Below are positions 1 to 64,000 of a DNA stretch of 64,000 nt, in pieces. How positions within the stretch are numbered: the stretch's first letter is position 1; each line of letters starts with the position of its first letter. The notes under the pieces are model-generated. The model was not told where the DNA came from. It searched no databases and saw nothing but the letters and a program-made list of their open reading frames with translations. The stretch is taken from NCBI GenBank assembly GCA_963796275.1, contig CAWCKY010000007.1:608001-672000 (forward strand), written 5' to 3'. A program made the position numbers and the translations under genes. Origin of the DNA: an uncultured Acidobacteriota bacterium. GTDB taxonomy: Bacteria > Acidobacteriota > Blastocatellia > RBC074.

Positions 1-1
1 A

Positions 2-112
2 CACGGGAACATCCCATCGATTGGCGACTTCGAGGACTGCCTGTACATCATCGGTATGGCGAGGTATGACGACGCCGATCGGTTCTACCTGATACATAGA
101 GGCGTCAGTTGA
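2..112 (+). CDS. 3' end of a gene running in from the left edge (HGNIPSIGDFEDCLYIIGMARYDDADRFYLIHRGVS*)
   Basis: Open frame from the window edge to TGA at 110-112; no recognisable motif. Confidence 0.3.
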   Translation, partial: HGNIPSIGDFEDCLYIIGMARYDDADRFYLIHRGVS

Positions 113-404
113 GTAGAGCAGCCGTGAATAGGTGTCGAAGCGGATATCACCTTTAACGACACGCCGTAGTTCTCGTTTGAGGTCTGTCATATTACGAATC
201 CTATCCTGAGGCTGGTGTGATGAAAAGTACGGAGATTTGATTTCGCTTGAAATCCGGCGGTAGAGACAGATATATGAGTTCAAAATTACAAATTTAATTT
301 GAATTCTCAGATATGCATCGCCGGCCGGTTTTAGTATCCATCGATGTGAAATCCGCTATAATCTGGGGCGTCTTAATCAATTTGCGTGGGGAAGAGGAGC
401 ATGA

Positions 405-1655
405 ATGAGTCTCGCGATCATTTCCTTGTTAGCCCTCCTGGTGGCTATCGTTTTGAGCTGCACGACGACGATCAACGTTGGTCTGCTCTCGATGGTCTTC
501 GCGTGGATCATCGGCGTCTATTTGGGGGGGATGGAGGTCAAGGCGATCCGGGCAGGGTTCCCGACGGACTTATTTCTGACGCTCGTGGGGGTCACGCTGC
601 TATTCGCCCAGGCCCAGGTAAACGGGACGCTGGAGCGCATTACACATCACGGCGTTAAAAGTTGCCGGGGGAATATCGGCTTGATGCCGCTTCTGTTCTT
701 TCTCCTGGCCCTCGCTATCGCTACAGTCGGGGCGGGCAATATTGCGGGCGCGGCGCTGGTGGCGCCGATGGCGATGGCGACTGCCGGGCGGGTGAAAATT
801 CCCGCCATAGTGATGACGATTATGGTCGCGCACGGCGCGCTGGCGGGCGCGTTATCGCCCTTCGCGCCGACCGGGATAATCGTCAATAACATCATGGCGA
901 ATATCGGGTTGGGCGGTCGAGAGTGGCAGACATTCCTCTTCAACATGCTGGCTAGCGCCGCCATGGCGATTTTCGGCTTCTTGGTCTTCGGCGGTTTGCG
1001 GCTCTTTCGACGCCCCGGTATGGCGGACCAAGAGTCTTCGAGTGAACAGCCGTCGTTTGAGGTGCGCCATTGGATAACGATCGCCGTCATCGCGGTACTG
1101 GTGTTGAGCGTTGTCATATTTCGCGTCGATGTGGGAATGGGAGCATTCGCGGGCGTCGCGGTGCTCGCCATCCTGCGCACGAGCGATGAAATCGCGGCCA
1201 TCCGCGCCATGCCCTGGGGTGTGATTCTCATGGTCTGTGGCGTGACGGTCTTGACGAGCTTGCTCGAAAAGACCGGCGGGATGGACCTTTTCAGCACTCT
1301 CCTCGCGAAGCTCGCGACACAGGGCACGATCAATGGGATTATCGGGTTTGTCACGGGGCTGGTTTCGATCTATAGCAGCACTTCGGGAGTCGTACTGCCC
1401 GCCTTCCTGCCGGCCGTCCCAGGTCTGGTAGAAAAACTGGGAGGAGGCGAACCGCTCGCCATTTCGTGGTCGATGATCATCGGCGGCCATCTGGTCGATG
1501 GATCGCCGCTCTCGACGATCGGCGCGATCTGTGTTGCCAGCGCGCCGGCATCCGAAGATCGCCGCAGCCTCTTCAACAAAACGCTCTACTGGGGCCTGTC
1601 GATGTCGATCGCAGGCGCGCTGATATGCCAGATTTTTTTCGGGTTGTTGTGGTAG
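405..1655 (+). CDS. SLC13/MatC-like dicarboxylate (C4/malonate) transporter
   Basis: 416 aa, about 12 hydrophobic segments; INVGLL and FAQAQVNGTLE N-terminal motif and SPLSTIGA C-terminal motif typical of MatC/IT superfamily; GAGGAG RBS upstream. Confidence 0.8.
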   Translation: MSLAIISLLALLVAIVLSCTTTINVGLLSMVFAWIIGVYLGGMEVKAIRAGFPTDLFLTLVGVTLLFAQAQVNGTLERITHHGVKSCRGNIGLMPLLFFLLALAIATVGAGNIAGAALVAPMAMATAGRVKIPAIVMTIMVAHGALAGALSPFAPTGIIVNNIMANIGLGGREWQTFLFNMLASAAMAIFGFLVFGGLRLFRRPGMADQESSSEQPSFEVRHWITIAVIAVLVLSVVIFRVDVGMGAFAGVAVLAILRTSDEIAAIRAMPWGVILMVCGVTVLTSLLEKTGGMDLFSTLLAKLATQGTINGIIGFVTGLVSIYSSTSGVVLPAFLPAVPGLVEKLGGGEPLAISWSMIIGGHLVDGSPLSTIGAICVASAPASEDRRSLFNKTLYWGLSMSIAGALICQIFFGLLW

Positions 1656-1695
1656 CGGTTGAGAGAGTTTTCAGTTTTCAGTTTAAAGTTTTCCT

Positions 1696-1873
1696 TTCGC
1701 CGCGTAGCGGCGGTTGATTGTAGCCGTGGGTTTTAACCCACGGAAGCTTGAATGATATTCCCGCGTCGCGTTAGCGACGCCTGAATTCAACCGTCGCTGA
1801 CGCGACGTGAAAAAATCTACCGCCACCGTGGGTTAAAACCCACGGCTACAATCAACCGCCGCTACGCGGCGAA
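1696..1873. repeat. REP doublet (REPIN/BIME-like): perfect 48-bp inverted repeats containing GTAG-type REP hairpins
   Basis: 1696-1743 is the exact reverse complement of 1826-1873; each arm has GTAG followed by the hairpin CCGTGGGTTTTAACCCACGG; internal CGTCGCGTTAGCGACG / CGTCGCTGACGCGACG palindromes. Confidence 0.85.
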
Positions 1874-2721
1874 GAGGCTGAGCAGTTACGTTCAGTTTTT
1901 AGTTTTTAGCTGCGCTGTCTCGATCAACAACTGAAAACTAAAAACTAAAAAACTAACAACAAAGCCTTACGTGGGTTAAAACCGGTTAAAACCCACGGCT
2001 ACAATCAACCGCCGCTACGCGGCGAAGAGGCTGAGCAGTTACGTTCAGTTTTTAGTTTTTAGCTGCGCTGTCTCGATCAACAACTGAAAACTAAAAACTA
2101 AAAAACTAACAACAAAGCCTTACGTGGGTTAAAACCGGTTAAAACCCACGGCTACAATCAACCGCCGCTACGCGGCGAAGAGGCTGAGCAGTTACGTTCA
2201 GTTTTTAGTATTTAGCTGCGCTGTCTCGATCAGCAACTGAAAACTAAAAACTAAAAAACTAACAACAAAGCCTTACGTGGGTTAAAACCGGTTAAAACCC
2301 ACGGCTACAATCAACCGCCGCTAACGCGGCGAAGAGGCTGAGCAGTTACGTTCAGTTTTTAGTTTTTAGCTGCGCTGTCTCGATCAACAACTGAAAACTA
2401 AAAACTAAAAAACTAACAACAAAGCCTTACGTGGGTTAAAACTGTTAAAACCCACGGCTACAATCAACCGCCGCTAACGCGGCGAAGAGGCTGAGCAGTT
2501 ACGTTCAGTTTTTAGTTTTTAGCTGCGCTGTCTCGATCAACAACTGAAAACTAAAAACTAAAAAACTAACAACAAAGCCTTACGTGGGTTAAAACCGGTT
2601 AAAACCCACGGCTACAATCAACCGCCGCTACGCGGCGAAGAGGCTGAGCAGTTACGTTCAGTTTTTAGTATTTAGCTGCGCTGTCTCGATCAGCAACTGA
2701 AAACTAAAAACTGAAAACTAG
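1831..2721. repeat. Tandem array of about 5.8 copies of a 153-154 bp unit (REP arm plus heptamer hairpin)
   Basis: Unit starts (G/T)GTTAAAACCCACGGCTAC at about 1831, 1984, 2137, 2290, 2443 and 2597; units are near-identical with no unique spacers. Confidence 0.95.
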
Positions 2722-2722
2722 T

Positions 2723-3826
2723 ATGGAACCTGTCAGACAGATCATAGAGAGCTACAATCCGAACCAAGATCTGGCTGAGGCATCAACGATCCCGGCGTCC
2801 TGGTATCTCGATCCGCGTATTATGGAGATCGAGCGACGGACAGTTTTCGCGAGATCCTGGCAGTTGATCGGGCGCAGCGAACAGGTTGGCGAACCGGGAC
2901 AGTTTATTACACGGGATATCGGCGGAGAGCCTCTTCTGATAGTCAGAGGGGAAGACGAGGTACTGCGGGGTTTCTTCAATGTCTGTCGCCACCACGCCGC
3001 GGCGGTTATGACCGAGCGCGAGGGAAGGGCGCGCAGCCTGCGCTGCCCCTATCACGGCTGGACTTATTCGCTCGCGGGCGAGCTTCGCGGGACGCCCGAT
3101 TTCGGAGGCGTCTGCCACTTCGATCGCGGGGCAAACAGTCTTGCTACCATCGAGACCGGAATCTGGGATGAGCTGGTATTCGCGAAGATCGAACGCGGAG
3201 GACCATCGCTCCTTGATTATCTCGGCTCCGACCTGATTCGACAGATGCCCGCATTCGCTAATCTCCATTGGATGGAGACCCGCCGCTACGAGCTTGCCTG
3301 CAACTGGAAGGTTTTCGTCGATAACTACCTCGATGGCGGCTATCACATACCTTATATTCATAAGGGTCTCGACAGCGTTCTCGATTACAACAGTTACACG
3401 ATCGAGAACGGAGAACGATACTGTGTGCAATCGAGCGCGGTGGTTGCGAAGGCGAGCGACGCGCAGACGGGTGCTGTGCGCAAGGGCGCTCGCGCTCTCT
3501 ACTGTTGGGTATATCCGAACCTAATGATTAACTGGTATGAAGGAGTGATGGATACCAATCTCGTTATACCGTGCGGAGTCGACCGGTGTGAGGTCGTATT
3601 CGATTTCTATTTTACCGACATCTCCGAGATTGCCAGGTCGCATAATCTTGCGAGCATCGCCGTGAGCGAACGGATACAGAATGAGGACGTCTCTATCTGC
3701 GAGTCGGTTCAGCGGGGCCTGGCATCTCGATCATACAGCGCCGGGCGGCTCTCGGTCAGGCGAGAGGCCGGTGAGCATCTTTTCCATAAACTGCTTTATA
3801 CCGATTTAAGCGGCGATAGTGCATAA
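2723..3826 (+). CDS. Rieske non-heme iron oxygenase alpha subunit (choline monooxygenase-like)
   Basis: Rieske CRHH...CPYHGW motif; mononuclear Fe motif NWK...DGGYHIPYIH...ED. Confidence 0.9.
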   Translation: MEPVRQIIESYNPNQDLAEASTIPASWYLDPRIMEIERRTVFARSWQLIGRSEQVGEPGQFITRDIGGEPLLIVRGEDEVLRGFFNVCRHHAAAVMTEREGRARSLRCPYHGWTYSLAGELRGTPDFGGVCHFDRGANSLATIETGIWDELVFAKIERGGPSLLDYLGSDLIRQMPAFANLHWMETRRYELACNWKVFVDNYLDGGYHIPYIHKGLDSVLDYNSYTIENGERYCVQSSAVVAKASDAQTGAVRKGARALYCWVYPNLMINWYEGVMDTNLVIPCGVDRCEVVFDFYFTDISEIARSHNLASIAVSERIQNEDVSICESVQRGLASRSYSAGRLSVRREAGEHLFHKLLYTDLSGDSA

Positions 3827-3943
3827 TTATAGGGGAGATTCACCGCAAAATAACAAAACGGACAAAGCCGACTATCTCCAATATTTATACTTTCTGTTTT
3901 GTTTTTTATGCGGGGAAAACATCCATTTCATCAAAGAGGTGCG

Positions 3944-4915
3944 ATGAATACGGAACGAGTGATTACTAACCAGGCCGATGAGCGAAAACCGCGCGCCGCC
4001 ATTCACTGCCGTGGTCTTAGCAAACGATACAGCGATGTCACGGCTGTCGATGGCCTCGATCTTGAAGTCTACGCCGGCGAGTGCTTCGGATTACTGGGGC
4101 CGAATGGAGCGGGAAAGACTACTACCATCGAGATACTCGAGGGGCTCACTAAACCGGATGCGGGCGAGGTTAAGCTGTTCGAATTGTGCTGGGGCAGCGG
4201 CCACGATCAAAGGCTGCGGGGATGGATCGGCGTGCAGTTACAGCAGACCGAGCTGGCTGATAAGTTAACCGTGGAAGAGACCGTCAAACTCTTTCGCAGC
4301 TTTTATGAGCGCGGTCGCGATGTCGATGAGGTCATCCGCACTGTCGCACTCGAAGAAAAAAGTAAATCCCACGTGGGCAAACTATCAGGAGGGCAGAAAC
4401 AACGAATGGCGATCGCCTGCGCGCTGGTGAGCGATCCCTACCTGCTTTTTCTCGATGAGCCGACAACGGGTCTCGATCCGCAAGCTCGTCTGCAGCTCTG
4501 GGAAGTGATTGAAAAGTTTCGTAAACGCGGAGGCACGACGCTTTTGACGACTCATTACATGGAGGAAGCCGCGCGTTTGTGCGATCGGATAGCGATTATG
4601 GACCACGGGCGCGTTATCGCATTGGGTACCCCGGCTGAGCTGATCGCCTCGCTCGGGGCCGATCAGATCATAGAGATCAAGGGCGACTCGGGCCAGTTGC
4701 ACGAGGAGGAGCTCTCGCAATTGACGGGCGTGCTCGGCGTGCGCGCCAAGGAAGGCGGCTTTCTACTCACCGTATCGCAGATCGGTGAGGCATTGCCGTC
4801 GTTGCTCGCCCAACTCGAAAGGCAGAACGTCAAACTCGATCAACTCACGACTCACCAGGCGACGCTCGAGGATGTCTTTGTCAACCTTACCGGAAGGATG
4901 TTGCGCGATGGATGA
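3944..4915 (+). CDS. ABC-2 type exporter ATP-binding protein
   Basis: Walker A GPNGAGKT, signature LSGGQKQR, Walker B LFLDEPT; start placed at ATG 3944 after GAGGT. Confidence 0.92.
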   Translation: MNTERVITNQADERKPRAAIHCRGLSKRYSDVTAVDGLDLEVYAGECFGLLGPNGAGKTTTIEILEGLTKPDAGEVKLFELCWGSGHDQRLRGWIGVQLQQTELADKLTVEETVKLFRSFYERGRDVDEVIRTVALEEKSKSHVGKLSGGQKQRMAIACALVSDPYLLFLDEPTTGLDPQARLQLWEVIEKFRKRGGTTLLTTHYMEEAARLCDRIAIMDHGRVIALGTPAELIASLGADQIIEIKGDSGQLHEEELSQLTGVLGVRAKEGGFLLTVSQIGEALPSLLAQLERQNVKLDQLTTHQATLEDVFVNLTGRMLRDG

Positions 4916-6050
4916 TATCCAGCAGAGAATTTTAAACAACGATGTGAGGGATGAGGAGTCCGAAAGCGCGGACGTAGCGCCGGCGCCGAAAGGCAATAAA
5001 CATCCCATCCTTGAATTGACTCTGGCGCGGATGCGCGAGTTCTGGCGGCAGCCCACGGCGATCTTCTGGGTATTCGGGTTTCCCGTGCTGCTCGCTTTCG
5101 TGCTCGGCATTGCGTTCCGTGATTCTGGGCCCGAGAAGATGCAAGTCGCGGTGGAAAACAGCGCGGCCAACGCGCCCGACATCGCGGCCACTATCGCCCG
5201 CGCGCCGGAGCTTCAACCCATCGTCCTGTCGCCTGCCGAAGCAACCAACGCGCTGCGCACGGGCCAGGTCGCTCTGGTGGTTCGGTGGGGCGAACTCGAA
5301 GGCCGTGGATCTCAGACGGGCTTCGACTACCGGTTCGATCCGACGCGCCCCGAAAGCCGAGTAGCCCGGCTGGCCGTCGATGACGTGCTCCAGCGGGCCG
5401 CCGGCCGCGTGGATGCTACAGTTGCGCGCGATCAAGTTTTCAATGAACCGGGAGCTCGATACATCGATTTTCTGATACCCGGTTTGGTCGGATTGAACTT
5501 GATGAGCAGCGGTTTGTGGGGGTTGGGGTTCGCCATCGTGCAGGCGCGCACGCAGAGATTGCTCAAGAGATTGGCCGCCACGCCGATGCGGCGCTGGCAT
5601 TATCTCTTATCTTTTGTTCTCTCGCGTTTGATCTTCCTGGTGCTGGAAGTCGCGGCGATTTTCCTGTTCGCATATTTCGTTTTCGATGTGAGAGTGCATG
5701 GCTCCTTGCTTAACGTAACTCTCGTCGCATTGACCGGCTCGTTGGCTTTCTCCGGGATAGGACTGCTCGTGGGCGCGCGCACGAAGACGATTGAAGGCGC
5801 GTCGGGCTTGATGAACCTCGTGATGTTGCCGATGTGGCTGTTGTCGGGCAGTTTCTTTTCCTCTGCGAAATTTCCCGAAGTTCTGCAGCCGTTCATCAAA
5901 GCATTGCCATTGACTGCGCTCAACGACGCATTGCGCGCGGTCATGAACGACGGAGCCGGACTCGCTGCAGTTGGCGTCAACCTCGGCATCCTATTGTTGT
6001 GGGGCGTAGTGAGTTTCATCATCGCCTTGCGTATTTTTCGCTGGCAATAA
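4908..6050 (+). CDS. ABC-2 type exporter permease
   Basis: N-terminal TM, extracytoplasmic loop, YIDFLIPG motif and several C-terminal TMs; overlaps the ATPase stop. Confidence 0.9.
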   Translation: MDDIQQRILNNDVRDEESESADVAPAPKGNKHPILELTLARMREFWRQPTAIFWVFGFPVLLAFVLGIAFRDSGPEKMQVAVENSAANAPDIAATIARAPELQPIVLSPAEATNALRTGQVALVVRWGELEGRGSQTGFDYRFDPTRPESRVARLAVDDVLQRAAGRVDATVARDQVFNEPGARYIDFLIPGLVGLNLMSSGLWGLGFAIVQARTQRLLKRLAATPMRRWHYLLSFVLSRLIFLVLEVAAIFLFAYFVFDVRVHGSLLNVTLVALTGSLAFSGIGLLVGARTKTIEGASGLMNLVMLPMWLLSGSFFSSAKFPEVLQPFIKALPLTALNDALRAVMNDGAGLAAVGVNLGILLLWGVVSFIIALRIFRWQ

Positions 6051-6330
6051 CTCCTTTCATAAAAAATACGTAGATTTACCTAGCAAAATTACGCATTTTT
6101 CCTGATACACAAGTCAAAACATCTTGCGTATTATCCACTCATCCTAAGAAGAAAAAAATTCGTGTGAGTGAATAGTAGGCCTGGGATGCTATTCATAAAG
6201 GCTCGTGCCAAGTTGAAAAGGCAGGGCTGCGTGCAGTCCTGCCTACTTTATGAGCGTGTGAATAGCGTGTGAATAGAAGGCAGCTTGGGGAAGGAGAGAG
6301 TTACAAGATTGCGGAATACCGCAATCGGAA

Positions 6331-6511
6331 ATTAGCCGGTGATTCAATTGCATGACAGTAGTTTTGTTGGGGAACTCGTCAGAAAAGTACTTTGGGCCAG
6401 GGAGGCCAAAGCCATTTGGGATTTAGAGGAGAAAATGGTTTTGGTGGTCCAGGTGCATGCCGGTAATGTAAAGGAGGAGCATTACCGGTAGCAGTTGATT
6501 CATCGGCTAAT
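6331..6511 (+). ncRNA. Candidate structured RNA, copy 1 (four-way junction with GGA-rich loops)
   Basis: Closing stem ATTAGCCGGTGATTCAATTGC / GCAGTTGATTCATCGGCTAAT with G-U pairs on +; inner stems TGAC/GTCA, CCAAAGCCATTT/AAATGGTTTTGG and TGCCGGTAATG/CATTACCGGTA; same architecture as 6613-6792. Confidence 0.7.
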
Positions 6512-6574
6512 ACGAAATTCAGAGGTTCAGTACCTTCGTTTTATGCCGCTTGTGCGATGACCTGAGACAAGGAC

Positions 6575-6607
6575 AGCTGCCGGGAGGGCAAAGTCCTCCC
6601 GGCAGTT
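6575..6607 (+). other. Strong GC hairpin between the two structured RNA copies
   Basis: AGCTGCCGGGAGGGC-AAA-GTCCTCCCGGCAGTT, with G-U pairs on the + strand; no long U-tract. Confidence 0.6.
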
Positions 6608-6612
6608 AAAAG

Positions 6613-6792
6613 ATTAGTCAGTGATTCAACTACCTGATGGTGCTTTTTAGGAAGTCCACCATCATTTAAGCGCGATTGACCAGGGAGGCCAGGCTATTGG
6701 GATTCGAGGGAAAGCGCCTGGTGGTTTGAGCGCTTTGCTGTTAATGAATGGAGGAGCATTTTCAGCGACGGGTAGTTGAATCACCGACTAAT
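6613..6792 (+). ncRNA. Candidate structured RNA, copy 2
   Basis: Closing stem ATTAGTCAGTGATTCAACTACC / GGTAGTTGAATCACCGACTAAT; inner stems TGATGGTG/CACCATCA, AAGCGC/GCGCTT, CCAGGC/GCCTGG and GCTG..AATG/CATT..CAGC; loop motifs match copy 1. Confidence 0.7.
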
Positions 6793-6806
6793 GTATCTTT
6801 GATACT

Positions 6807-7473
6807 ATGGTCTTGAGGGCAATCATTGCAGTGTATCTGATCCTAACCGTGTTCGAGGTATTTACCTCAGCTCAGGATAAACGGATCGAAATCTCAGCCA
6901 CGGGTGGTTTCACATTCAGCAATTCAATTCCAGCCGATGAAATCCTGTTTGGAGATGGCAGCCGAATAATCGACGAAGTCGGACCCAAGAGCGGTTATTC
7001 GTGGGGATTTCAGGGAGATTATTCCATCACCAACCGAATAGCGGCGGGCTTCCTCTGGAACCGGCAGCAGAGCAGACTCAGGTTCGGATTCATTTTCTAT
7101 GACAGTATCGATTTCACCGATATGACGATCGACAACTATCACGGAGTTGTCACCTACCACTTCGCTGACAGGGATGCGAATTTTCGCCCTTTCGTCTTCG
7201 GCGGCTTTGGCGCAACCCGGTACGCTCCGAGCACCATTGGGACTATCGAATTTGCCGACGAGTTAGAATACTCAACTACCTGGGGCGGCGGTCTCAAGTT
7301 TTATCCGGCGTCAAAAGTCGGTTTCAAGCTAGGCGTACGTTGGACTCCGACTCATATCAGGATCTGACACATCCGGGATCTGGTGCAACCCACGCTTCGG
7401 CTGCTGGCTCATCAACCCGTCAGTATACTCGAATCAGGTAGAACTCGGCGCAGGCATACTCTTTCGTTTTTAA
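6807..7473 (+). CDS. Outer-membrane beta-barrel protein (OmpW/OmpA-like), with a +1 frameshift near 7360
   Basis: Signal peptide and amphipathic strands; after one extra base the frame continues SDTSGIWCNPRFGCWLINPSVYSNQVELGAGILFRF* with the C-terminal Phe beta-signal. Confidence 0.75.
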
Positions 7474-7741
7474 TTTCCCCTTCCGTTCCGCTCTTCAATT
7501 TTTTCAGCAAAATTTGGTAAACTGGCCTCTCCAGAGACACGAAGTAATTACACGTAAATAGGAGAATCTTGGAAGTCCAGCTCGGGTTTGGCCTTTGCGA
7601 ATCAAATCCGGCGTAGGGGCAGACCTGTTTATTACTCGTTTGTCTGCCCGATGCGTTTTTTGTGAAGCTGCGGCAGGCGAACATGTCTGCCCACGCTGGG
7701 GTTTCAAAGACCATCACCGGGCTATCCCGCAACGAGAGGCT

Positions 7742-12268
<4,527 letters not shown>

Positions 12269-12307
12269 ATACCGACCAAAAAAATAAATATACAGATCAA
12301 ATTGGAT

Positions 12308-12376
12308 AAGGACGCAAGAGCGGAAGACGAAAAAACGATTATTTACGTCTTCACTTTTGCGTCTTTTTCCCTTTTC
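12308..12376 (+). terminator. Probable intrinsic terminator after the large cytochrome gene
   Basis: AAGGACGCAAGAG..GAAGACG / CGTCTTC.CTTTTGCGTCTTT stem followed by a T-rich tract. Confidence 0.5.
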
Positions 12377-12400
12377 TGTCGCATCTGTATCGATGCATCA

Positions 12401-12430
12401 TTGACATGAACATTCGTCAGATGCTTTAAT
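12401..12430 (+). promoter_or_regulatory. Candidate sigma70 promoter for the response regulator
   Basis: TTGACA at 12401, 18-bp spacer, extended -10 TG-C-TTTAAT. Confidence 0.55.
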
Positions 12431-12623
12431 AGCCACTCCAACAAAACAAAATCACCTAGTCGAACATGAAGTATTCCTCTGAGGCAAAATCCTGAAATCT
12501 AGCTTCAGGAGAGAGGTTTGCGTATACGTTTTAATAAGTTCTACTGCTACTCCCAATCGGAAGAACTACCAGCGATTTTATCCTCAGTCTAATCATAATT
12601 TCATTACAGGGAAGGAGTATAAA

Positions 12624-13271
12624 ATGATACGAGTATTGCTTGCTGATGATCATGATGTAGTCCGTCAGGGCCTTCATAAAATACTGGAAGACCATCTCGA
12701 CTGGGAGGTGTGCGGTGAAGCATCGAACGGGAGGGAAGCCGTAGATATGGCGCGGAAGCTGAAACCCGATGTCGCGGTCATCGACCTTTCGATGCCCGAA
12801 TTGAATGGGCTAGAGGCGACCCGAGAGATCCGCAAAGAATTGCCGGAAACGGAAGTACTTGTACTTACGATGCATGAAAACGACGAATTGATACGAGAAT
12901 CCCTCATCGCAGGAGCCCGTGGTTATGTGTTGAAGACCGATGCCGGGCGCCGTCTGGTTGATGCCATCGAGGCGCTCTCACGACATCAACCGTTTTTTAC
13001 CGCCAAAGTTTCGGCCACGTTGCTCGATGCATTCCGCGAATATGGAGCTAAGCGCGAGAAGACGTCGGTCTTCAGCGTGCTCACTGACCGCGAGCGGAGG
13101 GTCATTCAATTATTGGCCGAGGGCAATCGGAGCAAACAGATCGCCACGCTGCTCGGAATAAGCGTCAAGACCGTGGAATCTCACCGGGCTACAATAATGC
13201 GCAAACTCGGCCTCCATTCCGTTACTGAACTCGTTCATTATGCGATCCGCAATATGCTGGTCGAGGCTTGA
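12624..13271 (+). CDS. NarL/FixJ-family response regulator (orphan)
   Basis: Receiver domain LADDH...IDLSMP..GLEAT; LuxR HTH LTDRE...ISVKTVESHR. Confidence 0.93.
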   Translation: MIRVLLADDHDVVRQGLHKILEDHLDWEVCGEASNGREAVDMARKLKPDVAVIDLSMPELNGLEATREIRKELPETEVLVLTMHENDELIRESLIAGARGYVLKTDAGRRLVDAIEALSRHQPFFTAKVSATLLDAFREYGAKREKTSVFSVLTDRERRVIQLLAEGNRSKQIATLLGISVKTVESHRATIMRKLGLHSVTELVHYAIRNMLVEA

Positions 13272-13349
13272 TTAAATGGCAGGAGATGGCAGGAGCGGGA
13301 GGATGTGTGTAATGGTTTAATGCCGATTCACCGCCGAAACGGGAACGCT

Positions 13350-13398
13350 GGGGAGATGCAGAGGTTTACCCTCAGTCCGGTAAACTCTGCATCTCCTC
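13350..13398. terminator. Hairpin between convergent genes
   Basis: GGAGATGCAGAG.TTTACC / GGTAAACTCTGCATCTCC inverted repeat. Confidence 0.5.
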
Positions 13399-13457
13399 AA
13401 CACTTTCTTCGACATAACGGGGGAACCGTTTAATCTCAACTTATAGATTGGTGAGTT

Positions 13458-14039
13458 TCATCGATTGCCAACGGTCAATTCATTCCGGACCGAAAAAACG
13501 CCGGAGACCCCGTTCGTTCTGATATTGGCTAGATGGGAATCACTCTGGTTATCGACTATACCCTTCAGCGTGACGTTGCCGTTCTTGACGATTATATGGA
13601 TTGACGGCACAGCACCCAGACCATAACGGAAGAGCGGTGAGTTATTGTTGAACAAGGTTCGATATACCGCTCGCCGAATCCGATCGTCATTGGGTGAGAG
13701 AGGCAAGACCTCAATCTGATTCACCACGTTCGCTACGCCCTCGATTTTTTTGGTGACATTCGCAGCATCCGATTTCAATGTCGGTCTGGTTACCTGCCCT
13801 CTCAACAGAACATTTCCATCTCCTCTGACTTCGAACTGTAGCCAATCGAACACGCCGTAATATGGCAACATCAAAAGCTCGTGCCGTACCTCCTTGACTA
13901 AATATGCCCTCGTACGATCCCTGCTCGACTGCTTGTTCGAGAGCTTTGGCCTTTGTGCCGATGCATCTCTCACGATGACACCAGTTATAAAAGTGGCAGC
14001 CAAGATTGTCGCTAGTGAAATAGTCAGACACTGTTTCAT
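13458..14039 (-). CDS. Secreted dual-BON domain protein
   Basis: Signal peptide; two BON repeats (VLLRGQV...GVANVVNQI; IHIIVKNGNVTLKGIV...GVFSVRNEL). Confidence 0.88.
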   Translation of the reverse strand: MKQCLTISLATILAATFITGVIVRDASAQRPKLSNKQSSRDRTRAYLVKEVRHELLMLPYYGVFDWLQFEVRGDGNVLLRGQVTRPTLKSDAANVTKKIEGVANVVNQIEVLPLSPNDDRIRRAVYRTLFNNNSPLFRYGLGAVPSIHIIVKNGNVTLKGIVDNQSDSHLANIRTNGVSGVFSVRNELTVGNR

Positions 14040-14272
14040 TTTAGCTCCTTAATTTTGTAGGGTAACCGCACATGTAATAGTTAATGAACACATGCATAAA
14101 TCTATACATGGGTGTACCAAATTTATCACTGCTTTAGAATTTTATCAGCAAAGCAAGGTTCCCGATACGTGGCTTGATGATTGCGTCATGTCGAATATAG
14201 CACAAAAACCTGTACTGATGAACGTATGGGCAATTGGCAAAAAGTCTAACTATAAATTGGAGGGATTAAACA

Positions 14273-14566
14273 ATGTTGGACGTAATTGCTTGGATAATTT
14301 TTGGTTTGATTGCGGGCGCGATTGCCAAGGCTATTCTGCCGGGCAGCGACCCGGGAGGAGCGATCGTCACAATACTCATCGGTATCGCTGGAGCCCTGCT
14401 AGGCGGATTTCTTGGTCGAGCCATACTCGGTTATGGAACGGTCAGTGAGACGGGAGCAGGTATAACCCGGCCAGGATTTCTCATGAACCTGGTGCTGGCT
14501 GTGATTGGAGCCATCATATTGCTGGCATGCTACAGATTGATAAGAGGTCGAAGTATGACTTCCTGA
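14273..14566 (+). CDS. GlsB/YeaQ/YmgE (transglycosylase-associated) membrane protein
   Basis: IAWIIFGLIAGAIAKAILPG...GIAGALLGG...AVIGAIILL signature. Confidence 0.9.
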   Translation: MLDVIAWIIFGLIAGAIAKAILPGSDPGGAIVTILIGIAGALLGGFLGRAILGYGTVSETGAGITRPGFLMNLVLAVIGAIILLACYRLIRGRSMTS

Positions 14567-14612
14567 GGAGATACGGTGCTGGGGAAGCGAAAGGGAAGGC
14601 GAAAGGAGAGCT

Positions 14613-15773
14613 CTAACCCCCGACGTCATCCAGCTGTTTGACATCGATAATGAAGCCTGCTGCGGTCAGCGACTCACGCAGTCTATGTTCAACCTGCAAT
14701 CGATCCCGTTGCGCCTCGGCAAGCCGCCCGGAAGGGTTTGACTCTTCCAGACGACGAACACTATCGGGTTGAGGTGATGGCGGGCGGGGAGTTGTTTGAC
14801 CGGTGAATAATCGCTCGAGTTCCAGGCCCATGGCTTCCAGCGCATTATATGTGCCAATCGAGAACCGCTCGAACAGGTTGCCGCGCGATTTGGCCAGTTC
14901 GGATAAAATATCGATCGCCTCTCGTTCGACGCCGATCAGCCTCAAACGTTCGGCGTTCAGATTGACGATCTCTTCCGGCAATGGCCTGCCATCGCGAAGC
15001 CGGTAAAGAGCACAGGCTTCGTCGAGCAGATCGATCGATTTATCCGGTTGTTTGCGTCCGGCATATATGGTGCGGCTCTCGGAAATAGTGTGAGAAGCCT
15101 CGATAGCCGCGTCAGTGATGACGACGCAGTGATGCAACTCGAGGCGGGGGCGGCGAGCGCGTAAGACCTGCAACGTTTGATCGCGACCCATCTCGATTAT
15201 CTCTACCGGGTGAAACCTGCGTTCCAGCGCGGCGTCAGGTTGAATAAAGCGGAAGTACTCATCGCGCGTCGTGGCGCCGATGACCCGGATTTCGCCGCGC
15301 GACAAAGCAGGTTTGATCAGGTTGGCCGCATCGAGCGGCTGGCCGATTGCAACTCCCGCTCCGATCAAATTATGCATTTCATCGATAAAGAGAATGACAC
15401 GAGGATCGCGACTGGCTTCATCGATGACTCCCTGAAGGCGTTTCTCGTATTGTCCGCGGAATGTGGTGCCGGCGATGAGATCGAGATGTGAAAGCATCAC
15501 GACTCTCGATTCTTTGAGCGCAGACGGCACCCGGCCCTCTGCGATCCTCCGGGCAAACCCTTCAACGATCGCCGTTTTACCAACCCCAGCTTCTCCAACA
15601 AGCACAGGATTATTCTTCGATTGACGCAGCAGGATAGCAATAATTCGATCCGTCTCGGCATTGCGGCAGGTCACGGGTTCGAGCTCATCGCGTAGTGCGG
15701 CGTCTGTCAGGTCGCGCGTATATGACTCCAGCGCGCGCTTGTTTCCAGGTAAGAATTCTTCCAATTCGCTCAT
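14613..15773 (-). CDS. ClpA/ClpB-type AAA+ protein with NBD1 only
   Basis: YTRDLT...KNNPVLVGEAGVGKT, LFIDEMH, DAALERRF, PDKSIDLLDEA; no N-domain and no second NBD. Confidence 0.85.
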   Translation of the reverse strand: MSELEEFLPGNKRALESYTRDLTDAALRDELEPVTCRNAETDRIIAILLRQSKNNPVLVGEAGVGKTAIVEGFARRIAEGRVPSALKESRVVMLSHLDLIAGTTFRGQYEKRLQGVIDEASRDPRVILFIDEMHNLIGAGVAIGQPLDAANLIKPALSRGEIRVIGATTRDEYFRFIQPDAALERRFHPVEIIEMGRDQTLQVLRARRPRLELHHCVVITDAAIEASHTISESRTIYAGRKQPDKSIDLLDEACALYRLRDGRPLPEEIVNLNAERLRLIGVEREAIDILSELAKSRGNLFERFSIGTYNALEAMGLELERLFTGQTTPRPPSPQPDSVRRLEESNPSGRLAEAQRDRLQVEHRLRESLTAAGFIIDVKQLDDVGG

Positions 15774-15986
15774 ATTATCCAGCAATCAGTTTCCGTCATT
15801 TATATTGGGGAACTGATAGTCAGATACAAACCGAGTCATTAATATGTCAATTATGTTAGTACGGACGACACCCGGAAACAATCCACGCGGATTCAAGTCT
15901 AAGATAATTGAATCTGACAATATCCGGTGCGGGTTGGGATCTCGTCTATCGCTGGTAGAAACAACTCATCGAGCAGGAGGTCAAAA

Positions 15987-16616
15987 ATGAATATGCATAG
16001 ACAATTGTGTTCGCTATCTCGCTTATTTGCGGCAATCTGTTGCGTCGCCGTAATGGCTTGGTTGTCGCATCCATCAGATGCGCAAACCTTATCGAAGGGT
16101 GGAAAGGACAAAGAAGTCTTTACCGGTACCATCTTCTACATGCCCGGGCCGACGGTAGGCGGCCCCGGCAGAACGAGGACTACTACTCAGACGTTTACGA
16201 TCACGCTCAATTGCACGACGCCGAGTGCAGATGTCAGCCGCCTGGCCGGCATCTTGAAATCGGATGGACAGGATGGGTTGTTGTCAGCCATCACTAAGGA
16301 AAAATGTGGAGTTATCCAGTTTGGGCCCAATGTCGGTCGCGACATCAATACGGTCAGCGTCACCACCACGGAGGAGGGAGAACGCAAGATCACCATGCTC
16401 TTCGAGCGCTGGCTGGAATTCTTCGAATTGCGCTATGGCACGAGGTCTCGTGACTACCCGTTCACTTATATCGAACTATTCGTCAATGATAAGGGGAAGG
16501 TCGAAGGGGCGATGATCCCAGCAGCCAGAATTCGATTTATAGGTGATAATTCGGTGGAGATTGAAAACTTTGCCGCGTTTCCCGCCCGCATAACGGGAGA
16601 GCAACGGAACAGATGA
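15987..16616 (+). CDS. Secreted hypothetical protein
   Basis: AGGAGG RBS; signal peptide ending SDA; RSRDYPFTYIEL motif; function not recognised. Confidence 0.7.
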   Translation: MNMHRQLCSLSRLFAAICCVAVMAWLSHPSDAQTLSKGGKDKEVFTGTIFYMPGPTVGGPGRTRTTTQTFTITLNCTTPSADVSRLAGILKSDGQDGLLSAITKEKCGVIQFGPNVGRDINTVSVTTTEEGERKITMLFERWLEFFELRYGTRSRDYPFTYIELFVNDKGKVEGAMIPAARIRFIGDNSVEIENFAAFPARITGEQRNR

Positions 16617-16623
16617 AAGAGGA

Positions 16624-16695
16624 ATTGATAGTGGATAATTGATAATTCGTAAATACCGTGGCAACAGTCTATATCAACTATCAACTATCAACTAT
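16624..16695. repeat. Heptamer inverted-repeat hairpin (TTGATAR / TCAACTA) between convergent genes
   Basis: ATTGATAGTGGATAATTGATAA ... TATCAACTATCAACTATCAACTA. Confidence 0.6.
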
Positions 16696-19085
16696 CCAGT
16701 GACCAGCATCAACTGCAATTGCGACTGCAGCTTCTGCATCTCTTTGGCAATCTCGGCGAAGCCTTCTACGTTGCGGACGGGTGCGAACATCGGATCGGAT
16801 ATCAGGAAGGGATGATTGGCGTAGCCTGTTTTGATCGCTCCGCGAAGCATCTCCAGGCAGCTCGCGGTATCGCCCAGCTGGGCAAAAATCTGGGCGAACA
16901 GGTAATAGTGATAACTGGCGAATTGAATGCGCGACGCCAGTATCTCGTCGAGAATTTGCTTGCCTTTTACTTTTTCGCCTTTGAGCGCGCACAACAAAGC
17001 GTCGATCATCGAATGGAAAAGCCCGCTGCCCGTTTTGCCTGATAACGCCTCGAGCCGTCTGATCGCATCTTCACTTTTGCCTTCGACGAAATCTATAACA
17101 GAGAGCCAGTATGGGACTTCATTCTCAGCGCTGGGTCGACCTTCGAGTTCACGGCGCGCCTCGGCTAGCTTACCTTTCTGATAATAGATGAACCCGATCA
17201 TATATGTGTATGTCACCGGATTGATCTCGGCAGCTTTCTGGAAGAGAGTCAGGGCTATATCCGGCAACCCCGCGTAATCGTAGGCATGTCCCATCGCCTG
17301 GTATGCATACTCGCTGTTCGGCGCAACCTGTATCAGCTGTTTGCATATTCCCAGGGCATTTTTCAGATCGCCCCTTTCTCCATAATAGACGGCGAGCCAG
17401 AACAATGCGGATGGTAATTGCTGGTTGAGTTCGAGCGCTTTGCGGGCGGCCGCTTCCGCCTTGGCCAGCATCGATTCATCGCGCAAATAACCGCGAGCGT
17501 TGATGTATCGGCCGGCGAGGGCTGCCCATGCGGGAGCGTATGAAGGATCGATCCCGACGGAAGCCTCGAACATCTCCACACCCTGCCGGTGTTCTTCCGT
17601 AGTATTCCCGAAAGCAAGGCCGCGAAGATAGAACTCATATGCCATCGGATTGCGGGCCTCGTCGCGCTTGATAGCTTCCTGTTCCCCGGTGGTAATGTTG
17701 AGGCGCAAGCCGCGGATAAGCTCTTCGCATATCCGGTCCTGAAGCGAGATGACGTTGTCGTATTTCAGGTCGATGCGTTCCTGCCACAGGATTTCATTCT
17801 GCGACACATCGATCAATTGGACGTTGACGCGAAAATTATCGAGTGATTTCAGGTAACTGCCCGAAAGTATGGTATCCACCTGCAACTCGCGCCCGACATT
17901 CCGCGGGTCTATCGGTTGATTGCGGTATTTTTCAACAGCCGTTGACGGACGAACAATAAGCGATTTAATGGGAGCCAGGTTGGTGATAACGCTATCGGCC
18001 AGCGCGAAACCCAGAAACTCAATTTCGCCATCGCCCGTCAAATTGCGAAGAGGCAGGATCGCCAGCCGGCGGCGGAGAGATTTTGATACCCGGGCGGGGT
18101 GTGTCGCGGCCGCGGCGGTAGTGTTTGACTCGGTCGTTCCGCCCGTCTTTTCATCGTCCAATTGTGTGTCATATGCGCTCGGGTCCTCAAAGGCCGTCCG
18201 CAGCGCAAGCGCAAATTCGTGAGCCGAAGAGAAGCGCAGATCGCGATCTTTCGCCAGCGATTTCATGACGACGAACTCGATGGCCGGCGTTATTTCGCCG
18301 CGAAATTCGCTCATCAACGGTGGATTCGAATTTATCTGGTGCACCAGCATCGCGGGCGAAGAGGCTTTCCCGAACGGCGTCGCACCCGTGAGCATCTCGT
18401 AGAGAACGATGCCCAGGGAATAGATATCGGAGCGCGCATCCAGTTCGAGCCCCATGCTCTGCTCGGGCGACATATAAGCGGGAGATCCAATGATGTTCGC
18501 CCCCGTCAGGTTGATATCACTCTCCTCGGTCTGCGCCTCGCGGATTTTGGCCACCCCGAAGTCCAGGACTTTGGCCGTGCATTCGCCATTATGTTGTTCT
18601 TCTATAATGATATTATCCGGTTTTAGGTCGCGATGGATGATTCCGGCGATGTGCGCGGCCGAGACCGCAGAGCATACCTGTTCGATTAATTCGACCGCGC
18701 GTTCGATAGCCATCGGACCCCGCCGCAGTACCTGGCGCAGTCCCTGTCCGCGCAAATACTCCATGACTATGTACGGGCCGTAATCGCTGATGCCGTAATC
18801 ATAAACCTGAATAATATTAGGATGTTGAAGGGAAGCTACGGAACGCGCCTCGCGACGGAAACGCTCTTGAACCTTGTCGTCGCGGCTGAGCGTGGGTAGC
18901 AGCATCTTAATGGCTACCGCGCGATCGAGCCCGAGTTGTGTTGCTTCAAAGACAGCTCCCATGCCCCCGCGACTGATCAACCGTTCGATACGGTAGCGAT
19001 CGGCAAGTACTGTGCCGGCATTCAAACCGTACCATGACGTCTCGCGCGGGTGCCCTTCGGGGTTTGTAGATAAGGATTCTGTCAT
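16692..19085 (-). CDS. Ser/Thr protein kinase with TolB-like and TPR domains
   Basis: GGMGAV, VAIK, HRDLKPDN, DFG, YMSPE; LAILPLRNL domain; TPR repeats. Confidence 0.92.
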   Translation of the reverse strand: MTESLSTNPEGHPRETSWYGLNAGTVLADRYRIERLISRGGMGAVFEATQLGLDRAVAIKMLLPTLSRDDKVQERFRREARSVASLQHPNIIQVYDYGISDYGPYIVMEYLRGQGLRQVLRRGPMAIERAVELIEQVCSAVSAAHIAGIIHRDLKPDNIIIEEQHNGECTAKVLDFGVAKIREAQTEESDINLTGANIIGSPAYMSPEQSMGLELDARSDIYSLGIVLYEMLTGATPFGKASSPAMLVHQINSNPPLMSEFRGEITPAIEFVVMKSLAKDRDLRFSSAHEFALALRTAFEDPSAYDTQLDDEKTGGTTESNTTAAAATHPARVSKSLRRRLAILPLRNLTGDGEIEFLGFALADSVITNLAPIKSLIVRPSTAVEKYRNQPIDPRNVGRELQVDTILSGSYLKSLDNFRVNVQLIDVSQNEILWQERIDLKYDNVISLQDRICEELIRGLRLNITTGEQEAIKRDEARNPMAYEFYLRGLAFGNTTEEHRQGVEMFEASVGIDPSYAPAWAALAGRYINARGYLRDESMLAKAEAAARKALELNQQLPSALFWLAVYYGERGDLKNALGICKQLIQVAPNSEYAYQAMGHAYDYAGLPDIALTLFQKAAEINPVTYTYMIGFIYYQKGKLAEARRELEGRPSAENEVPYWLSVIDFVEGKSEDAIRRLEALSGKTGSGLFHSMIDALLCALKGEKVKGKQILDEILASRIQFASYHYYLFAQIFAQLGDTASCLEMLRGAIKTGYANHPFLISDPMFAPVRNVEGFAEIAKEMQKLQSQLQLMLVTG

Positions 19086-19166
19086 GGTTAACTCTCGGGG
19101 TATATATCAACTACAGGTACGGATGTTGCGCCTAAATGGTTTCCTGTGAAATTAATTTCGATCGGC

Positions 19167-20318
19167 TTAGTTATTCTTTTTCCGAAATCTCATGGCGCTG
19201 ACTGTGATCATGAAACCACTCATTAATGTCAAAATCAATCCTTGCTTCCAGAGATCGCCCAGATTCGCCCCGCGCAGGATGATCCCACGGAAAATTTCGA
19301 TCAGATAGGTGGTCGGGATTATGCTGCTGATCCATTGAAAAACCTGAGGCATCGTCTCTATGGGAAAAATATAACCTGAAAGAAAGATCGACGGCATCAT
19401 GGTCCCGAAGGCAGCCTGCGTGGCTTCCTGATAAGACTGCGCGCGCGTAGAGATGAGGAGTCCGAACCCGAGCATAGTCAGAATGAAAGGGGTGACCAGC
19501 AGCATCAGCAGTAAAATATTGCCCTTTATCGGGACACCGAAAGCCCATCGCATGAGCACCAGCAGGATGCAAATTTCAGTATAAGCTACCACCGCATAGG
19601 GGACGATCTTGCCTAGCATCAAGCCGAGCGGTTTGATCGGTGTCATATAAAGTTGTTCGAGAGTCCCCCGTTCGCGCTCACGCACGATCGCGATAGCAGT
19701 CAGCAGCACAGTCATCATCTGCATAAGGACGGCGATCATTCCGGGAATTAGAAAATTGGCCGACCTCGAATCGGGGTTGAAGAGAATCTTGGGCCGGGCT
19801 TCGACCGGAAGTTGCTGCCCGGTCACCGAGACGCTCAGGGCGCGCTCCAGCGATTCCCGGAGTACGATGGCGTTCGCCACGTTCAATGCCTCGCCCGCGA
19901 CGGAAGATTCCGACCCGTCGACCAGAACCAGCACCTCTGCCGTTTCGCCTGCCAGCAGCTGGCGCGAATAGTCGGGCGGGATCTTTATGCCCACGCGCGC
20001 GCGGCCGGCGATGATCTCACGGTTGAGCTCTTCATCGGAATAAACGCTCTTGACGATCTTGAAATCGTCCGAGTTTACGAATCGGTCGAGTAATCGGCGG
20101 CTCTCCTGCGTCTTCGCTCCATCGTAGATCACCGTCCGTATATCGCGGACGTTCGTGTTGATCGCGTATCCGATCATGAATAGCTGCACCATCGGTATTA
20201 AAACGGTGAAGAAGAGCGCCATCGGGTCGCGGCGAATATGGATCGCTTCCTTGCGCAGGATGGGGATCAAGCCGGTAAACGGATTCGATCGCTGACTGGG
20301 AGATGCGGAATTGAGCAT
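19167..20318 (-). CDS. ABC-2 permease (YbhS/YbhR-like)
   Basis: [13 protein letters not shown] motif; 6 TMs. Confidence 0.9.
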
Positions 20319-20413
20319 GAATAAAAATGATTCACCGCAAACAATATAAAAATACAAAATACACGAAGCGCGCATCATTTTTGTGCCTTTTGTACTTAGG
20401 TGTCATTTGTGAA

Positions 20414-21352
20414 TCAGGCCTCATTTAATGAATTTGTCAATGTCACGAATACGTCTTCGAGCGAAGGTGTAATCGGCCTCAATTCGACTTCGGTATATCC
20501 TTCATGCGCCAGGTCGGCTCGGATCTGATCGAGGCCGATACTTTCGTCCATCAATAAATGGATACCCTGACCGAAGATCGTCGAGCTGAAGACATACGGA
20601 AATCGCTTGACTACAGCCAGCGCGCTCGACGTGTGTTTTGTATCGATCTCGATGCGTTTGGTGCCTGGCGGAGAGACTTGAGGAATCTCCTTCAAGTCGT
20701 CAGGTGTACCATACGCGATGAGCTTTGACATATAAATATAACCGACTCGCCCGCACCGTTCGGCTTCGTCCATATAATGGGTCGTGACGAAGAAAGTGAC
20801 GCCCTGACCCGAGAGCTCGAACAGCAGGTCCCACAGATCGCGCCGCGCAACCGGATCGATGCCTGCGGTCGGCTCGTCGAGAAACATCAGGCGCGGTTCG
20901 TGTATGAAAGCGCAGGCGAGCGCCAGGCGTTGTTTCCATCCGCCTGAAAGTTTCCCCGCGCGGCGATTGAGATACGGCTCGAGGCGCGTCAACTCGATGA
21001 CCTCGTTCTTCCGGCGCCTCAAGTAGTCCCCGGCCAGCCCATAAACGCCGGCGTAAAATTCGATGTTCTCTATGACGGTCAGGTCCTCATAGAGACTGAA
21101 TTTCTGCGACATGTAGCCGACGCGCCGGCGAATCTCTTCGGATTGCGTGACACAATCATAGCCCAGGACTCGGCCTTTTCCTTCCGCGGGAGTGATCAGG
21201 CCGCAGAGGGCTTTGATGAGGGTCGTTTTCCCCGATCCGTTGGGGCCGAGGAATCCGAAAATTTCGCCGCTCTCCACCGAAAGTGTCACGTGATCGACCG
21301 CTGTGAAGGTTCCGAATCGTATCGTTATGTCTTCCGTTGTTATTGCCGCCAT
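20414..21352 (-). CDS. ABC ATP-binding protein (YbhF-like, single domain)
   Basis: [22 protein letters not shown]. Confidence 0.92.
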
Positions 21353-22506
21353 CAGTCCTGTCTCAATATCGTGACATCCGCAGCCATCCCCGGCTTCAAC
21401 TTGCCCTCACGGTTATCGATACGAACCTTTACGCCGAAGACCTGATGAGCGCGCTCATCACGGCTTTGTATATTGCGGGGAGTGAATTCGCCCTCGGAGT
21501 TTATCTGCTCGATAGTTCCGTCGACCGGATCTTTGGGAAATGTATCGACCACTATTTTCGCGCGCTGCCCGACCTTGACCAGACCCAGTTGCGGCTCGGG
21601 TATGTATATCCGGACCCATATCTGGTCGCGCTCGAGCAGCTTGGCCACGGGTTGGTTGGGCGTCAGCAGGTCTCCCGGACGGACCGAGACCACTTCCACG
21701 ATTGAATTAACCGGAGCATCTACCACGCCCTCGGCCAATTGGACTTTGATCTGTTCGACTCGCGCCGCCGCTTCGTTTAGTTGAGCGCGCGCATCGGCGA
21801 TCTCTTCCGAGCGCGGGCCGGCAAGCACCAGGTTTTCAGCCTCCTGAGCCTGCTTGAATCGTTCTTCGGCTGCGCGGATATCCTCTTTACGGCTCCCGCT
21901 GAGCAGCAGACGCAGGCGCTCTTTCTCGGATTCTTGGCGCGCGCGCAGGTTTTCATAACGGAATTTAGCGGCGTCGAATTCCTGTTTCGAGATGTCGCCG
22001 GTCTCACGCAATCTCTCCATGCGTTTAAATTCGGCCTCCGCGCTGTTTACGTCAGCTCGGGCCGCCTCGACCGATGCGCGGGCCTGTGCGATCTCTTCCG
22101 GCCGGGGACCGTTGCGCACAGCCTCGAGGGTAGCGCGGGCCGTCTCAGTCGCCGCACGCGCCTGTGCCTTCTCTTCCGGACGCGCGCCCCGTTCGAGCCT
22201 TAGTAGCCGCGCGCGCTGCTGATCGACGCGAGCCTGCGCCTGCGAGAGCTGAGTCTGTAACTCCGCCATATCAAACTTCACCAGCGGTTGCCCGGCTTTC
22301 ACCTCTTGACCTTCAAGAACCAGGACTTCGAGCACTCGCCCTCCCACCTTTGAGCCCACCCGAATCTCGCGCGTCTCGATCGTACCCGAAAAGATCAGGT
22401 CGTCCTTCTTTTTGAAGATGAGGCCCGTATTGCCGCAGCCGAGATGGAAAAATGTTACGAAAATTATAGCTAGGGCGAGGGTATGTTTGATCTCCTGCTT
22501 TCTCAT
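21352..22506 (-). CDS. HlyD-family membrane fusion protein (YbhG-like)
   Basis: [14 protein letters not shown], coiled coil, [18 protein letters not shown]. Confidence 0.92.
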
Positions 22507-22560
22507 TCATCTCTCCCGTCACTCCATCCGAAACAATTCATGTATCACTTCCGATGGATG

Positions 22561-22605
22561 TAAGTAAGTGCTTACTTATATAGCACGTGAATCTGCGAGG
22601 CGCAA
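22561..22605 (-). promoter_or_regulatory. Promoter of the efflux operon with an overlapping TetR-like palindromic operator
   Basis: Minus strand TTGCGC-17bp-TATATA; palindrome TAAGTAAG-TG-CTTACTTA at 22561-22578 overlaps the -10/+1 region. Confidence 0.65.
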
Positions 22606-22619
22606 GAAGCGTGGCAGGG

Positions 22620-22963
22620 CATTTATCATTTATCATTTTCGATTTTCGATTTTAGATTGGTTGTCATCGGCACACTGCAATTCTTCAAATGACAAATGAT
22701 AAATGAACAATGAATCGTTCATTTATCATTTCCGATTTTAGATTTTAGATTTGTTGTCATCGGCACACCGCACACTTCTTCAAATGACAAATGACAAATG
22801 ACAAATGACAAATGACAAATGACAAATGACAAATGACAAATGACAAATGAACAATGAATCGTTCATTTATCATTTTAGATTTTCGATTTTAGATTGGTAG
22901 TCATCGGCACACTGCACACTTCTTCAAATGACAAATGAACTGAACAATGAACAATGAACAATG
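22620..22963. repeat. Three tandem heptamer-hairpin modules with an expanded (AAATGAC)n tract
   Basis: Each module: CATTTATCATT..TTAGATT..GTCATCGGCACAC..TTCTTCAAATGAC..; the middle module has about 9 consecutive AAATGAC. Confidence 0.9.
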
Positions 22964-23342
22964 TTATGGACCATCCGTGATCGTGACGACCCGTTTAGCC
23001 GGTAAGGCGGTCGCAACAGCTGCGAAAGGAAGGCGCAGGTGCGCGAAGGTCACAGGCAGGTTAATGGCACAGAATTTCTCGAGGCATCGCCCGACTAACA
23101 GGTTGGGCCAGAAGACCGAACTCGCCATCCGCTCCATATCCCGCCAATCCAGCCCAGCCACCAATGCCGCGCCGATCAGGCTTGCCGGCGCTCGTGCCTG
23201 CGATGACGGATGGCTGAATTCCCAGTTCGTTCAATGTTTTGATGACCCCGATATGCGCTAAACCGCGGACGGAGCCACCGCTCAGAGCCAATCCGATTCT
23301 GGGATTCCGCATTCCCAGAATCGGACGATCGGACGCTGACAT
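22964..23342 (-). pseudogene. Patatin-like phospholipase, frameshifted and truncated at the heptamer repeat
   Basis: [15 protein letters not shown] and GTSAG motifs; +1 at about 23182 restores GTSAGSLIGA; frame stops at 22964 before any DGG catalytic Asp motif. Confidence 0.8.
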
Positions 23343-23479
23343 AATTTCCTCCATCTCACTACGTCTAAATCTTTCATACACTTAGCATAAAGTATGATGT
23401 GGCACGCCGATTGGTTATTGAATTAATTGACCCCCCTGGCGAACCGCTATCGGGTGTTTTTCAGAATATGAGGTATACG

Positions 23480-24712
23480 ATGATCAGTACTGGAATAGTA
23501 AGGCCCGATCTTAAGCGCTTTCCGCAACAACCGCACGCATCTGCCTCATCTGTGACTAAGGGGCGAACTTTGATCGCCGATGATCAGCCGGACGTGCTCG
23601 CAGCTCTACATCTTTTGCTGAAGGGCGAGGGATATCAAACCGAAACCGTAACCTCGCCGGCAGCGGCTATCGAGGCGATCGAACAGCGCAACTTCGATCT
23701 TGTGCTGATGGATTTGAATTACGCGCGCGACACGACATCGGGACACGAGGGGTTAGATCTGCTGGCGAGGATTCACGAAATCGACTGCACATTGCCGGTT
23801 GTTGTGATGACCGCATGGGGAAGCATCGAGCTGGCCGTCGAGGCGATCCGGGGTGGCAGCGCTGATTTCATTCAGAAACCCTGGGACAATTCGCATCTCC
23901 TCGACGTCGTCCGGAGGCAACTCGAGCGAGGGCGGGAACTGCGGCAAAAAAGAGATCTCGAGTTTGCGCGCGAGCTGGCGCGGACCAGAGAGATGGAGGA
24001 AGCGCGCAACATTCAGCAGCGGCTGTTACCTCGAGAAATTTCGCAAATCAAAGGATGCGATGTCTCCGCGCTCTGGTTGCCGGCGTGCGAGGTAAGCGGC
24101 GACTATTTCGATGTCCTCAAATTCAGCGACCGCACCGCCGCGCTCTGCATCGCCGATGTCATGGGGAAGGGCATGCCGGCCGCTCTGCTGATGTCGAACA
24201 TACAGGCGGCGGTCAAATCACTCGCCTCAACCGGCAGCGCGGTCAACAGCCTTACCGATCAGGTCAATCGTCTGGTTTGTGACAACGTGGATGAGGGCAA
24301 GTTCATCACGTTCTTCTACTGCGTTGTCGATATGTCAGCTGGCAGGCTCTTCTATACAAACGCCGGGCACCATGCGCCGATATTGGTGCGGCGCGATGGA
24401 GAGATCGTCCGGCTGACGGAGGGGGGACCGGTCTTGGGGCTGATTTCCGATTATGTTTATGAGGTGGATCAGGTCGAATTGAGGCCGGGAGATCGTCTGG
24501 CTCTCTTCACCGACGGACTGACGGAAGCGCGGGATGTCGATGATGAGGAGTTCGGCGAAGAGCGCTTGATGTCGATCCTGCGTTCCAGCCGGGAACTTAG
24601 TTCGGGGAACATCCAGGGGATTATTGTGAAGGCCGTGGATGATTTCAGTCAGGGCGAGATGAGCGATGATACGACACTGATCGTCCTCGCAATTGACGGG
24701 TTGGAGCCATGA
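23480..24712 (+). CDS. Receiver domain plus SpoIIE/PP2C phosphatase (RsbU/RsbP-like)
   Basis: IADDQ...LMDLN...QKPW receiver; SGDYFD, IADVMGKG, FTDGLTE, DDTT phosphatase motifs. Confidence 0.9.
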   Translation: MISTGIVRPDLKRFPQQPHASASSVTKGRTLIADDQPDVLAALHLLLKGEGYQTETVTSPAAAIEAIEQRNFDLVLMDLNYARDTTSGHEGLDLLARIHEIDCTLPVVVMTAWGSIELAVEAIRGGSADFIQKPWDNSHLLDVVRRQLERGRELRQKRDLEFARELARTREMEEARNIQQRLLPREISQIKGCDVSALWLPACEVSGDYFDVLKFSDRTAALCIADVMGKGMPAALLMSNIQAAVKSLASTGSAVNSLTDQVNRLVCDNVDEGKFITFFYCVVDMSAGRLFYTNAGHHAPILVRRDGEIVRLTEGGPVLGLISDYVYEVDQVELRPGDRLALFTDGLTEARDVDDEEFGEERLMSILRSSRELSSGNIQGIIVKAVDDFSQGEMSDDTTLIVLAIDGLEP

Positions 24713-24724
24713 ACAGGGGAGATT

Positions 24725-25468
24725 ATGCAAACGATATTTCAGGATTTGCGCTATGGAATGCGGATGCTGCTGAAGAACCCGGGATTCGCGATTGTCGCCG
24801 TCATCACAACCCCGAGCAATCGAGCGAATGGCGCGAGATAGTGGGAGTGGCCGGGCGATGTTCGTTACAATGGCATGGACGACAGCGGTGCGGTGACCGT
24901 CTATACGCCATTCGCACAAAACCCATTTCTCTGGACCTATCTCTTGATCCGCACCGAAGGCTTATCTGAAACATAGACGCAGAGCGTGCGTTAGGCCGTC
25001 AGCTCGGTCGATGCGACAGTCGAAACGGGGAGCTTTCAAACGATGGACCAGCTGATCTCGCGTTCGGTCGCACAGCCGAGATTTTATACGATACTTCTCG
25101 GCGCATTCGCATTCCTGGCGCTGATCTTGGCGGCTGTTGGCATCTATGGCGTGATGGCATACGCAGTGGCGCAGCGAACGCACGAAATAGGTGTGCGGAT
25201 GGCGTTGGGAGCGAGCCGCGGCGATGTGCTCAGAATGGTGATCAAGCGAGGAATGATATTGGCTTTAGCCGGCGTCGCGCTCGGTTTACTGGTGGCATTC
25301 GGATTGACCCGTCTCATGGGCAATCTGCTTTTTGGCGTCGGAGCGACAGACCCGATGACGTTTGCCGTTATATCGATGATGCTGATCGGGGTTGCGCTGC
25401 TGGCTTGTTTCATTCCGGCGTGCCGGGCGACTAATGTAGATCCGATAGTTTCTCTGCGTTACGAATAA
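24725..25468 (+). pseudogene. ADOP/MacB-type duplicated permease remnant with a large internal deletion
   Basis: [28 protein letters not shown] joined directly to [13 protein letters not shown]...; frameshift near 24855; in-frame TAG at 24974 and 24992; intact C-terminus RTHEIGVRMALGA...VDPIVSLRYE. Confidence 0.85.
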
Positions 25469-25484
25469 TTGAGCGAAAACGCGC

Positions 25485-25587
25485 TCGGAGTTCCGCCTTC
25501 AGGCGGTCAGAAATCATGCGAAAAGAAAAGACCGCGTAAACGCGGAACTCCAAACGCGATAGTTCGGAGTTTCGCCTTCAAGCGGTA
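25485..25587. repeat. REP-type palindromes (GGAGTTCCGCCTTCAGGCGG family), three copies
   Basis: CGGAGTTCCGCCTTCAGGCGGT, inverted ACCGCGTAAACGCGGAACTCC, and CGGAGTTTCGCCTTCAAGCGGT. Confidence 0.65.
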
Positions 25588-25627
25588 ATGGTACTCCCGA
25601 CCATTTCCAGGGAGAGAGCAATATAGA

Positions 25628-27718
25628 ATGGGGCTCCGCGACGTTTATGACGGCCGTCAATCCTGGGCTGATTACCTCGGCTCTCACGCGCAATTCGACA
25701 ATTTTTCGCAAGCCCTGGTAAGACGTGACAAGATTCCTGGTTCGGTCGGACAGCAAGGCGGCCCCAGTTCGGTGAAAGTCAGGCTCAGTCCGAATGACTA
25801 TCAGCTCGCGCTGGAATCGGGATTGGGAGCTGTCGGTTACGACGTCGGTCAGGCTAACACCGGGGAATACAGTCTCGAGCTGGGCATCGAGAAACTTGTC
25901 GGCGGACTAGGCCAGCTCAATGCCGATTTCAACTTTCTGATGGGCGATCTCGTCTGGAAGTTCGAAATGTCTCAGGAGACGCTCAACAATATTTTGCATG
26001 AGATTCGCCTGGCTGAATTCGAACGCGAGGCACGGGCATACCGCAGCCGCGCTGAGAGAGCCTATATCCATGGCTGGTATGAGGAGGCGCTCGGCGATTT
26101 CCTGGAGGCCGAGAAACGCAACTACCCCGATTACTCCGTTCACCGATCGATCGCCACCATCTATCTATATCATCTGATCGACCTCTCTCAAGCTCTGGCT
26201 TATTTCCTGAAGGCGGCCAAATATGCGCGGCCCGGCGATCCACGCCAGTCGGCCGAGGCGCAGTATTTTGCGGGGATGGTTTGTGTGATCCAGCAACAAA
26301 CGGAGGCAGCTTCCGTCCATTTGCAGGAGGCTGTGAAACTCGATCCGGAATTGTTCGAGGCCCATTACCAGCAAGCCTGTCTCGCCGTCAGGCTGGGAAA
26401 GACAGAGTCGGCGATCGCCTGTTTGGAATCGGCGATCAAAGGAGATCCCAGATATTACGAGCGCGCCAGAGGCGACCGAAGTTTTGATGTTGTGCGTCCA
26501 CAGGTCCAGATTCTGCTGGATCGCCTGATGCAGCCGGTGAGAGAGATGATAGTCGACGTCAAGCAGGATGCCGAGTCGCTCCAAGGCTATGTCATCGCAG
26601 AACCGGAAGAAGAGAAGCTGATCGCAATTTTTCAGGAAATCGATCGTGAATTGGCTACCGGGTTAACCTATCGTACAGGATTGCACATTCTCCATAATCT
26701 CTCGGGGATCCAGGAAGAATTGCATGGAATACGTGACCGCTTCTATAAAAAATATGAGATCGATCCGCACGATTATGTGCGCTCGGTCGCCTTCAGCAAC
26801 GATGGCAGGCTTCTCGCATCGGGTTTTTTGAATGGTGGGATTCAGGTATGGGAGGTGGATTCGGGATTGCAGGCGTATTCACTCGCTGCTCATCTGGCGA
26901 GCGTTAATTCGGTTGCGTTCAGTCCGGATAACTTGTGGCTGGTTTCTGGCAGCCGCGATCGAAAGATAAAACTATGGGACGCCGGCACCGGTGGTGAGGT
27001 CCAGACATTGAACGGGCACGAAGCCGAGGTCAGGTCTGTCGCTTTCAGTCCGGACGGCCAGTGGCTGGTATCGGGAAGCCACGACAGGACCGTCAGGATC
27101 TGGCGAGTCGCCACCGGTCACGAAGTACAGTCATTACAAGGACACACGCGGCAGGTCACGTCAGCCGCCTTCAGTCCTGATGGCTCCCTGATAGCTTCGG
27201 GGAGCTGGGATAGGACAATCAGGCTTTGGGATGTTGTCAGCGGGAGAATTTTGCGCACCCTGCCCGGGCATGCGAGGGGCGTGGCCTCGGTGGTATTCAG
27301 CCCTGATGGTAAATGGCTCGCTTCAGGCGGCGAAGACGCACTGGTAAAACTTTGGGAAGTTGCGACCGGCCGGGAGCTACAGTTTTTCAAAGGACATAAC
27401 AACAGCGTTTCATCCATTGCATTCAGCCCTGACGGAGGAATGCTTGCAGCCGGCAGCCTGGGTCAAAACATATTGATCTGGAAGGTATCGACCGGGGCAG
27501 TAATCAAACACCTGAGGTACGATAATATCAGTTATAACTCGGTGGCCTTCAGCCCGAAGGGACAGTGGTTGGCACTGGGCAGCCGTGACCTGCAATTGTG
27601 GCTTAAGGTGATTCTGACGAAAGAGGAATATGCCGCGGTAAGAGAAGGCGAGGAGCGCGCCTGGCATGCCCGCAAGTTCGCGGCGGAAAAGCCGTCACAC
27701 ATCTATTTCACAAACTAA
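25628..27718 (+). CDS. TPR plus WD40-repeat protein
   Basis: About 7 GH...VAFSPDG...SGSxD..WD repeats at the C-terminus; TPR helices in the middle. Confidence 0.9.
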   Translation: MGLRDVYDGRQSWADYLGSHAQFDNFSQALVRRDKIPGSVGQQGGPSSVKVRLSPNDYQLALESGLGAVGYDVGQANTGEYSLELGIEKLVGGLGQLNADFNFLMGDLVWKFEMSQETLNNILHEIRLAEFEREARAYRSRAERAYIHGWYEEALGDFLEAEKRNYPDYSVHRSIATIYLYHLIDLSQALAYFLKAAKYARPGDPRQSAEAQYFAGMVCVIQQQTEAASVHLQEAVKLDPELFEAHYQQACLAVRLGKTESAIACLESAIKGDPRYYERARGDRSFDVVRPQVQILLDRLMQPVREMIVDVKQDAESLQGYVIAEPEEEKLIAIFQEIDRELATGLTYRTGLHILHNLSGIQEELHGIRDRFYKKYEIDPHDYVRSVAFSNDGRLLASGFLNGGIQVWEVDSGLQAYSLAAHLASVNSVAFSPDNLWLVSGSRDRKIKLWDAGTGGEVQTLNGHEAEVRSVAFSPDGQWLVSGSHDRTVRIWRVATGHEVQSLQGHTRQVTSAAFSPDGSLIASGSWDRTIRLWDVVSGRILRTLPGHARGVASVVFSPDGKWLASGGEDALVKLWEVATGRELQFFKGHNNSVSSIAFSPDGGMLAAGSLGQNILIWKVSTGAVIKHLRYDNISYNSVAFSPKGQWLALGSRDLQLWLKVILTKEEYAAVREGEERAWHARKFAAEKPSHIYFTN

Positions 27719-28084
27719 GAAAGCGAATGGGCAACAAAAAAGCAAAATACCCGTAGCGTCCCTGCGCGTCTGCCCCCGGTCAGAAAACGCGGATATTCCC
27801 GCTACGCGAAGATCACAAAAGTATCCCCAATAGCCGTTAACGCAGGCAGAAATGTTTCGGTCGAATTACAAATCGATAATTTACGGATGCGCACCGACCA
27901 CGGTTAAACCAAGGGCAGCCAGCTAGAAAAATATTTATTAATGTTCCGTCTTTTTTGCCCTTTTTGTTTGCCCATGGTAATGGCAAAATAAGCCCCGATC
28001 TGCAGACGAGCAAGCCAATCTGATGAAAACTCCCACGAACCGGGAATCTTGATTTTGTGGCACTACCGACTCGGAGGAATCAAT

Positions 28085-31345
<3,261 letters not shown>

Positions 31346-31359
31346 TAAAGAGGAGGCAT

Positions 31360-31911
31360 ATGACGGAAACTCAAAAAGCAAAAGATCGATCACAAACCTA
31401 TTGGATCATTGAACCGAAATACACAACTTTCGAGTTCAGCGTTAAAAGTTTATTCTTCTTCACGGTAACGGGAAAGTTCTCTGATTTCATAGGTAACCTT
31501 TTAATCGATGATGGCGACATTCGAAATTCCTCGGTCGATGTCACCATCAAAGCTCCCAGCATCAGCACGGGCATAAATCGTCGTGATAATCATTTGCGCT
31601 CGCCGGACTTCCTCGATGTTGGCAAACATCCGCTCATCAGCTTTCAAAGCACGGGAGTGGAAAAAGGTAGAGATCGCAACACGCTGCGAATTATCGGAAA
31701 TCTGTCGGTCAAGGGTAGCAAGAAGGAGCTGGTGCTCGATGTCGAGGAGACCGATCACAGCCGTTCACCCCAGGGAGATGAAGTGGCTTATTTCATAGCT
31801 CAGGCCAGGATCGATCGGTTCGATTTGGGCGTCCGCTATGGCCGCGGATTGATTGGCCGGACTTTGAAAGTCACGGTTCAGGCGCAGGCAACCAAAAAAT
31901 CAGCGTCTTGA
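31360..31911 (+). CDS. YceI-family protein
   Basis: SISTGINRRDNHLRSPDFLDV motif; AGGAGG RBS. Confidence 0.9.
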   Translation: MTETQKAKDRSQTYWIIEPKYTTFEFSVKSLFFFTVTGKFSDFIGNLLIDDGDIRNSSVDVTIKAPSISTGINRRDNHLRSPDFLDVGKHPLISFQSTGVEKGRDRNTLRIIGNLSVKGSKKELVLDVEETDHSRSPQGDEVAYFIAQARIDRFDLGVRYGRGLIGRTLKVTVQAQATKKSAS

Positions 31912-32007
31912 AACAGACGAGCGCGACCCCGCAGCGGATTCGATGGTTTGCTTTGCGATACGAATAGTTGGTTTCTGTGCCCCCTGTCATTAAGAAGGTG
32001 GTAAAGA

Positions 32008-33747
32008 ATGCGTTATCGATTTGTTCTCGTGTTGTTGTTGTCAAATTTGCTGGCAACCGTTTGGATTACATCCGCGCTCACCCAGTCCGCGCCTGATCCT
32101 CGGCCGGTGCCGCTGCCCGAGCTCGTCAAACATGCGGAGGCAAAAATGGCCGCCCAGGAATGGGCTGCGGCTTCCTCCCTCTGGGAGCAGGTTGTCGCGG
32201 CGAACCCGACGATGCCGCGTTATTGGGAGCAATTGGGACGTTCCCGCCAAATCGCCAAGGATTACCGCAAGGCAATCGCGGCGCTCGAAATGTCGCTCGA
32301 ACTCGGCGCCGGCTACCCCTTCAACACGGCCTATAACATCGCCTGTAGTTACGCGCAGTTGGGGGAAAAGGATCAGGCATTCAAATGGCTCGAGAAGGCG
32401 ATGGATATGGGATACCGCAATCTGCAGGTAGTCCGCATCGATACCGATCTCAAACTTTTGCGCGATGATCCGCGGTTCATCAAGCTCGCCGCCCTCGACG
32501 ACGTCAGCAAAATGTCGCGCGATGAAGGCTGGCGCTATGACCTTTGGTTTCTGGCCAGAGAACTCAAGCGCATCCACTTCGACCCTTTCAAGTATACGGC
32601 GAGAGACGAATTCGACGGGTACGTCAAAAAACTGCACGACGATATCCCTAAACTCACCGACCCGCAGATCGAAATCGGTCTGATGAAGCTCGCGCGGAAG
32701 ATGGGAGATGGACATACCTTGATTCGCCCCGCCTCAATACAACTCTCCGAACGCATGTTGGCCGATCGCGGAGTAGTGGATCGTAGAGTGGCGCCGATCG
32801 AACTCTATCTTTTTGCGGAAGGTCTGTTCATCACCGCAGCCTCTCCGAAACACGCCGACATTGTGGGCGCCCAGGTCTTGCGCATCGGCGATCACACGGT
32901 TGAAAAGGTGATGGAAACCCTCGATCAGGTGATCAGTCAGGATAACAAAATGTGGCCGAAAAACGTGGGCCCGGCGATGATGCGCAATCCGCGTACCCTC
33001 AACGGTCTGGGATTGATTCCTGACGCTGACAAAATGGTCATCACGATCAACGACCGGGAAGGGAAGTTGCGGACGGTCACTCTCGTTTCCGAACAGGTCG
33101 ATTTGACCGACGATTGGCAACAGAGTCGCCAGGGCGCGGCGGCGCCTGAACCGCTCTATCTTAAAAATAGAAAGGCCAATTACTGGTTCGAATTCATCCC
33201 CGACTCCAAAACTCTCTATTTTCAATACAATGCCGTGGCACAGGATCCGAAAGAGACGCTGCCGGAATTCTGCGAACGTATGTTCAAATTCATAAAAGAG
33301 AATCCGGTTGAACGACTGGTGATCGATATGCGATGGAATGGAGGCGGAAATAACTTTTACAACAGGCCCATCATTCACGGGTTGATACGCAATGAAAAGG
33401 TCAATCAACTCGGCAAGTTATTTGTGATCGTCGGCAGGCAGACATACTCCGCCGCGATGTGCGGCGCGACCGAGATCGAACGCCACGCCAAAGCGATCTT
33501 CGTCGGCGAGCCCACGGGCTCGAGCCCGAATTTTGTGGGCGAGTCGATCATCATCAACCTGCCGTACAGCAAGATGAGCGGCTCGATCTCCGATCTTTAC
33601 TGGCAGAATTCGGTCGCCATGGATTATCGCGTGTGGATATCGCCGCAGCTCTACGCGCCGCCGACCTTCGATTCTTATCGCGCGAATAGGGACCCGGCGA
33701 TGGAAGCGATAAACGCTTATCTGCGAGACGAAAACACGACGAAGTAG
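32008..33747 (+). CDS. Secreted TPR plus S41-family peptidase
   Basis: Signal peptide; [11 protein letters not shown]; [24 protein letters not shown] motifs. Confidence 0.85.
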
Positions 33748-33774
33748 AAGTAAAAGATTAAGTATAAAAGAGGT

Positions 33775-33835
33775 GCAAAAGCAAAAGTTGCCGAAGGGGA
33801 ATACGGTATTTACCCTTTGGCAGCTTTTTGTTTTC
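33775..33835. terminator. Bidirectional terminator-like hairpin between convergent genes
   Basis: AAAAGTTGCCGAAGGG / CCCTTTGGCAGCTTTT flanked by A and T tracts. Confidence 0.6.
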
Positions 33836-33839
33836 TTCC

Positions 33840-34580
33840 CTACCAGAACAGTGCTTTCAGGTAGAGACGATTCATTCGCGCGATATTATCCAGCGATATC
33901 TCTTTGGGGCAGGCCGCTTCGCACGATCCGATGTTGGTGCAGTTGCCGAAACCTTCCTCATCCATCTGGGCGACCATACTTAACACACGCCGATCGTCCT
34001 CGATTTTTCCCTGCGGCAATAAGCTCAGGTGCGAAACCTTGGCCGCCACGAAGAGCATTGCGGAGGCGTTCTTGCATGCGGCGACGCAAGCTCCGCAGCC
34101 GATGCAAGTTGCCGCATCCATCGCCATATCCGCGTCATCTTTGGGGATTGGAATCGCATTCCCATCTGGAGCGCCCCCGGTCGATACTGAAATGTATCCG
34201 CCCGATTGAATAATCCGGTCGAATGCGCTGCGATCAACCACGAGGTCTTTGATCACAGTGAATGGCTTGGCGCGCCACGGCTCGATGGTGATCGTATCGC
34301 CGTCTTTGAATGTTCGCATATGCAGCTGGCAGGTCGTGGTCGCCGGGAGCGGCCCATGCGGCCTGCCATTGATCACCAATCCGCACATCCCGCAAATACC
34401 TTCGCGGCAGTCGTGATCGAACGCGATCTGCTCTTCGCCGCGTTTGATCAGTTCCTCGTTAATCACATCGAGCATTTCCAGGAACGACATGTCGGGGCTG
34501 ATGTTTTGTGCGTCGTATTCGATGAATTTTCCGGGTGTTCCGGCGTTCTTCTGCCGCCAGATTCGTAATGTCAGGTTCAT
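33840..34580 (-). CDS. sdhB: Succinate dehydrogenase/fumarate reductase Fe-S subunit
   Basis: [28 protein letters not shown] cysteine clusters. Confidence 0.93.
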
Positions 34581-34581
34581 A

Positions 34582-36504
34582 TCACTTGTAACTTCGCTGC
34601 GTCATCTTCACTTCTTCATAGATGAGCGATTCCTTGTGCAACGCGGGAAATTGATCGATGCCTTTGAACTCCCAGGCTGCAACGTAAGAGAACTTCCCGT
34701 CATTCCGCAGCGCCTCACCGTCTTCGGTCTGATACTCTTCACGGAAATGGCCGCCACAGGACTCTTCGCGATTGAGTGCGTCGTAGGCGAGCAGTTCGGC
34801 GAATTCCATGAAATCGGCGACCCGTCCCGCGTATTCCAGCGCCTGATTCAATTCGCCGCCTCCGCCCAGCACATTTACATCTTCCCAGAATTCCTCGCCT
34901 CAGTTCGGGGATCCGCCGCAATGCCTGCTGCAGACCGGCCCGGCTGCGCGCCATCCCGACGTCGTCCCACATCAATCTGCCCAGTTCGCGGTGGAACTCT
35001 GTAACAGTACGGTTGCCTTTGATCGCGAGCAGCCGGTCGATACGCGCACAGACATCCTCTCTCGCTTTTTTAAATTCTGCATGATCGGCAGGGTACAGGC
35101 CGTTTTTCTGGGTCGCGAAATATCCGGCAATCGTCTGCGGCAAAATGAAATATCCGTCGGCGAGCCCTTGCATAAGCGCGCTGGCGCCCAGCCGATTCGC
35201 GCCGTGATCGGAAAAATTGGCTTCGCCGATCACGAAGAGCCCCGGGATATTGCTCATCAATTCATAATCGACCCACAGGCCGCCCATCGTGTAATGCACT
35301 GCCGGATAGATCCGCATCGGTTGTTCATATGCGTTCTCTCCCGTGATGCGCTCATACATATCGAAGAGATTGCCATATCGCTCTTCGATTTTGTCGCGGC
35401 CGAGCCGCTTGATCGAATCCGAAAAATCGAGATAGACGCCGCGGCCGCCCGGACCTACGCCCCGACCTTCATCGCAGACGTTCTTGGCCGCGCGCGAGGC
35501 TATGTCGCGCGGCGCCAGATTGCCATAGCTCGGATAAATTCTTTCGAGATAGTAGTCGCGTTCGCCTTCCGGTATGTCATTGGGATGGCGCGCGTCTCCC
35601 GGTTTTTTGGGAACCCAGACGCGGCCGTCGTTGCGCAGCGATTCCGACATCAACGTTAGTTTCGATTGGTGGTCGCCGCTCTGTGGAATGCAGGTCGGAT
35701 GAATCTGCGTATAGCACGGGTTGGCGAAGAGCGCGCCTTTTCGATAAGCGCGGTATGTCGCCGTGACGTTGCATCCTTTGGCGTTGGTCGAGAGGAAAAA
35801 GACGTTGCCGTATCCGCCGGTCGCCAGCACCACCGCGTTGGCGGAGTGATGATTCGATCTCCCCGTTGACCAGATCGCGGGTGATGATGCCTTTGGCGTG
35901 GCCGTCGATAATCACGATATCGAGCATCTCGGTGCGCGGATACATCTTCACCGTGCCGGCGTACGATCTGCCGGCTCAAGGCCTGGTAGGCGCCGAGCAG
36001 TAACTGCTGGCCTGTCTGCCCGCGCGCATAAAAAGTTCGTGAAACCTGGGCGCCGCCGAAGCTGCGGTTGTCCAGCAAGCCGCCGTATTCGCGCGCGAAC
36101 GGGACGCCCTGCGCGACACACTGATCGATGATATTGACGCTGACTTCTGCGAGGCGGTGAACATTCGCTTCGCGCGCGCGGAAATCGCCGCCTTTTATCG
36201 TGTCGTAGAACAGACGGTAAATGCTGTCGCCGTCATTGCGATAGTTTTTAGCGGCGTTGATGCCGCCTTGAGCGGCGATCGAGTGGGCCCGGCGCGGACT
36301 ATCCTGGAAGCAGAAGCATTTGACGTTGTAGCCCAGTTCACCGAGCGTCGCCGCCGCCGAAGCTCCGGCCAGGCCGGTGCCGACGACGATGATCTCGAAT
36401 TTGCGTTTATTGGCAGGATTTACCAGCTTCATCTCCTGCCTGTACTTCGTCCACTTCGTCGCCACCTGGCCGGACGGGATTTTCGAGTCGAGTACCTTGT
36501 TCAT
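34582..36504 (-). CDS. sdhA: Succinate dehydrogenase flavoprotein, split by three +1 frameshifts (about 35962, 35850, 34897)
   Basis: [42 protein letters not shown] spread over four ORF pieces; removing three bases gives one frame of about 639 aa. Confidence 0.88.
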
Positions 36505-36568
36505 AACAGAAACAGAGGACAAAAAGCACGAAGAAGCGCACAAAGGGGAAAAATTTATGCGCTCTTCT

Positions 36569-37282
36569 TCATTGAATCACCTTCGCTAAAATGGCTAAAG
36601 GAATCGAACAATTGCCCAGGAAGATGAGCAGTGCGGAGATCTTGGCCAGTTTATCGAAAAAGACGAAGCTCTTTTTGCTTCTCAGCCCCAATGATTGAAA
36701 GAGGCTGCTCACGCCGTGGCTCAAATGCAGCAAGAGTAAACCCATCGATACGATGTAGAAGACGGAGATGTACGGGTTGGAGAATCCCACGATCAACATC
36801 CGATAGACGTCGTGTCTGCCCGCAACATCTCGAAAATGCAAATATTCCGGATTGATAACGCCCAAAGTATAATGTGATAGATGAAAAACGATGAAAGCCA
36901 GAATTATCAGCCCGCTCCAAAAAATCGTGCGGTTAGCCAGGGTCGACGCGATCACTTTCCCGGTCGCATACGCTTCGTTTCGCGCGCGCCGGTTTGCGAT
37001 CGCGAGTTGAATGCCGGCTGTGATGTGCAAGACGACAATCGTAAATAAACCCAACCGAACTGACCACAGTATTGCAGGAGTGGACTTTAAAAATTGGGCA
37101 TAGGTATTTATTTTGTCCGGTCCGAAGAAAATCTGCAGGTTGCCGAGCATATGGGCGATGACATAGATGAAAAGACCGAGTCCGGTAACAGCCATGACAT
37201 ACTTCTTACCGAGAGAAGATCGCCAGATGCGCGATAATAACCCTGACGTCGATGGTTGCAGGCTCTGTACTGAAGCCGCCAT
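36569..37282 (-). CDS. sdhC: Succinate dehydrogenase cytochrome b558 subunit (single large anchor)
   Basis: [31 protein letters not shown]; 5 TMs with His ligands. Confidence 0.9.
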
Positions 37283-37554
37283 CCCGCCCTCCTTTCTTTA
37301 ACCTATAATTGTAAGACATAAATCGAACAAGTGTAAAAATATCAGCACCTATCCGATAAGATTTTCGTTTGTAATTTTTCTTTCTCGATGATAGGCTGCC
37401 TCCCGTTCAGGTGATCGAAATTATTTATACCGCTCATTAGATCTTTTATTGATAGAGCACATCGACTCCCAACGAATCTGCTAAAACGGCGTTATTCACA
37501 GCTCCAGCTCTTTATCAATAATTCTCTTTGAGGCACCTCAGGAGGAATTGGCAC

Positions 37555-38004
37555 ATGGCAGTTTCCGTCAAAGCGATCAAGCTCTGGCGCAGCGAAATCG
37601 CCAACCAGCCTGGCACACTCGCCAAAGTACTCGCCCCGCTGGCGCAAGCCGGCTCTGATCTGCAACTACTCATGGGTTATCGTTATCACGGTAATGAGAC
37701 GAGGGCAGCTGTCGAGCTCTTCCCTGTCACGGGCAAAAAACAGGCGGTTGCCGCACAGGCAGCCGGTCTGAGAATGTCGTCTGAGCCCGCTTTACTTGTC
37801 GAAGGCGATAACAAGCGCGGCGCCGCCCATGCGATCTCCGCAGCTATCGCAGATGCGGGAATCAATGTGAGCTTCGTCGTCGCGCAGGTAGTAGGCAGAA
37901 GGTTCTCAGCCGTCTTCGCGTTTAAAACCGATGAAGATGCGCGCAAAGCCGCCACGCTTATCAAAAAGACGTTGGCAGCTAAAAAATCAAGTAAGAAAAA
38001 ATAA
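37555..38004 (+). CDS. Tandem ACT-domain protein
   Basis: NQPGTLAKVLAPLAQAG and DNKRGAAHAISAAIADAGINV ACT-like repeats; AGGAGG RBS. Confidence 0.7.
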   Translation: MAVSVKAIKLWRSEIANQPGTLAKVLAPLAQAGSDLQLLMGYRYHGNETRAAVELFPVTGKKQAVAAQAAGLRMSSEPALLVEGDNKRGAAHAISAAIADAGINVSFVVAQVVGRRFSAVFAFKTDEDARKAATLIKKTLAAKKSSKKK

Positions 38005-38014
38005 TTGTTGATAT

Positions 38015-39757
38015 ATGGACATCTCTTCCTTTGACGTGTTGCTGGTTGGCGGAGGCGGCGCCGGCTTGCGAGCAGCTATAGCCGTCTCTGAAAACAATCC
38101 TAAACTCAATGTGGCCGTAGTATCGAAGGTCTATCCCATGCGCAGCCACACGGTGTCCGCCGAGGGCGGCGCCGCAGGAGTGATCAAACCCAACGATTCG
38201 CTCGATGAACACGCGTACGACACTATCTCCGGTGGCGACTGGATGTGCGATCAGGATGCCGTGGAAGCATTCGTACGAGAAGCTCCCAAAGAGCTGTTGC
38301 AACTGGAGCATTGGGGATGCCCGTGGAGCAGGGAACCCGATGGGCAGGTAGCTGTCCGGCCGTTTGGCGGAATGAAGAATGAACGGACTTGGTTCGCCGC
38401 CGATAAGACCGGCTTCCATATGCTCCACACCCTGTTTCAGACCTCGCTCAAATACAAGGCGATTGCCCGCTTTGACGAATATTTCGTGACGAAGCTGCTG
38501 GTGGATAACGGCCGGGTGCATGGAGTGGTGGCGATCGAGATAATGACCGGAAAGATCCACGCCATCCTGGCCAAAGCGGTGATCTTGTGTACCGGAGGCT
38601 GCGGGCGCATATTTCCATTCACCACCAATGCCAATATCAAGAACGGCGATGGCATGGCGATCGCCTATCGCGCCGGCCTGCCGCTGAAGGACATGGAATT
38701 TGTCCAATACCATCCGACCGGATTACCGTTCACCGGTATTTTGATTACCGAAGCGGCGCGCGCCGAAGGCGGAATTTTGCTCAACAAAGACAACTACCGG
38801 TATCTGCAGGATTACAACCTGGGGACCCCGCAGCCCAAGCCGGTGTTGCGTACGATGGAGCTGGGGCCGCGCGACCGCCTCTCACAGGCGTTCATCAAAG
38901 AGCTGGAGAAGAACCGGACGATCGAGACGCCATACGGTCCGGTCGTTCACCTCGACATTCGCCATCTGGGCGAGAAAGTAATCAACACCAAACTTCCATT
39001 TGTCCGCGAACTCTGCCTCAAATATCAGAACATCGACCCGATCAAAGAGATGATTCCGGTGCGTCCGGTGGTCCATTACATAATGGGGGGCGTTCATACC
39101 GATATAAACGCGGCCACGCCGCTCAAGGGGCTATATGCCGCAGGCGAAGTCGCATGCGTCAGCATCAACGGCGCGAATCGCCTCGGCTCCAATTCGCTGA
39201 CGGAGTTGCTCGTTTTCGGTGCGCGGGCCGGCAAAGCAGCCGCTGACTTCGCGTCGCAAGCGACTGAGCCCAGCAACTATGTGATCGCTCAGGCGATGGA
39301 CGAACAGCGAAGGCTGGAGAAAGAGTTCCTTAACAAGACCGGAGGGCGCGAGCGTATTGCGACTATTCGGGATGAGTTGCAGATGACGATGGAGAAGGGG
39401 GCGGGAATTTATCGGACGGGCAAATTGCTGGCGGAAGCTGCCGAGAATGTCGGCAAACTGCAGGAGCGATTTAAGGATATCGCCATTTCAGACCGAAGCC
39501 ATACGTTCAACACAGAACTGATAGCGGCGCTCGAGCTTTCTTATATGCTCGAGGTTGCCGAAGCGATAGTACACTGCGGTTTGAATCGTCAGGAATCGCG
39601 CGGGGCGCATCAGCGAACGGATTTCCCCAAGCGAGACGATGAGAAATACCTGGGGCATTCGCTGATCTATCGCAATGACGCCGGGTCTCCGCGAGTGGAA
39701 TATTTGCCGGTCACCATCACGCGGTGGCCGCCTGCTGAACGTGTATATGGAAAGTGA
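38015..39757 (+). CDS. frdA: Fumarate reductase flavoprotein
   Basis: [44 protein letters not shown]; E. coli FrdA-like. Confidence 0.9.
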
Positions 39758-39763
39758 GGATAG

Positions 39764-40507
39764 ATGGCAGATAAAATTACTCTGGAAATTGCGCGTTATC
39801 GTCCCGAAGAAGAATCCGAACCAACCTTTGAGCGCTTCGAAGTCCCGTTTAATAAGGACTGGGTGGTATTGGATGCTTTGAACTATATCAAAGACAGACT
39901 GGATGGGTCTCTCTCGTATCGGTGGAGTTGCCGGATGGGAGTTTGCGGAAGTTGCGGGATGATGGTCAACGGAGAGCCGAAGCTTACCTGCGCCACTTTC
40001 CTCTCCAGCTATTTCCCGAATCCCATACGAGTAGAGCCGTTGCGGTATTTCCCGGTAGTTCGCGACCTGGCCGTCGAGATGACGGATTTCATGAACAAAT
40101 TGGAGAGCGTCAAACCCTGGATTATCCGTGAGGAAGAGAAACCTCTCTCCCAAGGGGAGTATCTGCAGACGCCGGAGCAGTTGGAAAGTTACAAGCAGTT
40201 CAGCATGTGTATCAACTGCATGATTTGCTATGCCGCGTGCCCGGTCTATGGGTTGGATAATCACTTCGTAGGGCCGGCGGCGCTGGCGCTGGCGCAGCGG
40301 TACAACATGGATTCACGCGATCAGGGCACGGAAGAACGTCTCGATATCCTATCGCAGCACGAGGGAATTTGGGGATGCACCTTTGTCGGCGAATGCACGA
40401 AAGCGTGTCCGAAAAACGTGGATCCCGCCGGAGCCATCCAGCAATACAAACTGAAGGCAACCACGGAATGGTTCAAATCATTTCTAATGCCGTGGGGAAG
40501 GAAGTGA
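39764..40507 (+). CDS. frdB: Fumarate reductase Fe-S subunit
   Basis: [37 protein letters not shown]. Confidence 0.92.
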
Positions 40508-40510
40508 AAA

Positions 40511-40580
40511 TAGTTTTCAGTTTTCAGTTATTAGTTTTCAGTTTGTCGTTCTCGATCGACAACTGAAAACTGAAAACTAT
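40511..40580. repeat. Heptamer hairpin (CAGTTTT / AAAACTG) inside the frd operon
   Basis: TAGTTTTCAGTTTTCAG...TCTCGATCGACAACTGAAAACTGAAAACTA; same core as the 153-bp unit. Confidence 0.8.
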
Positions 40581-40594
40581 TTCAGAGGAGCGAG

Positions 40595-41017
40595 ATGAAA
40601 GAAACGCATAATTACTCTCTCTATCATCCGAGATGGTATCGCAGGCGGATGTCGACCTACTGGTGGACTCATCAATGGAGCCATTTCAGGTTCATCCTGC
40701 GGGAGGTGACCAGCATCTTTGTGGGTTACTTCGTCGTGCTCGTGCTGCTCATGCTCCGGGCTCTCAGTGAAGGGCCGGTGAGCTATGCTGCTTTTCAGGA
40801 TTGGTTGAGGACGCCATTCGCGATCCTTCTCAACGCGATCAGTTTTATCTTCGTCATTTATCATACGGTCACCTGGTTCAACCTGACGCCTCGCGCGATG
40901 CCGCCGGTGCGGCTGGGTGGTAAGAAACTGGATGACTGGATGGTCGCCGCACCCAATTACGTCGCATGGTTGGTGGTCTCGGTTATCCTGGTCTGGATTA
41001 TTTTGGGAGGGATTTAA
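40595..41017 (+). CDS. frdC: Fumarate reductase membrane anchor subunit C
   Basis: WW..F.FILREVTS and HTVTWFNLTPRA signature; 3 TMs. Confidence 0.88.
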   Translation: MKETHNYSLYHPRWYRRRMSTYWWTHQWSHFRFILREVTSIFVGYFVVLVLLMLRALSEGPVSYAAFQDWLRTPFAILLNAISFIFVIYHTVTWFNLTPRAMPPVRLGGKKLDDWMVAAPNYVAWLVVSVILVWIILGGI

Positions 41018-41018
41018 A

Positions 41019-41372
41019 ATGGGAAAAAGGTCAAACGAACCATTTCTCTGGTCGCTCTTCAGCGCTGGCGGAGTCGTCGCAGCATTTCTGGTACCGATCC
41101 TGCTTTTTTTATATGGATTGGCTTTCCCTCTCGGATGGATCGAGGCACCGAGCTATGGGCAGACGATGACGCTCGTCAGTCATCCGCTGACGCGCCTGGT
41201 ATTGTTCGTGTTATGCTCGCTACCGCTCTTCCATTGGGCCCATCGTTTTCGCTTTACGCTCTACGACGGGCTGCAGATCAAGCATCTTAACGAAGTGATT
41301 GCCGTGCTCTGTTATGGTGGGGCAGTGGTTGGCACAATAGTAGCTGGCTATATTCTGTGGAATATCGCATGA
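41019..41372 (+). CDS. frdD: Fumarate reductase membrane anchor subunit D
   Basis: KRSNEPFLWSLFSAGG and LPLFHWAHR signature. Confidence 0.88.
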   Translation: MGKRSNEPFLWSLFSAGGVVAAFLVPILLFLYGLAFPLGWIEAPSYGQTMTLVSHPLTRLVLFVLCSLPLFHWAHRFRFTLYDGLQIKHLNEVIAVLCYGGAVVGTIVAGYILWNIA

Positions 41373-41436
41373 CTCTCTATAACTGCTCAGCTACATCGCA
41401 GTGTGAGCGGTATTTTGATTTAGCCGCGGGTTTTAA

Positions 41437-41738
41437 AAGCTTGTCCCAAACTTTTCGGTTTTGCGCCGGAGGCGCAGCTGGATATTAGCCGGTGGTGTAG
41501 CGAAGCGAAACCACCGGACACCCGTCGTTATTGCCTTTGCGCCCCGGTAGGGGCGCCGGACCAGGCACAATGAAAAGAAGATTTCGCACTTCAGAACCCC
41601 ATCCAGCACCCCTGCCGGGGTGCGATGTGAGGACTCACTGCTACCGGTGGTTCCGCTGCGCTTCACCACCGGCTAATATCCACCGCCCTTACCAGGGCGA
41701 AAAGCGGTGATCGCGAATCGCAAAAGTTTGACAAGGGT
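41437..41738. mobile_element. MITE-like element with imperfect terminal inverted repeats and internal REP-like inverted repeats
   Basis: CTTGTCCCAAACTTTT / AAAAGTTTGACAAG ends flanked by TTAA on both sides; inner IR TGGATATTAGCCGGTGGTG...ACCACCGG (about 41479-41517) / CCGGTGGT...CACCACCGGCTAATATCCA (about 41644-41682). Confidence 0.65.
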
Positions 41739-41908
41739 TTAAAAGATAGGCGAACTCTTCCGGAAAGACGGAGATTCCCGTCTGTCGGGCGCAGGCGAAA
41801 AGTGACGCATCAAAGGCGCATCAGCGTCCGGCTAAATTCAGTCGCTGCCCACTACCATAAATAACGGGTTGAGCAGGAACAACTCCTTAACATCTTTTGG
41901 AGATAAAA

Positions 41909-42406
41909 ATGTACGAGCTCAAGCCCATTTCCAAGGAAGCCATTCCTCAGGCTATCGAGAAAGCGGATCACTATCGTCTGCTCAACGATCCATCGGCAGC
42001 CGAAAGCATCTGCCTGGATGTGCTGGAAATCGATCCTGATAATCAGCAGGCGCTCGTTACTCTGCTGCTGGCGTTGACCGATCGTCTTGCCAACGGATAT
42101 ACGGTCGCCGCTGCCCACGCCAGGGAACTGTTACCCCGCATCAACGATGAATACCAGCAGGTATATTACGCAGGAATTATATGCGAGCGACAGGCCAAGA
42201 CGTTACTCAATATGGGAGGGCCTGGCGCGCGATTCGATGCGTACGAATGGTTGCTCGAGGCGATGACCTGGTACGGAAAAGCCGAGGCAATGCGCGCTGC
42301 CGGTAATGATGATGCAATCCTGCGCTGGAATGCCTGCGCGCGGGTCATAATGCGCAGTAACCTTGTGCCGAGAGCAGCTGAGAGTGTCGAGCCTTATCTG
42401 GAATAA
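41909..42406 (+). CDS. Helical (TPR-like) hypothetical protein
   Basis: YRLLNDPSAAESICLDVLEIDPDNQQA, YYAGIICER, GNDDAILRWN; function not recognised. Confidence 0.75.
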   Translation: MYELKPISKEAIPQAIEKADHYRLLNDPSAAESICLDVLEIDPDNQQALVTLLLALTDRLANGYTVAAAHARELLPRINDEYQQVYYAGIICERQAKTLLNMGGPGARFDAYEWLLEAMTWYGKAEAMRAAGNDDAILRWNACARVIMRSNLVPRAAESVEPYLE

Positions 42407-42610
42407 CATAAAAAGTGTAATCCACGTCGCTGCTGGACTGCAGTTTCGCCTATAGTGTTAGTTACACATCTGTAATTACAACGCTGGGAATGGTATTTTT
42501 CAGCGCTGGCCAGTGACATTTGTGTGTCGTCAGAGAGAGCTTCACCGTTTGAATAAAAAATAAACTTCGACGTGGCAGAGGCGGCTTTGGCTGCGCGGGC
42601 GGAGTAAAGG

Positions 42611-42640
42611 CGGGTGGATGCGACGAATCGCACCCACCCG
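42611..42640 (-). terminator. Hairpin downstream of the TonB-dependent receptor
   Basis: CGGGTGGATGCGA-CGAA-TCGCACCCACCCG stem-loop about 12 nt after the stop. Confidence 0.5.
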
Positions 42641-42651
42641 GGATAAGAAAG

Positions 42652-45600
42652 TTAGAAGTAATACTTCAGACCGAACTGTATATTGCGCGCCCCAATTCGC
42701 GTACCACCGATCTGCCCGAAGTTGGTTGCTCCGAAGGAAGTACCGGGATCGCCGAACATGGGAGTATTGGTGACATTCTGGGCTTCAAAACGGATCTCGA
42801 GCCGCTGGCTTTCCCTGGTTGCGATGCTCTTCAGCAGCGCGGCATCAAGCGTCTTGATTCCGGGACCGCGATAGTTCAGGTTGCGCGGAGAGCTGCCCGG
42901 CGTGTCGATGGGAGGCTTCGAGAACGCGTCGGTGTTGAACCAGCCGTTGAGACGATCTTGAGCGCGGCCCGAGGTGCTCGGATCTCCGATCAGGTTCGGA
43001 CGCTGAGTACCATCCCAGATGTTCCCGCCGGACTGCGTCACGTGCAGCGGCATTCCGCTCTGCATGAGAGCCATACCGCTGATGTTCCAGCCGCCTGTCA
43101 GCCAGTTCATCACCCCCTTCATTTTCGAACCGAATCGCCGGTTCTGGCCGAAGGGCAGCTCGTACGTGCCGGTGATCACCACGCGGTGAGCGATATCGTG
43201 CGAGGATAGCCCACGCTCGCCCCGCAGGTCCCAGATGTTCTGGATGCTGGTCGAGCCGCCCAGCCAGGAGACGTTCCCAGAGGTGTGCGAAATGTTGTCG
43301 ATCATTTTCGACCACGTATAGTGCGTTAGAGTGGTGAGACCCTTGCTGAACCGCTTCTCCCACTTGGCCTGCAGAGCGTGGTAGTTGGAATCGCCGCGTG
43401 CGGGTTCAGACGATCCCACGTTGGCGCCGTCGAAATGCGGCATCGGGCGGAGCAAACGGAATAACTGCACCGTCTTGCCGCTGAGCTGCGAGCGTGGATC
43501 GGTGATCTGGCCATAGAAGGGATTCTTCTCCTGAGCCTGCAGAGCCGTACGTCCCCGTCCCCACTGGCTCGGGTGGAGTGGCGAGAGCGTCGTTATCGGC
43601 ACGAACAGGTGTGTTCCGCGGCTGCCGGTATAGTTCACCTCGAGAACGGACTGCAGCGGCAATTCTCTCTGGATCGACAGGTTCCACGAGTGGTACTCGG
43701 GATTCCTGTTATTCGACGGTAGAATCGTACCCGTGCCGCCGATCCCAAGAAGCGTCGCATCCCCCTGTGATCGGCCGGGCGGTTGCAAGATTCCACCGGC
43801 CGAAGCCGGGAACGGATCGGCGAGGTCGCCGGACAGGGTTGCGTTCGAATCGGTCGTCCAGATGACAGGCGAGTTGATCGTGAATCCTGTACCCGGGCGA
43901 CCGAACACGGTGGCGCGAGAGAGCTGGTAAAACAGACCGTAGCCGCCGCGAATGGCGGTCTTCGGGTTGGCCGCAAATGCGAAACCGATGCGCGGCTGCC
44001 AGTTGTTCATGTCCGGGTCGAACGGAGACCGGCGTTCATCATCGTTGAACTTGATCACGCCGCGTGTATCGAGACCTTCAGCTCTGACTGGTGACTGCGC
44101 CTCGAGATCCCAATAACTGTAGCGGTTCTCGAGTTCCCAGCGGGGAACGTCGAAGTCATAGCGCAGGCCGAAGTTGAGCGTCAGCCGGCTGGTGATCTTC
44201 CAGTCATCCTGGAAGTAAAATCCCCAGTAAGCGGAGCGGGAGAATGACTTCGGCTCGATCTGGTACTCGCTGCCGGTCGGCCACCCGAGCAGCATCGTGG
44301 CCAGGCCGTTGCCTTCGTTGCCCGCGCAGGAGTTGAGAAATTGGCAAGTGACTCCACGGCCGAAGTTGAAGCGCCCCGAGGGATTACCGGGCTGGTTGTA
44401 GTCAAGCCTGTTGTAACGGCGCTCGCCGCCCACCTTAATGCTGTGTCCACCCCAAACTTTCGTCAGCGCGCCGGACCAGTGGTGAACACCTTCCTGCCGG
44501 TCCATGACCCAGTACGGCTCGGTGCCGAACTCCTGGAATCCATCAGGCGCCCAGCGCGGGAACACCTGATGCGTCGCGGTATCCCTCATGTTGGCGGGCA
44601 GTCCGAGTGTGGTGACGTCGAACCCGTATCCCAGCGAGAGGATCGCGGTAAAAGTCAGAGTAGGTATAGCCGTAGCGGAAGACCACCAGCGTTGTTGGGC
44701 TGAATGTGTGGTTGAGCTCGCCCACCATCGCATGGGTTCGCGTACCGTTCGGACCGCCGGTGAAGTAGGCCGGGTTGTCGTCACCGAACAGGTTCGGATT
44801 GGTTCCGTTGCCGCGAGCTTGACTGTATCGTCCGCTTGCCCTCGTGCGGTCGCTGAAGCTGTGATCGCCCCTGATGTTGATCTGATGTCCGGTGTTCCTG
44901 TTGACCCCGTTGTTAAACCAGTTATTGTTGTTGGTGAATGGAGCACCCTGCTGGTTCGGAAGCGGCAGGTAGCTGAGCGCATTGAGTGCGATCGGGTTCA
45001 ACATGTGTTGAGGGATTTTATTCCCGGGGAATGGGCGGCGCTCGACCTCGCCCTTGGCGTTGGTGAACGTGTCGAATGGATTATAGATCGTCATCAATTC
45101 GCCGGAGGCATTACGCGTCTCCGAGAAGTCACCTTGGCGCTGCAGCGCTGTCGGGACCGTTATATTCTGATTGGTCGGTTCCCCCGTCTTCGTGTATTCG
45201 TAACCGCCGAAGAAGAATGTCTTGTTGCGAATGATCGGTCCGCCCAGGACTCCGCCGAATTGATCGCGGTGGAACGCTGGAAGGGGTTGCCCGGACCGGT
45301 TGGCGAACCAGTTGTTTGCGTTCAAAACTTTATCGCGGAGAAAGTAGTAACCGGTACCGTGGATGTCGTTCGAACCGGAACGGGTCACCATGTTCACCAC
45401 CGCGCCGCCCGTCTGGCCGTACTCCGCCGAGAAGAAGTTCGTCTGCATCTTGAACTCCTGCACCACATCAATGGAAGGTGAGAACTTCAGATCCGTAATG
45501 CCGGAGTTCTGCTCGACGGTCACTACGGTCACGCCGTCCACAAGGACATCCGCGGTCGAGTTGCGCGAGCCGTTTGCGACGAAGTTAGTATTCGAGTCGC

Positions 45601-46111
45601 CGCGTCGTCCACCGGAACCCACCACGCCAGGCGTGAGATAGACCAGGCTCATAGAGTTACGGCCCAGGTTGGGCAATGACAGGATGTACTTGTTCTCGAT
45701 AACCTGACCGAGATTAGCAATCGTCGTATTCACCAGCGGCGCTTCGCCCTGGACCTCGACGATTGACGACACCTCGCCAAGTTGCAACTGAACGTCTATC
45801 GTCGCCTGCTGCTGAACCAAAAGTGGAAATGCGCTTTGAGCATATTTTTTGAAGCCGCTGGCTTCCACGGTCATGTTGTATTGGCCGGGCGGTAGAGCGC
45901 TCACATAATACCGGCCCTCAGAGTCGGTGGTCGTCGGGTGCTGCACGTTGCGGTCAGCTTCCGTGATTATGACTCTCGCGTTGGATACCGCGGCGCCGGT
46001 CTGGTCGGTAACGACTCCGCGAACCGCGGCGGTAAATGACTGGCTCCATGCGGGACCAGTAATCATCAAGAGTAAACAGCCGATACTCGTCATCGATGCA
46101 AGGAATTTCAT
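42652..46111 (-). CDS. TonB-dependent receptor with carboxypeptidase-regulatory-like N-domain; frameshift near 44635
   Basis: GVVTDQTGAAV, EFKMQTNFFSAEYG, QDDWKITSRLTLNFGLRYD, terminal RNIQFGLKYYF; two ORF halves join with a single-base shift. Confidence 0.88.
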
Positions 46112-46436
46112 AGAACCTCCGTTCGTCAAATGAATTGCCGACCTGGCCAGATTCGGCAAGAGGGAGAATAAAACCGTACCTGCGGTTTTCATATTTAACC
46201 TCCATTGTGTCTTTGCTTGAGTGGAAGGAGACAGCCATCGCTGGTTGCGTGGCGCCGAAATCTATTGAATGTAATCGTTAGATTTTGCCAAGCGCAATTT
46301 ACTCTATAATCTCATGGACGGCAAGGAATTTTGGTTTGACCACTGAAATAATCGGTATTGCACCGGCATGACCCGATGTAATCTGGTTTGGTTTAGCATT
46401 ACCGCTCTGGTACCACACGTAGTAGAGATAGCGGGA

Positions 46437-47672
46437 TCAAAATAAAAGCCGTCCCGCTCGTCCTTCCGTCTGGCGCGTTCCAATTTCCAGGGAGCTTCCA
46501 GCTGCCGGATGAACGCCGTCATCAACTGCCAGAGGCGAAGAAGCCAGCGGCATAGAATACCGCCTCGCCCGATCGATCAGCCGCAAATAGGCTTCATGAA
46601 CAAGTTGCTGCAATTCATCCCGCATTTCAGCCGCCGTCTGGTAGCGCGATGCGCAATCCGTTTCCAATGCCCGATTGATTATGCGTTCCAGTGCAGAGAT
46701 CGTTTCCGGGCGCTCTTGGCGAAGAGGATCTGGCGCGTAATACAGGATAGCGTCTGAGATGGATGCCGGATTTTCGTTTTCGTTCGAGAAAGGTTGGACG
46801 CCCGTGATCATTTCAAAGAGCACGACACCAAGGCTGAAGATGTCAGTGCGGTGATCCACTTTCTGTCCCGCCGACTGTTCCGGAGACATATAGCTGATAG
46901 TGCCCATCACCGCGCCCGCGCCGGTTTGCAGAGGCGATGTCGATTGAATACAGCTATCAGTAGTTCCGATATCGTCTCTACTCAGCTTTGCCAGGCCGAA
47001 ATCCAGGACTTTGACCAGACCATCGAACCTCACCATGATGTTTTCTGGCTTGATGTCACGGTGCACTATCCCCGCCGTGTGAGCCGCATCCAGCGCCCGC
47101 GCAAGCTGAATGGCTATGTCCAACGTTTCATTCAACTTGATTTCTCGGCCGGCAAGACGCTGGCGCAGCGTCTGCCCATCAATGAACTCGGTGGCAATGA
47201 AATGCCCGCACTCATTCTCTTCGATTGCGAAGATGGTGACGATGTTTGGATGGCTGATCATCGAGGCTGCTTGCGCCTCCCTCATAAATCGCTGCACCAG
47301 CTTTTTGTCTCGGGTGAATTCCGGTCGCAGAAACTTGAGCGCGACCTTGCGCTCCAGCCTTAAATCCCGCGCGAGATATACCTCTCCCACGCTCCCTTCG
47401 CCGAGCGCCGATATTACATGATAATGGCTCAGGCTGCTCCCCGGTAATGAACGAGCGGTATTGGTTATGTCTGTTGTGGTGATCGGAGCCAACGCAGGTT
47501 GACCGAGAAAGTTTCCGGCCTGCTCGTGCGCGGCAAGCAGGGATACAACTTCATCGCGCAACTGCTCATCACCTGCACAAGCGCGATCGAGAAAGATCGC
47601 GCACTGATCAGCGTCACGATCAAGGGCGGCAATAAACAGATCTTCGATTTGTCGCCACCGCTCAGGTTGCAT
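46437..47672 (-). CDS. Ser/Thr protein kinase paired with an ECF sigma factor
   Basis: N-terminal ERWRQIEDLF...ACAGDEQLRDEV helix; VALK, HRDIKPEN, DFG, YMSPE. Confidence 0.9.
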   Translation of the reverse strand: MQPERWRQIEDLFIAALDRDADQCAIFLDRACAGDEQLRDEVVSLLAAHEQAGNFLGQPALAPITTTDITNTARSLPGSSLSHYHVISALGEGSVGEVYLARDLRLERKVALKFLRPEFTRDKKLVQRFMREAQAASMISHPNIVTIFAIEENECGHFIATEFIDGQTLRQRLAGREIKLNETLDIAIQLARALDAAHTAGIVHRDIKPENIMVRFDGLVKVLDFGLAKLSRDDIGTTDSCIQSTSPLQTGAGAVMGTISYMSPEQSAGQKVDHRTDIFSLGVVLFEMITGVQPFSNENENPASISDAILYYAPDPLRQERPETISALERIINRALETDCASRYQTAAEMRDELQQLVHEAYLRLIDRARRYSMPLASSPLAVDDGVHPAAGSSLEIGTRQTEGRAGRLLF

Positions 47673-47713
47673 AAATAAATCTGCTCCTTATGCCGCTCGA
47701 TATTCACTGCTGC

Positions 47714-48277
47714 CTAGCTGAGTTCACGGTAGAGCCAGGCCCTGGCAATAGCCCATTCCCGCATTACTGTCTTATGCGAGATACCCAGAATTTCGGCGGT
47801 CTCTTCCACGCTCATTCCACCAAAATAGCGAAGCTCTACCACGCGGCTTTTGCGCGGGTCGATAATAGACAGTCTTGTGAGGGCCTCGTCGAGCGCGATC
47901 ATATCCCTCGCGCCTCCATCAACCAGAATAATCACTTCATTGAGCGAGAGTTTCATCGCTCCGGCGCCGCGCTTGTTCCGCTGAAGACCTTTGGCGTGGT
48001 CAATCAATATCCGCCGCATCATTTGCGCGGCGACCGAAAAGAAATGTGCGCGACCCATCCATTTCACATTCTTCTGACCAATGAGTCGCAGATAGACCTC
48101 GTGAACCAGCGCCGTTGGCTGTAAAGAATGATTTGCTCGTTCGTTCTTCAGGTAATGGCGGGCGAGACGCCGCAATTCGCTATAGACGATGGGAATCAAT
48201 TCGTCCAACGACGCTCCGTAGAGGCTTTTACAATCCGTCAGCGCTCGTTTGGCCTCGACTGCCAAAGCTTTCCTCAT
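47714..48277 (-). CDS. ECF sigma factor, TIGR02999/ECF43-like
   Basis: VYSELRRLA...SLQPTALVHEVYLRL, MRRILIDHA, VVELRYFGGMS, REWAIARAWL; start at ATG 48277 after GGAGGG. Confidence 0.9.
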   Translation of the reverse strand: MRKALAVEAKRALTDCKSLYGASLDELIPIVYSELRRLARHYLKNERANHSLQPTALVHEVYLRLIGQKNVKWMGRAHFFSVAAQMMRRILIDHAKGLQRNKRGAGAMKLSLNEVIILVDGGARDMIALDEALTRLSIIDPRKSRVVELRYFGGMSVEETAEILGISHKTVMREWAIARAWLYRELS

Positions 48278-48671
48278 AACCCCTCCGAAAATGTCCGATA
48301 AGCTGCCCGAGCTAATCGGCGCTCCCGAAGGCAATCCTTCCCAAAGCCTCCGACAAGCACGGGCAAGCTTGTCGGACATTTCCATCGTTTCAGGGCGCCG
48401 TGACGCCATGAATGACTTCCTGATACAAAAATAAAGGACTTGAATATCTGTCCGGTGAAAAGTGGTGCTAAAAAATTACAGCTGATATGGGACGTTTTAC
48501 TCTAAATCGTCGCGTTTATCAATGGATTCAGAGCCCAGTCGTCAGCATCTGGTTATCGCACGCCTCTAAAACCTACCCTCCTTTGTAACAGATTGAGTAC
48601 TCTGGGCTCTTCTCAGCATATGGGTAGGGGCAGGGTTACAAAGTAGGGGATAATGACCACAAGGAGAAAAG

Positions 48672-49961
48672 ATGATGCATCGGAAAATGATAGTCAGTGT
48701 TGTTGTCCTTTATGCGCTATTAGCCATGCTCGTCACTAGCGACACAGGGAACTCTGTAATATCTGCCGGCAATAACAATCCGGCGGTGTTGCCTGGGCTT
48801 GCTCAGTTGGATGAGTTCGAGACCTCGGATGATCGTTTTGCCGCGGTCGCCAGGCAGGTTCCCGGTTTTGGCGGCATGTTTTACGATCAAGACGGAACAT
48901 TGCAGGTCTATATGTTGGGACAAAAAGGACCGGCGAATGAAGCCTTTACCGCCTCCCTGGATGATGTAATAACCAGAGAGATTGGGAGAGGGGAACGTTT
49001 ATCCGGTAGAGGCCTTGAGATACTCGAGGGGCAGTATGATTTCCAGGATCTCCATCGCTGGCAGCAGCAGATATCGCCCGACGTGCTGACTCTTCCTGGA
49101 GTTGTCTTCACCGATATCGATGAGGCGACCAATCGCCTTCGGATCGGAATCGCGGATTCGCCAGGCATGACGGAGAGCTTGGAAGTATCCCTGTCCAAAC
49201 TGGGTGTCCCGCGCGATGCAGTGCTGATCAGCGAAACCAAGCCGGTGGTGCCCGAACTCCGAAGCGTCCGCCGGCCGTTGCGCGGCGGTTTGCAAATCAA
49301 CTTCGGCGGATTCTTATGCACGCTCGGTTTTATTGCTACCCGCCAAGGCACGGAAGGTTTTGTGACCAACTCGCACTGTACCAACACACAGGGAGGGGTC
49401 GAAAGTACCGTCTACAATCAGCCGAGCGCCTCTGGAACTGCCAACCGCATTGGCCAGGAGATCGCAGACCCAACCTACTTCACCGGCGGCTCGTGTCCGT
49501 CCGGCAGGCGGTGCCGCTTCAGTGACAGCTCGTTTGTTCGGGTTCCTAATCCGAGTGGGCCGTCGGTCGCTACTGCCCGTGGTAGTATCGCGCGCCCGCC
49601 AGTTGGATCATTTACCTGGAACGGAGTAGATACATTCACCATCACGGCTGAAGCCGCGCCGGTGGTAGGACAGGCCGTGACCAAGGTTGGCCGCACGACA
49701 GGCAGAACCAGTGGTACAGTTCAGCAAACCTGCGCCAACTTTAACGTTTCAGGTTCAACCATCACTCAACTTTGCCAAAGCCGCGCGTCATTTGAGAGCG
49801 CTGGCGGAGATAGCGGTTCCCCCGTCTTTCGTATTACTGCCTTACCGAATGTTACACTGGTCGGCATCCACTGGGGGAGTGGAGGGGTATTTAGCCCGAT
49901 CACAGGTATCCAGATGTCCGGGGAGTTGGGATCAGTTTCCACCTGCGCGTCAGGCTGTTGA
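48672..49961 (+). CDS. Secreted S1 (chymotrypsin-like) serine protease with pro-domain
   Basis: Signal peptide, pro-region, CTLGF, TNSHC, DSS, GRTTG, GDSGS. Confidence 0.88.
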   Translation: MMHRKMIVSVVVLYALLAMLVTSDTGNSVISAGNNNPAVLPGLAQLDEFETSDDRFAAVARQVPGFGGMFYDQDGTLQVYMLGQKGPANEAFTASLDDVITREIGRGERLSGRGLEILEGQYDFQDLHRWQQQISPDVLTLPGVVFTDIDEATNRLRIGIADSPGMTESLEVSLSKLGVPRDAVLISETKPVVPELRSVRRPLRGGLQINFGGFLCTLGFIATRQGTEGFVTNSHCTNTQGGVESTVYNQPSASGTANRIGQEIADPTYFTGGSCPSGRRCRFSDSSFVRVPNPSGPSVATARGSIARPPVGSFTWNGVDTFTITAEAAPVVGQAVTKVGRTTGRTSGTVQQTCANFNVSGSTITQLCQSRASFESAGGDSGSPVFRITALPNVTLVGIHWGSGGVFSPITGIQMSGELGSVSTCASGC

Positions 49962-50023
49962 TCAACTCGACGTATCTGACCTTGGCCCGTCCAAGGTCAG
50001 ATGCTCCAAAAGTGAGATCAAAA

Positions 50024-50503
50024 ATGATAGCAATGTATTGGATCGGCCTGTTGCTCTTGCTTTCCATGACGCTTCTCGGCTTTAACGGATGTAGCCATCA
50101 GGCTGATCAACCGGGCCGCCCGGAAGACCCTCTTTCGCTGGAGGCGCCGGATGAAGTCGAAGCAGGCCAGACGGTAAATTCAAAGCTAATCTGGCAGAAT
50201 CTGACCGACAAACCGGTCGAGCTTATACTCGGAGGTCGTCCTGCATATGATTTCGTCTTGACCTCCAGCGAGGGTAAAGAGATATGGCGATGGCGTGATG
50301 GACAAACGGTTCAGGAGATCCTCGAAATAAAGACAATGGATCCTGGTCAGAAGCTGGAATTTACGTCGGAGTGGCGGCTAGTGGATCAATCTGGCGCCGA
50401 ATTGCCACCTGGACGTTATACGTTGCATGGAATTTTGAATTTAGACCCACCGACGGTGATAAAGACGAAACCACAGCCATTGATCATTCGGAATAAAAAG
50501 TGA
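50024..50503 (+). CDS. Lipoprotein with a BsuPI-like proteinase inhibitor domain
   Basis: Lipobox-like FNGC; YDFVL...GKEIWRW..G......PG....F..EW...LPPGRY pattern of BsuPI. Confidence 0.72.
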   Translation: MIAMYWIGLLLLLSMTLLGFNGCSHQADQPGRPEDPLSLEAPDEVEAGQTVNSKLIWQNLTDKPVELILGGRPAYDFVLTSSEGKEIWRWRDGQTVQEILEIKTMDPGQKLEFTSEWRLVDQSGAELPPGRYTLHGILNLDPPTVIKTKPQPLIIRNKK

Positions 50504-50538
50504 GATATGCTCACCCGGGAATCAGGTAATCTAAAAGT

Positions 50539-51111
<573 letters not shown>

Positions 51112-51296
51112 ATTTTGCACAGCCAGCAGAGAGCACACCATCAACCTCTTATACATCCTGAACTAGTCGACTTGCTCCGGCGTGAAAGCCATCTCGGGCG
51201 TAGGTCTGGACTCTTACAGGCCCGGCCCTAGCGCAACTGAACTCAATCATGTAGTCGAGTTGAGAAGACAACCGCGAATTTTATCTCGAAAAGCCA

Positions 51297-52121
51297 TCAT
51301 CTGTCTGCCACTTTGACCTGCGACATGCTATTCAGATATATATCGATCATCTCTTCTTCGCGGGATACTTTACGGCGATCGAGAAAACCGGAGATGACAA
51401 CTACCTTTCCTTCAAGCGACTCGAGATAACGATCTAAATCATGGTTTTTATCTTCCCTTCGTTCGAGCCTCACGAGCTTCTCTCCGTTATGGGCATTCGC
51501 GTCAGGGGTACTGATGTAATAACAGTTGCTTCTATGAAAAAGTGTGCCTCTAACTTCCAGCTTGACGTAATCCAATTGATCCTGAGTAATTACTTTATGC
51601 TCTTCAATGAATTGAGTTCTGACCACTACAGTTCCTGCGATGACATCATGCAAAGCGCGCCTTTTCTCATTTGTTAACATGGTTACAAATTCAGCTATGA
51701 ACCAGCCCAAACCTACGTTTCCTATCGAGTTGGTCAGCAATTCCATAGTAGATAATTCAACATCGCCGCTAAAGAATTTCTGGAAGAGGAAAAGTATCAG
51801 CTTGATAGTACAGAGCCCACCATACACACCTTCTCGCAGGAACGCTTGGCGCAGCGATATTGGGGATTCGGTAATGTCTACCACTTTTATCCCGGCGACC
51901 TTTTTGCCGACGGTTTGGCCATAGTACCCATGCATAAGGACGTTGTAGACCCAATACGCCGAATGACTAACAATCGCCCACTCAACTACCACTTGAGTGG
52001 ACGGGTCGGAAGAGGTGAACAGCTTCTCTATCAATGCGATGGGCATTAGCACAAGGCCGTCTATGAAGCCAGCTATTAGGCGAGGCCAGAATGTTCTGTA
52101 CTTGAGTCGGGGAGAGCTCAT
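51297..52121 (-). CDS. RDD family protein with an extra C-terminal soluble domain
   Basis: FWPRLIAGFID, GQTVGK, KRRALHDVIAGTVVV. Confidence 0.85.
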   Translation of the reverse strand: MSSPRLKYRTFWPRLIAGFIDGLVLMPIALIEKLFTSSDPSTQVVVEWAIVSHSAYWVYNVLMHGYYGQTVGKKVAGIKVVDITESPISLRQAFLREGVYGGLCTIKLILFLFQKFFSGDVELSTMELLTNSIGNVGLGWFIAEFVTMLTNEKRRALHDVIAGTVVVRTQFIEEHKVITQDQLDYVKLEVRGTLFHRSNCYYISTPDANAHNGEKLVRLERREDKNHDLDRYLESLEGKVVVISGFLDRRKVSREEEMIDIYLNSMSQVKVADR

Positions 52122-52274
52122 GATATTAGCCTTTACTCCTTTTATCGTTGTCGTGAGAAGTGTCTTGTGCGGCAATTCAGCTACAATTTCGCACACAGAT
52201 ATTTTGGCTGTCTGGTGACTCTATAAATTACAAACCGCTCGTTCTCTTTCATATGGCAGTAAAATGAACGACCA

Positions 52275-52454
52275 TCAGTAACGACCGTCACGTGTGATGA
52301 ATGGCTCCATTGCGTGGTCGCTGTAACCACTTATCGTAATTCGCTCTGAATTGCCGAAGCCCATGTATTCGCGCTCTCTTTGCGATGCAACGGTTACCGC
52401 CGCCGATTGGCACGCTGTGAGAGCGAGCAATAATACGACTGTGATTTTATACAA
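52275..52454 (-). pseudogene. Truncated lipoprotein gene fragment (PD40/TolB-like start)
   Basis: TTG start, LLLALTAC lipobox, ...GYSDHAMEPFITRDGRY* ending at the start of a propeller-like repeat. Confidence 0.45.
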
Positions 52455-52500
52455 GGGAACCGCCTTTTAGGCTGTAAGTTCTGTCGGAAAACCGCAGCAA

Positions 52501-53076
52501 TTAGTGTATCTTCTTTCCATCGTTGAGCATACTGACGAACTTCTCGATGCGTCGTTCGCGCGTTTCAGGCTTCTTCGCATCATGAATTCGATACAAAATA
52601 GCGTACCTGTTCTTGCTGTCGAGATTGGCAAAGAACTCACTGGCTTGCGGATTCTCATCCAGCTTCTTCCGAAGGTCATCCGGCACGGCCATGGTGCGTG
52701 GTGAATCGTACGCCTTATCCCACCGGCCATCACTCTTAGCTAACTCAATCTCTTTGAGCCCGGGAGTCTTCATCTTACCCTGTGCGATGAGGTCTGTGGC
52801 CTTTTTGCAGTTTATCTTCGACCACTTGCTCTTCGGCCCCCGCCGCGTGAATCGCTGCAACCAAAAGTTGTCATCGATTGACGCCGCCTGGCCATCGATC
52901 CAGCCATAGCAGATAGCGGTATCCAGCACTTCCTGGCGGGAGACAGACTTGATCTTTGAGCTCTTCTTTGTGAGCTTGATCCAGATTCCGTCAGATGTCG
53001 CGTGATTCTTCTGAAGCCACTCTTCCCAATCCTCTTGAGAATCGAATTGAATTATCGGTTGACTTTTCTTCGGCAT
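52501..53076 (-). CDS. YdeI/OmpD-associated family protein
   Basis: EWLQKNH, CYGWIDG, SKWSKIN, AKKPETRERRI. Confidence 0.9.
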   Translation of the reverse strand: MPKKSQPIIQFDSQEDWEEWLQKNHATSDGIWIKLTKKSSKIKSVSRQEVLDTAICYGWIDGQAASIDDNFWLQRFTRRGPKSKWSKINCKKATDLIAQGKMKTPGLKEIELAKSDGRWDKAYDSPRTMAVPDDLRKKLDENPQASEFFANLDSKNRYAILYRIHDAKKPETRERRIEKFVSMLNDGKKIH

Positions 53077-53085
53077 ACTTACTTC

Positions 53086-53850
53086 TTATGGCCTTACACA
53101 TTCAAAAATAAAACTCTCGTCGTTGTCATCAGGAGCACGGAATTGATATGCCTTGAAGGTTTTGATATCTCTAAATCCCGCGGCAACCAGTAAATCATGG
53201 AATTCTGTCTGATCATAAAATCGAAGATTGAAGTCTTCAAACTCGGTCTCCACCAATTCGCTGCCTCGGCATAGATCGTAACGATGAATGCTTCGAGAGA
53301 CCCGTTCGCCCTCGTTATACGCACTGAGCTGGCTGATGATTATCTTCGCTCCATCGGAACGCTCCACCCATCTTCCACTCCATGATCCTGTGCCCGCCGG
53401 CGGCAGCGATGACGGCAATCGCTCGATTTCAACCACGAACGTAGATCGCGGAAGCATCAGTTCATATATCCGTTTCAGACCCTCTTTGATTGCGTCATGC
53501 TCGGTGATGAGGCAGAAGGACCCTGCGGGTATCATCACCAGTCCGTAGCGGCGAGGCATTACAATCCGTTCAAGAAATTGCTCATACAGACCCAGCTTCA
53601 GCCCTTTGCGTGCGCAATGTTCACGGCAAGCCTGGAGCATATATGGGGAAGCATCGGCGCCATCGATATCAAAGCCCCGCTCGAGCAGGGGGATCAAAAA
53701 TCGCCCGGAACCACACATAGGCTCTAAAATAGGGCCATTTGATTTCTGCGCGTAGTGCAGGAAAAAGCTAAAGGCATCTTCCGGAGGGGCGGGTTTGTCT
53801 ATCTCATAAAATTCTGTGCAAAGTCTTTTGTAACTGTTCACACTTTTCAC
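53086..53850 (-). CDS. Class I SAM-dependent methyltransferase
   Basis: ILEPMCGSGR motif I; GADASPYML. Confidence 0.88.
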   Translation of the reverse strand: MKSVNSYKRLCTEFYEIDKPAPPEDAFSFFLHYAQKSNGPILEPMCGSGRFLIPLLERGFDIDGADASPYMLQACREHCARKGLKLGLYEQFLERIVMPRRYGLVMIPAGSFCLITEHDAIKEGLKRIYELMLPRSTFVVEIERLPSSLPPAGTGSWSGRWVERSDGAKIIISQLSAYNEGERVSRSIHRYDLCRGSELVETEFEDFNLRFYDQTEFHDLLVAAGFRDIKTFKAYQFRAPDDNDESFIFECVRP

Positions 53851-53891
53851 TGGCCTTCCTGTAACTCGCTGAAGCCCGGAGGTCTTATCTT

Positions 53892-55085
53892 CTACGCGCC
53901 GACGATTTGCTGCATGTTTTCTGGCGAATAGAATTCCGGGATCGATACCGTGCCCGCGATAGTTCCTACGAATCTGTCGGTTTGCGCTTGATTGCCGCGC
54001 AGAGCAGCAAGCATCTGCCGCATTTGCGGCGGGAGCGGCTCAAGGGTGGCAAATTGGCATGAAAAATCATACATCGGGAGCGCTTCCTCGTTTCGCCGTC
54101 GCTCATAAGCCGCGAGTGCAACTTCTAACGGCTGCTGTCCGGAAAGCCCGGCATCAATAGCTTCAGCCAGCAGCTCCGCGCTGCGAAATGCATCAGTGAT
54201 CCCCTGGGCCGTTATCGGGTCCTTGTGATACCCGGCATCTCCCGCTAGAGCCCAGCCTGGTCCATACGGCTTACGGAAGAAGTTCGGCACATCCGCCGTC
54301 CCGATGAATTTCTCCTCGCGCCTGCCCTGTCTCAATCGCTCCGCAAAATCCGGGGAGAGGGCGATCGTCCTCATAAAATTTCCTTCAATGTCCTTACGAA
54401 ATTCGTGAAACTCGCGATTAGTCCATCCGACAACCACGCAGACGAGGCCGTCGTTTGTTTGCATGCCACCAAACGATCGCCTATCACGAGAGTGAAAGGT
54501 TGGCGTCTCAACCGCTGTGCCGCTCCAATATGAGTAGTACCAACAGGCAAGGGACGGCTTATCGTTATATGCGGGAGCTTGAACAGTACGGGCCACGAGT
54601 GATCGCATTCCATCTGCCCCGATCACAATGCGGGCCTTTTCGCTCACCGTCGAGCCACCCTTCGCGTGCCCCCGAATCCCTGTGATGCGGTCTCCGTCCG
54701 CCAGCAGCTCCTGGACGGTGAATCCCTCCCGCAGTTCAGCGCCCGCGTCCACAGCCGCATCGACGAGGATCTTATCGAGGATTCTACGTCGCGGCATGCA
54801 GAATTCGGCAGCTCCATCAAACGACGGAGGATGGCCCGTGAGGGCGAAGTCACCAACATCAAATGAAAATCTGGATTGAGGAGGGCAATTGGAATCAATG
54901 ATCCTGTCGAAGAGCCCCCAGCGTTTGAGAAGAGCAATTCCTGGTTGCCAGACGAGGTGAGTAGAGATGGTATCGCTCGGAAAGGTAGCCCTGTCCACAA
55001 GTAGTACTCTATATCCCTTACCGGCGAGTAACATCGCTGTGGGCGAGCCGGCACATCGCGCACCGACTATTATTGCGTCATACAT
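53892..55085 (-). CDS. FAD-dependent oxidoreductase (geranylgeranyl reductase/FixC-like)
   Basis: IVGARCAG, GADG, LAGDAGYHKDPITAQG. Confidence 0.88.
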   Translation of the reverse strand: MYDAIIVGARCAGSPTAMLLAGKGYRVLLVDRATFPSDTISTHLVWQPGIALLKRWGLFDRIIDSNCPPQSRFSFDVGDFALTGHPPSFDGAAEFCMPRRRILDKILVDAAVDAGAELREGFTVQELLADGDRITGIRGHAKGGSTVSEKARIVIGADGMRSLVARTVQAPAYNDKPSLACWYYSYWSGTAVETPTFHSRDRRSFGGMQTNDGLVCVVVGWTNREFHEFRKDIEGNFMRTIALSPDFAERLRQGRREEKFIGTADVPNFFRKPYGPGWALAGDAGYHKDPITAQGITDAFRSAELLAEAIDAGLSGQQPLEVALAAYERRRNEEALPMYDFSCQFATLEPLPPQMRQMLAALRGNQAQTDRFVGTIAGTVSIPEFYSPENMQQIVGA

Positions 55086-55107
55086 AGGGGACCCTTAAGA
55101 GCTTGTT

Positions 55108-55317
55108 TTAGGTTTTTCGCACAATATAAATGAGCACCCTGTGAAGGGCATAGGGGTCACTGCCTGCTGCTGCAGCGAGTTCATTGATATTATCGCTGCC
55201 TGCAGCTATGTGTTCGGCGATGCGAAGGGGAGCCGCCACGTGAATTCACCATGGAGTACAGAGATCGCTCAGCGCTCCAATATCCGCGCTATTTGCGCTG
55301 GCAAGAGAACCGCCCAT
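55108..55317 (-). pseudogene. O-methyltransferase N-terminal dimerisation-domain fragment
   Basis: MGG...LSDLCTPW*IHVAAPLRIAEHIAAG...ELAAAAGSDPYALHRVL; internal TGA and no catalytic domain. Confidence 0.6.
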
Positions 55318-55357
55318 TACCTTTTCAAGATGCTGTCTTCCGTATAATTCTTTCGGG

Positions 55358-55837
55358 TCATTTCGCCACCCATTTCTCTCGTTGCTCAGGATCGGCTCCG
55401 CTTAATATCTGATTTAAATGATGCTCGAGATGGCGAATATAGTCTCTGACCACGAAGGTCAGCGGTTTTTGCTCTGAGTACCCCATATCGCATTTATTGT
55501 CTAGCATCTCTTGATTCAGGTTCGCCAATACGTGCGAGAGATGCTTGTTGTAAAAGTACCATAGTGATACCAGGTCCGCCCATTTTTCCGATTGATAGGC
55601 TTGTGTGCTCACCCAGAACTCCTGATCGTACTTTATGCTCACGTTCTCCGCCGCATTCTGTAGCCGCACAAATCTCTGATGGTTATTGGCCGCCGAGTCT
55701 ATCAAATGCCCGATAATTTCCTTCATCGACCACTTATCTTCAATCGTCTTCGTACACGCCCTTTCCTCGTCGATTGCCTCTAACTCCAACTTTGTTTTCT
55801 GAATAATTTCGAAAAGATGTGTTGCTTCTGTTTTCAT
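55358..55837 (-). CDS. DinB/YfiT-family protein
   Basis: KWSMKEIIGHLIDSAANNHQRF...DYIRHLEHHL. Confidence 0.9.
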   Translation of the reverse strand: MKTEATHLFEIIQKTKLELEAIDEERACTKTIEDKWSMKEIIGHLIDSAANNHQRFVRLQNAAENVSIKYDQEFWVSTQAYQSEKWADLVSLWYFYNKHLSHVLANLNQEMLDNKCDMGYSEQKPLTFVVRDYIRHLEHHLNQILSGADPEQREKWVAK

Positions 55838-55943
55838 TATTATTTTCCCGGTGTTATTTCCTACGGTTGAGCCATTGCTACTGGTTATCAAAATCACATT
55901 GAGCTATTTTTAGGAATACATTGCGACAACCTGAAAGGAGGAT

Positions 55944-56405
55944 TTACTTGCGCTTCTTGGCTGGTCGCGCCGCAATCATGCGAACTGCGCTTTCGACGCG
56001 GCGTGCGCGGGTTTCAGGCTTTTTTGACCCTTCGATCGCTTCGACGTGTTCCCGTTGATGCGTAAAGCTCAGTTCCTGCCATCGGTCCCAGGCCGGTGGC
56101 GCCGCCTTCAGGGCCTTGATGAGATCATCGGGCGGCTCTATCTCTCGCTTGTCCGTGTCGAGCTCGATTTTGACATCGATCGTCTCGCCGCCTTCCAGGC
56201 CGGCTGCCTCGCGATTGCTCTTGCGAAACGGAATGCAAACAACGCCTCCCATAGAGGCGATCGTGCTCCGGAAGGTGTAGCCATTGAGAGTGACTTTTAC
56301 CGGCGCCCGAACCATACCGAATACGGCCTTCGGATCGAATGGTACGGGCACATAGCACATACTTCCTTCTCGAACGATTTTGACATTTACAACTTTTGAC
56401 GTCAT
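55944..56405 (-). CDS. DUF1905 plus YdeI/OmpD-associated protein
   Basis: VKVTLNGYTFRST; SFTHQREHV...KKPETRARR. Confidence 0.85.
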   Translation of the reverse strand: MTSKVVNVKIVREGSMCYVPVPFDPKAVFGMVRAPVKVTLNGYTFRSTIASMGGVVCIPFRKSNREAAGLEGGETIDVKIELDTDKREIEPPDDLIKALKAAPPAWDRWQELSFTHQREHVEAIEGSKKPETRARRVESAVRMIAARPAKKRK

Positions 56406-56564
56406 TTCATCTCTTCCTGTCGTTTTGTAATCCGTGAATCCTGTCTGTATTTACAACGTTTCAGAGCTATCGAACACGCCTGAAGTTCTTGCCTGCGTCT
56501 TATGCTCATCGTTCTGCTACTCGATCATGGGCAGCCAGGAGGGCAGCCAGGATGGGCAGCCAGC

Positions 56565-57125
56565 TTACACGAACCGATGATTCTTTAAAAACACATTTGC
56601 ATCGCCCTGTGTGTAGAAAACGAGGCGCACCTCTTCCAGCAACCGATCACCAGCGAGAAAACCGCCTATTGCTTCTGATGCTACCAACGCCGCTTCCTCG
56701 CGCGGATAACCGTAAGCCCCCGTCGAGATCGATGGAATCGCTATCGTTTTGATACTGTGCTCGACTGCGAGGGCAAGCGACTTTCGATAACAGGCAGCCA
56801 GTAATTCGGCATCTCTTCCGCCCGAGCGGCCTTTTATTGGGCCGACGGTATGTATCACGTATCGTGCCGCAAGGTTCCCGCCGGTCGTAATGATAGCCTC
56901 GCCCGTAGGCAGTCCGTTGGGGAAGCGTGTGCGGCGCATTTCTTTACATTCTTCCAGGATGTTCGGACCACCAGCATAGTGAATCGCGCCATCCACGCCG
57001 CCACCGCCCATGAGAGTAGAATTGGCGGCGTTGACTATAGCGTCGACTTTTTGTTGTGAAATGTCGCCGACAAGAATGGACACTCGACCGTTGAGAAAAG
57101 ATTTAAGGACATCAGGGCTATTCAT
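56565..57125 (-). CDS. ymdB: Macro-domain O-acetyl-ADP-ribose deacetylase (YmdB-like)
   Basis: GDI, NAANSTLMGGGGVDGAIH, IHTVGP, ISTGAYGYP. Confidence 0.9.
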   Translation of the reverse strand: MNSPDVLKSFLNGRVSILVGDISQQKVDAIVNAANSTLMGGGGVDGAIHYAGGPNILEECKEMRRTRFPNGLPTGEAIITTGGNLAARYVIHTVGPIKGRSGGRDAELLAACYRKSLALAVEHSIKTIAIPSISTGAYGYPREEAALVASEAIGGFLAGDRLLEEVRLVFYTQGDANVFLKNHRFV

Positions 57126-57161
57126 AATCAGCCTACATTTGCTTCATTTAAGCGGAGTTCT

Positions 57162-57626
57162 TCATTTCAATTTTTGTTCAATATGGCTCGGCTCAAATGT
57201 GTGGGTCGTGTGTTCGGTAACGCTCGGTGCGGCGTCAGTTATCCATGACGTCTGCACTTCGCCGAGCTCATTCATCGCTTTCTCTTGCAGTCGTCCAGTG
57301 CCGAGCACTTCTTTAGCGCGCCGCCTGGGACCCAGTAACTTCCAGATGAATACGCCTTCGATCGCAAGCATCAGCAGAAAGATGACAATCGGGAAGGCGA
57401 TTGTCAGAGCCGGGTTGAATTCGAGATTTTTCATCACCGCAATCAATCCGATGGTAGCTCCGAGGCCGACGACGAAGACTGCGACGATCGCCCAGATGAG
57501 GGACTCAGGTAAGGTCCCTGCTGACACGGCGATCTCCTCATCATTTGTCCCACTCAACTGCGTGCCGCAGCGCCTGCAGAAGTTTACTCCGCGTGTGACA
57601 GCCGTTCCGCAAGATGAACAATACAT
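57162..57626 (-). CDS. Zinc-ribbon membrane protein
   Basis: CSSCG...FCRRCG, two TMs, C-terminal PSVTEHTT motif. Confidence 0.8.
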   Translation of the reverse strand: MYCSSCGTAVTRGVNFCRRCGTQLSGTNDEEIAVSAGTLPESLIWAIVAVFVVGLGATIGLIAVMKNLEFNPALTIAFPIVIFLLMLAIEGVFIWKLLGPRRRAKEVLGTGRLQEKAMNELGEVQTSWITDAAPSVTEHTTHTFEPSHIEQKLK

Positions 57627-58041
57627 TTCTCTAACCTCCTCTGACCCCCATACGATACATCAATCGCCCAGGTTCAATGACAACTTTCTCGCAAGGCATG
57701 GCTACTGATTGGCTTAGGCTAACCAACCTGCATTTACATCGATGCCCAGGAGCTTTTCCAAGGAACTCGTGCTCGCTGCAGACTTCCGCATCTTCAAGTT
57801 TCAGCTTATGATTGCCGCGAGTTTTTATCATATGCTCGTCCACTCTTTCCATCTACTCAGCAATAAGATCGGGAGAGAACGAGCTTTCCTCCGTATGATT
57901 CATTAACTCGTCAGTATTGACAACCGGTTGTACATCTTCTGAGGGAGAGCGTCCATCTCACCATCTGACGCCTGAAAAATGAAAATGCCCTGGCGAGAGC
58001 GAGGCCCCGCGCGCTCCCAGAGGTTTCCAGAGGAGAGAAAC

Positions 58042-59973
58042 ATGAAGCAAGCAGCCAAGCTTTTTCTTGACCGCAAGATCACGCGTCGCACCTTCGTTTC
58101 GCGCCTCTCGCAAATGGGTTTGACCGCAACGGCGGCTACCGGGCTCGCCCGTTCGCTCGAAGCCAGCCCGGGCAGCCTGGTCGATAGCCCGAGCGGGAGC
58201 ATCGATTCGCCACCTGGCCGCATTGTTGAGGGTATGAGCGGCGGCGAGGTGATGGCTGAATTCCTGATGGAATGGAAAATCCCATACGTCTTTGGACTAG
58301 GCGGATCTGAGGAGGTCGGATTCCTCGATGCATTGGTCGATCGCGTGCAATTGCAATATGTGCAGGGCCTGCACGAGACGGCGGTCATGGCGATGGCCGA
58401 TGGGTATACCAGAATGTCGGGGCAGACCTCGTTCGTGAATCTGCACTCGGTGGCCGGCACCGCCTACGCTCTCGGACAGATAGTGAATGCCTACAAAGAC
58501 CGGATGCCGATAGTTATCACGGCCGGCGATCAGAGTACCAAGATTCGCGGGCATAACGCTTTTCTTGAAGCTGTGAACCTGGCCCAGATTCCGCGGGATT
58601 ATACCAGGTGGCATTGGGATGTCCTGAGCGTTCAGACGATACCCGATGTGCTCCGGCGAGCGTTCCTTTTTGCTCAGGTCCCGCCGGGCGGACCGACCTT
58701 CGTCACCTTCTCCAAAGATATGTGGGAGGAGCGGGTGAAGCGCGTCGAGATTCTGCCGCGCTCGCGGTCACAACTGGAATCATCGTTGCATCCTGACCCC
58801 GGCGCTGTCTCGAAGGTTGTGGACCTGCTGCTGGAGGCTCAATTGCCGGTCATTGTCGCCAGCAGGGAACTGAGCAGGTACGGTGGTGTGAAACAGATCA
58901 AGGAGATTTCTGAGCTGCTGGGCGCTCCTGTATTCTCTGATCTCTTCATCGGGCACAGCCCTATTGCATTTCCGACGACCCACCCGCAGTATGCCGGGTT
59001 TTTTGCGGAAGACCCGAGCTATCCCAACAACTTCGATCTCTACTGGAGCGTGGGGGGAACCATGTTCACGGTTATGGCTGCTCCGCCTGAGCCGCTGGTT
59101 CCACGGACGGCCAAGGTTATTCACACGAGCCTTGACGGCGCCGAGATCGGCCGCAATTATCCGGTCGATGTGATGATGCTGGCGAATGTGAGCCTGGCAG
59201 CCGAAGCCGTCCTCAACGAACTCAAGCGACGGAAATTGCCGGCGACGGTGATCGAGGATCGACGCCGGCGCGTTCACGAATACGCGCGGCAGCGGCGCCG
59301 GAAGCTGGAAGAACAGGCGCGCAGCGTATGGAATAACCAGCCGATTGCGAGTGCGCGTCTGGCGATGGAACTCAACCGGCGTCTGGATCCGAAAGCAGTC
59401 GTCGTGGTCGAGATGCCTACGGAGGAGCAGCTGGCATGCTCATACCTGGATTTCGATCAGAGCGGCGGCGGGCGTCGTCAGCTCACAACTAGCGGCGGCT
59501 GTCTGGGATGGGCAGTTGCGGCTGCGATCGGCGCCAAGATCGCCGAGCCCGATCGGCAGGTCGTAGCGCTTGTGGGTGATGGCGGCTTTCAATTCGGAGT
59601 CCAGGCTCTCTGGAGCGCCGCTCGTTACGAAGTCCCGGTCGGAATAATCATCTGGAATAATAACGGTTATCAGTCAAACCGGCACTTCCTTCACCAGTAT
59701 GGGGGCAGGGCAGCCGCGACCGGGCGGTACGTCAGCTCCTCCCTCGATTCGCCGGAGATCGATCACGTCGCTATCTCCAAAGGGTACGGCGTCGAGGCCG
59801 AGCGCGTGGTCCATCCGGATCAACTGGCAAACGCTATCGACCGCTGTCTTCGAACCATAGGCAGTGGCCGTCCATATCTTCTGGACGTCAAGATCCAGCG
59901 CCGATACGGTGGCGCAGATTCTACCTGGTACGATTTCTTCTCGGTTGCACGAAAACAGCCAAGACAAACATAA
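58042..59973 (+). CDS. ThDP-dependent enzyme (benzoylformate decarboxylase/acetolactate synthase family) with a twin-arginine-like leader
   Basis: LHE..MADGY, GDG...NN ThDP motif; N-terminal ITRRTFV; AGGAG RBS. Confidence 0.88.
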   Translation: MKQAAKLFLDRKITRRTFVSRLSQMGLTATAATGLARSLEASPGSLVDSPSGSIDSPPGRIVEGMSGGEVMAEFLMEWKIPYVFGLGGSEEVGFLDALVDRVQLQYVQGLHETAVMAMADGYTRMSGQTSFVNLHSVAGTAYALGQIVNAYKDRMPIVITAGDQSTKIRGHNAFLEAVNLAQIPRDYTRWHWDVLSVQTIPDVLRRAFLFAQVPPGGPTFVTFSKDMWEERVKRVEILPRSRSQLESSLHPDPGAVSKVVDLLLEAQLPVIVASRELSRYGGVKQIKEISELLGAPVFSDLFIGHSPIAFPTTHPQYAGFFAEDPSYPNNFDLYWSVGGTMFTVMAAPPEPLVPRTAKVIHTSLDGAEIGRNYPVDVMMLANVSLAAEAVLNELKRRKLPATVIEDRRRRVHEYARQRRRKLEEQARSVWNNQPIASARLAMELNRRLDPKAVVVVEMPTEEQLACSYLDFDQSGGGRRQLTTSGGCLGWAVAAAIGAKIAEPDRQVVALVGDGGFQFGVQALWSAARYEVPVGIIIWNNNGYQSNRHFLHQYGGRAAATGRYVSSSLDSPEIDHVAISKGYGVEAERVVHPDQLANAIDRCLRTIGSGRPYLLDVKIQRRYGGADSTWYDFFSVARKQPRQT

Positions 59974-60050
59974 ATTGGGACTGGGGATGGGGGATGTATT
60001 CGATCTTCTCTTCGGCCCCCAGCCCCCAGCTCCAGCCCACAAGCCCCAAT
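59974..60050. repeat. G/C-rich heptamer inverted-repeat hairpin
   Basis: ATTGGGACTGGGGATGGGGGA ... CCCCCAGCCCCCAGCTCCAGCCCACAAGCCCCAAT. Confidence 0.55.
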
Positions 60051-60068
60051 TCTCACAGGAGGCACTCT

Positions 60069-63032
60069 ATGACCAGCAGGAAGGCCTTGATAATTGTGTT
60101 TTGGATGGTGCTGTTCGCCTATGTAGATGCGATCGGGCAAACGTTGACATCCACGCTCTCCGGGACCACTCGCGATCAAGCGGGGGGCGCCATCCCGGGA
60201 GCCGGCATTACGGTAAAGAACCTTTTAACTGGCGCGTTTCGGACGATCAAGACCGATGGCGAGGGCAGATATTCCATGCTCAACCTGGACCCCGGTAAAT
60301 ACGAACTGCGCGCCGAAGCGCCAGGATATAGGACCACGCTTCACGGCCCGGTGATCCTGACGGTCGGCGGTACGACATCACTGGACATCACACTGGAAGT
60401 GGGCACGGTCAGCGATGCGATCCACGTCGAAGGTCAGGAGGCATTGATCGAGCCATCGAAGGTAGAAGTCAGCCGCGTCATCGCGACGCAGGAGATCGAG
60501 GCGTTACCCAACATCGGGCGCAATTTCGTAGACTTCGTCAAACTCTCGAGCGGGGTTGCCCCCGGACGCGAGAATGTCGGCGGCGGACCATTCAAAGAAC
60601 CCGACACCGGCGTCGGCGCGTCAGCTGCGCCGAGGTTGGCTTTCGGCGGCCAGACGGAGCTCAATACCATGATCCAGGTGGATGGCGTCGATAATATTCA
60701 GACCTTCACCGGCCTGCCGCGAGCCACGCCGTCACAGGAGGCGGCACGTGAGTTTCGCATTCTCAATACTACTTATCTGGCCGAATATGGCAGGGCGCTG
60801 GGCGGATTCGTAAATATCGTTACCAAAACCGGAGGCAACGAAGTCAACGGTTCTGCGTACTACTTTGGGATGAATGATGCGCTCAATGCGCGGTCGATCC
60901 TCAATCCGCCCGAGGCCAATGCGCTGCGGCAGAATCAATACGGCGCGACCATTGGCGGACCGATCAGCAAGACCAGAACCTTCTACTTTGGCAATTACGA
61001 GGGGCAGCGGCGCGGTGAATCGAACCGCTTCTCGCAGGTGATCCAGGACAATTTCGACACTCTCAATGCGATGCGTGCACGTTTCGGACTGCAGCCGGAG
61101 GTGCTCGATCAGTTGCGCACAAACGACTACGATCAATTCCTGCTCAAACTCGATCATCACTTCAATGAGCGGCACAGTATCACGGCGCGATATAACTTTC
61201 TCGACTCCGAGACTCGCAATTTTCTCGGGGGCGGCGGGCGAGCCTCGCCGGCATCGAGCACGGCGCGCAACAATCAGACGCGCGATCAAGCGCTCGTCGT
61301 GAGCGCGACCTCGATCATCTCACCGGTGGTGGTCAATGAAGCGCGCGTGCAGTTGGCGCGGCGCAATTTCGATTTCCGGCCTGTGCTCAAAGAGCCGGAC
61401 CTTGAGGTCTCCAATCTCCTTCTCACCGGAAAAAGCACCTCGGATTCGGATTTCTACAAAGAAGATCGCCTCCAGTTGGTAGAGAATTTGACCGGCACCA
61501 TAGGCGGGCATCAGTTGAAAGGCGGAGTGGATTTCAGTTATTTGACCGATAATGCCCAATGGAACGTCTTCTTTCCCGTCAGAATAATCTTTCCGACTCT
61601 CAATGATCTGCTCAACTTCACTCCGTCTTCGACCTCGGGCGTGGCCAATTTCTGGTGGCCTATGCTGTCGACGGCGACGGCGCATCCGGGGTTTCCGTTG
61701 CCATTTCAAAACGATGTTCCTCCGGAATGGGTAGAGTCCACGCTCTTCCAGATGAACCACAGCTCTTACGGCTTCTTCGTCCAGGACCAATGGAAGGCGA
61801 CGAGTAAGCTGACGTTGAGCTACGGCCTACGCTACGATTTCGAGCATTACCCTTCGCGTTATCTCGCGCAGCGTGACCTCAATAACTTCCAACCGCGTGT
61901 GGGCCTGGCCTATGCGCCGGCGAGCAAAACGGTGATCCGCGCCGGCTTCGGCATCTTTCATGATCGGATCGCGTCCAGTGTGGGGCAGGTCTTCACCGCC
62001 GCCGAATGGTCGAGCCGCGGCAACCTGGCGAACGCCGGTCTGTTGTTTCCGGGCGTAGCTCCAGTGCCCGGAAGGTTTCTGCAGTTGAACGTGCTCGGTC
62101 CCGCTGCGACCCCCGCTGCACTCACTTTTCTCGCGACGGGCCAAGCTCCGGCGACCGGTGTTACGAATCTGACTGATAACCTCAATGCGCTCCTTCGTAC
62201 GCCGTACAGCGAGCAGACGAGCCTGCAGGTCTCGCAAGAGATCGGCGGCGGCGTGGCATTATCGGCGAGCTATCTCTTAGTGCACGGAGTGAAACTGATC
62301 GGCCACACACCCAATCTCAATGCTGTGTTGAATGGCGAGGTGCCGGGAGTGCCGGGGAAACCGCGTATCGGCGGCCGCCTATTTCCTGAATTGGGCAACT
62401 TTCACGTCAATACCAATCTGGGCGATTCGATCTATCACGGCGGCACCTTCGAGGCAGAGAAGCGATTCAGCCGCGGCCTGAGCTTTCACGCCAGCTATAC
62501 ATTCTCCAAGACGATTGGGAATGTTGATTCGGTGACGAATCTGGGCGATATTGCGGAAGGGCTGAATTTGCGCGATGAACGCGGGCTCTCGCGCCAGCAC
62601 GTGGGGCATCGATTCACGCTCAGTTTCGTCGGCGAGATTCCCAGAACGGCTTCCGTGATCCGAGGATTCAAGGTCAGCAGCCTGATCTCGGTTGAGAGCG
62701 GGCGTCCCTTCAACGTCTCCACGGGATTCGATGCCAACGGTGACGGCAATCCGTTATCGGATCGCCCGGGATTTCTGGGACGCAATACGCTGATCGGCCC
62801 CGGCTATGCCTCGGTCGATCTGCGCATAGCTCGTCCGGTGAGGCTTACCGAACGGTTGAGCAGTGAATTCAGTCTCGATTTCTTCAATCTGTTAAACCGC
62901 GTGAATATTCGGGACCTCAACACGGTCTATGGCAGTCCTACTCTGACGGTTGTGCCGATCGCCAGCTTTAATACGCCGCGCGATGTCTTCAACCCCCGTC
63001 AATTGCAGGTTGGCGTTAAATTGAGATTCTGA
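60069..63032 (+). CDS. TonB-dependent receptor with carboxypeptidase-regulatory-like N-domain
   Basis: LSGTTRDQAGGAIPGA, QDQWKATSKLTLSYGLRYD, terminal RQLQVGVKLRF; AGGAGG RBS. Confidence 0.9.
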   Translation: MTSRKALIIVFWMVLFAYVDAIGQTLTSTLSGTTRDQAGGAIPGAGITVKNLLTGAFRTIKTDGEGRYSMLNLDPGKYELRAEAPGYRTTLHGPVILTVGGTTSLDITLEVGTVSDAIHVEGQEALIEPSKVEVSRVIATQEIEALPNIGRNFVDFVKLSSGVAPGRENVGGGPFKEPDTGVGASAAPRLAFGGQTELNTMIQVDGVDNIQTFTGLPRATPSQEAAREFRILNTTYLAEYGRALGGFVNIVTKTGGNEVNGSAYYFGMNDALNARSILNPPEANALRQNQYGATIGGPISKTRTFYFGNYEGQRRGESNRFSQVIQDNFDTLNAMRARFGLQPEVLDQLRTNDYDQFLLKLDHHFNERHSITARYNFLDSETRNFLGGGGRASPASSTARNNQTRDQALVVSATSIISPVVVNEARVQLARRNFDFRPVLKEPDLEVSNLLLTGKSTSDSDFYKEDRLQLVENLTGTIGGHQLKGGVDFSYLTDNAQWNVFFPVRIIFPTLNDLLNFTPSSTSGVANFWWPMLSTATAHPGFPLPFQNDVPPEWVESTLFQMNHSSYGFFVQDQWKATSKLTLSYGLRYDFEHYPSRYLAQRDLNNFQPRVGLAYAPASKTVIRAGFGIFHDRIASSVGQVFTAAEWSSRGNLANAGLLFPGVAPVPGRFLQLNVLGPAATPAALTFLATGQAPATGVTNLTDNLNALLRTPYSEQTSLQVSQEIGGGVALSASYLLVHGVKLIGHTPNLNAVLNGEVPGVPGKPRIGGRLFPELGNFHVNTNLGDSIYHGGTFEAEKRFSRGLSFHASYTFSKTIGNVDSVTNLGDIAEGLNLRDERGLSRQHVGHRFTLSFVGEIPRTASVIRGFKVSSLISVESGRPFNVSTGFDANGDGNPLSDRPGFLGRNTLIGPGYASVDLRIARPVRLTERLSSEFSLDFFNLLNRVNIRDLNTVYGSPTLTVVPIASFNTPRDVFNPRQLQVGVKLRF

Positions 63033-63446
63033 GGATGTAAACTTGTACTATATCGCAGGGTATACCGAATGCTGCCGGTCTTTGCCGCAAGGATACGTAT
63101 TACCCAATGGCTTTCGAAGAAGAGTCGCGCAGGCTGATCGCACAACGGGTTCCGACAGTGAAGCGCATGTCGCGACGGAGAGGGATGCGATCGACTTCGC
63201 CTGCAATGCGGTGAACATCTGACGTCTGGTTATTTTAAATGAGATGACTCCGGAATTGATGAACGATTGGCACATGCTGAATTTGAGGTGGCGCAGACCC
63301 AATTGAGCCGTCGTTATTATTCTTCCTGAAATGCAGGCCTTGTGCGGTCTTACGTCAACTGTAACCGATGCCTGTCAGGGCATTCGGTCTACAGCCTTGC
63401 TAAGCACCTGATAATTGGATCCCGCTGTTAAACAGCGGGAGCATGG

Positions 63447-64000
63447 TTACTTTGTCTTTTGCTTTTCTCTACTCACCTCGCAAGCAAGATTATCCATCTC
63501 GACTACCAATGCTAGCGCAAGTCTATATCCCAAATAGACACTGGTTGAATTTACTTTTGTAACTTGATCATTTCTCGTATGTAATACTTCTGTCCATCCA
63601 TTCCCTACGGCACTGATCGTTACTGCCGGGATTTTCTTCTCTATGAATGGGATCGAATCCGCTCCAGCCTCAGGAATGCTTATCTTGGTAAAGGGCATCT
63701 TCATTCGCTGCGCAAGCTCTGTCATGCTATTGACCAATGTTTTGCTCGATGCATTCTCCAGAACTTGCGGGGCTGCCATACCCAAACTGTCTATATTGAC
63801 CATCGCACAGTATTGGCTTACTTCTTCTTTCTTTATACCCCGCACCATTGCCTTTGAACCGAGTAAGCCTTCTTCCTCCTTTCCGAAAGCAGCAAAGATC
63901 AATGTCTTCTGCAACTGGACATCTTTGAGACTTCTGTAGATATGCGTCAGTGCTACAATGCCTGTCCAATTATCTATAGCACCACATCCATCCCGAGACT
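63447..64000 (-). CDS. M28-family peptidase, C-terminal part (runs off the window)
   Basis: GAIDNWTG, EEEGLLGS, NIDSLG, ADSIPF, LHTRND zinc-ligand motifs. Confidence 0.85.
   Translation of the reverse strand, partial: SRDGCGAIDNWTGIVALTHIYRSLKDVQLQKTLIFAAFGKEEEGLLGSKAMVRGIKKEEVSQYCAMVNIDSLGMAAPQVLENASSKTLVNSMTELAQRMKMPFTKISIPEAGADSIPFIEKKIPAVTISAVGNGWTEVLHTRNDQVTKVNSTSVYLGYRLALALVVEMDNLACEVSREKQKTK

Follow-up and report, generated by a model that had tools for sequence, protein, structure and literature searches.

A tandem pair of structured RNA elements in an Acidobacteriota genome: candidate domesticated derivatives of a REP/REPIN-like repeat

The window, that is, the whole 64,000-nt stretch of DNA analysed, carries two similar elements in tandem (copy 1 and copy 2; Table 1), which belong to a family that we call type A. 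The source genome, G000, comprises 9.46 Mb and is 94.7% complete; C1, C3, C4, C6 and C7 are its contigs. A first-pass annotation had delimited both elements and given them one shared architecture, a long closing stem (P1) around three hairpins. The MFE folds of the two copies agree with this description, P1 measuring 21 bp in copy 1 and 22-23 bp in copy 2. Copy 1 folded at -82.1 kcal/mol against -45.5 ± 3.9 for shuffled sequences (n=200; reached by none), and copy 2 at -74.7 against -49.4 ± 3.9. Each copy also formed a separate module within a 666-nt context fold (6141-6806), and this stretch was highly structured as a whole (z -12.8). The copies were 80% identical by column, matched exactly over CCAGGGAGGCCA and had the loop motifs TTGGGATT and GGAGGAGCATT in common. 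GGA-containing motifs of the GGAGG/GGGAG type were present in the P3 bulge, P3 loop and P4 loop of both copies, with 3-4 per module.

Table 1. Features of the tandem pair and its surroundings, with related repeat and transposase loci. Positions are those of the window unless a contig is named.
Feature	Position	Strand	Basis or remark
Sigma-70-like promoter match, 9/12	6106..6134	+	Consensus match only
Long upstream hairpin module	6186..6268	+	Context fold; partly conserved in relatives' RNA contigs
Small hairpin, 8-bp stem, 4-nt loop	6307..6326	+	4 nt upstream of copy 1; forms in context fold
Type A copy 1	6331..6511	+	Fold z -9.3; covariance models R1 177 bits, R2 170 bits
Copy 1 P1	6331-6351 paired with 6491-6511	+	
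Copy 1 P2	6353-6381	+	
Copy 1 P3	6387-6456	+	AGGGAG bulge, GGGAUUUAGAGGAG loop
Copy 1 P4	6458-6490	+	AAGGAGGAG loop
GC-rich hairpin between copies	6575..6607	+	15-bp stem in context fold; 5 nt before copy 2; without U tract
Type A copy 2	6613..6792	+	Fold z -6.6; R1 151 bits
Copy 2 P1	6613-6635 paired with 6770-6792	+	
Copy 2 P2, P3, P4	6636-6663, 6669-6734, 6735-6768	+	
Downstream gene, 186-aa signal-peptide protein	6807..7367	+	ORF; weak outer-membrane beta-barrel match
Type B inverted dimer of REP-like hairpins	41404..41757 (module 41484-41677)	.	Same 11-nt termini; small GC hairpins flank
Y1 transposase gene, 148 aa	G000 C1:1056703-1057149		PF01797 81 bits; NF033573 64.6 bits against cut-off of 55

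No known family covers either element, as had been supposed: Rfam gave no match over 6331-6792 at gathering score, and at E up to 10 the sole contact was FinP (14.6 bits, 6564-6615), which reaches the first 3 nt of copy 2. An Rfam alignment of mir-8186 to the hairpin between the copies was spurious (22.9 bits; the gathering score is 80). The earlier description of the elements as ORF-free was nearly right: it holds for copy 2, which has no + strand ORF of at least 15 aa, but copy 1 contains a 50-aa GTG ORF. The P4 loops differ by a 1-nt indel, so that the copies have different reading frames, and a small protein was ruled out on these grounds.

Copy 2 ends 14 nt before the downstream ATG, and there is no SD-like sequence in the gap, in keeping with the earlier remark that this ATG lacks an obvious RBS. 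The product of the downstream gene scored 25.3 bits against PF13568, under the cut-off of 27. Distances from element to next start over the type A loci were 14, 57-98, about 320 and about 630 nt; the genes downstream differ, with a common theme that is only loosely envelope or membrane. A terminator scan of 5900-7000 found no intrinsic terminator. A hairpin with the stem sequence of the one that precedes copy 1 also lies directly before the element in the metagenome contig L068.

Covariation was assessed in a MAFFT alignment of nine family members, with the structure taken from these sequences' own MFE folds. Standard pairs occupied 85.8% of 514 pair cells, compared to 28.7-45.9% with partners slid. 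Two-sided changes were seen in 25 of 60 pairs (13.9 ± 2.5 after shuffling; reached by 0/500 shuffles), which bears out, for a structure drawn from the same sequences, the first impression of diverged stems that keep pairing. The + sense folded better than the reverse complement in all nine members, and G-U cells outnumbered A-C cells both overall (54 to 20) and in the five best-aligned members (34 to 3), as expected of the + strand RNA proposed earlier. We regard the structure and the + strand of the type A RNA as established. Y1 transposases work on single-stranded DNA hairpins, so part of the strand asymmetry and of the pairing could be DNA-level history, and quasi-palindrome correction could be a selection-free source of some "compensatory" changes.

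The family has conserved purine-rich loops, as first described. Invariance is limited to particular loop motifs, and unpaired columns on average (0.779) were not better conserved than stems (0.795). Interior loop motifs were kept in sequence among paralogues and orthologues; some were lost in the copies on C6 and in G001, a genome recorded as "same genus". The strands of the four-way junction varied between copies, conservation being located in the apical loops and P1.

Searches by blastn and covariance models found five full copies of type A in G000 (two on C7 and one each on C3, C4 and C6) and a degraded, partial copy on C1. At all five G000 loci the element was sense to co-directional flanking ORFs. 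G001 carries one diverged copy, which scored 46 bits with R1 and 122 bits with R2, a model trained on that copy. The metagenome collection was covered by one exact-pattern scan for P1: all three soil contigs that it returned matched type A at 149-172 bits. Among 87 genomes of the bacterial family, the core model R3 matched in G000 only. The core pattern had no true match in 185,579 species genomes; two matches, in an alphaproteobacterial and a Bacteroidetes MAG, were attributed to chance, and neither matches R1. Comparison of copy 1 with 100 relatives by blastn gave nothing real, the one outside match being 26 nt in G071. Matches to R1 in G091 (four) and G067 (one) were counted as false positives: the alignments viewed, three in G091 and the one in G067, were made up of a 9-nt unit in tandem, frequently where contigs end, and the fourth in G091 was of the same length and score class. 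G105 gave a further candidate at 18.4 bits with R1. When a parent element was sought by means of the 17-nt terminus of type A, known copies and chance-level matches alone were returned: the terminus was counted 15 + 18 times against 7 + 7 in the control, ten of the 33 belong to known copies, and the remaining loci gave no model match even with filters off. The type A family is very narrow in range. Literature searches on structured RNA and MITEs in Acidobacteria and on Correia elements and RNase III turned up no account of the type A element; the type B unit (below) may be among the acidobacterial TIR sequences of PMC3733652. Type A is a small, previously undescribed family.

Type A has exactly the same 11-nt termini as an abundant palindromic repeat, here called type B. 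By blastn with the copy in the window, type B occupies 27 loci in G000, and up to about 94 elements were found in one relative. The exact 12-mer terminus was counted (forward/reverse) 7/10 times in G000, 27/28 in G029, 10/8 in G020 and 96/92 in G030, with control counts of 0-3 (1 + 1 in G030), and its enrichment extended to several genera and three other families of the class. Its matches form convergent pairs 130-210 nt apart, with interiors unrelated to type A. The Y1 gene on C1 is bordered by inverted tagged type B hairpins and small GC hairpins; another Y1 gene, at C6:308723, is broken and likewise flanked. Type B thus has the features that mark REP/REPIN-RAYT systems, a flanked Y1 gene and dispersed, mostly intergenic multi-copy units (inverted dimers).

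Type A differs from a standard REP/REPIN member. Its termini have no local palindrome, the outer 13 nt per side alone match the relatives' unit, and the intact tagged hairpin of REP/REPIN units is absent; what it retains are terminal REP half-hairpins, 5' ATTAGCCGGTGAT and 3' ATCACCGGCTAAT. Because no intact hairpin is left at its termini, type A is classed as a derivative. Inspection by eye of the flanks of eight type A copies found no common direct repeat or target-site duplication. Among the few longer composites examined that include the module, from G000 and from relatives, some have flanking direct repeats of 5-8 bp. A weak convergent terminus-like pair at 8629-8778 lies within a coding region and was set aside as chance. 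As judged from sequence, the type A termini originate in type B repeats. The shared 11-nt termini and the Y1-flanking copies suggest that type A is best read as a domesticated, low-copy REP/REPIN-like derivative.

A syntenic locus, in which an OmpA-like gene is followed by the element and a Ysc84 gene, was compared in four organisms (G000 C3, L066, L067 and L068). Element identity was 0.76-0.97, compared to 0.43-0.61 in the downstream intergenic region and 0.39-0.50 in the upstream 40 nt. Within the conserved domain of Ysc84, third codon positions were 0.41-0.53 identical and amino-acid identity was 0.88-0.95. The excess of element identity over both flanks and third positions indicates, at the level of sequence comparison, that type A is under strong purifying selection at this orthologous locus. 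Dispersed MITE-like copies had been named at the outset as evidence against an RNA role. That description fits the termini, which belong to a dispersed, Y1-linked repeat superfamily, but not type A itself: it is low-copy, shows no target-site duplication in the flanks inspected and evolves under purifying selection at an orthologous locus, and the RNA role is therefore not refuted.

Type A elements were present in contigs from four soil metatranscriptome runs, all of one study; these assembled contigs give no strand, ends or true abundance. Contigs over copy 1 (6306-6484/6485) had depths of 71.7, 66.9 and 127.1, with 4-8 differences in 167-179 nt, compared to a depth of 2 and 14-17 differences in about 150 nt for flanking coding contigs; some coding contigs of relatives may be missing, since their likeness is close to the 88% cut-off. 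Depth was 10-44 over copy 2 (6625-6759) and 1218 in a 160-nt contig from a divergent relative. RNA contigs joined copy 1 to the upstream leader (6154-6249, depth 66.9, and 6066-6177, depth 37.7, each in the same contig as copy 1) and the C3-like copy to the downstream gene; one contig of 609 nt starts within the C3-like copy and extends about 470 nt further. Stretches without RNA contig cover (e.g. 6776-6950) were not counted as evidence.

We consider it probable, with some reserve, that type A arose by domestication from the REP/REPIN-like type B repeats and is now a co-transcribed structured RNA module acting at the RNA level. Type B repeats are presumably moved in the bacterial family by an IS200/IS605-type Y1 (HUH) transposase. 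The surviving outer halves of the terminal REP hairpins would then have come to pair with each other, giving a P1 of 20-23 bp, and the 140-nt interior would have become three hairpins with sequence-conserved, purine-rich loops. The element would be transcribed in sense, from intergenic or untranslated segments of operons that run in the same direction and encode envelope, secreted and membrane proteins, and would fold as a closed module. Its P1 duplex could act as an RNase III entry site, an exonuclease barrier or both, uncoupling the fates of the flanking cistrons and allowing a stable RNA of ~180 nt (or leader plus element) to accumulate. The GGAGG/GGGAG loops, complementary to the organism's own CCUCC anti-SD, may offer 30S subunits a standby or landing platform, or be bound by a non-CsrA protein; the standby role would fit the SD-less ATG after copy 2. 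RNase III processing, stability control and a loop partner are the parts of this scheme that we infer.

Repeats of the REP, REPIN and MITE types are usually seen as genomic clutter with incidental RNA effects. Here one repeat lineage has lost its transposase-substrate hairpins and is down to a handful of copies, yet is near-unchanged at an orthologous locus with saturated synonymous sites and is well represented in soil metatranscriptomes. Type A would offer a clear-cut, testable instance of domestication, from selfish repeat to structured RNA module, and a concrete candidate for a role of SD-like loops on a stable RNA without CsrA. To our knowledge, the host phylum is a poorly studied, hard-to-culture soil group with almost no known regulatory RNAs. 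Should its role be confined to stability or processing, type A would be a new example of a known theme and involve no new mechanism.

The pair was first proposed as a candidate CsrB/Rsm-like or ribosome-decoy system, and the CsrB/Rsm reading was not supported. Like CsrB, RsmY and RsmZ, type A shows several GGA motifs in hairpin loops of a non-coding RNA; unlike them, it has SD-like motifs, just 3-4 in each module, and forms a closed four-way junction with a long closing stem, with neither CsrA nor an Rfam match. A CsrA (PF02599) search of the whole genome gave no match among 42 scored candidates, the control being positive in three of 14 named genomes (E. coli, B. subtilis and T. maritima). 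A CsrA sponge was rejected because no csrA was found in a genome of this completeness. Trans action could also proceed without CsrA, through ~180-nt modules freed from a precursor that titrate 30S by anti-SD pairing, Hfq or a GGA/GGAG-binding protein. The three or four GGAG/GGGA motifs exposed on each module, the CCUCC anti-SD at the 3' end of the G000 16S, and element contigs much deeper than neighbouring coding contigs, that of depth 1218 included, are consistent with such action. RNase III could plausibly cut in the long P1 stems, and rnc is present in G000. A-R-N repeats are the kind bound by the Hfq distal face; the AGGAGGAG loop fits such a repeat, and hfq is also present. We nevertheless hold this alternative to be improbable: besides the missing csrA, no discrete ~180-nt ends were seen in contigs that run on into leader or downstream gene, copy number is low with copies embedded in operons, and the C6 and G001 copies carry degraded motifs. 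There is likewise a slim chance that a REP/REPIN repeat was captured by the host as an abundant trans-acting RNA, its loops parking or titrating 30S or binding a GGAG-binding protein or Hfq, with the pair processed at P1. A trans-acting type A RNA would, if real, correspond in function to the CsrB-type sponges, and do so in a soil bacterium without CsrA.

Type A might instead be a decaying or still-selfish repeat of REPIN/MITE type without host function, its hairpins a palindromic legacy and its RNA a passive, nuclease-resistant co-transcript. Termini identical to those of a dispersed, Y1-linked repeat with copies in both window and genome, the very narrow taxonomic range, the degraded C1 copy and a tandem or clustered arrangement, given as typical of REP-type repeats in part of PMC3733652, all point this way. 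A neutral copy, however, should decay like its flanks and third positions, and the element did not in four organisms. Interior loop motifs are conserved in sequence in paralogues and orthologues, halving of the terminal REP hairpins has removed the usual transposase substrate, the eight copies read are without direct repeats, and the 17-nt terminus has no copies beyond known elements, chance-level matches aside. We judge the selfish reading rather unlikely. We regard as highly improbable a role of the pair as a cis-regulatory leader of the beta-barrel gene at 6807 that senses a ligand or signal, in the manner of a tandem riboswitch or thermometer. The pair's position before the SD-less ATG is right, the whole stretch is highly structured, and tandem arrangement is known for some riboswitches. 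However, type A lacks the conserved junction nucleotides, consistent downstream gene class and expression platform of a riboswitch: junction strands vary while apical loops and P1 are conserved, the next start lies 14 to 630 nt away before differing genes, neither terminator scan nor context fold revealed alternative terminator/anti-terminator pairing, and the element originates as a repeat.

The features presupposed by CREE- or ERIC-like action, a P1 duplex of at least 20 bp and a genomic RNase III gene, are present for type A; we know of no link between ERIC and a Y1 transposase. The domesticated-derivative reading has its closest relatives in REPtrons and TIRtrons, in which REP/REPIN repeats accompany RAYT or TIRYT tyrosine (Y1, HUH) transposases, a distinct group of them in Acidobacteria, according to the sections of Di Nocera et al. 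2013 that treat them (PMC3733652). As in G000, the Y1 gene there lies between inverted copies of a short tagged hairpin, and the hairpins are dispersed, mostly as intergenic inverted dimers that fold into larger structures, many of them transcribed. Here the tag is usually TTAG, with GTAG on some repeat copies. Measured against the systems in those sections, type A stands apart in being low-copy, with half of each terminal hairpin and a 140-nt interior of three hairpins with conserved loops, and in being conserved, at an orthologous locus, much more strongly than expected under neutrality.

Neisseria CREE/NEMIS, as portrayed in portions of PMC2649163 and PMC10969869, are ~100-160 nt, bounded by inverted repeats and co-transcribed with neighbour genes; in the RNA, the paired repeats bind RNase III, and the resulting cleavage or protection changes neighbour expression. 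This duplex is the working model that, by analogy, we propose for P1. CREE sequences are unrelated to type A, and the same portions describe them as high-copy, with a TA duplication and an IHF site. Enterobacterial ERIC/IRU are imperfect palindromes of similar size in transcribed intergenic regions that alter the stability of the carrier transcript; in the Yersinia work covered in part of PMC10969869 the effect differs in acting through an RNase E site, and there is no sequence relation to type A. Coxiella Cbsr3/13/16, small RNAs derived from the MITEs QMITE1/2 and of unknown role in that account (PMC10969869), resemble type A as stable small RNA species from a non-autonomous repeat; conservation at an orthologous locus was seen for type A and is not given for QMITE in that account.

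The scanned region around the pair contained four promoter-like sites, compared to 1.9 ± 1.4 in shuffles. Of the RNA contigs, one begins at 6154 and another already at 6066.

Copies 1 and 2, the two tandem elements, matched the coordinates and sequence recorded in the first-pass annotation, and MFE folds of both predicted the architecture it had described, a closing stem (P1) of 21-23 bp enclosing three hairpins (P2, P3 and P4). Copy 1 had an MFE of -82.1 kcal/mol, against -45.5 ± 3.9 in 200 dinucleotide shuffles (z -9.3), and copy 2 one of -74.7, against -49.4 ± 3.9 (z -6.6). When a 666-nt context was folded (6141-6806; z -12.8), the copies closed separately with no cross-pairing. Column identity between them was 80%; the bulge motif CCAGGGAGGCCA was identical in both, and the loop motifs noted earlier were likewise common to both. 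The pair had been called ORF-free, which held for copy 2 (no + strand ORF of at least 15 aa) but not for copy 1, which contains a 50-aa GTG ORF. A coding role was rejected because copy 2 lacks such an ORF and frames differ among family members, owing to a 1-nt indel in the P4 loop. As reported, the downstream ATG begins 14 nt past the end of copy 2 with nothing SD-like between. Rfam 15 at gathering thresholds returned nothing on either copy across the whole window, its only matches being two to Acido-Lenti-1 elsewhere; at E ≤10 over 6050-6850 there were four weak matches, none inside the body of a copy. No Rfam family thus covers either copy.

Features of the window and of one locus on contig C1 of the same genome (type A, the family holding copies 1 and 2; type B, a dispersed palindromic repeat)
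Feature	Position	Strand	Description
Acido-Lenti-1 (RF01687)	1698-1743	-	37.6 bits (gathering score 37)
Acido-Lenti-1 (RF01687)	1826-1871	+	37.6 bits (gathering score 37); inverted relative to the other match, ~80 nt apart
Upstream stretch	6154-6275		parts kept in relatives' RNA contigs, joined there to copy 1
Motif GTGAGTGAATAG	near 6165		related to GTGTGAATAG
Long hairpin	~6186-6268		upstream of copy 1, within the upstream stretch
Short motif GTGTGAATAG	around 6255-6275		present twice
Copy 1	6331-6511	+	type A
Copy 2	6613-6792	+	type A
Beta-barrel-like gene	6807 (ATG)		
1557-aa ORF	7595-12268		directly 3' of the beta-barrel gene
Complete type B repeat	41404-41757		inverted dimer of tagged hairpins, small GC hairpins beside; 11-nt termini same as those of copies 1 and 2
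REPtron/TIRtron-like unit (L126)	C1:1056400-1057800		more half-units on one side

Type A has further members in the genome to which the window belongs (G000; 9.46 Mb, seven contigs C1-C7, 94.7% complete). Copies were found by blastn on C3 (77% identity), C4 (72%, opposite strand) and C1 (3' partial), and a covariance model built from four copies (R1) detected a diverged copy on C6 (39 bits). Among 150 relatives, R1 gave one credible match (G001, 46 bits). An exact two-ended pattern scan of a metagenome collection returned three contigs, all matching R1 at 149-172 bits. A core-motif pattern had two matches in 185,579 species genomes, neither of which matched R1, and a model of the P3 and P4 core only (R3) matched solely the six places in G000 among all 87 genomes of the bacterial family. 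Type A therefore occupies a very narrow taxonomic range. Two 'same genus' genomes were actually distant (Ysc84 homologues 59-63% identical), and the protein encoded from 6807 was not found in them. The R1 matches whose alignments were viewed in relatives G091 and G067 were false, being a 9-nt tandem repeat; R1 had one further match in G091 and one in G105 (18 bits). The repeat (GGGAGTCTT) forms long runs in G091 (L028, L031-L033), often at contig ends, and in G067 (L029).

All nine members, each folded alone, showed the same architecture, and all nine folded better in the + sense than as the reverse complement. Pairs were counted on a MAFFT alignment (A4) unfitted to any structure. Standard pairs filled 85.8% of 514 cells versus 29-46% with partners slid 1-3 columns, a comparison biased in favour of the tested structure, which came from these sequences' own folds. 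Both sides changed in 25 of 60 pairs (13.9 ± 2.5 in shuffles, with 25 reached by 0 of 500), in agreement with the covarying stems proposed earlier. G-U cells outnumbered A-C cells (54 against 20 overall; 34 against 3 when only the five best-aligned members were counted), which points to a single-stranded + sense molecule; with the folding preference, this upheld the earlier reading of a + strand RNA. Mean column identity was highest in P1 (0.945). It was 0.779 in unpaired columns and 0.795 in the other stems, and so the conservation previously ascribed to unpaired parts applies to particular loop motifs, not to loops in general.

On C3, the type A copy has an OmpA-like gene on one side and a gene for a Ysc84/SYLF-type secreted protein on the other. 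Two soil metagenome contigs (L066, L068) carry OmpA-like gene, element and Ysc84 gene in the same order, and in a third (L067) the element precedes the same Ysc84 gene. Across these four organisms, identity was 0.76-0.97 in the element, 0.43-0.61 in the intergenic DNA 3' of it and 0.39-0.50 in the 40 nt 5' of it; in 100 conserved Ysc84 codons it was 0.41-0.53 at third positions and 0.88-0.95 for amino acids. Compensatory exchanges were seen in P3 and P4 among these orthologues. Since a neutral relic would resemble its flanks and the element is far more identical, sequence comparison indicates strong purifying selection on the element at this locus.

A model of nine members (R2) also matched five other same-family genomes of 40 searched, from three other genera. 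In the five alignments viewed, only the termini were common with type A, the interiors being unrelated GC-rich hairpins, and these matches scored about equally on both strands. Exact copies of the 12-mer terminus (forward and reverse; control in brackets) numbered 7 and 10 in G000 (1/3) and, in relatives, 27 and 28 in G029 (3/0), 10 and 8 in G020 (2/3) and 96 and 92 in G030 (1/1), as convergent pairs 130-210 nt apart. In 400 further genomes of the class, a tally that takes in the unpublished G357, G296 and G004, on which no result depends, the 12-mer was over-represented in several of this family's genera and in certain genomes from three further families; counts elsewhere were at background.

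Type B, found at 27 loci in G000 by blastn, one of them in the window, has as its terminus a small tagged hairpin with short GC hairpins beside it. The unit often lies within a longer repeat having its own outer inverted repeats and edged, in the few cases read, by 5-8 bp direct repeats. In G029, G030 and G020 (L108-L113, L100-L107), the same inner hairpin-dimer module lies inside longer repeats whose outer inverted repeats and bordering direct repeats (5 to ~8 bp) vary, as though several carriers shared a single module. An IS200/IS605-type Y1/HUH transposase gene on C1 (148 aa; PF01797, 81 bits; NF033573, 64.6 bits against a cut-off of 55) has inverted type B hairpins on both sides, and C6 holds another Y1 gene, a broken one, that is likewise hairpin-flanked. 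Passages of Di Nocera et al. 2013 (PMC3733652) describe a 'REPtron/TIRtron' arrangement and point out that some such transposases form a separate acidobacterial group; the C1 gene between its hairpins has the same arrangement, and some copies here bear a GTAG tag.

Of each terminal hairpin, type A has kept no more than the outer 13 nt, and the two halves pair as P1. Its 17-nt terminus did not occur elsewhere in G000 beyond chance. Dispersed copies with target-site duplications, as in a MITE, had been named as evidence against an RNA role; the termini are indeed common to dispersed type B, but no direct repeats flanked the eight type A copies read. The best explanation is that type A branched off from a REP/REPIN-like repeat, lost its mobility and was domesticated, and is now a co-transcribed structured RNA module. 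Y1 transposases use ssDNA hairpins, so part of the pairing and of the strand bias may go back to events at the DNA level; such a history leaves unexplained why a resident copy should be conserved between species.

RNA data were contigs assembled from four soil metatranscriptome runs of one study, from near-identical relatives of the locus. They covered both copies, in line with the presence in RNA anticipated earlier. Copy 1 contigs (6306-6484/6485) had depths of 71.7, 66.9 and 127.1 with 4-8 differences, copy 2 contigs had depths of 10-44, and flanking coding regions had only contigs of depth 2 with 14-17 differences in ~150 nt. The element is thus present at contig depth far above its neighbours' and is better conserved than they are, on contigs from which neither strand nor ends nor dependable levels can be read, from libraries that may contain DNA and with coding contigs close to the 88% likeness cut-off possibly dropped. 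Single contigs link copy 1 to upstream sequence, one to 6154-6249 and another to 6066-6177. Loose contig ends are similar to the copies on C3 and C4, and a 609-nt contig begins within a C3-like copy and extends ~470 nt downstream. In run X15, ~60 nt of a 160-nt contig of depth 1218 match copy 2 (6697-6757, P3 loop to P4 loop), and the other 100 nt diverge yet resemble the P4/P1 3' side, which suggests a more abundant, more divergent soil family member uncaptured by the other searches.

The structural observation of the first-pass annotation was confirmed as a whole, and its CsrB-like sponge interpretation is unsupported, as csrA was not found in the 94.7% complete G000. A trans-acting sponge working without CsrA is distinctly unlikely, the RNA contigs showing no discrete ends. 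That type A is a purely selfish or decaying repeat, its termini being those of type B, is an unlikely reading, hard to square with the conserved interior motifs and with element identity of 0.76-0.97 across four organisms against far lower flanks. A ligand-sensing leader upstream of the beta-barrel gene is highly improbable, given junctions that are not conserved and an inconsistent gene context. Repeat-derived structured RNA elements are a known kind of thing; what is new is the type A family itself, undescribed in Rfam and the literature searched, and its degree of conservation after losing mobility signals. The type B unit may be listed in the supplements of PMC3733652. We consider the interest of type A moderate, not high.

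As a domesticated repeat, type A would be transcribed together with its neighbours as a structured RNA module that sets the relative fate of flanking cistrons and persists as stable RNA. REP elements protect mRNA. By analogy with these, and with Correia and ERIC elements as treated in PMC2649163 and PMC10969869, the long P1 duplex would probably act as an RNase III site or block exonucleases. Genes for RNase III and Hfq are present in G000. The GGAGG/GGGAG loops, which are complementary to the 3' end of G000's own 16S, may serve as a 30S standby or landing site, which would suit the SD-less start beyond copy 2. At all five G000 loci, type A lies in sense orientation between co-directional ORFs. 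The next downstream products are a beta-barrel-like outer-membrane protein, the Ysc84 secreted protein, a DUF308 membrane protein, a signal-peptide amidohydrolase and an SBF transporter; what they have in common is no more than a loose link to the envelope. The 1557-aa ORF that follows the beta-barrel gene in the window encodes HEAT repeats and a stretch weakly resembling the C-terminal part of squalene-hopene cyclase.
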